A DNA stretch of 64,000 bases from Azolla caroliniana. Taxonomy: Eukaryota > Plantae > Polypodiophyta. The notes under the pieces were generated by a model. The model ran no database searches. It had not been told where the DNA came from and was given only the letters and a program-made list of their open reading frames with translations. Positions 1 to 64,000 of this stretch are shown in pieces. Numbering within the stretch: position 1 is the first letter of the stretch; each line of letters opens with the position of its first letter. Both the position numbers and the translations under genes were made by a program. The DNA lies in NCBI GenBank assembly GCA_043228905.1, contig JBHGNT010000001.1, positions 1,736,001 through 1,800,000 of the forward strand. Reading direction: 5' to 3'.

Positions 1-3000
1 GCTTGTATCATTTCATCAGAGAAATATCAGAGCTGATTTCTTATTGAAGAAGAAGTAGAATGGCCATGATCATTTCACCAAGGATCTCCTGAGAATATGC
101 CATTACGACAGTTCCCTGACAATTTTTAAGTCTTCTTCTCTTTTCCAAACTCCATCGGTTACAATGATTCTCTAAGAGCTAAATGCATAAGATCTTACAT
201 ATACTGCCAAGTCACATCTCTTCTCCATGAGAAATGAATTTAGCTCTTTGAAAAACAATGGTGCTCTTCTAATCTCTGTGGTGATTCCCATCAAGCTCTT
301 TTGGGAGTACTCTGACACAATTTCAAGGTCTTAATTCTAGTTCTTGACAAGACAAACACCATTGGCATCATAAATTCCTTATTTTTGCTCCATCTGTAAT
401 TTGTTCTACAGCCAACTAACCCTCCAGTTCCAGACATTTCTTGATACTGAATTGCGCTGAAATAGAGTATCTGTCCTGCCTCAAAAACCTCATAATGTGC
501 TGAATCAATGCCAGCAGTGAATCCTTTTGCACTAGTATGCACAGACTCGGCATTTCATCAACCCCAAGCCTTTTATTCATCCCTTTTAATGGTGAAATCA
601 TCTCTTGAGGATGACTTGAGACAGAGAATTAGATGTTAATATAGACGAAAACAAAGATAGATCTTGGTATACTGTCAAAGTGTATTTTCAGAACAACTTT
701 CCTAATAAATACCCCTTATCAGCTAATATAAGCTACTTTAAAAAGCTTAATGGCATTTCTCCACACTGAGGACCTCTTCCAAGTTCTAATGACACCATCT
801 TTTACAATATTTATATACCCTCTTCCACCACCTCATTGCAGCATGTGGATTACTATTTTCAGAGTGACACTGAGAGTAGATGACCGTCTATAAACTATGT
901 GCATGTGTATCTCATTCCTACATCAACATGCCAACCTCTAAATTCCGTCTATGAACTACGGATAAACTAGAGACAGGCTCACAGATATGCAAACCATATA
1001 CCAAAGCTGCAATCATGTCAAGGTAAGCAAACAATTCATGGTTTCACATGCAAATACTCCCAGAGAAGGAAACAACAATGGAAAATGTGTTCAAAATTTT
1101 CATCCTAAGTTTCACCTGCTCATATTATGATTCATGATGGTTGCATCTTAGGGTTTGCTATATAGAAACATGGCACCGCAATATGATGACATTAGTTTAG
1201 AATCTTCTTCGTACTTGAAAAACAATTATGCCAATAACAAAAAACTTTTAGATTATCGATAGAATGGGTAAGGATAGATAAAAGACATTTACTGTAGGAA
1301 AAAAAGATGTTGTTTCGTATGCCAATGACAGCAACAAGAAAGAGAAAGGCATATTTTCACCTGCGAATGAAGAGTTGATGAGGCAGAAACTCTTTGTCAT
1401 CTGAAATCAATGATGGAAACCCACGCAGTGCAACTATTGTGTTGAGAGTAGAAAAAACGAACCTCCACCAGAATTGAGATCTTTTACATACTCTAAGTTC
1501 CTCAAGCTCCAAATTGATTCTTTTTTATAGAAAAAGATTAATATTCCTACATCACAGAAATGTTAACTCGTATTGTTAAGAAAATCAAAACTGAAACAAC
1601 TTAAACCACGTTAAATTCCAATCTATAATGCACACCTTTGTTCGTTCACATGTTGCAGGCATGCAATAATCATGTTGATTTTAATTCAATTGTCCATGTT
1701 TGCAGAAATAGTTCCTTTTTTTACGTACAATGAAATGCCATGCGTCTTAATAAAAGTGGACTTTAAAATTAAAATCTAAGCCACAATTCAAATTTTAGTT
1801 TTGACCACGTATTGCAATGATGCAAGAATTATGTTAGTTAAATATGTTTAAATAATGGAAAGATTAAACCAGGATTTACGTAGATCAAATATAGCAATAA
1901 TGCAGAAAATATTTGCATCAAACATTGCAATAACGCAAAATTTAGGTCGGCCAGATATTGAAAATTTCATGCGTGTATGTTACTTGATAATACAGACATC
2001 ATTCAATATGTTACAGTTACTGCAATAAGTCGTTGTATTCTACTAATTTGTTGCTTACCAGAAACAGATTATTCTTGCATGGTACACAACTAAGAGTATT
2101 CGGTGAGATATGGTTATGGGGAGGCGATCTAGTGAAAGTCGAACAGGCCCACGTTTAGTTAGGGTTCGGCGCATTCTGCGGGGAGAATGAGAGGCTCAGA
2201 GATGTGCGAAAGAAACATTACCTTCGCAGGACGAATGGCAGAGAGAGAGGGAGGGAGATTATTAGGGTTGGAATTTTAGGACAGAGAGAAAGAGAGAGAG
2301 AGAAAGACAGAAAGATCTATTAACGTCTTTTAAGAGGCCAAAATGGCCTATAAGACCAAATAAGAGATTACATCTTAAGTGTTTTCTCATCTTTGAAAGA
2401 GAGAGATTAGGGTTGGAATTTGAGTACAGTTAAAAACTTAAATATAAGAAAGCGAGTGAAGTGAGTTGAGTGTATGGAGTGAGATGAGATGGATTGAATG
2501 GATACATTTGTGTTGGGGTTGGGAGGGTGGGGGGGACATATGTTCCTCGGGTTCTTAACTTGTAACTAAGTTGTATGTATGTATGTATGTATGTACAAGG
2601 TGTCCCCCCAAGAAAAACAATGACCCAATGGCACTCCATGTGTGATGGATGCGAGCAATCACAATGCTCGAAACTTGGTATGCATAATAATGTTTCCGCT
2701 CCTCCTCGTTCCTTCCTCCTCAACGTTATGGAACTCAACATGCACTCACTGGGTGGACTTTGTCGAAATTGATGACATTGGCCAAAACATTCATGATAAG
2801 GTATGCTTCTCGATTGTTTGGTTTTGTTGGGTCATGACCTTCGAAATGCGCTTTGTTGCCCTCTTGGCCATTGTCAAGCCTCCATTGGCTTTCCATGGCA
2901 TATTTACTTTGGCACGTTAGGATGGATCCAACAGTTGGGGATACATTGGTTATTGATGTGATCATTTTCAAGATTGAGCAACAACAATTGATTTGGATTT

Positions 3001-4620
3001 CGTAAGAGCGATGTGGTTAACCGCCTAAAGTCTTATTATATGGATACGAATAGCCTTTTTACATGATGTGATGTTTTTCAAGAAGGTTATATTTGTGTCC
3101 ATGTTATGCAATTTCAATTTAAGGGTAGCAAGTATCATCACAAACAATAATCTTGTGTGAACAATCCATCGTGTTATTTGTTTTCCACCCAATTAGAAAG
3201 GGTGTGACAAATTTGCACATCGAAAATTTTGTGTTGCATATCACATGGTGGTGAGCATCATCTCATCTCATCAATGAAATATTGTTAAATGAGATAATAC
3301 AAAGAGGGTGACACGTTGATTGCTCATAACCATCTAGATGGTTCATGATCACAAGGCCTTCCATCAAGACAAACTCCAAGAATTAAACTTCTTCAACAAT
3401 CTATATTAGATTGTCTACATCATACGGAAATGTACAAAAAGACTTTGAATATTATTGTTGGAATCCAATGTTTCCATACAAATTTGACATTAGAAGGTTC
3501 TCCGTGTGAAGCTCTGTATTTACAATGAAAAGTGGGATACATGATGGTAATTATACCTTGCCTCATCAAGGTAATTCACTATATGGAACTTATAGAAAGA
3601 AAATGTCATCAAATTTACTACGATGATTTAAAGCATATGGAATACAAATAAATAGTACAACTTTTCAATAAAGTGAACAAAAATGAAGTCAAACCTAAGT
3701 CTACGATCTTAACTTGTTGTGTTATTCATGCATGCCCTGGTACATTATGGCGCAAAAAGAAACACAAGGTTTAGGCATATCAAATTTCACCTCCTATTGT
3801 GTTTTCTTGCAATTTTATTCAACTTACCAATTATGTAGCTTCTTGAATATATGTATTACATCACTTGACATGAATAATACATTTATAGTAGTTATGTTTA
3901 TTGGAATGTTGTTGCCATTGCCCATGGTTAGCTTGGCTATTCGTGGAAAAGTGTTTGAATTAATAAGAAATGGGAAGGGTTGCAAGCAATGCAAACAATT
4001 TTCTCACAAGCAATGCATCAAAAATAAATTGTACAAGCATAAACTATAGTACTCATGTTGTGTCCTTATATGAAAACCCTTAAAGATGAGGATAATAATG
4101 GTTCAAAAAATTAACCAATCCTTTGTAAGAAAATTGGAAGGAATGGTCATGCTATATTTAAAATAAATGCGTTGGTATGAAAAATGTTTCCAATAGTTCC
4201 AATCAGACACACCAATTATATGAGCCAATAATTCATCTCTAAACATACATATTCTGTTGTTGCATTGTTGTCGCCTCATATTCATCCTTCGTGAAAAATA
4301 AGGTATTTCACCCAACATTGTTACAATGTGACCTACAATCTCACCACAACATTATGTGTCATTCTAGTGCATTTCAAGGTGACAATATAAAAATGCACAT
4401 GATTGAGACTATCGTTAGCTTATATCATTAGGTTTGGAAATTGTGAAATGTTTTAAGTTGCGTTTAAAAGATGTCAATGAGTAGCGTAATCACTTTTGTT
4501 TGTGAACCATTTCTTCGTACATTGATGGTAGTAATGAAGGTATAAATATTTGTAAGCAGTGATTTTTAGCTTAAAGGTCAAAGTGTTTAGTTTAATATAT
4601 TTTAAACATTTTTCATAGTT

Positions 4621-4693
4621 GGTCCTATGGCCCAATGGATAAGGCGCTGGTCTACGAAACCAGAGATTCCAGGTTCGACCCCTGGTAGGATCG
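4621..4693 (+). tRNA. tRNA-Arg(ACG)
   Basis: 73 nt cloverleaf: acceptor stem GGTCCTA/TAGGATC, anticodon arm CTGGT-CT ACG AA-ACCAG, T-loop GGTTCGACCC, T-runs just downstream (Pol III terminator). Confidence 0.96.
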
Positions 4694-4843
4694 AAACGGT
4701 AACCTTTTACGCTTTTTTCATTGGGCGTAACAAAATATGCACACTTGAATCTTTTTAATTATGCAAGCAACCAACTTATGTCGTGAATTTATTCTAGCCC
4801 CTCACAAGCACACTATTTAGTTGACGAAAATATATTTTCAAGT

Positions 4844-5260
4844 ATGTTAGACTTTATCACTAATGAAGTGAAGAGATATCTCATTAGAGAAAGCACCCCA
4901 TTAGGTTTCTACCAAATGAAAAAACTCTTCTTTTTCAATAGACTAGTTAACTGCGGTTACCCTCCGTCCTTTATACTAAAAAGCTATAAGAAAATACCTT
5001 TTAATCTTAGAAAAACACTCCTATATCAACCCAAAACTATTAGTTCCCTTAACCCCACAATCTTTTAACTTAGATACACCAAACATACCCCAAAACTAGG
5101 CATTCATAGTTTTCTAAAAAATCTCTATAATGACTTAATGTTAGATCCCAAGCTTACAAGCATCTCACGCCCTTTCGTATGTTGGACAAAATCTAAGTCC
5201 TTACATGCCCTCCTAGTTAAGACTAAGTTTTCAAACAATCCACCAAAATCCCCCACTTAA
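4844..5260 (+). mobile_element. 5'-truncated Penelope-like element: C-terminal RT thumb region, with one in-frame stop at 5066-5068
   Basis: Translation FITNEVKRYLIRES...FFNRLVNCGYPPSFI...PTIF*LRY...PFVCWTKSKSLHALLVK resembles the recalled PLE pattern FIxGELxRY...RLxxRGYP...PxVxxxxxxNLxxxLV. The frame continues across the TAA to a stop at 5258-5260, and a hammerhead ribozyme follows. Confidence 0.75.
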
Positions 5261-5346
5261 AACTAAGACTAAAGTTTCAAACAATCCACCCAAATCCCCC
5301 ACTTAACACTAAGTTTTCAAATAATTCACCCACATCCCCCACTTAA
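5222..5346 (+). repeat. three tandem ~40-45 bp repeats at the end of the PLE ORF
   Basis: ACTAAGTTTTCAAACAATCCACC(A/C)AAATCCCCCACTTAA occurs three times with small variations. Confidence 0.85.
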
Positions 5347-5577
5347 TATTATCCTAAATCCCCCTTTTTCATCACATTAAGAACTCCCCCCTCACCATCA
5401 TCATTATACTAATTCCCCCTCTCTCATTCCCTATCACTTTCCTACACACATTTCTCTCTCTCTCTCTCATCACCACATTCTATTCTATCTCATCTACTAC
5501 ACAAATCAAATCCTCCCCACTCCTTTTCTCTCACTCCCTCTTCCTTCCCACCCCTTTATAAATCACATTCTCTTGTT

Positions 5578-5640
5578 GTAATGGTCTTTGCACTGAAGAG
5601 CTCCATTATTGAGTGAAACTAGTTTGCCTAAGACCACTAC
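5578..5640 (+). ncRNA. minimal type I hammerhead ribozyme (Penelope-type)
   Basis: Stem I TGGTCTT-T-GCA, core CTGAAGA, stem II GCTC-cattatt-GAGT, GAAA, palindromic ACTAGT stem III, cleavage triplet GTT, then TGC-CT-AAGACCA closing stem I. TATAAA lies at 5557-5562. Confidence 0.8.
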
Positions 5641-5659
5641 CCTCTTTGAATTAAAAACA

Positions 5660-5763
<104 letters not shown>

Positions 5764-5896
5764 GTGTATGTTGCCTACTTTCTCTTGTTTAGCTTAAGCA
5801 CCCTCTAATCGTCGTGTGCCTATCCCTACGCACTCCTTGTTTCGACCATTTGGTCCTAGTAAGATATCTAATGTATTTTAAATGTTTCTTAGAGTT

Positions 5897-5969
5897 GGTC
5901 CTATGGCCCAATGGATAAGGCGTTGGTCTACGAAACCAAAAATTCTAGGTTCGACCCCTGGTAGGATTG
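5897..5969 (+). pseudogene. decayed duplicate of tRNA-Arg(ACG)
   Basis: Same sequence as 4621-4693 with five C>T/G>A changes in the anticodon stem, variable region, T stem and acceptor end; part of a ~255 bp direct repeat (4593-4847 vs 5869-6122). Confidence 0.85.
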
Positions 5970-6342
5970 AAACATAACCTTTGACGCTTTTTTCATTGGG
6001 CGTAACAAAATATGCACACTTGAATCTTTTTAATTATGCAAGCAACCAACTTATGTCGTGAATTTATTCTAGCCCCTCACATTCACACTATTTAGTTGGC
6101 GAAAATATATTTTCAAGTATGTCAAACTTAAATTAAATTGTAGCATGTCAATATCAGGTAATTACATGTTTCAGTGATGATACCATGTTGTAAAAGCATA
6201 GTTTGAAAAATTTGTTTTGGAACCCTATCTTTTCAAGTTCATGTGATGCAACATCGAGTTAACTTCAAATCTAGGGCAACATGCATGCAATCTTATATGT
6301 ATATAATAACCTACACAAACAACAAATCAATCAATAACAATA

Positions 6343-6795
6343 TGTTAGAGTTATGGTCTAACGTAAGCATATGATGAGATAAAAGATATAAGAAATAAGA
6401 AAGGTGCGAGAGAAAGAAGGGTGCCGATCCACCTGACCACCCCCGAGCGAAGGGATCAAGACAGACTGGAGCCTCGATCGGCGTCCCATACCACCGTCGT
6501 GGCGTCAATCGTACCTAGTGTTGGCGTGCTCGCTACAAGAGTTGACCCACCACAATAACAAAGTCTCGACGTAGTCAAGATATGATGAAATGAGGGTAGC
6601 TAGGTCTCATATTTATAGCGACACCCAAGGCCCCCAGGCAAGTTCACACTTGGCCTAATGGGTTGTCTCAATCCCGAGGATTAAAAGTAATCCTCCCCTT
6701 CTTTACACTCTCGTTTAACCCTCACACTTATCCACGTGCATAGAATACTACGGTAAATTCTCACCACAGGATATTATATGATCATGCCCCTAACA
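6343..6795 (-). mobile_element. solo LTR (453 bp)
   Basis: TGTTAG...CTAACA inverted termini flanked by the 5-bp TSD CAATA; a TATA-like CTATAAAT is on the minus strand. Confidence 0.88.
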
Positions 6796-6974
6796 CAATA
6801 GGTCGTATGATGTTGGGTGCCATTAACGAGGTGAGGAGTATTTGTGGAATGTTGGTTCCACAAGTTATTTGTTAGATCCAAACATGCATTTAGTAATTAT
6901 CTCACACACACATACACAGATAAACATCTCATGCTTGGTACATCTCGTGTTTATCTCATAATCGCCTCAATGGT

Positions 6975-7018
<44 letters not shown>

Positions 7019-7219
7019 ACGTGACTCACGTAATCATTCCTTCAGGTGTTCCTCTTTGTTAACTATATCAATGGGTTGGAAATCAACTTTAAAAAAACCA
7101 GTTCCTCATCAGTGTGAAGAGCTCATCAAATATCAATTATATGGAAAGGAGAATGGGATTCTTGAAGAGGGGGAAATTTATTACAATTGTAGGGTCACAC
7201 ATTATAAGGTCACACTCTC

Positions 7220-7740
7220 TACCGAAGGAAAAGTTGTTCCAAATGAATCATTACTTTTCCTTGCAAAGAGATGCAAAAAAGAAGGAAACTTGGCTTGTGC
7301 TAAGCAATTACAAAACCTTATTATAAAAATGGTTTGTTATCATACATCACTATTGCTATTCATATGATAGACATGTTGTCCTCCCTTGGAAGTTTTTCTG
7401 AAGTTAATGAAATATTCATCATTTTGCCTGAGGAAAATGTATCTCCATGGAATGTTGTGATTTCTTCATTTGTCATATGTTCAATAAGGTGGAGTCTCGT
7501 ATTGAACCAGATTCAAATATTTATATTAATGCTATAAAAGCGTGTTGTAGCTTAAAAGACTGTGAAGCACTTGAAATGTACAATAAGATGAGGGAGTCTC
7601 ATATTGAACGAGATTAAGATATTTATAGTAATGCTATAAAAGTGTGTTGCATCTTAAAAGATTGTGAAGTATGCAAGTTAATACACAACTGTACAACTGA
7701 AAGTGGTTATGACTTGAATGTCTTCATGAGCAATGACACT
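7220..7740 (+). pseudogene. PPR pseudogene fragment
   Basis: LAKRCKKEGNLACAKQLQ and MLSSLGSFSEVNEIFIILPEENVSPWNVVISSF are PLS-PPR-like, with frameshifts and a ~102 bp internal duplication (7489-7560 vs 7593-7670). Confidence 0.7.
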
Positions 7741-8573
7741 AAAAATGCAAGGAGATTCTGATGGGGCGTGAGATGCATGTTGAGATTGAAAGAAAGGGGT
7801 TATTGGATGAAAACATTATGCTTGGACGTGTCGAACATGAATAAGATTGGCTACAGCCATTCAGCATGGCTATACAATATTCATTGTAATATTGGATTAT
7901 CTTGTATATTGCCTCTGGTCACTTTAATTTTAATACCAATGGAGGATAATTTTTTATGAAAAAAAAGGTCACAATTATTCTACAAAACTAGTTCTTCATT
8001 GGTGTGAAGAGCTCATAAAATATTGATTACATGGCTAGAATTCTTAAATACGAGGAACAATATTATAATTCTTATACGTGACACGATTCTTATAAGGTCA
8101 CACATGTGTATGGACCATGTATAAACAATTAAGGAATCACATGTATAGTTTTTGTACAACACATAGACTATGTGTATGTGTATGAGAGAGGGTAACATGA
8201 GTGTAATTTTACTTTCTCGCTACCTTCTCATGTTATCATCGTTGATTGCAACTACTCTCTTGATATCAACATTGGAAATGAGAGAGCTCAGGCTCAAGGG
8301 GATTGCAATTTTGTAACTACTCATTAGTTTCCCCACTACTTGTGTGATCATACATTTTGTTGGAAAGTTGAATTTGATATTGTGACATTATATATATACA
8401 CTATATAATATTATATTCCTTGTCTAACAAGTATGTTCTAGAGTCTAACCTAATGTGTCCTCTTTGTACAAGTGCATGTTCTGAATATATTTGCTAACCT
8501 ATGTTGCAAGTATGTTTGCTACGTTGATCAATCATCATTGAATTGTATTTGATGTTAACCTCGATATTATTTG

Positions 8574-8977
8574 AGCACCTTGGCCCCCTAATTTCCCAAT
8601 AACACCAAAGTTGGAGACAATTATGGTTGTTGTCATAGAACAACTAGTCACTTCGATCAACACATAATCCATCCTCACTCAGTATCCTAAGAATTGGGTG
8701 TGGATTCACTCGATCAAGTTCCATTCATACATATTAATGGTGCTTCTATTAAACATTCTAATTGTAGTGAATTGTGGTTATTCAAGCACTTTGGCCCCCT
8801 AAATTCCCAAAAACACCAAAGTTGGAGACAATTATGGTTGTTATCAGAGAACAACTAGTCACTTCGATCAACACATAATCCATCGTCACTTTGTATCCTA
8901 AGAATTGGGTGCGGATTCACTCGATCAAGTTCCATTCTTACATGTTAATGGTGCTTCTATTAAAAATGCTAATTGTA
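8574..8977. repeat. tandem duplication with a 211 bp period
   Basis: AGCAC(C/T)TTGGCCCCCTAA...GGTGCTTCTATTAAA occurs at 8574 and 8785. Confidence 0.9.
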
Positions 8978-9470
8978 TTGCTTTTATTTTATTCAAAAGA
9001 GAGGCTTAAAGTATGACGAATTATTTTTGGAAATATAAAATTATATAGTTGGCGATTGTGATGGAGGATTTCAAGGTAAAATGCATCAAGATCTCATTCT
9101 AAGATTTGTTTTTGAAATATCTCTTTAATTTGGAACGGTTAACAAACAATCATTATTTACATTAACAATGACAACAAACAAATCAAATATTTGCAATGGG
9201 CAACACTAATGCTTTATTATCATGAACACAATCTAGATGTTACGAAGTTTTGACAACTCAAGAACATCCAATATCAATTGATAGCATACTGATTAAATGA
9301 GAGACAATGCAGAGAAGCTTGATATAAGATATTATATATCAGATGGAATTTTGATTATATATATGGGATGAGATTATGTATCGGGTAACAAATGCCATGG
9401 GTAACAAATAAGTTGTCGTCATAGTGATTTACTTTATTATTTTATAAAATGTTGTCTTTATCATACAAGC

Positions 9471-9542
9471 GGGCATTTGGTCTAGTGGCATGATTCTCGC
9501 TTAGGGTGCGAGAGGTCCCGAGTTCAATTCTCGGAATGCCCC
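9471..9542 (+). tRNA. tRNA-Pro(AGG)
   Basis: 72 nt: acceptor GGGCATT/AATGCCC, anticodon arm CTCGC-TT AGG GT-GCGAG, T-loop GTTCAATTC, TTTT downstream. Confidence 0.96.
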
Positions 9543-9643
9543 AACTTTTACTTTACTTTCAAGAGGAGAAATACCCCAACTTTTACTTTACTTTCAAGAG
9601 GAGAAATACCCCAACTTTTACTTTACTTTCAAGAGGAGAAATA
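9539..9643 (+). repeat. three perfect 35 bp repeats starting at the tRNA-Pro 3' end
   Basis: CCCCAACTTTTACTTTACTTTCAAGAGGAGAAATA at 9539, 9574 and 9609. Confidence 0.95.
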
Positions 9644-9953
9644 CGTAACGATTTCAAACGTCTATTACTACTCATGTTCCTTCTTCTTTTACTCTATTGG
9701 ACAATATGCATCGTGATGGTAAAATTGATGTATCTTGAACACGACTGTCAATCATCAGTCTTTTCAGAATGCAAGAGAGAAATACGATACGATAAGGAAC
9801 AAGGTCTTCTGGTTCTTGTAAACTACTACTCTAAGCCACTCATTTTTCACACCGGAGTCTGGAACAAGGAATCAGAAGGAGTTTGTCTTTATTTTTTTCA
9901 CAGATCTTGAAGGACCAGAATCAGCAGCAGCAGAAGAATATATAACAGCTCAG

Positions 9954-12900
9954 TCATAGCCTGTTTCATGTAAGCAAGAGGAAATACTGTATGTACAACC
10001 GAAGAAGATCTTACCCTAAAATAATATGTCCTATGCATTAACCCTACCTACCTAGCTCTAATGTGTAAGTTCGCCTTATCCAAGTAGTAGGGATACTTCA
10101 TTAATGTGTTATCAAAGGAGAGTAACGTGCATGGGTACATTCATTACGAACGAAAATGCTGCCATGCGAGAGTTTAATTCAACCAATGCAAAGCAATGTC
10201 ATTACGGTAGCAGATAAGGCACAATAGAATTATTTTTAAATGAAATAACGGACAATGGATATGATGTGCAAAAAATGGATGAAATAGAGGAACTGCATGT
10301 TTATGTCAGATAGAACCAGCGAGAATCTTCAATCGATGAAGATAGAAGCTGTCGAGAGAGAGAGTTTAGCTTTAGTAAAAAAAGGCCTGTAAACCAACCC
10401 AAAAAGGTTGTGACTCTGTGAGTTCGGCTCTTTCGTGTGAAGTGTAAAAACAACTTTTTCATACTGTTTGAGATCGAGCGAATGAAACAGTTGTTGCTTG
10501 GGAGAAAATAGCTTTTAATTAAACCTTGGGATTCACATACTTTCCAGAACACCATAGAGTGAAAACGATATCATTACAATTTATCCAGCAAAGCTAATTT
10601 GAATTATTAACAAAAAACTTAACTTCAACATGATGATACGACGATCATTGAGCATTGACAGGGAGCCATCACAATAATTTACGTCCACCCTAAAATAAGT
10701 TTATTAAGCATGGGCATCAATTAGGTGTTTATGCCAATGGTTTACCATATCGTCAAACACTTATGTTACTAGTACTTAATATCATTATGGAAGTCATGGA
10801 TTGGAATTTTGAGATTGCTTTTTGTGATCAATGATCATTAAGGTTCGTTTGTTAGACCTTCAATGGAGCCACAATTTGTCTCATGAGCAGCATGCACAAG
10901 TTAGCTTTGACAAAGTCAAACATAAAATTCATTGAGTAAATTATTATTATGATTATAGGAAGGAGAAAAAGAAATGTTTTTTTGCTAGGTTGACTTGTTT
11001 TAGATATAAGTCCCTTGCTACTAACTTAGGAGGATTCAAATTGAAGAGGGAGGACAAAATAGTCACATGGTTCCATTTCTCAAAGAATGAAAGTGTAGGA
11101 AAATGGCACCAAACAAATGAAGTGAACATGTCCTTACTATAAACACAAATATATATTTCAATATGTATTATCATACATTTTCAAGCACTACTCATGAATG
11201 TTCTACTGATCAACAATGTCTAAGCACCCTTAAGCTTTGGAATGGAAAAAAAAAGATTGAACTCCCATTTCTAAAGGAGGTGATAGCATATTATTTTGGG
11301 ATATACTTGTGGGAGATCATTGTAAGGGCAAAGAAACATATACATACACTTTACATTTGTCTAGGTGGTTTAGAAACAAATCACTCTAGAATTAACCATC
11401 TAGTCACTTTCAAGAATGGAAGAGCACCAAGTGGCTGAATTGTTGTTTTGGTGGATTGCATAATAGGAGTCACTTCCAAGATACTAGCTTAGAAAGAAAA
11501 TTGTGGCTTACCCAAAGGAATATGAAAGAACCATGGGAGAACACACCTCTACTAGCTTTTCCATTGTACATAGAGAAAAACAAAACTTAAATAGGTGAAT
11601 AAAATTTCTATATAAAAGAAGGCTAGACTCTAGCCCACAATACATACGTTATTACCTAAGGTTAGTGTGATCTGTATAACCATAATCCACACACCAAGAA
11701 GGTAAATCATGTAAATGAAGAAACAAATGTGAGTTTAGAACATCATACTTACCCTAAGTGGAGGAAACGGAGAAGATTGGTGTAGAAGTCATACAACTCA
11801 CCCTCTAACCCTATGTCCACCTTGCATTTGCTAGGCAAGCCTTTGTCGTGTGAAATGATCATAGACCGGCCAAACTACCATGCGCACATTAAAATTCAAT
11901 CCCCCATAAATAATCAATATAGTTAGCAACAGCAAATATTTCAAATACTGCTAGCATTAGTTTAAGATGCACGTTCTGACGTTTTTCCACTTACTTTTCC
12001 GTAATGTGATTCTTCACACAGGAGAATTGCTAGAGCTGCATCTGGCATCTGCATCATTTAACCACAATAGATCTGACTGATCTGTTGTTGAGGTATGATT
12101 AAAAGCTTTACACATAGTTAAGACTGTGATATATTTGAGGCTTGATGATGATGACCATAAATTATTACAACCAATATAATGATGGAGATAAAAGCTTTAC
12201 ACATAGTTAAGACTGATATATTTGAGGCTTGATGATGATGACCATAAATTATTACAACCAATATAATGATGGAGATAAAAGCTTTACACATAGTTAAAAC
12301 TGTGATATATTTGAGGCTTGATCATGATGACCATATAATATTACAACCAACATAATGCTGGAGATAAAAGCGTTACGCATAATTAAAACTGATATATTTG
12401 AGGCTTGATGATGATCATTGATGACCATATAATATTACAACCAATATAATGATGGAGATAAAAGCTTTACACATAGTTAAAAGTTAAAACTGTGACCTAT
12501 TTGAGGCTTGATGATGATGACCATAAAATATTACAACCAGTATACCTATATGCTTCAGATATGCCATGATAAAAAAATTATACGTCATTTACACTTGAGG
12601 TTTGATGAAAGAAAAAGATTTGCATATGATCTTAAGTATACTGTATGATAGCGATGAAGAAGAAGAAACAACATATAATTGATCTGCATTGAAGTGAGTT
12701 GATGATTAGGGATATCCATGTTAACATACCTCCCTTATTTCATTCTTCAAACATAATCTAGCACAAGCTTCTGCAACTCGCAGCAAGCTGTGGAGTGTCA
12801 CGAGGGATGGATATTCACACTTATCCTCAACACAATCTATGACATATTCCTGGTCACGTCTCAAGGCAAGATAGTACGATTGAATAAGCTTACGAGCTGA

Positions 12901-15900
12901 GTCACTAATGCTCACTGAACCGATTCTCGTGGCTTCCACTAAATGATGTTGTAAATCTGCAGATAGATATTGATTCTTCATATTACTACTATCCAAGCGG
13001 CTGATAAGAGCTTGTAAAAGCTCTCTATCATTAGAATACAAATCCAAAGACTCTTGTAAGACGATATCAAATCCTTTCACTAGCATATTAGTTGAATTCT
13101 CCGAAGATTTGTTTGTATGTTGGTGATTTCTTCCAAGAGTAGCCCAGATAGTAGCACCGGATCGATACTCATTTGCACCTGTTGTCTGCCAATTATCAAA
13201 TCTAAATTTTCCTGTTTCTCTTACTGCATCGGATAGTATTGTTATTTTAGATTTGGAGAGCACAGAGATGTCAAGAATAAGAACTCCTCCTTTAGCTAAA
13301 TCAAGTTGTCCTGCATATAAAATTTGTGTGTCTCCTGAGGAATCTTCTTGCTTTAACTTCGACTCAAGCTTATTATTAAACATGCCTTCTGAACCATACA
13401 CACTTCTGGAAGCATATAACCCTGCTGCTTGAAACGAGCTCATTGACATAGCAGAAGGAAAACCTTCAGTAGAAATAAGTATATGGATCTGTTTCCTAAT
13501 TGAGCTGAAAGGAGAAGCGGCTATTTTCTGTCCAGATGCAGAAAGAAGACTAAAGTGATTGAAGCACTCAGGCATATTCTGACTTTGATCAGATTTAATG
13601 GGATTAACGTTCAGGTTGCTTGATACCAGGCTTAGCAGAAGAGACACGGGTAAAAGCTTTGGCCATACCTCATATGTATTACGGCCATGACATATGGCCT
13701 TGCAGAGCTTATCCAAGGATACATTAAGACCATCTTTGGTGCTGAAAATCGACCCCTTCTGGAGAGAAGGGGCGGGGAAGACTTTAATAGAATTTAAGTT
13801 GAAAGGTGTGAAGATATTGTTGGCGATGATCTTCACTTCAGCAAAACTATAGCCACTCGGTGGCAAATTTACAGATTTATTGCAAGAAATAGTTGCTACC
13901 ATTGAAGCGTGGCCGATGATTGATACAGAATCTCCTATCTCAAGCTTTCCTGTCAGATCGTCGAAGAGAGAAACCAGGAATGTTGATTGCGAGAAAGGTA
14001 TATCTGAAGCGACGCTTCGCACTGGACCAAGAAGAACTTCCTGTTTTCGACAGAATGAATGGAAAGAGCTTTGATTAACATAGAATACTCATGCGCACTA
14101 TATTGAGGATCATTAGATTATATACACAATTCAATCTTATGACGAGAGGATTTTTTTGTTTTACGACTTGATAGCGGAGAAAATCATGTGATTCAATGTC
14201 TTCAAGGATCCATGTGCGGCAGCACCCAGAAGAAGGAAGCATAAGCTCAGCTCCATAATACAAATCGTAAGTAGATTTGCAGAGTTTGCAAATAAAACGC
14301 TGGCGAAATATAGTGCCAAATCTTCCTTCTGTCAAGGAAGACTGACTTATATATTATCCAGAGATTGAACATGAAAATCAATGAAATCAGAGTAGCATAT
14401 AATAAAAAATTAGTCAAATATTTGCAGTACACAGATATTAGTGTACAAATTAAGCTGCACGAGAAGCCAAAAATATATAGATATGACGCTAATGAAATAC
14501 AGCACAAAATATCCTTTATGAATGATATTGATTAAACAAAGTTAAGCAGGCCATTCACAAAATCTTAACTATGCCGAAATAAAGTAGCTATATCCAGAAT
14601 TTGAAACAAAGATTCAAGAAAACAGATAGAATTTAGACATGGCACTGCCAAAATACTGCACACCGTCATCTGTCAAAGAAGACATATCCAGAGATCGCCA
14701 CCAAAAGAAAATAAAAATGGAGGGAGACATTCAGAGAACTAGCAGACAGAATTCAGATATCGTACTCACGAAAAAATACCGGCACCTTTTATTCTGCCAT
14801 GAAAGTAGACGTTTAATGCTGCGATTGAAACACAAATCAAATGAAGGGCCGGCATATTATAGCTGAGAAGCTAAAGTTGAACACGAGGAAACCGCAACTC
14901 TTCTGCCAAGGATTAAGAAGCATAAATACAGCGAAGTCTCTAGCAATCGTTCCTTGCGGATCGTCTAGGTCAACTCGTTTAGATATAACGATGATAAACA
15001 AAATTTAGTAAAACTTCTGTCAAAATGAATAGGCAATATTATCCAGAGAGGTCGACGCACAAATTAATTATTAAGCAAATGATTCAGAAAAGAGAGACAG
15101 AAACTTCATGTAATGCTGAGGAAAAACAGTAAATTTTATTTTGCTATGGAATCAGACGTGTAACCTAGAGATAGATATATAGCACAAATTAAGCTAAAGA
15201 AAAGACAGAATAAGAATATGTATGATCTCAGGATATGTCCTTCGAATGCTCGATATGGCATACACGATGCCATAAACGTGAACAAGCTGCGATATGCGGG
15301 AATTAGACATGTCCTCGTTGAAGCTGTAACTAGAAGAGGTCAAGTCTACAGAGCGACGATGTAAAGCTTCGACAGGAAGGAGAGGAATGGGAACAGAAGT
15401 GAGACGAATCCAAAGCCGAGAGCCGCGAGCAGGAAGAACAATATCTGACAAACATGAATCATTTACATAAAGCTTCGCTTGGTTCCTGAGCAGAATATCT
15501 GATCGGTACTGATCGTTAGAATTGAGTTGACTAAGAACATGGTCCATTACTTCTGTTGCAAATGTGTCTGGATCTCGTAGAACTGATTCAGCGAGTTCTT
15601 GATCATGGTCTAGAAGTTCCATGGCATCGAGCTCTAGAACGTCTAATTGTTCATCACTGTTCGATAGCTTTTCTGCCAGTATCGCAACCTGTGAGCCACT
15701 CTTGCCGCCATAGCTGGTGCTTCCTGCGTGACTTAGCTGTTGATCTATCCATAGAGCAGCTAAATTCTCCACGATCAAGATTCGATTACTCTGATAACTT
15801 GATGATGGCGTGATAGGGTCATTATTGCTGGTGCATGATCTTGAACTTAGTGAATCATTAAAAAGATTTGGTCTTTTTTCCACAGAATTCTGCTTCTTTT

Positions 15901-16420
15901 CTACAGCTCCAGTAACATGATCAGAAGCAGAAGTAGGCGTAGTTGATATATTGGTCGACAATAAAAACTCTCTTTCCTCATCTTCTAGGTTGTTGGAGAA
16001 TGTCAAGGTGCTGCTGCTACTGAAAGATAATCTGCGTTTTGTTTTCTGTGGAATGTTGGAATGATCACATCTTTCTTCAGAGTAAGAATTGCATTTCATC
16101 GGGAGCTTCTGAAGTAGATCTGAACCAGACCTAATATCTGCTGAGGAATACTGGCGTTTCATCTTCAGCATGTTCTGAATTAATTTTGAGTCAGACCTAA
16201 TTGCTTCTGACAAAGGTTGGCGTTTCATCTGCAACATGTTCTCAATCAGGCCTGAATCGGGCTTTTCTGGTGACGACGAAGAATCTCGTTTAATCTGCAA
16301 TGTCCTCTGAATTAAGTCTGTTGCAGATCTTTCCGCAGCTGACCAATGACGTTTTATTTTCGATTTCTGATAAATGTCTGGATCATTGCGTCTGCTTGCT
16401 GAGGAAGAATGGCGTTTCAT
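9954..16420 (-). CDS. MCMDC2: MCM domain-containing protein 2-like (catalytically degenerate MCM). Exons 16420-15237, 14312-14168, 14040-12730, 12048-11995, 11874-11753, 9960-9954
   Basis: MCM Zn-finger/OB region (FICKLC...CC...RYQEVLL; LxIGDSVSIIG), AAA-like AGQLDLAKGGVLILD, lid ISDSARKLIQSYYLALRR...LLRVAEACARLCL, and DAALAILLCEES. Walker A, Walker B glutamate and arginine finger are absent, as in MCMDC2. All exon joins keep frame. The start codon is uncertain. Confidence 0.8.
12101..12539. repeat. minisatellite, 5 units of ~88 bp, in an MCMDC2-like intron
   Basis: AAAGCTTTACACATAGTTAAGACTG...GAGGCTTGATGATGATGACCATA...ACAACCAATATAATGATGGAGAT repeated five times. Confidence 0.93.
14313..15236 (-). 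other. U12-type (minor spliceosome) AT-AC intron, 924 nt
   Basis: 5' site ATATCCTG at 15236, branch point TTCCTTGAC at 14339-14331, 3' site CAC ending at 14313. Removal joins AGG AC|T ATA TTT (..IRRTIFRQRF..) in frame. Confidence 0.88.
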
Positions 16421-17677
16421 CTGCACATAATCTGATCAATGACTGGACGGTTGTGTCTTTCTATTGAGAAAGGCTGGCGTTCCATCGGCAATATAATCTG
16501 GTCCATGGCTGAATCAGATCGCATCAGATTATACGAGAAAGCATGGCGTTTCATATGCTACTTATCGTGGATTACGGCTGCTGTATATTCATCAGATCAG
16601 ATCGACTTCTTCTGTTGATGGAGAATAATAATGTCATAAATCCATTCGTAACCTGTGAAGATGAAGAGATGATTGGGAAAACGAAGGACATGGCGACTGC
16701 TGCTACCGCTGTTGTCACGAGGTGGAAGATGTAGTATACTCAGTATAGAAGTTAATCTTCTTGTCGGGGGATAGATCTGCAGTTATTGCTCACGGTAGCC
16801 ATAGCCACTTGAGGTTTCTCAGGGCCGTGCCTCCCTGGCATTTCCATACAGCAACGCATCTATTTCTCGGAAAAGTGTGTTCAGGGTTTATAGGTTTTAG
16901 ATGTTTTGTCACGCTCGTATAGGGTTCGCCAGATGTTGATTTGGAACAACGGCTTCTTATGCTCAATTAATCTTCATCTTAGAGCTTGTAAATCCATGTA
17001 GGAAATGTCAAAGTGCATTGCATAAGTTTTCAAGTGTATCTAATGCTAAGATTTTGCAATTGACAGCACAATTAAACAGTGTAAAGTTTGAAATTTCATT
17101 GGTTAAAACTATCGTTGCTAGATTAGATGAGATCTGTTGCGAAATTTTTGATGATGAGAAGGTATGCGCAAGCTTGAATAGTATGTAATGTATTGGAATT
17201 TGGTACTCGGTTCTCGATATGAATAGGGTAGTTGAGTCTTCCTTGGATCTCAATATTCTTGGTCCACTTGTAGAACACCGTATTCTTTGAAATAGCTATG
17301 CAATTTTAGTTGTCACGTTTCTTCTATCGTTTCCCCTCAATCCACATCCCCATTTCATTGTTGAAAAGGTTCCTAAACCACATTACTTCACGTCTCATGT
17401 AGCATACATACCTTGCATGTTATTTCACTAAGGGCATAAAAAATCTTGATTGTTTCCTGTTGGTTCACAAAAAAAAATGGTATCATAGAGCGAATCAAAA
17501 TTTGGAGGCTTGGCCTTCTGTTATTCAAATCTCCCACGTGGGTGGATCACACTAATTTAATCCTTGGCCAAACTTTACGCAAATTTTGACAATGTCCTTC
17601 AAGTATGATAGTATCTTCCTATATCTATTCCAACTTGTTAATGAGTATTTTTCAAAATTTATTTGATAGATAGATAG

Positions 17678-17726
<49 letters not shown>

Positions 17727-17747
17727 ATAATATGCAAAGAGCTTAGA

Positions 17748-18146
17748 TGAGTTGGTAAAGTTGCCCAATGGAGACTAGGAAGTCATGGGTTGAACCCCTA
17801 CATTCCACAATAGCATCTAGTAAATTAAGAGGATATGTATGGAGTAATAAAGGGATGAGAATTTTGGGTTTGCAACCCAACACATAGTGTAAGTAGGTGC
17901 AACAATTTACCACTAGGGTAAGGTAGAGAGAGAGAGAAAGAGAGCCGAGATGGATGTAGCTCACTTGGTAATGTTGCTCAATGGAGACTACGAGGTCATG
18001 GGTTCAGTCACTACTTTCCACAGTGACATCTAGTGAATTAAGAGATATGTATGGAGTATATAATAAAGTGGTGAGAAAATTTGGTTTTGTACCCAAGACG
18101 CAATGCTTGTAGTGTAACAACTTAACTTACCAATAGGGTAAGGTAA
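17748..18146 (+). mobile_element. two tandem tRNA-derived SINE-like repeats
   Basis: Box A-like TAGCTCACTTGGTAA and box B-like GGTTGAACCC/GGTTCAGTCA; shared body (GCATCTAGT...AGGGTAAGGTA); separated by a (GA)n tract; third copy at 33177. Confidence 0.6.
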
Positions 18147-19528
18147 TTACGATAAGAGAGAGAGGATATCTTGTGTCGGTTTTGCCTAGAAGTTGTGATC
18201 CTACCATGAGTGTGTGTGTGAGGAAGGGGATGCACCATAAGTATATATATGATTTAGTGTGCATGTATTGGTATCATATGATTAGATACCAACACCCAAA
18301 CAAAAATATCATTTGTTGATTACATGCATTCGAATCTATTAGTAGTCCTCATCATAAAGTTAACTACATACTTGGACCAAAGGTCCTACAATGTATCTTA
18401 TCGATGGTCCACCTAATGGCCATATTGTGTAAAAATATGGTTTTGACATAGGCATAGGTTTATCTATATGCATGTAACATGAATAATTGTACTCTCAATC
18501 CCATCAATGGTACCATATTAAGGGCACATGGGCCAACATATATATACCATAGTCCATTGGTATGCCAAGCAAGAAGCTATTATATTCAATTGCATATGGT
18601 GACATTGTCAACAGAAGAGAGCATGGCCATCGTAATCACATGAAGTTCCCTACATTGCCTAGGTGCATGCATAAGGGGATATAATGTAGTTTCGTATTCC
18701 ACAACTTGCTGCTTTGAACATATCGAACTTGTGGTTTCGCATGGGGACATCCTACAAGTTGTAAAGCCATGTGGGCCGTAGATTAACCCTTATACTTCCT
18801 CATACAAATGATCAAGTTGTGAGCCTATGCATCCTCCACGTGTACAAGTGTGACTACGAGCCCAGAGTACACACAACACACCCATGGAATTCGATGCGCG
18901 GGGGTACACATGAAAATGTATGCCTGACATAGAGATACAAGGAGAGTGCGATATGTACGTTTCTTGGAATGGGCGATCTATCTGTACTAGTGAATGGGAG
19001 GGAGGTTTGTAGGGTGAAGGAGTCAAAGGCTCGGAAATCATATTGTGTGTGTGTGTGTGTGTGTTGTCTTTGGCCGACATGTGAATGTGGAACACACACG
19101 CAAACGTACAATAATGGTGATTGAATCAATTCCCCGTGTGGCTCTTCACAAGTGACGGAGCCGTCTATTCCCCAACGTCTCCGTTAATTTTCTCTTAACG
19201 GCGAGTGCCCCCCGTCATCGTCATCATCATCATCCTCATCTTCATCTTCGTCTTCTCGATCTGAGAAGAAGCAGTTCTGTTTTCATCGCGTACCCTTCTC
19301 TATCTTCTAGTTTCTCTCTTCAGCCATTTTGTTTCCCTTCTCATTTCCGCAGGCGTTTCCTTCCTCATGAAATTCTGGTGCACTGGAAAAGAAAGAAATA
19401 AAGAGAGAGCATGCGTTTTCCGTAGGTTTCTTCTTCTTCTTCTTTGACATCACAGACCGCTCCTTTTGAAACGTCACAGGGACTTGTGTTCTTCTTCTTC
19501 TTCTTCTTCTTTCAAGAAACGGAATCCC

Positions 19529-19870
19529 ATGACGATCCGAGCAGGTCTATTTCTGCTTCTCCTTTTGCTGTTTTTTGTTCAATTCTGCGAAGCTTCTTTT
19601 GCATCAATTTATTCTTCAGTTCCTGGTGTCTGTAAGAAGCGTAACCTCGAAGATTCTGTTCTGATTGAGGATAATCAGTGCTCTTATCATGATATATATT
19701 TGGTCCACAGAAATTTCCCCTCCTCCTTTGGCGTTTCGGAGGTATGTTCCTACTGCTCCTGTGCGTTTGGATATGTTGTGTTCTAACTCTCCATTTCTCT
19801 CTCTAAGGGGGACATAATGGATAGGCAGTTGGAAAATGTGTTTCGGTGTTTTTTGACATGATATGTTCAA

Positions 19871-19901
<31 letters not shown>

Positions 19902-22900
19902 TCCCTCTCCCTCTCCTGAGATTGAGATAATGGAGAACCATTCCTAGATAGAACCCTGTGTCTGTATTAATGGTCGTAGATCATTGGTAGAAAGTGCAAT
20001 AGAATATTTTGTTGTATACGGTTTTGACAGTGTTATATACTGACGACGCCTTATAATAGTGATTCCAATCCTCTCGTGAAGATTTTTCTTTTTTTCTTTT
20101 GTAGTCGGAGAAGATAAACGAAAACAGTCTTTGCGTGTGGCTGTAAAATATGTGACGGCACCATTATATATTACATATTAAATAGCAGCGAATAACATTC
20201 TTCTACGATGTGCTTAAATAGCTGTTTTTTCTGCTTTAACCTTTGTATTGATTGTGTTTGTGTCATGTGCCATTACAACACTAACAAATGGTTCACAACA
20301 TTCAGCATAATGCTTCTTCTTCGCAGCGAGAAAAACATTGCATTCATGGTTTGGCTTTATATATTTAATGGTTTACAATGTATTCTATACCATTTAGATG
20401 TTTGTCTATTGATCTCGTATTGCAACATTATATAAACTTCATGTAACCCATTCATAATTTCAATACCGTCTGTAATATGTATAACTGATCGTTATGTATG
20501 TGTTTTTTTTGTAATTTCTGCAAAAAAACGTTGTATTGGCTATGTCATTTAGCATAGCGCCATTCTGTATTATATTCCATCCAGAAATCTATTTACCACA
20601 ATTCATCACCGATATAGCCTTCATGAATCGTATGAAATGAGTCTCTATATCATGTATCACGATGCTTTTCAGGATTGCATGCCAAAGCATTGTATCATGT
20701 GTCAATTTATCATGTTCCTATCTGGAAATCTTTTTTGCCACATTAAATAACAGTCTGGTTTAAATAATCTTCATGAAATATTGGTCTCTTCATCATTTAT
20801 GCTTATTTATTGTTCTTTCTTTCTCCTTTCCAGACTAATGGGACAACTCTGGAAAGGTCTTTGCGGATACTTCAAACTAAAGAAACTATGTATGCTGCTG
20901 TTCTCGTATATGCAAAATGGTGTCCATTTTCAAGGGAGTTGAGACCAGTGTTTGAAACTCTTTCTTCTGTGTTTCCTTCAATTTACCATTTTTCAGTGGA
21001 AGAATCAGCTCTCCAACCAAGGTAAAATAAGTATTCCAATCTATGTTTCTAATTACATATGTTGAAATATTTTCCTAATTTGCGATTCAGATGAATCCAG
21101 AAGGATCAATATGCCTTGTTTACATTGAGGATATGATGTAATTGGAGTTGGATGTGTAAGTGGCTCCAACATCAAATACCCAATACCCAATAGACCTTCC
21201 CTAGCTCACGTCTATGTTTACAGACATATGCACTGGTATAATCCTTTCCTCAAAATCAATAGGAGTGATATTCATCCTTCATCCAATAAATATATTGAAG
21301 TAAGTATTGTGATGTAGATGCAAATTTCTCGATTGTCTTTTACTGAAGAGACTGATGAGAAGTTGATAAGTATCATAACCTTGTTTACGGACATATGCAC
21401 TGATATAATCCTTCACTCAAAATCAATAGGAGTGATGTTAATCCTGCCTCCAATAAATAGATTTGAAGTATTGGGAAGTAGATGCAACTTCTTCGACTTT
21501 CTTTTCCTGAAGAGACTGAAAAGTAGTGGATAAATACCATTGCCTTGTTCGTGCATAAAGCAGTGATGCACATGCTGAAATAAGCATAAAGAGTGAAGAA
21601 AGACCTACAATAAACTTTCCTACTGATGCATAAATGGGATCGAGTTTGAAACCTCAATTGGTTTTTTAAATATATGTTTGGGCTTGTATGATTTACTGAT
21701 GCCTTTGCCTTTCATATGTGAAGCTCTCAGTTTGGAGATTTGTGTCACCAATTTGAATGTGTTTTGGTTTATACTTTCGTTAATTGGAATCATGATATCC
21801 CTTTCCTTTTAGATCTTTGTTTTTGAAAAACAATCAAGAGAAATGTGATGGTTTGTTTTATAGCTGCAGTCACATGGGACACATCAGGAAATGAGTATTT
21901 TTTCTTCAGCTGTATTTAAAGGTTCATGAGATAGCTTGACCTTGTTTGTATATGAAGAATTTCAATGGAAAATTGGCTGGTTATATCATTTTTCCTTAGA
22001 TATGTGGGACATACTTCGGGAAATCAACATAGAAGTTGGAAAATAGCTGAACTATGTGACCGCATATTTTGCTTTTATCTGTTGTTTGCCCTACAGCTTT
22101 GTATTTTCATACTTTCAGTGGATCATATTTCTGTGACTACATAATTGTGTAATGGCCTGTCTCTACATAATGAATCGTTAATTTCTAGGAGCATAAGCGT
22201 AAAATCAACCAGCTAAAATTAATGGAAGTTTAAAAATAACTAGCCAAGATGAAGAATGGGTTCAAATGAGATGTTCTACGGGCACATTGAGAATTCATTG
22301 TTTTTATACATTGTAAGTTTTACGTATGTTTTAAAGACGTAAAAGTGTCTAGTTATTTCAGAGTGCAACATTGCAACAGTTTTTACCATGAACCTAAACA
22401 GTTTGCATGCTTTGGATTATTGCCTAAGTTCATTACACAATCTGTAAAGTTCTGAATCTTTTAGATGCTTGATGTCCGGGCTTTTCTGCTTGTTTATCCT
22501 AACGTTGGTTTTTAATTGCAGTGGTTTTTCTTACTATGGAGTTCATAGCTTTCCTGCGCTTTTCTTGCACAACAAGACTGCAAGGGTTCGGTACCATGGT
22601 TCTCGCTCGATTGAAGCCTTGAGCGACTTCTACAAAGAGTTCACAGGTGAGCATCATTTCTACATAGCAAGCATTTATCATTTCTGTGTGCAAAACCATT
22701 CACAATCTCATGACCCATAGCAAACTTGTTTATCATGTTGTGGATTTGTTTCACAGGTTTGCAGCCTCTTGAACTAAATAAAAGAGTTAAGAATCTAGAA
22801 ATAGCTTCAAAAGGTGATTTGTCAACAAAGACGTTCCTAGAGAGTAGAGGATTGCATGATGATATGTTTCTAAGTCTATCCGTTGTCTTCCTGACACTGA

Positions 22901-23202
22901 GGGCTTTCTTTCACATACTACCGAAGTTATTTGCCATTTTAAAGAAGTATTTGACTCGAGAGGGAGCTTCGAGACGAGTTCGTAGGAATCTGTTAGAGAG
23001 AGTTGTGTTCCGAAGGTTTGAGCAAGAAAAAACAGCCAATGGATCTTCCAGACGAGCTAAAGGGAAAAGCCCTAGAAAAGATTTAACACAAGAAACTGGT
23101 AAAGTGTTATTATCTGTACCTGGATGGTCATCGTCATCCCTTGCTGCTGTTGCTCTTGCAGAAGGTAGTTCAAGCCGAGGTGGCACTAAAGAGGATATTT
23201 GA
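19529..23202 (+). CDS. 5'-adenylylsulfate reductase-like (APRL) thioredoxin-fold protein. Exons 19529-19741, 20834-21021, 22522-22646, 22757-23202
   Basis: Signal peptide, [11 protein letters not shown] (WCPFS motif), [11 protein letters not shown]...RYHGSRS, and a C-terminal hydrophobic segment; GT-AG introns keep frame. Confidence 0.9.
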
Positions 23203-23382
23203 TGGTCATTTCTGGGGTTAATTAATGAAGAAGAAACTAATTTCCCTTGTAATATTGTCCGTTTTCCTTTATTTGGAGAATTGGGGAACTCGAGTTTTTC
23301 CTGGTGACATATTTTTTTCTTTTTTTTTTCTCCTTTATAATTGAAACAGGTACATTGTCAGGGATACATAGGGTGAGAGAGT

Positions 23383-23430
<48 letters not shown>

Positions 23431-26400
23431 ATCTTGTAGATATTATCATTTTAAATCATGGAAAAATAGTCTCCACATCTGAAGTGGGGCGTGCTTGTTT
23501 AGGTGCTAAAATTCTTACGCAAACAGTATATAATCTTTGTCTATCTTGCCTTTTGAAATGATCTGGAAGTAGAAAAACCCAATTATTATTCCGAGTGCTT
23601 TTTCCATTTTCATGATTTAGCTACATGAGGCTAAATCCAAATGATTTAGCTGCATAACTTCACTTAGTAAATCAGTAATTTTCCCATTAAAACCTGTATG
23701 TGATTGTTAATGATAAAAAACTCAATTGTTCATTTAGGCGAGTTTTTCCATTTCTCATTATTTAATACGAGGCAACCAAATGATTTAGGTATATGAATTT
23801 TAATATGCGATTTTCAAATTGAAATCTGGTAATGTAGATGTTATATGTGCAACTGTCTATAAGAGTCATTCTGAGTGATCATGAAGCTACTACCTAAAAT
23901 GAACATTATTGGTAGGCTATTGCAGATTTAATGTTGATGGTGTGATGGTACACTAGGAGATATCCTTGCACAGAATTGGGAAATAATTGATAATTGTGAA
24001 GATTGTTCTCGGCATGGTTCTTGTAGTTCTTGTTAAGACCTTACTGTTCCTCGACAATCTTATTTGTGTACATTTTGACGAGACCAAGAATACTATTAAA
24101 GGAAACCTGTGGCGAATGTTTTTGTGTACAGTTATGAGAACAGTGTAATGGGATTATTTTATTGTCTGCTCAAAGAATGGTATCAGACTTGATAATGCAG
24201 AAACAGAAAATGTTAATGAATCAAATTTTTTGCTTGCATGATGATCTGATTTGTGTTGAAATTTTGCTTTAAAAAGATACAGAAAATGTTAGTTTGCATT
24301 GTGAACGAGTCTTGAATTTATTTGTTTGTTTGACTTGTTTCAGTACAATCATATGAATTTGAGTTTCACTCTGCAAAATCTTCCCTTGTATGCAAGGAAA
24401 TCAAAAGATTAAGAACTGTAGTGGTTGAAAGTGTAATGAGGTAAAAGCGCAAGTATTTGTTGGGAAGATTTACCTCTGCAAAACCAGGTCCTTTGAATGC
24501 AAAAAAATCAAAAGATTAAGAACTGTAGTGGTTGAAGTGTAGTAAATTTGGAAGTGGTTGAAAGTATAATGAGGTAAAAGAGCAGTATTTGTTGGGAGGA
24601 ATATGGTAGTTATAGCAGGGCAAGAAAACTGAGCATAGACCAATTTAACATTTGGTTTGAATCACAAATATCTTGTCCAAAAGCTGAAAAAAAAAAACAC
24701 TTTGCAAAATATACGGGTGGTTGATTGAATGTGAATAAGAATTGTTTAAGCTTTATAACAACAATGAGATGAAGCAAAACATTTGGCTTCCAATGACGCA
24801 TGATTGAAAACATTTACCTCTTGTTTGAATGAGCTATGCAAGGTTTTTGAAAAACAAACATTTTGTAAGGTATGTTATGTACACGAATCTATTGGTGAGG
24901 AGACATGGCAATTCCAAATGATCAAGGGTTGTTTAGAACAAAGACGGTTTTCAAATATATAGAAAGGCTAGATTCGTATTTTTTGTAAAACCATGTCAAA
25001 TGAATCAATATGCCATATTTGGCATGCATATCCGTCATGCAAATCACGGACATTATTCTCAAGTCTCAATAACAAGTCATCACAAACTCATTTGCCTTTA
25101 CAAAAACTTCTTCATGAAATTTGCTTACATGAATCCATATTATTGTCAAAGTTGAAGGGATTTAATGCACATTTAGAGATTATTCTACATTGGACCATGA
25201 TATGCAAATGTAGAATCCCAATAAAATGCACTTCCTACTTGTTCTCATAATTAAGAAGCACACTTTTCCAATAATGTGAGTTGACCCCCTGTGCTACGGT
25301 TACACATTGAAGAGTGATCCTCCAACCACTTAGCAAAGAGTGGTACTAGAACAATCTCACATGGGGAAGTGATATGCTCTATAAGACCTTTAGCCAAGCA
25401 TATGTATGGAATGCACTTCTATCATTCATGACTTAGATGTATGTACTCATAAAAGTTTGTATTTTGATACAACCCATTGCATTGTGATCACTAGGAAAAC
25501 AAGTTCTATAGATGTGTTGTGTCTATCTCCAAATAGGTCAAGCACACATGCATTATCCTTTTTCAATATCTTGACCTTTTATTGCCTTTAAATCTATAGT
25601 TGGCATGTTGAATGAATCCATGTGCACGAAATAGTTTGTTAGAGTTATGATAACGCTCAATGTAGCTTTCCAACTTGATAGTGTATCACATCCAAATTGT
25701 GCAATTCCATAGTGAGATAAAGTAGGATGATTATAGGGATGGATGAAATTTGCTAGATTCTTGTGTTTTTGTGTTCAAACTAATAATTTAGTGCGTTCCA
25801 TAAACTTCCTATAATTGATAAATGATTAAACCGTATGGAACCTAAACTTGAGAATAAATTCTAAATATTGGGCATGGTTGCCATTGTGGCTTCATATTAT
25901 TGAAAAGGTAAACTACAATGATGTAAATATGGCAATGGCAGCTAGTGAGAGTAAAGAAAGATGACTTATCTAGAAGAGTAGCGAGTCGAGGATAGCCTAT
26001 AGGCAGAAGATATATATCTTTTTAATGTCCATAGTAGACCAATTCTAGAGATGCGGGGTGCCATAATTTTTTTTAGCGCGAGATATTTGGTTGCGAGGTA
26101 GTTACTTAGAGGAGCCTACTTCAATGATAAAATGATGACTCGTGAGCAATTTCTCTCTTTAGGCACTAAATTATTTATTGAAAATAGGCAAGCCTTCTTC
26201 CATGGTAGTGTCTTGACCTATAATCAATTTCTCTCTTCATGACTAAAACTTTAATGAAGACAATACATTTTTTATGTGATGATAGGGCATAATTGTCCAT
26301 ACCGTTTACCACCCATGTGCATGTGCATGTGCATGTGAATGTTTTGTGTAAAACTGTTTTTTCCTACTAGAAATGCACTCTTGTTGATAAGCGAATTTGT

Positions 26401-27508
26401 TTATGGAAATAATGATGTCCAAAAGGGAAATATTAGATCCATAATACATTCCATGCGAATGGTATGGTGTAAAAAGCTTACTACCAACCAATGTCTTGTG
26501 CTTGGAGGAATGATAAGATCTTATACTATCTAAAATGAACAATGTTTCTACAAAATTTCACCCCATTCAAGATCTTCTAGTGGGGTTTTGAACTTGGGAG
26601 GGGAGAATTCATATTTTTGTGATAAAAACACAGTCCCAACTAGCTAAGAAGATAGCTATGATGAAAAGACTTGGTGTAGGTGGCTTGAGAGATCATCCAT
26701 AGGTTTGCATACTATGTTACGTAAACTTGACCATCCAATGATCATGCCACAAAAGAAAACGATGCCCAACATAAGGTTTTGCATGAAACACTATGAAAAA
26801 AGGGAGATACAGTTGCGAAGTTTCGAATCCAAGCAATCCATGAGTTGGTCCTCTAATTACTTTATTCTACAACGTCATGTGTATATATATAGAGTTTCAA
26901 TAGGTTGGGAACCCTTTTGTTTAGAGAAAACTGTGGGGTAGTTGATCCAAATCCTTCTCGTTGATGGGATGGGGTTTCTCATTGAGGCGAGTATATATCC
27001 TCTCTCGGACAAAGAGAGATTTGTTTTGGAAAAGGGGGGGGGGGGGAGGGGAGCAGGTGTGGTGGACAAACAAAACAAGAAAAAGAGAAGGAGAGAGAGA
27101 AAGCACATGAGAAGCTTTTGATGGGAGGCAACAAAAGGAAGCCAGAAATAAAGGAGAAGGAGTGGCACCAACACATGCCCCGCCCAAAGAAGGTAAAGAA
27201 AGAGAAGGCAAAAAAAGGGAAGGAGGAGAGGATGTGGGTCGTGTGTGGACCGAAAAAAGGCAGCCCTCGAGATTTCCCTTTTCCTGGATTAACGGAAAAA
27301 GGAAAGTAAATAGAATAAAAAGAACGTAGTACATCCCCCTCCTCCCCCAACACAAACAAAACAATCCAGACAAAAACGGAAAAGAAAAAAGCACAAAAGC
27401 AAAAAACAGCAAGAGGAGAATGATTATAAATAGGCGAGCAAAGGCTATGGGGTATGTGTGTTGTAGGTGTGTTGGGGACAATAGAGAAGGAACACCAAGC
27501 CAAGCAAA

Positions 27509-28627
27509 ATGCATGAGTCTCATAGTTACATGAAGGTGGTGAATAGTAGTAGTAGTAGTATGGCTGTAGGGGTTGATGGGATTAATCCTAGTAGTGCAAT
27601 GAGGTATGAGTTGGTGGTGCATGGCTGGCTCATGTACGTCCCCTTCGGGCTCCTCTTCCCCCTTGGCATCATCCTCGCTCGCTTCATGCAACACGCCAGG
27701 AAACATGGCCACCCTCCCTCCACCATCACCTTCCTCTTCAACACCCACCTTGCCCTTCAGGTACTAACCCAATACTTACCACCACAAATCAACACCAATT
27801 TTGGTTAACACATAGTGCATTCACTTGGCACTACATATACCCCCCAACCCCCCGAGTCCTCACACAATATAACTAGCTATACTTGATTCATGTTCTCATT
27901 ACAATATGCATAAGCACACGTTCTCGACTCCTTGTGTCATGCTTTTGCTAATCCTTTTTGACATATTATTCGTAATATTCTTGCCATCTATGGAATGCAC
28001 CCGACCTACTAATTGACAGTGAATCATTCTAATGTTATTCTCATTGTGTAACAGTGGCTTGGAATCACGATTATGACAATTGGAGCTATTCTATCATTTT
28101 ATGACTTTGGATTCTACATGATCCACACCCATGGTCGCCTCGGGCTATGTTTGTGGTTTCTAATTTGGTTACAAGCATTGACTTCGATGAGGCCTTCATT
28201 GTAAGCACATGACTAATGCGAACATCAAATAGTAATGTTAAGCCATAACACTTGAGCATGATATAACTATTAAAGGAAGATGTGCAAATGAACTGTTGTA
28301 GTTTTTTCATAATTAGGTTAAAGGTACTTTAATTCCATCAAAATATTTTGCTATAGGGGAACAAAGTCGAGGACGGCATGGTATCTAGCACATTGGTTGG
28401 TGGGAACAACAAGTGTTATCTTAGGAGTTTATGATTTCTATGTTGGGCTTCACATGTGGGAAGAAAGGACGTTGACAAGCGTGAAATCCATCAACATTGC
28501 ATTCTCTGTGTCCATTGCATTAATGGCAGGAGTCTATTTCTTACAAGGTCGATGGGAAAATATCAAGTTCCAACATCATAATACTCAGAAGAGAAAAATA
28601 GCACCTAACACACCTGACACTTTGTGA
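27509..28627 (+). CDS. cytochrome b561 domain protein (CYBDOM-type b561 without DOMON). Exons 27509-27760, 28055-28200, 28357-28627
   Basis: Four candidate heme-ligand His motifs: VHGWLMY..FGLLFPLGII.AR, THLALQ, THGRLG, WYLAHWLVG. GT-AG introns keep frame. Confidence 0.88.
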
Positions 28628-29462
28628 TGATACATATTAATTCTTATACAAGAGTTTGCATTTCTTTTTTGTTGTAAAATTTAAATTTACATGATTTGCA
28701 CCTTTTGAATATCATATTTGTGAAGTTTTGATTTGTAATATCAATGTTTCTATGCTTAGAATAAATGTTAGATTTGTTGGAAGCTTAAGTGTTCTATCTA
28801 AATTTTATTTAACCAAGAACAAACATATTTGTGTGTTTATTCTAATGTTCCACGAGCCTAGAACATCTTAAAATATGCAACTTGTAAAGTTTTGTCACCA
28901 TATGTGTGTTTTTTTATCTAGGCAACATATAGGTTAGTTGATATAAACACATGTATACTAAAGCATATATCAAACACATATGTTTCTACATGCATGTATT
29001 CCTCAATGACTAGTTTCACAAAAAAATTGATAGTAATCACGAGGCAAAGTTCCTCAATTGGTTTTATTGTCTCGTTGTATATGTTATTGTTATTGTTGCT
29101 CAATCACCGAATACCATAGCTTTGCACAACGTACTCCTTTCTCAATCTTGATAACGATGACTTGATCATTCAAATCAAGTTACTAAGTCTTTGATTATTT
29201 GAAGGCACACATTATTGAAAACTAAGAGGCATAGGAAAAGGAAAGGAAATACAAGTCTAAAATTAGGAAATACAAGGCACCTAAAATAAGCATAAGGGAA
29301 CCATTTAATGTTAAAAACATGCCCACCAACAAAGGCTCTAACATCCCCAAGTATAAAGGATAACGAAAAACAAGGGTGATAAATTAATCAAAAGCATAGT
29401 TTGAGGATCAAGATGTCCCAATTGGACAACCATGCATGGATATGAAGGATTTAGAGTCAAAA

Positions 29463-30125
29463 TGTAGCTCCCCATAATCAAAGTTAGGAATTAAAGTTAG
29501 TGGTCATGCCCCTATTTTATGGGAGTCTCAAAACCACATGAAAACACGACCGGAACAAAGAAATTTGGGACAAAAGGTGATTTATATATATAATATAAAG
29601 AGATACAAGCTTACAATAGGCCCGAGTAGGGACAAACCAAAAACGAGGTTGGGACGAGTGAGGACTCAGCCAAGCCTAGTCCGGACAACCTCCCAAAAAG
29701 ATGTTGAGGGACTAGAGCGCCTCAAAGGTTACAAGAGGAGAGAATAGAAGTCAAAGGTCAAGAATGAGCAACAATGAGGTCGACAAGCTCCTCTTTATAT
29801 AAGGCCAAGAGGTGGCCCATTGAGTAGTCTATTGGGATTGGGTGGCCCCCCTTTTCGGACAAGGACATGGATTAGGATTGGGTTCCCTGGCGAGTCCCAA
29901 TTTAGATTGGACTGTAACCCGTTGGGACCGGTTGTCCCAACCTAGGGTGGTGACTCAGTAGGAACTGGTTTCCCCGGTGAGTCGCAGTTTAGATTGGGAC
30001 TGTCCCACCACAGTCACCCGAGTGCCGTGGAGCTTGAGTCCCATCGAGCTCACAAAATTGTCACAAAGTTCAAACAAGATAGGAGGGTTAGGAAGAGAGG
30101 CAATATCAAGTTAGGGTGTTCTACA
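29463..30125 (-). mobile_element. degenerate LTR-like segment
   Basis: TGTAG...CTACA inverted termini, a TATA-like motif on the minus strand and internal GC-rich repeats; no matching TSD found. Confidence 0.45.
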
Positions 30126-30983
30126 TTGTAGACATTGCTACAAACTAGGCTCTTTTCAATAGTTATATGGTTGTTTGAGGTTGAAAATGATGAAAATCTC
30201 ACTCTAAAAACACTACTAAAATTTTGTCAAGAAAACCATTGAAATGGACCTTGCCCATTATCAACACTTTTTTAACACCAAAGTTTATGGATTTACACAA
30301 ATGCCCCAAATTTAAAATAGGTATTTCCAACATTAAATAAATATGAAATTCAGCAATTGTTACAATAGTGTTTCCAAGGGATAATAATCTTGACATCTTT
30401 GGACCTTAATAATGCCAACGTTTTGCATATTAGGGTTCAATCCAATAATGCTAAAAATATGAACACTACTACATTGATCAAGAATTCTGAAAATACTGGC
30501 AATATTCTGCTCTAAGTGGTTTTACTATCTCAAAATCTAACTTTATTGTGTTTGCAACAACTCTAGAGTCTCAACCATCAACTTATTTGTGTAACAAGGA
30601 ACATATTAAACAGTTGTCATCAAGGTTTTGAAAGTGGTAGGGGCTAGGGCATTGGATTAGAGGATCACAATTATAAAGTTGTAAAAGTGGATGTCAATAA
30701 AGTCTATTATTTATCGGGATCAAACGTGTATGCGTTTCTAACAATCTTAGAAATGTTTCGTTAGAACATATGAATTGGTTCATCCCCCCCCATTCACTCT
30801 TTGAGGTGTCCCCCACGAACTCCCCATCTCAGCCCCATGTAAGAAGTTGTTTGAATTGCTGGAATAGAGTTTATATATTACTCTTAGGGGTAGCTGACAA
30901 AGCAATTACCAATGGTCCCTTTGTAAAATAGCCCCAAGTACTATAGCTGGATTACACGAGGAAAGCCATACTAATGTAGAGAT

Positions 30984-32748
30984 TCACCAATAGTCTCCAC
31001 GCGAGCATACACCTTTCTGAAAATGATGAAAATGGTAACCATCCCTTATGACAATCTCTCATTCAACAACTTTTGTGATGATTTTCATTGCAGTGTAACA
31101 ATCTCGACATATTCGAAGGTTTTTAACGACATGGAGAGATGTTCCGGGCATTGTGACCATTAGGCCATATGCAACGGCTAGCTTCTCGCTATGATAAAGA
31201 AGCAATCGTTCTTTTCTCTCATCCTCCACATCTTGCAGCACAAACTGCGTCGGGAACATAGCCAGCATCTCTCATTTGCACATTCCGCCGTTCCAGGCTT
31301 TCATGAATCTCTTTAGTTTGTGGATGTGATGTATCCCTAACATGATACACGTGTGTGGTATCGTCGATATCGATTTTGCTCCAACCCCATTCCTTCCTAA
31401 CTCCTCTTTCGATCATCATTTTTCTAATCTTCTCAACCTCATCCCATCGACCTTTTTCGGCATAAATGTTGGATAATAGTACATATGGAGAGGAGCGTTC
31501 CGGAGTCAATTGGATCACTGATTCGGCGGCCAGTTGTCCGTGAATTAAGTCTCCGTAAACCCGACAAGAAGCAAGCAAAGTTTCCCAAAGAAGTGCAGTT
31601 GCTGGAAATGGCATGGTGTTGATGACATCTGCCGCATGGTCTATCCTTCCTGACCGCCCAAAGAGATCGATCAAACAACCATAATGCTTCATGGTGGGCA
31701 GGATCTGATAGCTTGTAATCATGGATAGAAAGAAGGAGCACCCTTTCTTCACATACCCAGCATGGCTACATGCATTCAAAATGCTAATGAATGTGATCTC
31801 GTTGGGCTCGAAACCTTCCTTGAACATTTGGTCAATAAGTTGTAGAGCTTCTTTTCCAGTGCCATGCTGGGCACAGGCGGCGATCATGGTACTCCAAGAG
31901 ATAATATCATGGGTTGGCAAATGATCGAATACTAACCACGCATGGTTCAAGCTCCCACACCGGCTATACATACTAATGAGCTCAGTCCCCACAACCAGAT
32001 CGAAAGCAAGTTCGAAATTTTTATCCACAATGCACTGATGAATAGATCTACCTGATTCTAAGGAGGAGCACCCGCCTAGGGCATGGATAAATGTAACCCT
32101 ATTAGGTTCAAGGGCTTCTAATTTTAGTTTCCCAAAGAGTATAAGGGTTTCTTTACCTTCTTCAGAATCATTATATACACCCATCATCGCGTTCCAAGAG
32201 ACCAAATCTCGTCCAATACCCTTCATATTGTCAAAAACTCGACGAGCACTTATTGTGTCCCCACATTTCCCATACATATGGATTAATGATGTCATTAAGA
32301 CCAAATCATTTCCATAACCATTACTGATGATAGAAGCATGGATCAATATACCTCGGTTAATGTCGCTGAGGGCTGAACAAGCCTTTGTTATTCCTAGGAA
32401 AGTTACCTTATCGGGCTGAATTATGCCTTCATTCTGGAAGTGTTCGAAAAGCTTGACAGCGTCTGCAGGGTGACCATATTGAACAAAAGAAGAGATCATG
32501 ACATTGCACGAGATGATGTTCATGCTCTGCATCGTTCCAAAAGTATGCCGAGCGTCTTCGAAACCATGGCACCTGGAGTACATAATGAGCAATGTGTTCC
32601 GCAGATATCTATCTTGGTCAAGACCCAAGCATGTGATGGAGCTATGAATACCTCTCCCATGGATCAAGCTCTGGCAAGTGAGCAAGGATTCAGAGAAGTT
32701 TTGGTTCATCTCAGTTTTCTGAATCATTCTAGGGTTTGAGAGAATCAT
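30984..32748 (-). pseudogene. PLS-class PPR-E-DYW RNA-editing factor with a disrupted DYW domain (truncated gene or pseudogene)
   Basis: 509-aa open PLS array and E domain; frameshift after GYVPD (~31230-31240); HSEKLA...KNLRICRDC in another frame; in-frame TGA at 31059-31061; then EIVIRDGYHFHHFQKGVCSRGDYW*. Confidence 0.9.
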
Positions 32749-33176
32749 GGGTTCTTATTCCACAGCCTCTTGATCTTCTTCTTCAAAAGCGAGAGAGCGA
32801 GAGCGCTTCAAAAACTATCTTCAACGTGTTCCTCCATAACATATGACCCCGAGTTCTTTATGTAGTAGCTAGCAGTAGTTCCATCATATACACAGACAGA
32901 CAAGACAGTCTCTCTCATCCATCCATCGGCCCTGGGCAGATGAATAGAAAGAAGGTAAAAAATATCAACAAAATGAGGGGCCAAAATTCTGGAAATAACC
33001 CTCTTGCTGTTTTCTTTATATGAATATCTATCTGGAAGTGCTGGTTTGATAGAGCCCAAGTTCCTTCCCGGGCTTTATCAACATCCCAAATGGGCTCCCC
33101 TTGTCCATAAAGAAGTATATGTGACTCAACCCCTGCCCGAACTCGGACAAAGAGAGAGAGAGAGAGAGAGCCCAAT

Positions 33177-33263
33177 TGGATGTAGCTTTGTTGGTAATGT
33201 TGTCATCAGAGACTAGAAGGTCATGCATTCAACCCCTACACATTCCATAGGGGCATCTAGTAA
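33177..33263 (+). mobile_element. third, partial copy of the tRNA-derived SINE-like repeat
   Basis: TGGATGTAGCT..TTGGTAATGTTG...GAGACTAGAAGGTCATG..TTCAACCCCTAC...GCATCTAGTAAA matches the copy at 17951; preceded by (GA)n. Confidence 0.55.
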
Positions 33264-36200
33264 ACACTTGGCGTGATAGTTCAGCCTTGAAGCCAAGGCC
33301 TTAAGAGCGGGTAGTCTAACAACTTGCAACTAGGTTGGTTGATAGACATGTGCACACAAGTGCAACTTTGTTTTCCTTGCTGGAAACTCCAGGGAGGTTG
33401 TCATAGGGGGAATTAGGGATTTGTAGGTTGGCAAAACATCATGTGCATTATTTGCATTAGAGATGAGGCATTTCTTAGGCACCCTCATTGATTTTCTAGT
33501 GAACCAATAGGATAGATATGATATTCCATCGATTGTAATTTGACTTTCGTAATTAACACATCACTAATGAGAGAGAGAGAGAGAGAGGAGACCATATAAT
33601 TATTGAGTATATAATTTGAGAAAGAAAAAGGTCGTCTTAGTATTTGTGCATATAGCACATATAGCTCCCCCTCAAGGGCCTTGGGTGAAATAGGGAAAAC
33701 ACATTTCTTTTGATGCATACTAACATACAATCTATCGATCTAGCTATATGCTTGGGTCTATCTTACCTTCCTTGTGCTAGATGAGAACTCACTAAGTCAA
33801 TATAGATTTGCATTTGGGCTTATTTGTTTACTTGATGCCCAGATAAGAGTAATATTTACCCAAAACTAACTAACTCTTGTCCAAGGAGGCCAATTTAGTT
33901 TGGGCCCAAGGAGTGGAAGAAAGTGTTTTGAGGATAGTGTGGTGAGAACTTATTCACAAAATAAATCAAGCTTTGAAGGGTTTTATTTTCAATCCACAAT
34001 TATCTTAAAGGACACTTCACAAGGATGTGGGCACATGAGATGTGAACCGCAAACTATTCAGATGAGTACTTACCCTTTTTCTACCTAACCATTGTAGTTC
34101 CATTTCATACAAACCATCTCAAACAATTTGGTCAAATGCGTAATGTAAGTTTCATTGCCTTGTAATTCAAGAAACTTGTCAAAAGCATTTGTGATTGTTC
34201 AACATGGTTACATAAACATTCGACAATAAATTGTTCACAGTTATCATCGGCCTAGATTAAAAAAGGATACATGATTGAAAAGAATGATGGGGTTAATGCA
34301 AGTCACTTCATCCCACAAATGACTCCTTTGACTCACTCCATTGATTCACTTATTACAAGGGTTATTGCTGATTAGTGTCTAGTATATGCAATTAATCACG
34401 TATTACAAGTGGACATTACCTCATGGGTAAATATTTGCCAATGTAAATTATTTTCTTAATCATTTTTCTATTACTTGATTCTTGTATTTATTGTCTAAAT
34501 TCATAAATTAACTATTCATTGTCTAAATTAATTCTTGTAAGATAACTGATAAATAGCAATCAGGTCCTAAGAATCTAACTTTGCGTTGTGGAAATAAATG
34601 TTGCACCAGACATATTTTCCATACCAATGTAACTCACCTTTATCTTTCATGTATTTCACATATATTGATATTCTACTTTGGACACAACCATCATGTTTAC
34701 TTTGGGTATAACTCAATAAAGATCATTTTCCCTTGATAGAATATATGGCTTCAATGTTATGACAGAACACACCCAACCATGTCTTGCACATGCTTAAGCT
34801 TCGTAAGCATGATAACACATGATTCACTTTCCCAATTCTCTTTTCTTTTTTATTATAAATCAATTATGTGCACCTTTTATACAAAATGAGATTGTTGACT
34901 TTGTAAATACAGATAAGTAGTCACTTTCACAAAGTTCATGGAAGGATAACCCACACCACAAATTCAACAGATTAAAAACGATTTCAGTGAAACCTCACAA
35001 AGGCACACAACATAGTATGAACCATACGTGCATTCACATTCGAGAATGTTTCAATAATTCAAGTATGGTAAACACCCTCAAGGTATGGTAAATACCATAC
35101 TTTTGTATTCATTATTTATTATAAGGTAAATGTTTTTTAAAGCTAAGAAAATTAAGGTAAAACAAAAAAACATAAGAATGTTTTGATAGCATACCGTTCT
35201 TTCGCATTCGTATAAAACGAATGTTGTCCAATACATTCGAGTATATTATGTACTAGGGCACTCACAATTTTGTGAGTAGCCAAAGAAGGAAGTTATGTAA
35301 TACAAAGTCCTAATAACTCTAATTTTAATGTAAGGATGAAGGGATTTCTACATAAAATGTTGATCAAATGCAAATGAGCTAGTTTACTACCATTAGAGAG
35401 TTTGATTACTTTATATATCTGAACTTTCCATTCGTTTGTGCATGAAAACGAAAATGTTGAATGATTATGTGGTTGAATCTTTACTCAAATTGCTATATTG
35501 GCATATAGTTGTGTGTATATATGCATGTGCATGAATCCCTCTTCAATCCCGCTATTCAATTACATTTAATCTTGCATTTTTAGCCATGTATGAAAAAGCT
35601 TTCCAATGTATACGCTACATTCAAACTTTTCGAGATAATGTTGTTTCGTTACTTTAATATTGAAAGCACCACGAATGCATTTCTAAGAGAAATATAATAC
35701 AGAAAGTTACTCCTCCAATTTGCCTTCCAATGATAACAATAAACTACAAATGATGTAGATAAAAAAAAACCAAAAGAATCCAAATCAATAATGACTACAT
35801 ATTATTGCATACATGACAAAAGAACACAAGTTGTACACACCTCATTGTGAAGGCTTCCTATAACTTAATATAGCTTCATCCAAACCATAAATGGTTAATT
35901 TTATCATCAACAAAAACAGCACAAATCAATGAGATTCAATGATTATGTATAGGTGCCTTGAACTAAATATCCCCAAGAAATGGACTCTTTCCAAGTAAAC
36001 AAGACACAAAATACTTGAGATTTAAGGGCATTGCTGCAGAGGACGTCTTTTAGAAGATATTTTTTCAGGGCATGGCAACATGTAAAATATGGCCTTCTAC
36101 ACATTAAAACCTCACTCAACAGTTCCAAAGACATCCTCAACACCTCTATTGTTTTGCAAGTTAAAAAGACCTATTTTTGGCTATATTTCCAGGCACGCAT

Positions 36201-36694
36201 GTGAACTTTACCCGTAACTGTACTGAATGATCCATCATGGAATTTTAATTGACCAAAAACAAATTGCTTCAAGAGAATGCACAAGAATGAGACATGGTTT
36301 TTAGTAGAGGGGGATTGGGGGTGGGGGGTGGGGGGTAAGAGAGAATACAAGAAGAGTGTTTTTTCACAAAAATGCATAGGATACCAACCACATCATTAAG
36401 ACAGGAAGATGAAGAAACCGACCCAATTTGAAAGGCCCGAAAATTCATCAGCACGTTTTTTGAAGGCGTACTTGACAACATTGGTAGGTAAGGTTGTTTC
36501 CTTGTAAGTAGGGTAAAAAAATCAATAGTATAGATTTATAGATCTATCTATCATTGTTACCCAACTACCTTGTGAAGGCACAACCCAAAGAGCAAATCCG
36601 AGTCTGAGACAAAGTCTGGCACAGTCTGAGACCGAAATGACAGAGCCCAAAACAACAGAATCTGAAAATGCCCAATACGAGGATTTGCACTTGG

Positions 36695-38845
36695 CTACGC
36701 GACAGGAGGCCTGAGCCTGTGATCTTGGGAAGTATCGAGGGCTGCTGGAGGCATCCATTGCCACATCCCCATTCCCATTCCCATCCCTGGGTAGTTCGGT
36801 AGTGAGACCCCCTTCACACTGGTTGGTTGGGAGTGTGAAAAGGCCATCATTGCCGCAGCATGCAGAGCTGCTGGATGTGGTGGGTACCCATGAGGGGATA
36901 TCGAAGTTAATTTGATCTGCTGCTCCAACTTCTCCTTTTCTGCCTTCAACCTTTGCTTTTCATCCCGAAGCTCACTTTTCTCCATCTGGATAACAACAAA
37001 AAGAACCAGTTGATATATATGTACAAGATCTGAAATCCATGGTCCTAACTATATTTCTTCAATAACTTTGCAGTGTCATATTTTTAAATGTTTTTAATAC
37101 ATTTATGTTTAAGTTCTTTGATAACAAATACGAGCATTTATGGATTTCAAGAGGATCTAACCAGTAGGGCAAAAAAGGATAGAACTAACTATTTAATCCA
37201 AATTACTCTTTGACAGTGAAACCTAGAATTTTAACCAAATATTCAGCAAATGTTTTTAAACATTGAACAATGCTACTAAAATCTCTTTAAATAAGAGTGA
37301 ATTCTCCCAAAAAAGAAAGACTAGAAAAGGGAATGAAAAACCTTAAACTTTTTGATAGTGTCACGGAGCTTCTCATTTGATTCTCCTAGTTCCTGAGCTT
37401 CCGCCTTCAACTGTTTGAGGGTACGCAGTGCATCAGCAAGAATCACAATTTTATCTGTTTTCGGGGTCCTTCCTGGTTCCAAAAGGGTGCTTAATTCCAA
37501 GAATCTGGTTTTTTGTCATCCCAATGAAAACCTCATCATATTTTACAATTGATGTGACTTCTATTGACAAACAAAGAAAAACACAAAGTAGAAAAAAAAT
37601 ATGGCACAAAAGGGAAAACGATATAGCAAAAAGCAAATGGATATACGTCTTCACCTATCATTAAGACGATCCCGGCGCAATTTCTCTCGACATGCCTTGC
37701 TTGAAACTCCACCACCAGGTTCATCTCGGGATCTTTCATTAACCACAACAACAGTGATGGAATAGATGTAATAGAAATTTTCAAAAATATGGCTTAAAAC
37801 AATGCAGATATTGTACCTTTTTTTCGAGCTTAATTTTTCTTGGTCATCTACATGGACTTTGGAAGAGCTATTATCAACACTGTCAAAGCACCATTTAAAA
37901 ACAAACTGGATAGTTATAAAATGCTTAGCTTCTTAGTTTCTCACAATACAAATGCATACATATAAAAACTTCCTACTCTCTGCACCCCTACATTCACACT
38001 AAAAATTTGTTGCAACCTATATTGCTAGAGTTGATCAAGATGCATTCACAAAATGAGGCACATATCTACCTGTATGAGAATAATATATGAAACGAGTTCT
38101 TAATCTACCTTTCAAAAATGGCTTGGCATTGAAAATATTATAAGCATCTACAATTTTACCCAGTCTTTCAAAATTTCTTCTTAATGACATTTATATAAAC
38201 CCAATGCTTAGGTTATCTTTAAAATATCGCTTCTCGTTGACATAATAAATGAATCTGATGCTTCAAGATGCATTCTTAGTGACACATTATTTGAATCTAA
38301 CACTTAACCTATCTTTCAGGTATCACTTCTCATTGACATATTATATTAATCTACTGCTTAACTCTATTTTCCTATTCTTGTTGACAATTATATGAATCTT
38401 ATGCTTAATATATCTTTCGAATTTGGCTTTCACTGAGAACGATATATGAATCTAATACTTTATCTATCATAGATTTTGGTAATGATTTAATAATTTAGTG
38501 GAAAAAAGCACTCGTGATAATATATTGAATCAAAGGTTTAATTTGCCAGATAATGCTAATTATTCGGAAATAAAACCCTAAAAACAAAGGATTGACATTA
38601 ACCAAAAGAAAATCACCTTGCGATCGATTAAAAGACCCCTATAAATGGAAGATTTACGCAAATTTTGACGAAATAGCATAATAGACATAGTTGGGTGCAA
38701 CACAAGCGCAAATAAAGAAAGAGGAAAAGCACCTGAGATCAGCTTGTTCATTGAATCCACACCAATACAGAGAGTTGGGCTGAGGAGGGTCATCGAGAAT
38801 ACCATCATCTAAGAAAGCCATCCATTTCTGCGGAGAAGAAGACAT
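36695..38845 (-). CDS. bHLH subgroup IVc transcription factor (ILR3/bHLH105-like). Exons 38845-38733, 37879-37817, 37732-37655, 37504-37342, 36985-36695
   Basis: SKACREKLRRDRLNDRFLELSTLLEPGRTPKTDK, leucine zipper EKSELRDEKQRLKAEKEKLEQQ, and the characteristic C-terminus MWQWMPPAALDTSQDHRLRPPVA; all joins in frame. Confidence 0.93.
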
Positions 38846-40434
38846 ATCCCTCTTTTTCCTCTTCACCCCTATAAGATCGAAATCAGAACAGAAAACAGAT
38901 AAGTAGATAAATAACACAGAGTCTATTTCTTCTTCTTCTCCTCCTTCTCCTTCTCCTTCTTCCTCTGCAGACAGTTGCACAGGAAACCCTAAAAAGCTCC
39001 CCTGTTTCTCTTTCCTTTTTGTCTTCTTTCTTTCTGTGGGATCTAGGAGAGGCCCCTATTCATCCATTGTTTCCTTCCTTCCATGAAACGGAGACCACTT
39101 TCCCTAAAACAAACACACGCGCACACGCACGCACTCACACTCACACTCACACAAGAAGAACAAAGAAAAAGATGAAGAAGAAGAGGAAAAGGATAGGATA
39201 GGTTCACATACAATATCCTACCACTATGTACCTACATACATACATACATACATACATACATCATGGAAGCTGCTATTTTGTCCGTCTCTATGACCAACAT
39301 CCTACACAATGACTTGGCCTCCCCTCCCCCATTCAATGGCAAACCATTTGTGATTTTGCACATCATTCTCGAAATGATTTACGAACCACTGTTAACATGT
39401 TGTCGTGTGTTGCATGGGAGGGGGTGGTGTCTCTAGATACACGGTGCCCGTTAGGTCCGAAGTTGTATTCCACTAGTTGTAGTGCCGATAGACTTATTAC
39501 TTCTGCGCCGTCATTGAACATCGCAAGTTGAGCATCCATTTCCTGTACATTGCCTATACTGGAAGCGAGAATGCCTACCTCCAATGACTCCAAGAATGGA
39601 ACCATAGGCATCCTCTGGGTGGTTTAGGGTTTTAGGGTCGTGTCTTTGTGTCTCTATGCACGATTAGTTGTGCTTATTGGCACAGGTGTGGAGACCTCGG
39701 GAGAATGGGGTCTTGTTGCATGAGTGTGTGGGGGGGGGGGGGGGCTAGATTTTGCTGAGTGTGTAGGGGAATAGTGTGACCCTAGAATAGTTGTGGGATG
39801 GAGTCTAAAACCAAAAATATCTAACAAAGGTGTTGTATGTCTTGGAGGTTGTGCTCACTTTAGAGGACATGTGCGTTTTGGTATACATAATTACTTCTAA
39901 AGAGTGTATGTCCATTTTGTTGTTTTGGTGATTGTTGGTTTATTAAAGGGCTAGGGTAGGGGCTAGAGTGATACCAAGGGCATGTAATTTACAAGGAGGA
40001 TATTAGAATTGTGAGTGGCAGTCAACAAGAGGTAGCATAGGGGCAACATAGATGAACATATGTATTTAAACAAAACTTGCACATGACTTGTCATATGCTT
40101 TAAGTCCCACAGTCTCTAACAACAAGTCAATTGAAATTGGAACCAAGCATACATGCTAGGAAAAGAGGGAAAGAGAAAAAAAGATAGGGATATAAAGTTT
40201 TGTGGCCATTGTAGTGTGAAAGCCTATAAAAGTCACTTTTTGTAGTCCTTCACTTGAATACTTAGCTAGAGGTCTCTTTCACTCTAGTCCCTCTTGCTTT
40301 CTTTCTTCCCAAATGTAGTCAAGCACCCACATACTTAAATTTTCAATCTTAAGTATTTCAAGCTTGATTAATTGTATTGCTTCTTTTTTTTTTTAATAAA
40401 AAAAAAATCCTTCCATTAGTTTAAAAAAAGGGCA

Positions 40435-41990
40435 CATCAGCTACAACACTATGCTTCTTTCCATAGAGATTGTGCAACTAATGAAGCCAATCTATATTGC
40501 AACTCCTCCATCCATCACAAAATCTAATTTCATTTAGTATGTACAACCAATTCTCCCATGTTGCCACATGATTTCAACATACCAAAAAATGTTATCGTAT
40601 TAGGTAAGAGGAAGCCTTTGCACAAGCATTTGAGGATAAAATTGTATAGCATCCTCATTCTTATCTTGCTCAGTATAGCCCAATAACATGGCAGTCCCTT
40701 GTACCACATCTCCAACCAACAATAATTAATCAAAAAGCTCTTGGGCTTCAATTATTGCTTAGCAAAAGCAAGCATAGTAGTGACTGTTGATGTCGGTTTG
40801 AAGGGCTTGAATAATCCAAAATGAATGTTTAAATAATCTCGGAATGCCTTAGCACATCAACTACAATGTTATGCTTTCTGTAGAGGTTGTGCAACTATTG
40901 AAGCCAATCTATACCACAACTCCTCCATCCATAACAAAATCCAATTTCATTTTAGTATGTACAATCAATTCTCCCATGTCGCCACATGCTTTCAACGTAC
41001 CAAAAAATGTTATCATATTAGGTAAGAGGAAGCCTTGCACAAGCATTTTGACAGGAACTAGACGCTCCGATGAACACCGCTCGGCCACAACCGAGCTTAG
41101 AATCAAACACAAAAAACGGGGAATGAATACACACGACACAAAAGGAGAGAAGAGTACACAGGATGTTTAACGTGGAAAACCCTGAGAGGGAAAAACCACG
41201 GGAGTCCACAGATTCCAAACTATCGCTATATCACAATGATTACAATAGTGAGCTCACGGAGGCAACGACCTCGTGCTCACGATCTTCGCCACAAGCGGCG
41301 GTTACAACAGAGGCAACAACCTCTTTCTCTCTCACTCTCTCTCACTCTCTCTCTCTGTACACAGTTACACGCTCAAATCTTGCACAAAACAAGAATGGCA
41401 ACAACAACAACATCAACATATAGAAAGAGTTTGCCCTAAGTCATATTTATACTAATATGACTTTTCGGCTATCTACAAATATAGCCCCGATGGACTCTCA
41501 GAAAACATATTTACGAATATGTCCCTTCATCCGGTGAGCACTCCTCACCGGGCCTGCATCATCCGGCTCTTGCCGGGCACTTGTCATCCGGTTCTCACCG
41601 GGTCTTCCGTTGCCAGGTACTCTTCATCTGGTTCTCACCGGCTCTTGCCGGGTACTACTCATCCGGTTCTCACCAGGTCTTCCGTTGCCAGGTACTCGTC
41701 ATCCAGTTTCAGCCTCGGCCGAGTTTGCTCATCAGTACTGTTCTTCTCACTTCCCATCCGGAGGGACCTGTTTCCTAACACATTTGAGGATAAAATTGTA
41801 TAACATCCTCATTCTTATCATGCTCAGTTTAGCCCAATAACATGGCAATCCCTTGTACCACATCTCCAATCAACAATAATTCACCAAGAAGCTCTCGGGC
41901 ATCAATTATTGTTCAGCAAATGCAAGCATTAACAATTATGTTGATTTGAAGGGCTTGAATAATGCAAAATGAATGCTTTAAATAATCTCG
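40435..41990 (-). pseudogene. tandemly duplicated PPR fragment; second copy split by a solo LTR
   Basis: LPN(T/M)ITFFG(M/T)LK(S/A)CG(N/D)MG in both copies; ~40435-40850 aligns with ~40850-41048 plus 41781-41990. Confidence 0.7.
41049..41780 (-). mobile_element. solo LTR (732 bp), related to the LTRs of the copia at 46166
   Basis: TG...CA termini and 5-bp TSD CATTT. The empty site CACAAGCATTTGAGG survives in the paralogous copy at ~40621. Shares the reverse complement of ACTCCCGTGGTTTTTCCC and GTATAAATATGACTTAGGGC with the copia LTR. Confidence 0.92.
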
Positions 41991-42009
41991 AAATGCATTA
42001 AACAATTGG

Positions 42010-42830
42010 TTGGTCAACGGCTCATAGGTTTCACATCCATTGTTTAGCCCACCCGAATGGATAGTTAGAAGTTGGCATCTCTTTAGACAATGTCATCGCC
42101 TCATCAAAGTGTCCTATCTGACAGAAAAGATGAACCCTACATGTGTAGTGTTGAATGTCAGGTGTGATCCCATACCTTTTTGTAAAGAATCACGAGATGG
42201 ATTCTGTGCAGCGGAATAGATATGAACTATGTGTGTGTATGAGAGAGAGAGAGAGTGTGTGAGAGAGAGATAAGGAGTAAGACACAGAGAATACGCAAGG
42301 TAAAGTATATTAACAAAGGAGAAAGACTCAACATTATACAAGGTGGGAGGAGGGTGCTTTATATAGTCACCCTCTCTCTTCATTAACTACAAGACTCATG
42401 GAGCATGGGGAATGTGAAAGCTCATAAGTTATGTGTCATAGAATATGATTCTATGACTCATACTAAATGCTAGAATACAAAGTGGTAACATAATGGTGAC
42501 TCTTGACCGTTGGAGTGTCTATTCACTCTCAAGGTGAGTTCACACACTAGACCAAGTTGAGCTTGATTCTCAACACTTTTCTTCATATCGTCAAAATGAT
42601 ATTTACCCTCGTTCACATAGCCTGAATGGCTACATGCATTTAGCACACACAAAAACGTGACCACACCCGGCAAGATTTGACCCTTCAATTACATTTTCTT
42701 TAATGAATCTAGTGCTTTTTCAGCATGACCCTTTTCAGCATATCCCGATATCAAAGCATTCCAAGAGACTACATCTCGAACTGAAAGATCATTGATAGTT
42801 TTTTGTGCTTTTTCAAGCTTGCCACATATT
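42010..42830 (-). pseudogene. PPR pseudogene 3' part, interrupted by a solo LTR
   Basis: RDVVSWNALISGYAEKGH and PGVVTFLCVLNACSHSGYVNEG; contains stops. Confidence 0.8.
42181..42575 (-). mobile_element. solo LTR (395 bp), same family as the LTR at 60288
   Basis: TGTA...CAACA termini with TSD CTTTT; strong similarity to 60288-60715 (GTGCTTTATATAGTCAC...GAGCTTGATTCTCAACA). Confidence 0.9.
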
Positions 42831-43659
42831 TTAATTAAGCTAATCGAAGTGTTTGTTAAGTCTAGTATGCATTGTCACACATTGAGATCTTATCGTCATC
42901 TTACCTTTCATGCTTACGAATATTCATTCCAAAAATTGCAACCCTCTCCCTTTAGCCCAATTGTGGATGTTCATGGCCAAAATCAAACATGATCGACAAT
43001 ACTTGACTATTTCCTTTTCAAGGGTAAACAAAAAATCAAACTATCCACTCAATGAGGACCCCATGAAGCGCTCGACAATCACACCTTATCATGCCAATGG
43101 CCTTCACATGGATGAAGCAAAGCTCATAGAGTACCTAGGCCAACACCCCCATGTTATCAATCTATTTGAGATCAATGTGCTTCAACTGGCCACATAGTAA
43201 TGATGGTCATTGCCTCCAACACAAACACAACCACCCTCTTACTCTTGAACCTTGGAGTAGCAATCGACTCCCCAAGTTAGCTTCTCCCATAAATCAATTG
43301 GGACTCCCTTGTATAGATCACTAAGGACCATGATGCCCTTGACCATGAAATGCAAAAGTTGAGCCATGTGTAGGTCATCGAACTAGAGGAAATCAACTAG
43401 GTTTTCGTGGGAAAACCATGCTTTATTGAACATTCCAATCGCCGAAGGCTTTTCCTCACCTTTATGGTTATAGTTCCTAGACCCAAAAATGTTTTCACAT
43501 GGTCATGCAATGGTATGCATGGATTGAATTTGAGATTTGATGAACATAAGTTGTAGCTCAAAATTAATGGAACACTAGTTCATTATTGAAGCCACTAGCT
43601 TTGCATTTGCAAAATGAATGCAAAACATTTAGATTTTGTGACCCTTGTGATGAATTTGA

Positions 43660-43880
43660 AATTAACAAAATTGCCCCCTCCCACATCAAGAAGAGATTGA
43701 TAAGCACTTATGTGTGTTTTATTTAGCTCATTAAAAGCACCTAGTCTCTTAACCCAATCGTGACTGCACCAAAGAAGAATAAGAAACTCCAAGTATATGC
43801 CAAATGTCAATTCTTTTTCTCTTCCTTTCACCAATTACATGCTCAATATGGTTGTTGAACATGAAATATGTGATCTTTGC
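43660..43880 (+). mobile_element. degenerate Ty3/gypsy RT remnant
   Basis: EEIDK, PIVTAPKKNKKLQV and FSLPFTNYMLNMVVEHE resemble gypsy RT motifs PIVVVPKKNGKLRVC and FPLPFTDxMLDxVxGH. Confidence 0.6.
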
Positions 43881-44229
43881 ATAAATCAATTATTGTGATG
43901 TGAGTGATGATGTATGGGCCTTCACCTCTAAGATTTTTTTTTTTCATGTTGCTTGGATGAGAGCATAACCGCCATAACAACTTCATCTAGATACTTGACC
44001 TTGATTTTGTTGTAACTTGTAATGCCACATTTTTTTATGGGGTTTCTCCATAAAAAAGGTTTGGAACTTTAGCAAGTGTAGCTTAATGTGCTATTCCATG
44101 GTTTTGAATCAAGGGATTAGGGAGTTTCCCTCTCACTTTTGTACATGCCTTAGCCTTAGCTCACTTCATGGAATAATTAGTGGCAATGTTTATATCTTAT
44201 TTTTTGTTTGAAGTTGTGGACCGTGGTCC

Positions 44230-44480
44230 AACGAAGCCGATTCCCCAATGTTTGAATGATTTCTAGAAAACTACTAGTTAATGGGGGGTTAAAGTTTGTC
44301 TTGAATGGGACACTCTTCACATTGTTTGATGCACTTGCAAGTGTGCATAAAGAGTTTAACCACCATAGTAGTGTTTTCCTTGAGGTGGAACTAGCACTAA
44401 AATGCCCACTCCCACAATGTGCTTGATTAATCGTTGTATGCTTGCCCCCAATAATAACATGTTTGTTCAGCATCATGGTG
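44230..44480 (-). mobile_element. degenerate gypsy integrase zinc-binding remnant
   Basis: AHCGSGHFSASSTSRKTL resembles the HHCC integrase N-terminus. Confidence 0.45.
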
Positions 44481-46165
44481 TAGCATCCACATAGGGTACT
44501 ATATTTGCCTCTTTTCTAAAGCTTTCCTCTTATCATTGTGAAAGTTTTGCATCATTTTAAAAATGGAGATACTTCCTCTCGAATTTTTGTAAAGAGAGTA
44601 GCCCTTCCAATTGTACTTGAGGGTGGAATAGGACACAATCAACCAATCTTCATCACAACACTTAGTACCAATCGGGCACAACACATCTATAGTGGTACAT
44701 CCATGAATCTAGTTTTTTTTATCTTTTTCAAAAAAACATATTCTTCCATTAGTTTTAAAAAGCATATCAGCTACAAAATACAAATTGATGGAAAGGAAGC
44801 GATTATCCATCCCAAGCCTGTCTTGTGTAAGACAATGGGTAGCCATGAATCCATCATTTGATAGACTTGATTGAGCACTTCATCAAATTTCCCATTCTCA
44901 TCATATCCTGCAATCAAATCATTCCAAGATACCTATTCTTGGACTGAAAGCTTGTTAAATACTACCATGAATTTGCATATGCTCAAAGATCCCCTATACA
45001 TGTAACCAATGTCTTTATTGCCATCATTCTATTTAAATACTTGATGCTAGTCTTTATGATGATAACAATCCTGCAAAACTGTATTTTTACTGGATAATTT
45101 CATGACATGGGTGCAAGACTTTGGCTCCATCCCAAATAGGTTGATTGTTTGCCTAGTGTGCAAAGCATGTTGTTTCTTGTTTTCTTTATCATGTTGGACG
45201 GTTTGCCTAGTGTGAGTTATAGTGTCTTTTCAATTTCCCTTTTGTCTGATTGACTTACATTTTGCACTGCAATTTTTTATCTCACTACAACAACGGGTAC
45301 ATGAACTCAGTTGTATAGGTGAAATGTTGGATCTAGATTTGGTGAAGACATTGGTCCCGAGAAATCACAATGCATATTCAAGCATCATCTATTGGATGGT
45401 TTCTTTACCTTAATCAACATCGGCTTTTCACCCAAATGGCCCACACATGCCAAAATGACCATGTTTCATCAACCCTAACATTGTTTTCTTTTGGGAAAGG
45501 ACTAAGCCCAACTTCCTCTAGACAGTTCTAAAATTTGCTCATAATCAACAAAATGATCTCCTATAGTTTTCTAGCATTCGTTTTTTCTTCTAGTTTTCCC
45601 TCAATTGATGGAGTGACACACGTAATATTGATCATCATGCAAGTTAACTCACATTGTGTCCACTTCCAAATGGGTCACCCATCTAAATTCATATGATTTC
45701 TTCCATTTGTCAGATGGGTCTGCATCCCAGCAATGGAAATAGGTCCATCTAATGGAAGTAGGATTTGTCCCCAAATTTTACGTTATATTATGTTTTCCAT
45801 CCCTTTATCTGGCTGTCAAAACAATATTTACGATACCAAGAAAAGGACCTTTTTCCAATCCTTCTTATGTAATCACCAAAGCATTGTTAAGCAAGATATC
45901 TTCCTCCTTGAAGAGACCTTTATTTATCTCTCATCATGAATCTTTTCCACTTTTACACTAAATGCAATGTTTCCAAAAGCCTTCAGAATGCAAATATAAG
46001 TGATCCTATGTGGTGAGCGAGCCTCACTTTGAATCTTCTGGAAACTGTTCATTGCTTCGTAACCTTTATGTGTTGAGCATACCTAATAATGAGTGATTCG
46101 AAGAGTATAGAGTCCTAAGAAGAAGTTCACTCTGCACTTTTTGTGCTTTTTCAAGCATACCACAA

Positions 46166-49100
46166 TGTTGGGATTACGGTCCCTCCGGATGGGATGGTCA
46201 GATGTCCGGGAATCGGGAATGAAGACCCGAATGAGGAGTACCCGGTTTCGGATCCGGATGATGAAGACCCGGTTTCGGATCCGGATGATGAAGACTCCGG
46301 CTACGGAGCCGGATGACGAATGTACCCGGAGAGAGATCCGGATGTGGGGACATATTTGTGAATATGTTTGCCAAGGGCCCTCTAGGCTATATTTGTAAAT
46401 AGCCCGAAAGTCATATGTGTATAAATATGACTTAGGGCAAACAGTTTTGTTGTTGTTGCTCATTTTTCTGTTTTCCACTTAGAGGGAGCGAAGTGATAGC
46501 AGCTGAGAGAGAGAGAGAGAGAGAGAGAAAGGAAGAGGTCGACGCCTCTGTGTAATACCGTCGCCTGTGGCGAGGACAGCGAGCTCAAGGTCGTCGCCTT
46601 GCAGCTCGCCATTGTACATTCCCTGCGTATAGAGATAGTTGGAGTCTTGCACTCCCGTGGTTTTTCCCGTCTAGGGTTTTCCACGCTAAACCCTGTGCAT
46701 TCGAGTCTCTCTCTGTGTTTTCGATTTACTGCTGCATTGACTCGTGTGTCCTCGGTTGTGGCCGAGAGGTGAAGGTTGAAAGCGTCAATTTCTAACAATT
46801 TGGTATCAGAGCGACTGCAGTGCAGAAAATGGAAGGCGGCAGCAGCGGGCAGCCGGGGATGATGGTGCTGAATGCGCAGAACTACGCCGACTGGAAGATA
46901 AAGATGGAGGATCTGCTCATTGTTCGGGACCTGTATGAACCGATCGACAGGTCGGAAATACCCAAGGGGGTACTTGAGACGGAATGGAGGCTTCTGAACC
47001 GGAAAGCCGTTGCAACCATTCGGCAATACGTCGACGTGAGCGTTCTACAACATGTGGCGAATGACACCAACGCATATGAGATGTGGCAGAAGCTGTCGGG
47101 CCTCTACGAGAGGAAGAATGCGTTGAACCGGACCTCCCTGATGAGGAAGATAGTGAACCTCAAGTACCGGGACGGCGAGAGTATGGTGGAACACGTAAGC
47201 ACGTTCATGGGATTTGTGAACCAGCTTGCGGCGATCAAGTTCCCGTTGGAGGATGCAATGCAAGCCATCATGCTGATGTGTACATTGCCGGAAAGCTGGG
47301 AGAACTTGGTGGTGACTCTCAGCACCTCCTGCACCGAAGATAACTTGTCCCTCCAAACGGTAAAGACAAGCATTTTGAACGAAGAAGCGCGTCGGAGAGA
47401 TAAAGAACCGGCCTCCGATCCGAAGATGCTGCTTACCGAATCGGATCGGGGAAGACAACGGAACCGGAGTCCGTAAAGACGGGAGAAGTCGGGGACCCGG
47501 TCGCAGTCAAGAGGAAGGCCCGCATGCTTCCACTGTGGGAAGCCGGGGCACTTCCGAAAGAATTGTCGGCATTACCGAAAAGACAACGGAGCCGACGACA
47601 CCGATTCGAAGAAGTCTTCGGAACGGAACGGTGCTTACCGGGGAGCCACGGACCGGAATGGTTCGGATCGGCGAGGGCAGGACCGGAAAGGAACGACGGC
47701 ACTCGCGACAAGTGAAGAGGAGATCATGCTCATCACCGAAGAAGGTGAACTAAACATTGCCGGCGATGAGACTACCTGGGTGGTCGATTCTGGAGCGTCG
47801 TTCCACCTGACCCCGGAAAGAAGATACTTCTCATCCTACACAGCCGGTGAGCATGGCTGTGTTCGGATGGGAAATGAAGGTACGTGCCGGATTGCCGGCA
47901 TAGGAGACGTGTGGTTGACAACCTCGACCGGATGCAAAATGTTGCTGAAGGATGTCCGACACGTTCCGGAGGTTCGATTGAACCTGATTTCGGCCGGGAG
48001 GCTAGACGATGAAGGCTACACAGGTAGCATCCGGAACTGCGTAATGAAGTTCAGCAAGGGGAGCCTGATAGTGGCTCGAGCCCGGAAAGTCAACACACTG
48101 TACCTTATGAATGCCTGGTTGTGTCCGGAGGAGTTGAACGTGGCAACCGACACTGCCGGTGAGCTGTGGCACAAGAGACTGTGCCACATGAGTGAGAAGG
48201 GGATGAAGAGGCTTGCAGAAGACAACCTTATTCCAGTGAAGCATGTGCACCTGGAGAAGTGCACTGATTGCCTGGCCGGTAAGCAGAACCGAACCTCCTT
48301 CCACTCAAGGCCACCGACGAGACGTAGCGCACCATTGGAGTTGGTGCACACTGACGTGTGTCAAGTAGAAACGAAGTCACATGGCGGAGCCCAGTACTTC
48401 GTGACATTCATTGATGACCACAGCCGGAAGCTGTGGACGGCACCGTTGAAGACAAAGGACCGAGTGTTGTGCGTCTTCAAAGAACTCCACGCGAGAGTGG
48501 AAAGGGAATCCGGCAAGAAGCTGAAAGCGATACGAGCGGATAACGGAGGGGAATACCGGGGGCAGTTCAAGGAGTACTGTCGCTCGAAGGGAATCCGGCT
48601 CGAGTTTACTGTGCCGAAGACGTCGGAACTGAACGGGCTGGCCGAGAGGATGAACCGGACCATAATGGAGAGGGTCCGGAGTATGCTGGCGCATGCGAAA
48701 TTACCCAAGGGGTTTTGGGCTGAGGCAATGTCGACGGCGACATACGTGATAAACAGATCACCCTCAGTACCTTTGGACGGAGACACGCCGCAGAGAGTGT
48801 GGACCGGAAGGGAAGTATCCTACCAGCATCTGAAGGTGTTCGGGTGTCTCGCATATGTGCATGTGGCAAAGGACCGGAGAGGAAAGCTAGATCCAAAGAT
48901 CCGGCCATGCATATTCCTCGGTTACGGCGATGACGAGTTCGGCTACCGAGTATGGGACCCGGTCGACAAAAAGATATTCCGGAGTCGTGATATCATCTTC
49001 ATGGAGGACAAGACACTCGCCGACTGGGAGTCGGAGAAGAAGATGAAGAGCTCCAAGTCGACCGGTGAGGATAAACTCTACGAGGAGCAGTCCCGACCGG

Positions 49101-51487
49101 CAAGGGACCGGTTAGCACTCGAGGATCCGGCCGAAGATGGTGAAGAAACAGAACCGGCCGAGGAAGATGAAACTGATACCGGAACCGGCCCCGATCCCGA
49201 AATGGATTCGAATGAAGAGGAAACGGAGGAGCCGGTTACCGAAGCTCCGGAACGGAGATATCCTCTAAGAGAGAGAAGGGCCCCCCGGAGATTTCCGGAA
49301 CCAGAGCACGTGCTGCTAACCGACGAGGGGGAGCCGGAGAGTTTTGAAGAAGCAAAGCTTGACACCCATAGCCGCAGGTGGTTAAGTGCCATGCAGGAGG
49401 AGATGGATTCCCTGCATGAGAACCACACATATGAACTTGTGGAGTTGCCGAAAGGAAAGCGGGCACTTCGAAACAAGTGGGTGTTCAAGCTGAAACCGGG
49501 AGATGCCGGAAACCCCTCGAGATACAAAGCCAGGATCGTGGTGAAGGGGTTCCAGCAGAAGAAGGGCGTCGACTTCGACGAGATATTTGCCCCGGTAGTG
49601 AAGATGACCTCCATCCGGACGGTGCTGAGCATAGCGGCAAGCATGGACCTCGAGGTAGAACAGATGGACGTGAAGACGGCATTCCTTCACGGTGACCTCG
49701 AAGAAGAGATCTACATGCAGCAACCGGAAGGATTCGAGAAGAAAGGGAAGGAGCACCTGGTATGCCCGTTGAAGAAGAGCCTTTACGGACTGAAGCAGGC
49801 TCCCCGGCAATGGTACCGGAAGTTCGACTCTTTCATGACCGACGAAGGGTACCACAAAACGCAGTCCGATCACTGCGTGTTTGTGAAGAAGTTCGAAGGA
49901 GGAGACTTTCTAATACTCCTCCTGTACGTGGACGACATGTTGATCGTCGGACGGGACCAGGTCAAGATACGGATGCTGAAGAAAGCGCTTCACCGAACCT
50001 TCTCAATGAAGGACCTGGGTCCGGCGAGGCAAATACTAGGGATGCACATCATCCGGGACCGGAAGAAGAAGCAGTTGTGGCTGTCACAGGAGAAGTACGT
50101 GACAAAGGTGCTTCACCGGTTCAACATGTCGGAAGCAAGACCGGTCGGGTCAACCCTCCCGGCAAACTGCAAGTTGTCCAGCAAGCAAAGCCCCAAGACA
50201 AAGGCTGAGAAGGAGGACATGATGAAAGTACCATATGCCTCTGCCGTCGGAAGCTTGATGTACGCAATGGTGTGTACAAGACCGGACATAGGATATGCAG
50301 TCGGAGTGGTGAGCCGGTACATGAGCAATCCCGGCAAAGAGCACTGGAACGCGGCCAAGTGGATACTCCGATACCTGAAGGGCACGACAAACGTGTGCCT
50401 CCGATTCGGCTCCGGTAAGCCCGAACTCGACGGCTTTACCGATTCGGATATGTCGGCTGATGCAGATACCAGCCGGTCCACATCAGGGTATGTGATGATG
50501 TATGCAGGGGGAGCTGTTTCGTGGCAGTCGAGGCTGCAGAAGACGGTTGCGTTGTCAACCACGGAGGCGGAGTACATGGCGGCTGTTGAAGCCGGCAAGG
50601 AAATAATATGGATGAAGGACTTCATTAGAGAGCTCGGTATCCGGCAGGAGGAGTACCGACTCTACTGCGACAGTCAGAGTGCCATCCACCTTGCGAAGAA
50701 TGCGGCCTATCACTCCCGGACAAAGCACATCCAGCGAAGATATCACTGGATCCGGGAAAGGATAGAAGACCAGGAGTTCGTGCTGACGAAGATCCACATG
50801 GACGAGAACGGGTCAGATATGCTGACCAAAGTGCTCACACCCGACAAGCTGGAAGCGTGCCGGAAGAGGGTCGGACTGGAAAGACATCCCATGCCGAAGT
50901 GAAGGGGGAGTTTGTTGGGATTACGGTCCCTCCGGATGGGATGGTCAGATGTCCGGGAATCGGGAATGAAGACCCGAATGAGGAGTACCCGGTATCGGAA
51001 CCGGATGATGAAGACCCGGTTTCGGATCCGGATGCGGGGACATATTTGTGAATATGTTTGCCAAGGGCCCTCTAGGCTATATTTGTAAATAGCCCGAAAG
51101 TCATATGTGTATAAATATGACTTAGGGCAAACAGTTTTGTTGTTGTTGCTCATTTTTCTGTTTTCCACTTAGAGGGAGCGAAGTGAGAGCAGCCGAGAGA
51201 GAGAGTGAGAGAGAGAGAAAGGAAGAGGTCGACGCCTCTGTGTAATACCGCCGCCTGTGGCGAGGACAACGAGCTCAAGGTCGTCGCCTTGCAGCTCGCC
51301 ATTGTACATTCCCTGCGTATAGAGATAGTTGGAGTCTTGCACTCCCGTGGTTTTTCCCGTCTAGGGTTTTCCACGCTAAACCCTGTGCATTCGAGTCTCT
51401 CTCTGTGTTTTCGATTTACTGCTGCATTGACTCGTGTGTCCTCGGTTGTGGCCGAGAGGTGAAGGTTGAAAGCGTCAATTTCTAACA
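46166..51487 (+). mobile_element. full-length Ty1/copia LTR retrotransposon
   Basis: 5' LTR 46166-46797 and 3' LTR 50913-51487 (TG...CA), TSD CACAA, tRNA-iMet PBS TGGTATCAGAGC at 46801, PPT GAAGGGGGAG at 50901, domain order gag-PR-IN-RT-RH. Confidence 0.98.
46829..50902 (+). CDS. copia Gag-Pol polyprotein with one in-frame TAA at 47474-47476
   Basis: Gag (NYADWKIKMEDLL), zinc knuckle CFHCGKPGHFRKNC, protease WVVDSGAS, integrase (HKRLCH...C..C, LVHTD, NGLAER), RT YVDD, RNase H (ALSTTEAEY, TKHI). The ORFs at 46820 and 47726 share a frame. Confidence 0.95.
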
Positions 51488-53789
51488 CACAATTCACATA
51501 CATATCTACCCACACCTTGCCCCACATAACATCCTTCTCACCAATCCCCTTCTAACAATCTGATCATGAACTTGAAATAAACACAAACCTTATCGCATTG
51601 TAAAGTTCAGTATAGCTAGTTATGAGCTAGGTTGTCAAACAATGCACTCCAAGAGACTACAAATGGAAGCGGAACATGGTCCAAAAACCTACTTGAGCAA
51701 CACATAAGGTGGACTAAAATAATCTATTTTATATCATCATAAGCTTGGCCACATTGAATACATCCTGTGTGTGTTGTGAGCATTCCCAACTTCCATAATC
51801 TTTTTCTTTTTTAAAAGAAGATGCACCTTAGTATATTACTTGAAAAGTCTACATAGGAAAAATAGAAGGAGACATTTCATCTCACTTCTTTTTGTAAGAT
51901 ACAAAAGCTAGTACATCTGATCAAACAGATGATGTCATATATGAACAAGTAGAACAGTACTTACTATCCACTATCCAACATAAAAGAAGGTATGGCATAA
52001 TTCCACTTTGGACCAGCAGTTGTCTCTGAAAATAATTGGAGTCCTTGCCATCGGTTCTTAAAAGCCACTTGTCGTTACCACAACACATCATCCGACCAAG
52101 CCTGCCAAGCTCAATATCATTGACTGTTTTTTTTTCTTTCTTTCTTTTTCCTTTTTTTTTCCAAGCTTGCCACATATAACATACATGTCCACCAAAGCAT
52201 TTCCAAGCTCAATATTGTTTGTCTTACTCATGATTTCATTATGACTTTCTATGCCTGTCAACCACTCCTACACTACCACCTGCCTTTAGCAAACTTATAA
52301 AGGTGATTACATCCAAAAAGAGACCATCATTTTGCATTAAATCTAGTTCTTCTTTGATGAGGTGGACCATGTTCTTCTTTAACGCTTGAGCTATTTTCTA
52401 ACTTAGTTGAATTCCCAATCATTATTAGCATTGGAAGCTAGCAACTGTGATTCAAGTTTGGCCATGCCTGGCTAGTCACCCATGAGTGGACTACCTTCTT
52501 GGTTATGCACCTTTTGAATATGGACTTGCGTGTGGTAAGTCTTATTACGTTTTTTGCATGTAAATTACATCATGTCTAGAACCATTGGCAACCAATTGAC
52601 TCGCATGAAAGGTCTTCCTTACAAACAATCATAGGGCACTTTGTTGGTTGACTACATGAACACAAACATAAGGCGGAACTCTGAATTATTAAAAAAGATA
52701 ATCTTAAAATCGCATTATGTATGCATTATTGCTATTAAATATATTTAGCCATGCTTTTTGGGTTGACTAATATATTGATGATTGTTTCAACAAGAATGAA
52801 TTAACCTTTCTAGGATCAACTTGATCATTTGGTTGGACGATATTCTCATGACAACCATACTTTGGATGAGCATCACACTCATGTTCATTTTTTCCTACAA
52901 GCACTTTGAGACAGGTGTTTCTTTGCCAAATTTTGGAAATGCAAACTTTTCAAAAGGTCAATTGTTTATATATGTAATGGATCTAATATGGTATTTTACT
53001 TTAACGCTTTAGATACAGTGCAAATGAAGGGTATTTCATCTTATGTCAATACCTTTGCTTTAGTGTTATAAATATGTGGAAGCACGAGAAGGCTTATAAA
53101 ATCCTATGATTATTTGAGTCATGAGTAAAACCCAACATCATCAATTATCGTTGATCGACTTCCATATTTTGACAATTTTGAACTCAGGCATGAAAATCTC
53201 TCGCAACCAACACTTGTCCGTTAGACATTTTTTTGCCCCTCTATTAACATCTTCAATAGATACGCATGCCATATATGGTGTTTCCATCTCAATTCATAGG
53301 CATTATCGCATCATGCAAATAAAGTTTATGCACATAGTGTTTGATCTCTTCATTGGTGAATTTGCCAATTATATCTTTATTTATGTACATAGTTTTTCGT
53401 CTCTTCATTCATGTTGGCTTTCATTGGAGTGTAAACATTTGTGTTTTCTTCTTCTCTTGCATTTGATAGTATTGGCTCTTCTTCCTCCCCATCATTCTTC
53501 GATATTAGAGCTTTCTAATTTTTATCTTTTGCAAGATTGAACATTTTGAGATGAGCCTTGCATTCCTCATTAAACCAAGCATTGCATGGGAAACCAAGAA
53601 TCCAATGTCTACTGACATGTACGCTAAAATATTGATACCCTTACCTTGCGAATGATATCCTTTGATTTCTCCTAATTGGTTTTCACATCTTTATTGATGG
53701 GGAGGTTCATGACATAATTCTCAACCTCTTTTTCATATAGATGATCTTTGCCATATCGAGGTCGCATAATTTACCTCTTTCCTTTTGTA

Positions 53790-54160
53790 CTCTAATGCAT
53801 TGCTCAAATTGTGAGCTTTTGGTTCAATGCACAAGTGTAAGGGCTTGTGATTTGAGTCAGGTCACAGTCAATACTAAATGTATTCACTATGGATGCATCC
53901 CATTCTTTCATTAATACATAGTCAACTACATTTCCTACTCTTGAGGCTGGAAGACATGTCAAAGCATTTGTCATCGCGAATACATGGGTACCATTGAGAA
54001 TATCCAAGTTTGTGCATTTATGCTGTGTATGAGAAGCCTACCATACTTTGATATAGTACAATCTTTTGACGTTTGACTCATGCATAAACCATTACATTAT
54101 CGTCGACTTCCACATTTTGGTAAGTTCGAACTCTACCATTAAAATCTCCCACAATAAAAT
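53790..54160 (-). mobile_element. degenerate LINE apurinic endonuclease remnant
   Basis: IVGDFNGR, ILNG...TC...VVDYVL and a shifted DHKPL-like motif are typical of APE endonucleases. Confidence 0.6.
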
Positions 54161-55443
54161 ATAACATCGATTTCAGAAAATGAACATGATCACAAACATT
54201 GCACGAAAGAGTGTTGTACACCCATGGTAAATCTAGTGTCAGAAACTACCAACATTGTTTTAATGCATATTGTTTGAGAGAAGGATGTGTTATTATAAGT
54301 TTTTAACTTTGGGTGCAATTTGGATAGTGCATACACATATATCTATTGCTTGTTATACTTTTATTTTGACGTCTTTATTTGTGCTCATTGTTTAATTTTA
54401 ATGAGGGGTTATGACCAACTGGTAAACTCACACCGCGATTAGATATTTTTTTGAGACATAACACTCTTGCAAAAAAGTGATCAATCGTTATCACTCTTTG
54501 GAAGATCATTTATTGTGACCAAAGGTGGGCATGCAAGTTGAACTCTCGTAATGATTGCTTAGAGGGCAAGGGCCCACATTTTCACAATAGTTTGTTAAGC
54601 AAGTTTGCATTCTATTTGTACCTACCATTAATATGAAAGTGACTCGTTGGCTAGAGGTTTAAATATTTTAGTAGATTTACCATGACAATTTTGAATTAGT
54701 ATCATTGGAAAGATCAAACTGGGGGGTTATAATGCACCAAGGAACACCTTATTTAGTTGACTTATGGTGAGGGGGTTATCTCCGCAAATAAACTCTAAAA
54801 ATTTCCCCATAAAAGCATGTTTTCATTTGATTGAGAGAAAAGACATTTTAATATCCAATGTAGAAAGTAGTTTTTTCTTCATTCTCACTAAAAGACCCAA
54901 GCAAGAAGGAATCCACACATCTATAGTAAGGTGCAATATAACATGAAAAGGTTGCAGTGACTTTTTCGATAAAACTTAATAAAATTGTTAGGAGTTCTTG
55001 GTAGGAGTAGGACCAATCCCCTTAGGAGTTGGAAGCGGGGATTTCGGTGGTTGTTCAAAAGCATTTGGAGCACATGAAGGTCCATGGAGACTTTTTGTAT
55101 TAATGCCCAAGGATCCGTCATGAATTAGTAAAGTTGATGGGAGACGGTTCTTCAGTCGGATTGTCCACGATATTCAACTTTCCTTTTTCTTGTGTACGTC
55201 AAGCGATGTTTGTTTCCATCATTCTGTCCTCAGGTGTGTTTCAAGAGTGGATTCAACAATTTGCATCGGATACCCATCGTATGTATGTATGTGGGATGAA
55301 ACGCAGGGTGTATGGATGGAGATGGACGTCGGGGTGGAGGACCCGATGATGGAGTTGGGGGACGACAAATAGATGCAGAAAACGCAACGCTCTTCTAATG
55401 TGGTTGGGGGTGGGGGACACACACGATACGCGACCAATGAACT

Positions 55444-55503
<60 letters not shown>

Positions 55504-55589
55504 CATTATTGAGAGAGAGTTTTAAAGACTATTGAAATTTGAGAGAGAGAGTTTATGAGGAAAGCAAAAATATAGGGCTAGAAATGCTC

Positions 55590-55595
55590 CACGTG
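55590..55595. promoter_or_regulatory. G-box upstream of the HY5-like gene
   Basis: CCACGTGGC about 255 bp before the ATG, downstream of a long (GA)n tract. Confidence 0.45.
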
Positions 55596-55848
55596 GCACA
55601 ATCCAAAACGCACATCTCACACACATACATACATACATATATTATATATGTATGTATTTACTATTATGTACATATATGTATATATATGTGCGGAATACGA
55701 CAATGGGGGATTTTGATGATCGCTTGATCATCTGAAAATAATAATACTATGCAGAGAGCGGTTTTGTGAAACCGCCAGTTTTTCTAGTGATCTCTGGAGG
55801 TAAGCAAGCCGTAAAGTTTGAAAACCAGATTCAACCAAAGTTCAAACA

Positions 55849-57759
55849 ATGCAAGGCATGATTGGCAATTCCTGCTCCCAAATCTTCGCTGATGATGATG
55901 TGAAGCCTGTGATCATAACCCCCCAAACCAGGATCACATTATTGGGTAAGTACTGAATCAATGAGGTAGACAGATTCTTTTGGTTTGTACATCCATGTGT
56001 TGAGTCTGGTTTTTATGCGTACATCGATCGGTGCCTCTCTCGAAATTTATCAGATTTTCACTCGCCGACACAACTGTATCTGAATCATTGGCATACGCCA
56101 ATTTGGCTCTGGAGTATTAAACATGTTTCAAGAATCTTTAATCCATTTCATTCGATGCAGGGGGAGGAGGTGATCAGAATCATAGCGATTGTGATGAAAG
56201 GAAGGTACCTGAGATATTGGTGGGTAGATCATCAGTCTCCACTTCCAGAGTACCACCACCACCACCACCACCACCAGGTCCGGGGGAGTTGAAGAAAGGC
56301 AGACAAAAGAGGAAGGCGTTACCAGCTGAGAAAGAACATAAGAGGATAAAGAGGTGAGTCCACATCTCCATGTCAGTACATACATAGGACACACAATTTT
56401 GCATTGTCCTCATGAATCATTGATTCAAATCTATGTAGATTATGTACCACTTCTCCTTCATATATGCATGATCCATGCCTTTTTAGATGGATCATACACA
56501 CATTATAATTATAATGCATATGACATATGGGTATGGATATATGTATTGAATTTGGGGCTAGCTCAAATTTTGGGGTTAGTCATTGGTTGTTATTAACAGG
56601 AACATGGTTATAATGGCTATTGTGAACGCGTGCTTCACAAGGATGTTACTCTATATTGTGTGAGTGTGAGTGTGTGCGCGCGATAGATATCATTGAGAGT
56701 AAACATATAGAATCACCTCATATTTGGTTAACTTCATCAAAATTAACTAGCATAAACGATGACCATCTCATTGCTATCCCTTGTTAATATCACTATAGTT
56801 CGTGGTTCTTTTATTCACTAGAGATATTGGACTCTAAAAGTTTTGTCAATAGACAAGTCTAGAATGAATACAACATTCCTCAACATTCTAGTGAGTTCAC
56901 ACTCTTAATGTTTTACGTGATCTAATAATGAGTGATGTATCAAACACTATCAAAATCACCCCCATTTTGGTGACATTTTTTCCATATACTCATATGGCAT
57001 ACCAAGGAGAAAGTACCCTATTCGTTGAATTAGCTTATGACACCTTGTGGAACTTGTTGAAATTAAATGTAAAATTTAAAAATACACAATTTTTAAAAGG
57101 AAAAGTCATAATTCTAAATTAGGCCCCTTGCCATAATAATATGCTAGTATAATCCTTAAGTCTCTGAAATTATGTTTGTTTAAAAGAATAAGAATAATGT
57201 GCAAATCCAAAGCTTAGATTATTCAACTAATTTCATGTTACAAGAGTAAAACATGAAGTAAATGAAACAAGCATGCAAATCATTGTTTTTGTTTAGATTG
57301 TTGAGGAATCGTGTTTCTGCACAACAAGCGAGAGAAAGAAAGAAAGCATATCTGAGTGATTTGGAGGCACGAACCAAAGAATTGGAACAAAAAAATGTCG
57401 AGCTTGAAGAAAAGGTCTCTACTTTGCAACAAGAAAATGTCATGCTACGTAAGGTATTATAGATCATTGTTTTGTATGTTATTTGAAACTTAGACATTAT
57501 AATTAATTCTTTCACTGTCATCATTGTTGGTTCATCAAGTTGAATGGTAAAATCTTGAAGTTGGAAGCTTATTATACCATGGGATCAAGTATAATACACA
57601 ATAACAAAAAATGATAAGCATGTCAAGACATGGATAAATAATGGACAAGGGAATGAGTCATGTATGGTTCTCTGAAGATTTTTTTAAAAAAGATTTCTTC
57701 TTGTTTCTCAGGTGATAAGGAGTACTACCATTAGACCAAGTTCCACATGTGACAAATGA
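55849..57759 (+). CDS. HY5: HY5-like bZIP transcription factor. Exons 55849-55945, 56161-56353, 57297-57453, 57712-57759
   Basis: [34 protein letters not shown]...[12 protein letters not shown] and a COP1-binding VP-like motif [11 protein letters not shown]; four exons join in frame. Confidence 0.92.
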
Positions 57760-59455
57760 CAATTATGACATAGAATTGAGATTCTATTGTAAAGACATTA
57801 ACCTTTCCTTCATCACAACGTCATTAACATTTTGTTAAGAAACATGTAATAGAGTTTATAGTCTGAAATTTCGACCAAAAATTAGAGTAGCCAAACTTTC
57901 ATTATTAATATACAGGCAAATGCCAATCTTATGTTCTCATAAAACTATCAATTGTCACTAGCCTATATCTTTGGGATTACCATCTTAACTATGTGCACCC
58001 TTGCACTGTCGTTGTCTAACGTTGCTAATGAACTCCTTTACATATTTATACATGTCACAATGTTGTGGTTTGATCATTTTTTCTATCAAATGAATGTATT
58101 TACATTACGATTACTCATCAAGATATTACTATGCAATGTAACGGATGTGAAAATTGTGTAGTATGATAAATTGATGGTAATATATTTGAAGAATTTAAAA
58201 ATGATTTTAAAGATCATGGGGCTCAACTATATATGTATATATATGGAGTCCATATCATGTGCGTTTGATAAAACTTTTATAAACCCCCTTAATACTACTA
58301 AATGGGGTTGGTTTGGACAAGGCCAAACCGGTTAAGCCGAAACCGAACCGTCGCTGATTCCTAATAAACATGTTCAAGTTAACAAAGCCCAAAGTTATTA
58401 TACAATCGCCAAATGACATCTATGGAATTTGTGTCTAACTTCCTCCTCAATAATAACTATGCAAAAAGAACCATGTCCAATATTGAAAATGTCTTTCTTT
58501 TAAAACCATTGTGAAAGAAACACTTTCATAGTTGCTTGCATCACTCAATGTCATCATGTATACGTCAAGTAATGTGCCAAGTAGTATACATTTCAAGAGT
58601 TAATTTTTTGCTATTCGTAAATACAAATCTTTTCACAAATAACACTATTTAAGGTGCAAGGGCCATATGAATGGGCAAAGTGGATCATGATTGCCACATA
58701 TGATCATATCCATGAGGTGTATGGAGTCTAGTTTGCATAATCTTGAAAACCATGACATGCTTAGATACCAAGCCAAGATTCACTCTACGATTCAATCTAG
58801 AATTGAGATTATCTTTTCCATCCCATTATCGTATTGAAAAACATGATATACCTACATACCACTACAATAACACGTTGCATAATTACCAAGACAAGATTCA
58901 CCATATGATCGAATCTAGAATTGAGATTTTCTTTTCCATCCCAATGCAAGAGTTGTAAGGATGCAAGTACGTACTTATGTTAGGAGAGAATTCTTGTAAT
59001 TTCTATTTCTAGACTTTGGTGATGGTAGGATAACACTTTTAACTACATGTCATTGAAGATCCAAATCTCATTTTCTTATGGTAGAGACTAACGTTTTTTG
59101 CAAAATATCTTCGTCCCGGATTGTGTTCCTACACATATACCCTTTAAAAAGCTAAATATTTGAGCAACCATATGATCTTACAAATTTAATACGCTTAAAT
59201 AAATCCAAAGTTGGAAACGTCGAATGAACAAGTCAATCTTAGATTGTACACGTTATCCGAATCAAACAAGAGGGTGAGAAATCAGTACTAATAGGTAATC
59301 TAAGTGGCACCAAAACACTACCTTATTGTAATATTTGGCCATGCCATCTAAGACTTACCAATTGTTTTTTAGTGTATGATTATCTATGGTAAAGCTTTGG
59401 TTCCTTCAACCAAAGCCCATTGATAGGGTGAAACACGTTTTCTAATTAATGAAGC

Positions 59456-60287
59456 TGTTGAGAGATCAAGCTCGACGTAGTTTAGTTATTTAGTCAACCA
59501 TGTAACTTCGTAGTTACCTAGATAGAATCTAGTTAGGAGTGTTGACTATAATGCCTTAAATAGAACCTTGTACTTAAGTGGGACATTCTAGATCCTCCAC
59601 TCCTAAGTACATTTAATATAGGACTTACACCTTAGTACCGATATTCTACTCACACATGTGCACCGTTGCACATGAGATGTATATATACCTCATTGTGGGT
59701 ATTTTTGTATTTGACGATGATAATGCTAATTTAATATAGAGTTAATCATCCCCCATCTTGTGTTGTTCATAAGTGTTAACTTCCTCTCTCCCTCTCTCCC
59801 TCTCTCTCTCCCTCTCACACACATACACACACATATCACTTAATCTTCCGCTTATAAACTAATCACATAATTAGGTACTAATTAACCCGTAGTTAATCAC
59901 CTAATTCTTAACATGGTATCAGAGCGTGTGGTTTAGCACATCCACTAAGCCCACCCGACCCCGTGATTGTGTGTTCGAGATGCCGACGACAAAATCCGGC
60001 TATCGGCTACTGTAGTGCCGCTACGTAGCACATGTACGTGATCGAAGGAAGAAAAGCAAAAGAAGAGAAGACACTACATCAAAATGAACACACAAATGGG
60101 TAGCTCGCTCCCTAGTGAAAAGCTAGACTGAGCAATTATTCATCTTGGGAGTACAAGATGAACCAATATCTAGTCGGCCAAGGGTATTGGAGCTACATCA
60201 ACAACGCTCAAGAAAATCGATTCGACCCAAAGAATGCCGACTACTCAACATGGGAGCAAGCGGCGAGTCGAGTCATGTATTGCTTGG
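59456..60287 (+). mobile_element. copia element 5' end: LTR ~59456-59913, PBS and start of gag; interrupted at 60288
   Basis: TGTTGAGA...TTAACA, PBS TGGTATCAGAGC at 59914, gag-like NYSSWEYKMNQYLVGQGYWSYI. The left LTR boundary is inferred. Confidence 0.8.
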
Positions 60288-60349
60288 TGTAAGAAATCGA
60301 TGGTGATTCTTGTGCAGCGGAATAGGTTAAAGATGTGTATTATGTGTGA

Positions 60350-60419
<70 letters not shown>

Positions 60420-62048
60420 ACACAAGATAGATAATAGAAAATACTCAAGAAGATTGTATATTACAAAAGAGATTAACCGACACGTTACAAAGTAGGAGAA
60501 GAGTGCTTTATATAGTCACTCTCTCTCTTCATTAACTACCGAAGCTCATGAGTCATGGGGAATGTGGAAACTCATTAGTTATGTGTCATAGAATATGCTT
60601 CTATGACACATAGTTAATGTGTAAAGAGTAGTGGTGTGACTTTTGACCTTTGAGTGTTCATACACTCTCAAGGGTGTGTTCACACACTAGGCTAGGTTGA
60701 GCTTGATTCTCAACACGCCCCCTCAAGCTCAAATTTGGTCAGCTTGTTTGCTTCTCTCTTATTTGGTCAGATGGTATTCGGTTCTCTCTTATTTGGTGTT
60801 CGCTTCAGCTGATACCCGATTCAGACTTACTCCCCCTCAAGCTTGGCAAGTCAGGGATCATCAATCCAAGGTCTGACATGAATTGCCGAAGCTTGTCGGT
60901 TCCTAGGGCTTTGGTGAAGATGTCAGTAGAGTGAAGATTCGTGCTGATGTGTTGAAGGTTGACATCTCCAGCCTGAATGCGCTCTCGAGTGAAGTGATAG
61001 TACACTTCAATATGCTTCGTGCATGCATGGAACACCGGGTTCGAAGCCAGATGAATACTACTCATGTTGTCGCAATAAAGGGGAATCAGATCTTTGATGG
61101 GAACACCCAGATCCTTTAATATCCTCTTGAGCCATACGGCTTCACATGCAGCCACCGCGCGCCCCTATATTCGGCCTTTGTGCTCGAAAGAGCGACGGTT
61201 GGTTGCTTCTTGCTACTCCATGAGATGACTCCACTTCCGAGGGAGAAGACGAAACCAGAGGTTGATCGTCGATCGGCTTTGTAGCCAGCCCAATCGGCAT
61301 TTGTGTACCCTTCGAGTTGAATTGGTGTGATCGACTTATAGATAATGCCATAGTCCATCATTCCACTCACGTATCGTAGCACTCGCTTAGCACAATCCGA
61401 ATGGATATCTCGTGGAGTTTGCATGAATTGGCTAAGGAGGCCGATCGGATAGCTCAAGTTGGGTTGAGTGATCGTGAGGTAGATGAGGCTCCCAATCAGT
61501 TGTCGATACTAAGTCGGCTCACACTCTGTGGTGCCGGAGTCAACATCCAGTTTCAGGTTTCGATCGAGAGGGGTTGTCACAGATTTGCACTTAGTCATCC
61601 CGAACTTATATAACAAGTTGAGGATGTAGTGCCGTTGAGAGATCATTACCCCAGTGGAGTCTAGATTACCTCAATGCCAAGGAAGTAATGGAGTTCTTTC
61701 ATGTCCGTCATCTCGAATTTGCTGGAGAGGAGGGACTTGACCTTGTTGATGTCGACTTGTTTATCACCTCCAATGACCAAATCATCCACGTATAGGATGA
61801 TGACAATCAAACTTTCGGAATTGCTTCTACATAGAGAGAATTGTCGGATTTTGACATTCGGAAGCCGATTCGGTGAAGATATTGTGTTATCTTTGAGTGT
61901 GAAGCACGTGGTGCTTGATTAAAGCCGTGGAGAGGCTTCTTGAGTCAGCATACGGCTTTCACATGAATATTGGATTCAAAGCCGGGTGGTTGTACCATGT
62001 ACACCTCCTCTTCTAATTCGTCTTGAAGAAAGGCGTTCTTGACATCCA
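60288..62048 (-). mobile_element. degenerate copia 3' half: 3' LTR 60288-60715, PPT, RNase H and RT remnants; nested in the previous element
   Basis: TG...CA LTR, PPT CTTGAGGGGGCG on the minus strand, ADWAG..DRRSTSG, ALSSTKAEY and TKHIEV with frameshifts. Confidence 0.9.
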
Positions 62049-64000
62049 TGTTGGGAAACCAGGTCGTCTATGCGGAAGATCAAGAAGCATTCGATTGCTG
62101 TTGAGTACCTGCGTATGACAGTTTGTAGGTCGTTGCACAGAGAGAGAGAGAGAGACAGAGAGGCACAAAGACTTTCTCATTCCATAAAGCAATAATACAA
62201 CACCCAACCTTACAAAAAGGTTACAAGGTCACTATATATAGTGACCGACTTAGGGCAACTACCCTTTATGCTAATTACATAAATGGCCAAAACGGGATAG
62301 TGTGAATACGTCCATTATACACATGTATTCGACACTCCCCCGTAATGGGCGTATACATGGGTTATCTAAGATTACAGGTATAGACTTAGGTTCTCGGACA
62401 TATCAGCTTTGTTCGAGTCGGCAGGGTCCGAAGGCAGAAGACCGAACTGGTCGGGTCTGTACAGTTGAAGCCGATCATTAAGGAACTGATGTCGGTTGTC
62501 GGGAACCATCCTGCTCTGTGTCCGGCTCTAACCGGACTGGTTTGTCGTTACGCCCATCTGATGCCGAAGAGACCGAAAGCGGTCTGCCGAAAGACACTTG
62601 GTCATTCCATCTGCGACATTGTCGGTTGTGGATATTTTCTCTAGACCGATTTTCCCTGAAATGACGCAGTCCCGAACGAAGTGATATCGAACGTCGATAT
62701 GTTTGGAGGTGTTGTGGTGAACCGGATTTTTCGACAAGGCAACAGCACCTTGACTGTCGCTGTAGACAACTGGGGCTGAGTCATGGTCGACTTGTCGAAA
62801 CGTGTGCGCCAGCCGACCGAGCCACAAAGCTTCTTTTGCTGCGTCGGACGCAGCTACATATTCTGCTTCGGTCGTTGAGGTCGCTGTGCACTCCTGAAGT
62901 TTCGACTTCCACGAGATTGCTCCATTGCCGAATTTGAAGCAGTATCCGGTTGTTGATTTCCGACTGTCTATACAGCCGGCGAAGTCCGAGTCGGTGTAAC
63001 CGACTACGCCTGAGGTTCGGTTCGGACCGAAAAGAATGCCGTGGTCTTTTGTGCCAGCCAGATATCTGAACACATGCTTGACTGCGTTCCAATGCGATCG
63101 GCCGGGATTGTGCATAAATCTGCTAACGACTCCTACGGCGTGAGAAATATCAGGCCGTGTCGCGACCATCAGGTACATAAGGGAGCCGACTGCCGGTGCA
63201 TACGGTACCGACTTCATATCTTCCCCCTCCGGACCGGATGTCGGGCAGTCTCGCTGAGAGAGCCGAAGATTCATGGGGAGCGGGGTTGAAGCAGATTTGG
63301 CTGATTGCATGTTGAAGCGTTCTAAGACACGTCGGATATAGTCGGTCTGAGACAAAAAAAGATGTCGTTTATCGCGATGCCGACTAATCTTCATGCCAAG
63401 GATGTGTCGTGCCGGACCGAGGTCCTTCATGGCAAACTTCAACCGCAGTTGCCGAATGAGATCGGCAAGTTCGCCCGCGTGGCGTCCAGAAATTAGCATG
63501 TCGTCCACGTAAATGATGAGGAAGATGGGTGATCCATCTTGAGCTGTGTTGGTGAAAAGACAATGGTCCTCATCGCTTTTTGAGAAGCCGATCGATTGGA
63601 TGAAGTCGTCGAACTTCTTGTACCATTGTCGCGGTGCCTGTTTGAGGCCGTATAGACTCTTCCTGAGTCGGCAGACTAGATGTTCTTGGCCAGTCGCCAC
63701 GAAGCCTTTTGGCTGCTCCATATAAATTTCCTCGTCAAGATCACCATGGAGGAAGGCTGTTTTGACATCTAGCTGAATCAGCTCCAAGTTGTCGGCTGCC
63801 ACTACGCCGAGTAGGAAACGAAGGGTTGTCATTTTCACCACTGGTGAAAAAATCTCGTCGAAGTCGACGCCATATTCTTGTCGGAAGCCCTTCGCAACTA
63901 ATCTGGCCTTGTACTTTGGGTTGGTCGAATCAGACGTCTCTTTTAGTCGATAAACCCACTTGCAAGGAAGAGCACGTCGGTTCCTAGGTAATTCAACCAG
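62049..64000 (-). mobile_element. young copia 3' half: 3' LTR 62049-62334 and an open RT/RNase H frame from 62528 to the window edge; nested in the previous element
   Basis: TGTTGG...TCGACA LTR, PPT GGGGGAG, uninterrupted KARLVAKGF...QLDVKTAFLHG...YVDD...ATSTTEAEY; inserted within the QMDVKNAF motif of the host RT. Confidence 0.93.

Follow-up and report, generated by a model that had tools for sequence, protein, structure and literature searches.

A hammerhead-like motif lies beside the remains of a PLE in the 64-kb stretch of Azolla caroliniana DNA analysed here (the window), and it raises two questions: whether the motif is a genuine ribozyme or a decayed relic, and how the element that carries it came to be inserted. 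The preliminary description of the locus reported a minimal type I hammerhead with a palindromic stem III, and suggested that its GUU triplet had arisen from the usual GUC or GUA through C>T decay. It overlooked that the host element has no endonuclease and is bordered by a 262-bp target-site duplication. The notable part of the locus is this interstitial endonuclease-less (EN-less) element with its very long duplications, not the ribozyme.

The hammerhead motif and its GUU triplet

The motif consists of the following parts, all on the + strand and, below the first line, read from the sequence:

5578..5640, +, hammerhead of type I (core at 5593-5599 plus 5615-5618; stem II 5600-5614, with G-U at its base in the window copy)
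5583-5588/5630-5635, +, distal stem I
5590-5592/5625-5627, +, proximal stem I, GCA/UGC
5593-5599, +, core CUGAAGA
5600-5603/5611-5614, +, stem II, GCUC/GAGU
5615-5618, +, core GAAA
5618-5623, +, stem III palindrome ACUAGU
5622-5624, +, triplet GUU, with the predicted cut site after U5624

The core, the 4-bp stem II and the palindrome are thus all present where they had been described, as is the upstream TATAAA (5557-5562), and the motif indeed runs in the sense of the PLE ORF, the remnant upstream of it being a same-sense PLE RT thumb. The long stem I held only in its inner helices: the outer 3 bp depend on a window-specific C>T at 5638, and the sister motif folds without them.

When both strands of the window were scanned with a hammerhead descriptor, 5578..5640 was the sole match, compared with 0.07 (loose) or 0.01 (strict) matches per window in 100 dinucleotide-shuffled versions. 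The motif has the type I core CUGANGA/GAAA/NUH and three stems, with stem I open. An Rfam scan of 4500-7000 gave no hammerhead match at E<=10, and the isolated motif is of modest stability (fold z-score of -1.96). The case for a hammerhead therefore rests on conservation and comparison.

For this comparison the own genome (523 Mb) was searched, and 40 matches of 89-100% identity were scored among 81 candidates; 38 of these loci, which are referred to as family 1, were examined fully, the window copy included. Compared with most sisters, the window copy carries C>T changes at 5606, 5614 and 5638. The second of these turns the pair at the foot of stem II, G-C in most sisters, into G10.1-U11.1; it recurs in four other family-1 copies, and CpG decay has hit C11.1. 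As a truncated solo copy with this G-U pair and no partner in cis, the window hammerhead is probably inert.

The triplet has another history. GUU was found in all 38 family-1 copies (36 parsed, two by alignment), including ones with intact 662-aa ORFs, and in the sister families of the same genome, which share 52-66% identity over the RT thumb. U17 is constant, as GUU or AUU, in every detected motif of relatives with at least 39% RT identity. Derivation of GUU from GUC by C>T decay, with the motif a relic, could appeal to the GUC and GUA triplets of distant relatives (27-33% RT identity) and to the C>T changes that the window copy does carry; it fails because the same triplet stands in every family copy and in the relatives, and we consider it practically untenable. 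GUU is fixed in the clade and is not a decay product. It is also counted among the cleavable NUH sites (PMC3138052).

Conservation was followed further among 76 metagenome loci encoding related RTs. The descriptor matched at 29 of them, and many of the remaining 47 stop too near the ORF to reveal a motif. In all 29 stem III is palindromic, in five different sequences (ACUAGU, ACAUGU, ACCGGU, ACGCGU and AUGCAU), and in one sister family of the own genome ACAUGU replaces ACUAGU. The distal stem I is swapped between families from GGUC/GACC to GACC/GGUC, while stem II measures 4-6 bp, with an offset of 0 between 9 and 10.1, in all own-genome families. An alignment of 21 chosen sequences has 11 invariant core columns; with the named structure, the cells of stem I and of the palindrome are 100% paired, and two-sided changes occur in 9 of 10 pairs, so that compensatory changes are seen in stems I-III. 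Over the whole structure 95.6% of cells are paired, and covariation reaches 0.587 as against 0.139 for shuffled and at most 0.137 for slid alignments, counts that kinship among the sequences inflates. This covariation emerged only with distant relatives included and the named structure imposed; given 11 close sequences, RNAalifold chose an inactive pairing of the core, with no two-sided change. Core and stems are hence conserved among sister copies and relatives.

In a monomer the A15.1-U16.1 pair has a probability of at most 0.001, so that the palindromic stem III is unstable on its own. The modelled dimer does as well as two monomers or better (-32.8 vs -32.4 for the window sequence and -34.4 vs -32.6 for sisters), but when cofolding is left unconstrained its minimum is 3-5 kcal/mol lower than the double-hammerhead fold. 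Since the palindrome covaries as dimer cleavage predicts, its covariation supports cleavage as a dimer and bears out the assignment to PLE type I hammerheads. The motifs described by Cervera and De la Pena in 2014 likewise have a type I core, a palindrome at 15.2-16.2, G10.1-C11.1, a pseudo-LTR setting and a proposed dimeric action (PMC4209133). The label "minimal" fits loosely: with a stem III of the canonical palindromic 2-bp form and a covarying distal stem I, the motif comes closer to the canonical type reported for Selaginella than to the metazoan minimal hammerheads (PMC4209133). The latter have a longer stem II (7-8 bp) and one more nucleotide between 9 and 10.1, both absent here (PMC4209133). 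The window motif is a genuine hammerhead of the known PLE kind, with self-cleavage predicted, and by itself it is an expected feature of such an element.

An endonuclease-less host element

The hammerhead belongs to the following set of features:

4851..5866, +, 5'-truncated family-1 copy of a two-ORF endonuclease-less PLE (40 genomic matches; sisters reach further 5' and share the same 3' end)
4853..5260, +, remnant of the RT thumb/C-terminus, interrupted by an in-frame stop (5066-5068), in the same sense as the hammerhead
5212..5351, +, three ~45-bp direct repeats at the ORF end and in the 3' UTR
5557..5562, +, TATAAA of the pseudo-LTR, a putative promoter, read from the sequence
5660..5759, +, element-internal (CT)n tract, variable in length among copies
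5829..5855, +, conserved CGCACTCC motif with a 4-bp hairpin, recognised by eye across families; a candidate RT-binding or initiation signal
5856..5866, +, 3' end of the element, ~10-25 nt before the position of the ORF1 ATG in tandem units and in a 93%-identical relative

Intact sisters encode an RT ORF of 662 aa that ends at the position equivalent to the end of the window remnant. Neither end of the family RT ORFs showed a GIY-YIG domain. A PLE GIY-YIG query gave no match among the best-scored candidates in the genome, and PF01541 gave three matches, none near a PLE RT; both counts are lower bounds, since only top candidates were scored and a divergent trans-acting nuclease could escape. The upstream ORF1 runs into the RT ORF at A_AAA_AAC, in a -1 frame overlap. 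This slippery site is followed by a hairpin (-20 to -24 kcal/mol) in four of the four elements checked, suggesting that RT is made through -1 frameshifting. Three long helices are predicted in the ORF1 N-terminus (residues 81-260 folded, pLDDT 88); the predicted fold of these residues had no PDB match at E<=0.001, and an ESM Atlas search with ORF1 gave no usable match. The element thus combines a PLE RT lacking GIY-YIG at both ends with an upstream ORF1 of predicted coiled-coil type and a putative frameshift signal, as in EN-minus PLEs. In several ORF1 copies (for example L056:4870-4950) a PN-repeat is coded by (CCCTAA)n, a telomere-like tract within the ORF.

In a FastTree phylogeny of 83 RTs the RT clusters with proteins of Selaginella, Ginkgo and Cryptomeria (SH-like 100), away from the EN+ rows, and its motif A-B distance is 61 aa, as against 62 in the Selaginella protein. 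We therefore describe the host as a Coprina-like, endonuclease-less, two-ORF land-plant PLE, a placement drawn from a tree that holds no named Sm1, Sm2 or Pt1 Coprina sequences. EN-minus PLEs are known in Selaginella and conifers (PMC8557442, PMC9033089, PMC13159263, PMC6431247), and the Coprina group, with Sm1/Sm2 of Selaginella moellendorffii and the conifer EN(-) PLEs, likewise has a DKN-motif RT with neither insertion-in-fingers nor GIY-YIG. It also shares with our element the helical ORF1 and frameshift signal, the pseudo-LTR type I hammerhead, 5' truncation and tandem units. The literature searched on ferns made no mention of Penelope.

Two other assignments were considered and rejected. 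Membership of Chlamys, Naiad or PLE-X was discarded on the lack of a CxC motif, of an insertion in the fingers and of an N-terminal GIY-YIG: PLE-X of Chara and Selaginella, in the Chlamys clade, is also EN-less and hammerhead-bearing, and genome-wide in Chara, but its CxC motif and the insertion-in-fingers of its clade are missing here (PMC8557442). Nor is this a defined 1-kb non-autonomous element or a Helitron, as sisters extend further 5' and truncation points are scattered.

The order within head-to-tail units is TATA - hammerhead - (CT)n - CGCACTCC with hairpin - ORF1 - A_AAA_AAC with hairpin - RT. In most close relatives TATA is placed at -37/-38 relative to C3; in close relatives the ORF1 ATG follows the CGCACTCC motif by 52-56 nt. 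By eye, the adjoining hairpin is GACC/GGTC in the window and GGCC/GGCC or AACC/GGTT in other families. Dispersed copies stop between this hairpin and the ORF1 ATG, as the 93%-identical relative shows for family 1. The hammerhead in the pseudo-LTR lies ~240 nt upstream of the element 3' end, and dispersed copies keep the site uncut; the template for insertion was therefore presumably either a read-through RNA that had escaped cutting or a circular RNA formed by re-ligation.

Head-to-tail arrays contain full-length units of 4.7 kb and 5.6 kb that are 99.5-99.9% identical within an array (L172, L056 and L173 at G000:C22:8945500-8968500; L054, L057, L058 and L061). Units share indels and substitutions specific to their own array, in keeping with the copying of a single template unit, whether by a rolling circle or by expansion at the DNA level. 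In the L061 array both units seen have broken ORFs and the core change U4>C; an intact ribozyme is thus not required for arrays to form or grow. A close relative (L093:5490-5815) has two hammerheads ~250 nt apart past the RT, with the look of a retrozyme-type short repeat.

Elsewhere in the window we noted a 455-aa unbroken ORF with a weak MCM_lid match (12721-14088, - strand; E 2.4e-5), a 211-bp tandem pair (8567-8988), a cluster of ~88-bp repeats (12100-12605) and a pair of direct repeats ~4.7 kb apart (46166-46623 / 50913-51313).

Insertion sites and target-site duplications

The window copy is flanked by a long direct repeat that contains a tRNA gene:

4593..4854, +, left target-site duplication copy, 262 bp, 92.7% identical to 5869-6129
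4621..4693, +, tRNA-Arg(ACG) gene in the left duplication (Rfam 59.5 bits; ARAGORN)
5869..6129, +, right target-site duplication copy, counterpart of 4593-4854
5897-5969, +, second tRNA-Arg(ACG), in the right duplication (Rfam; ARAGORN)

The last 4 nt of the left copy (ACTT) also match the 5' junction of the element. The pair differs by 6.9%, or 3.4% per copy, vs an element decay of 2.4%, and is thus of about the same age as the insertion.

The 38 family-1 loci comprise 37 with a 3' end and 36 independent insertions, two being one duplicated insertion. Duplications abut both junctions at six of the 36, with lengths of 262 (window), 125, 818, 982, 484 and 111 bp. Interrupted duplications occur at two more insertions, of ~1.8 kb at one and of ~3.8 kb at the other, where the repeat breaks off 492 nt before the called junction. 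At six others, paralogous empty sites reveal deletions of 2-50 bp; two are ambiguous in repeats, and 20 have no assigned target-site structure. Four duplications (L032, L037, L039 and L042) are confirmed by paralogous empty sites holding a single copy, and cross-paired flanks yielded no such duplication in 208 control pairs. Short canonical duplications of at least 12 nt were absent, the best candidates measuring 10-11 nt. Targeting of tRNA genes, which the window might suggest, was rejected: a tRNA lies within 1.5 kb at only 4 of 30 loci.

Family 1 also departs from its relatives in location. Coprina-group EN-minus PLEs are described as generally restricted to chromosome termini (PMC8557442, PMC13159263, PMC9033089), whereas family 1 is interstitial, with duplications of 0.1-3.8 kb: 34 of 36 matches on large contigs lie >0.9 Mb from either contig end (four small-contig matches left out). 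Family 1 therefore lacks the telomeric location of EN-minus PLEs. It has no telomere-repeat stretch beside the hammerhead, where reverse-complement telomere repeats mark the Coprina/Athena type; family 5 has a degenerate CCCTAAA tract downstream of its hammerhead. The telomere repeat of this genome is TTTAGGG, as expected of a land plant.

Among 16 sister-family loci, at which junctions are approximate, one insertion has a 119-bp duplication with (TTTAGGG)3 at the 5' junction and another a duplication of 127 bp. At L049:944-9150 (G000:C3) two PLE families are joined head to head across a 230-nt spacer, all within one 42-bp duplication, and each has telomere repeats near its own 5' end. The sister-family array on C22, with units ~99.9% identical, lies as a whole inside one 3,826-bp duplication of 99.97% identity.

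Some sister copies were found in other settings. A family-5 element at the start of G000:C7 (L174:1-7900) breaks off within ORF1, where ~3.7 kb of CCCTAAA repeats form a cap, in an orientation opposite to that of a telomere-primed insertion. Copies of three families lie in a 178-bp satellite (flanks of L003, L034, L035, L054 and L057), two of them at most 52 kb from contig ends.

A search of the literature other than Gladyshev and Arkhipova 2007 and Lin et al. 2016 turned up no report of EN-minus PLEs making kilobase duplications; long duplications or interstitial EN-minus PLEs may have been described before, in those two papers or in supplements.

A model of insertion and its alternatives

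From the long duplications and short deletions, the telomere repeats at junctions and the two-family composite, we infer break-primed reverse transcription: the family likely inserts by patching existing staggered DNA breaks. On balance we hold it probable that a conserved pseudo-LTR type I hammerhead serves a Coprina-like EN-less PLE, that copies paired through the palindrome are cut after GUU, and that insertion takes place at staggered breaks. Read-through RNA of a tandem locus, holding at least two hammerheads, would fold as a double hammerhead and release unit-length RNA, the cut being predicted only when two copies pair. The RT, presumably a frameshift product, would then initiate internally by the CGCACTCC motif on uncut or re-ligated (circular) RNA, and on circular RNA such initiation could also yield multi-unit arrays. 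The primer may be a 3' end that a break or a pair of nicks in host DNA provides, and filling in the stagger would generate the target-site duplication. In mammalian cells, tandem duplications are known to arise when complementary 3' overhangs are filled in (PMC8355091), and tRNA ligase circularises hammerhead-cut RNAs of retrozymes (PMC7229834). A comparable internal initiation, downstream of the hammerhead and near the ORF start, is described for the Anolis Poseidon element PAc, which differs from ours in its C-terminal GIY-YIG and whose ribozyme overlaps the start codon, cleavage needing protein (PMC11167929).

Alternatively, the hammerhead might cleave, perhaps with the help of protein, and only limit read-through or RNA level, while uncut RNA transposes and arrays arise by unequal crossover between pseudo-LTRs. 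U17 makes a permitted but slower NUH triplet. Every dispersed copy contains the intact site with ~240 nt downstream of it, and the core mutation shared by the L061 units points the same way, as do the hammerhead mutants of the lizard element PAc, which still inserted in vitro (PMC11167929). Against this stand the array-specific indels and substitutions that the units of an array have in common, and the position of the C22 array within one nearly identical duplication, which fits a single concatemeric insertion, although it does not prove one. We regard this alternative as rather unlikely, and still as the one to be taken most seriously.

Other explanations concern the breaks. A targeted nuclease, either a divergent one in ORF1 or one supplied by another element or by the host, could nick the strands far apart in the manner proposed for Dualen LINEs. 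Dualen-4b_cRei of Chlamydomonas and R9 of rotifers also make very long duplications (median 900 bp and 126 bp, respectively), in the former possibly via two endonucleases (PMC9977147), and many other retroelements inhabit this genome. Dualen LINEs, however, encode both endonucleases themselves, whereas searches of our element found no nuclease fold or motif; insertion sites show no common target motif by eye, duplications are mixed with deletions, and neither the telomere repeats at junctions nor the two-family composite favours a dedicated nuclease, which makes this explanation improbable. It is less probable still that the element landed between repeats that already existed, such as a tandem tRNA duplication, LTRs or segmental duplications. 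Partial flank matches at L038, L043 and L073 are most likely of this LTR-LTR kind, and L079 may be a segmental duplication; the six duplications, however, adjoin both junctions within a few nucleotides, and the single-copy empty sites, the empty control and the similar ages of duplication and element in the window all speak against it.

Patching of staggered breaks, together with dimeric cleavage, may be taken further, in a version that we put forward as doubtful: a land-plant EN-less Penelope lineage would have left the telomere and, by healing staggered double-strand breaks, spread along the chromosomes, with up to several kb of host DNA duplicated as a routine, and its GUU double-hammerhead circles would be copied round into multi-unit insertions. 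The element bears on two questions, the genome-wide insertion of EN-less PLEs, whose integration route was left open by Craig et al. 2021 (PMC8557442), and the purpose of PLE hammerheads; both can be put to the test, thanks to young families whose ORFs are intact, to near-identical arrays and to a palindrome series provided by nature. With kilobase target-site duplications, EN-less PLEs would also contribute to the local duplication of genes in large plant genomes, and in the window the duplication copied a host tRNA-Arg gene.
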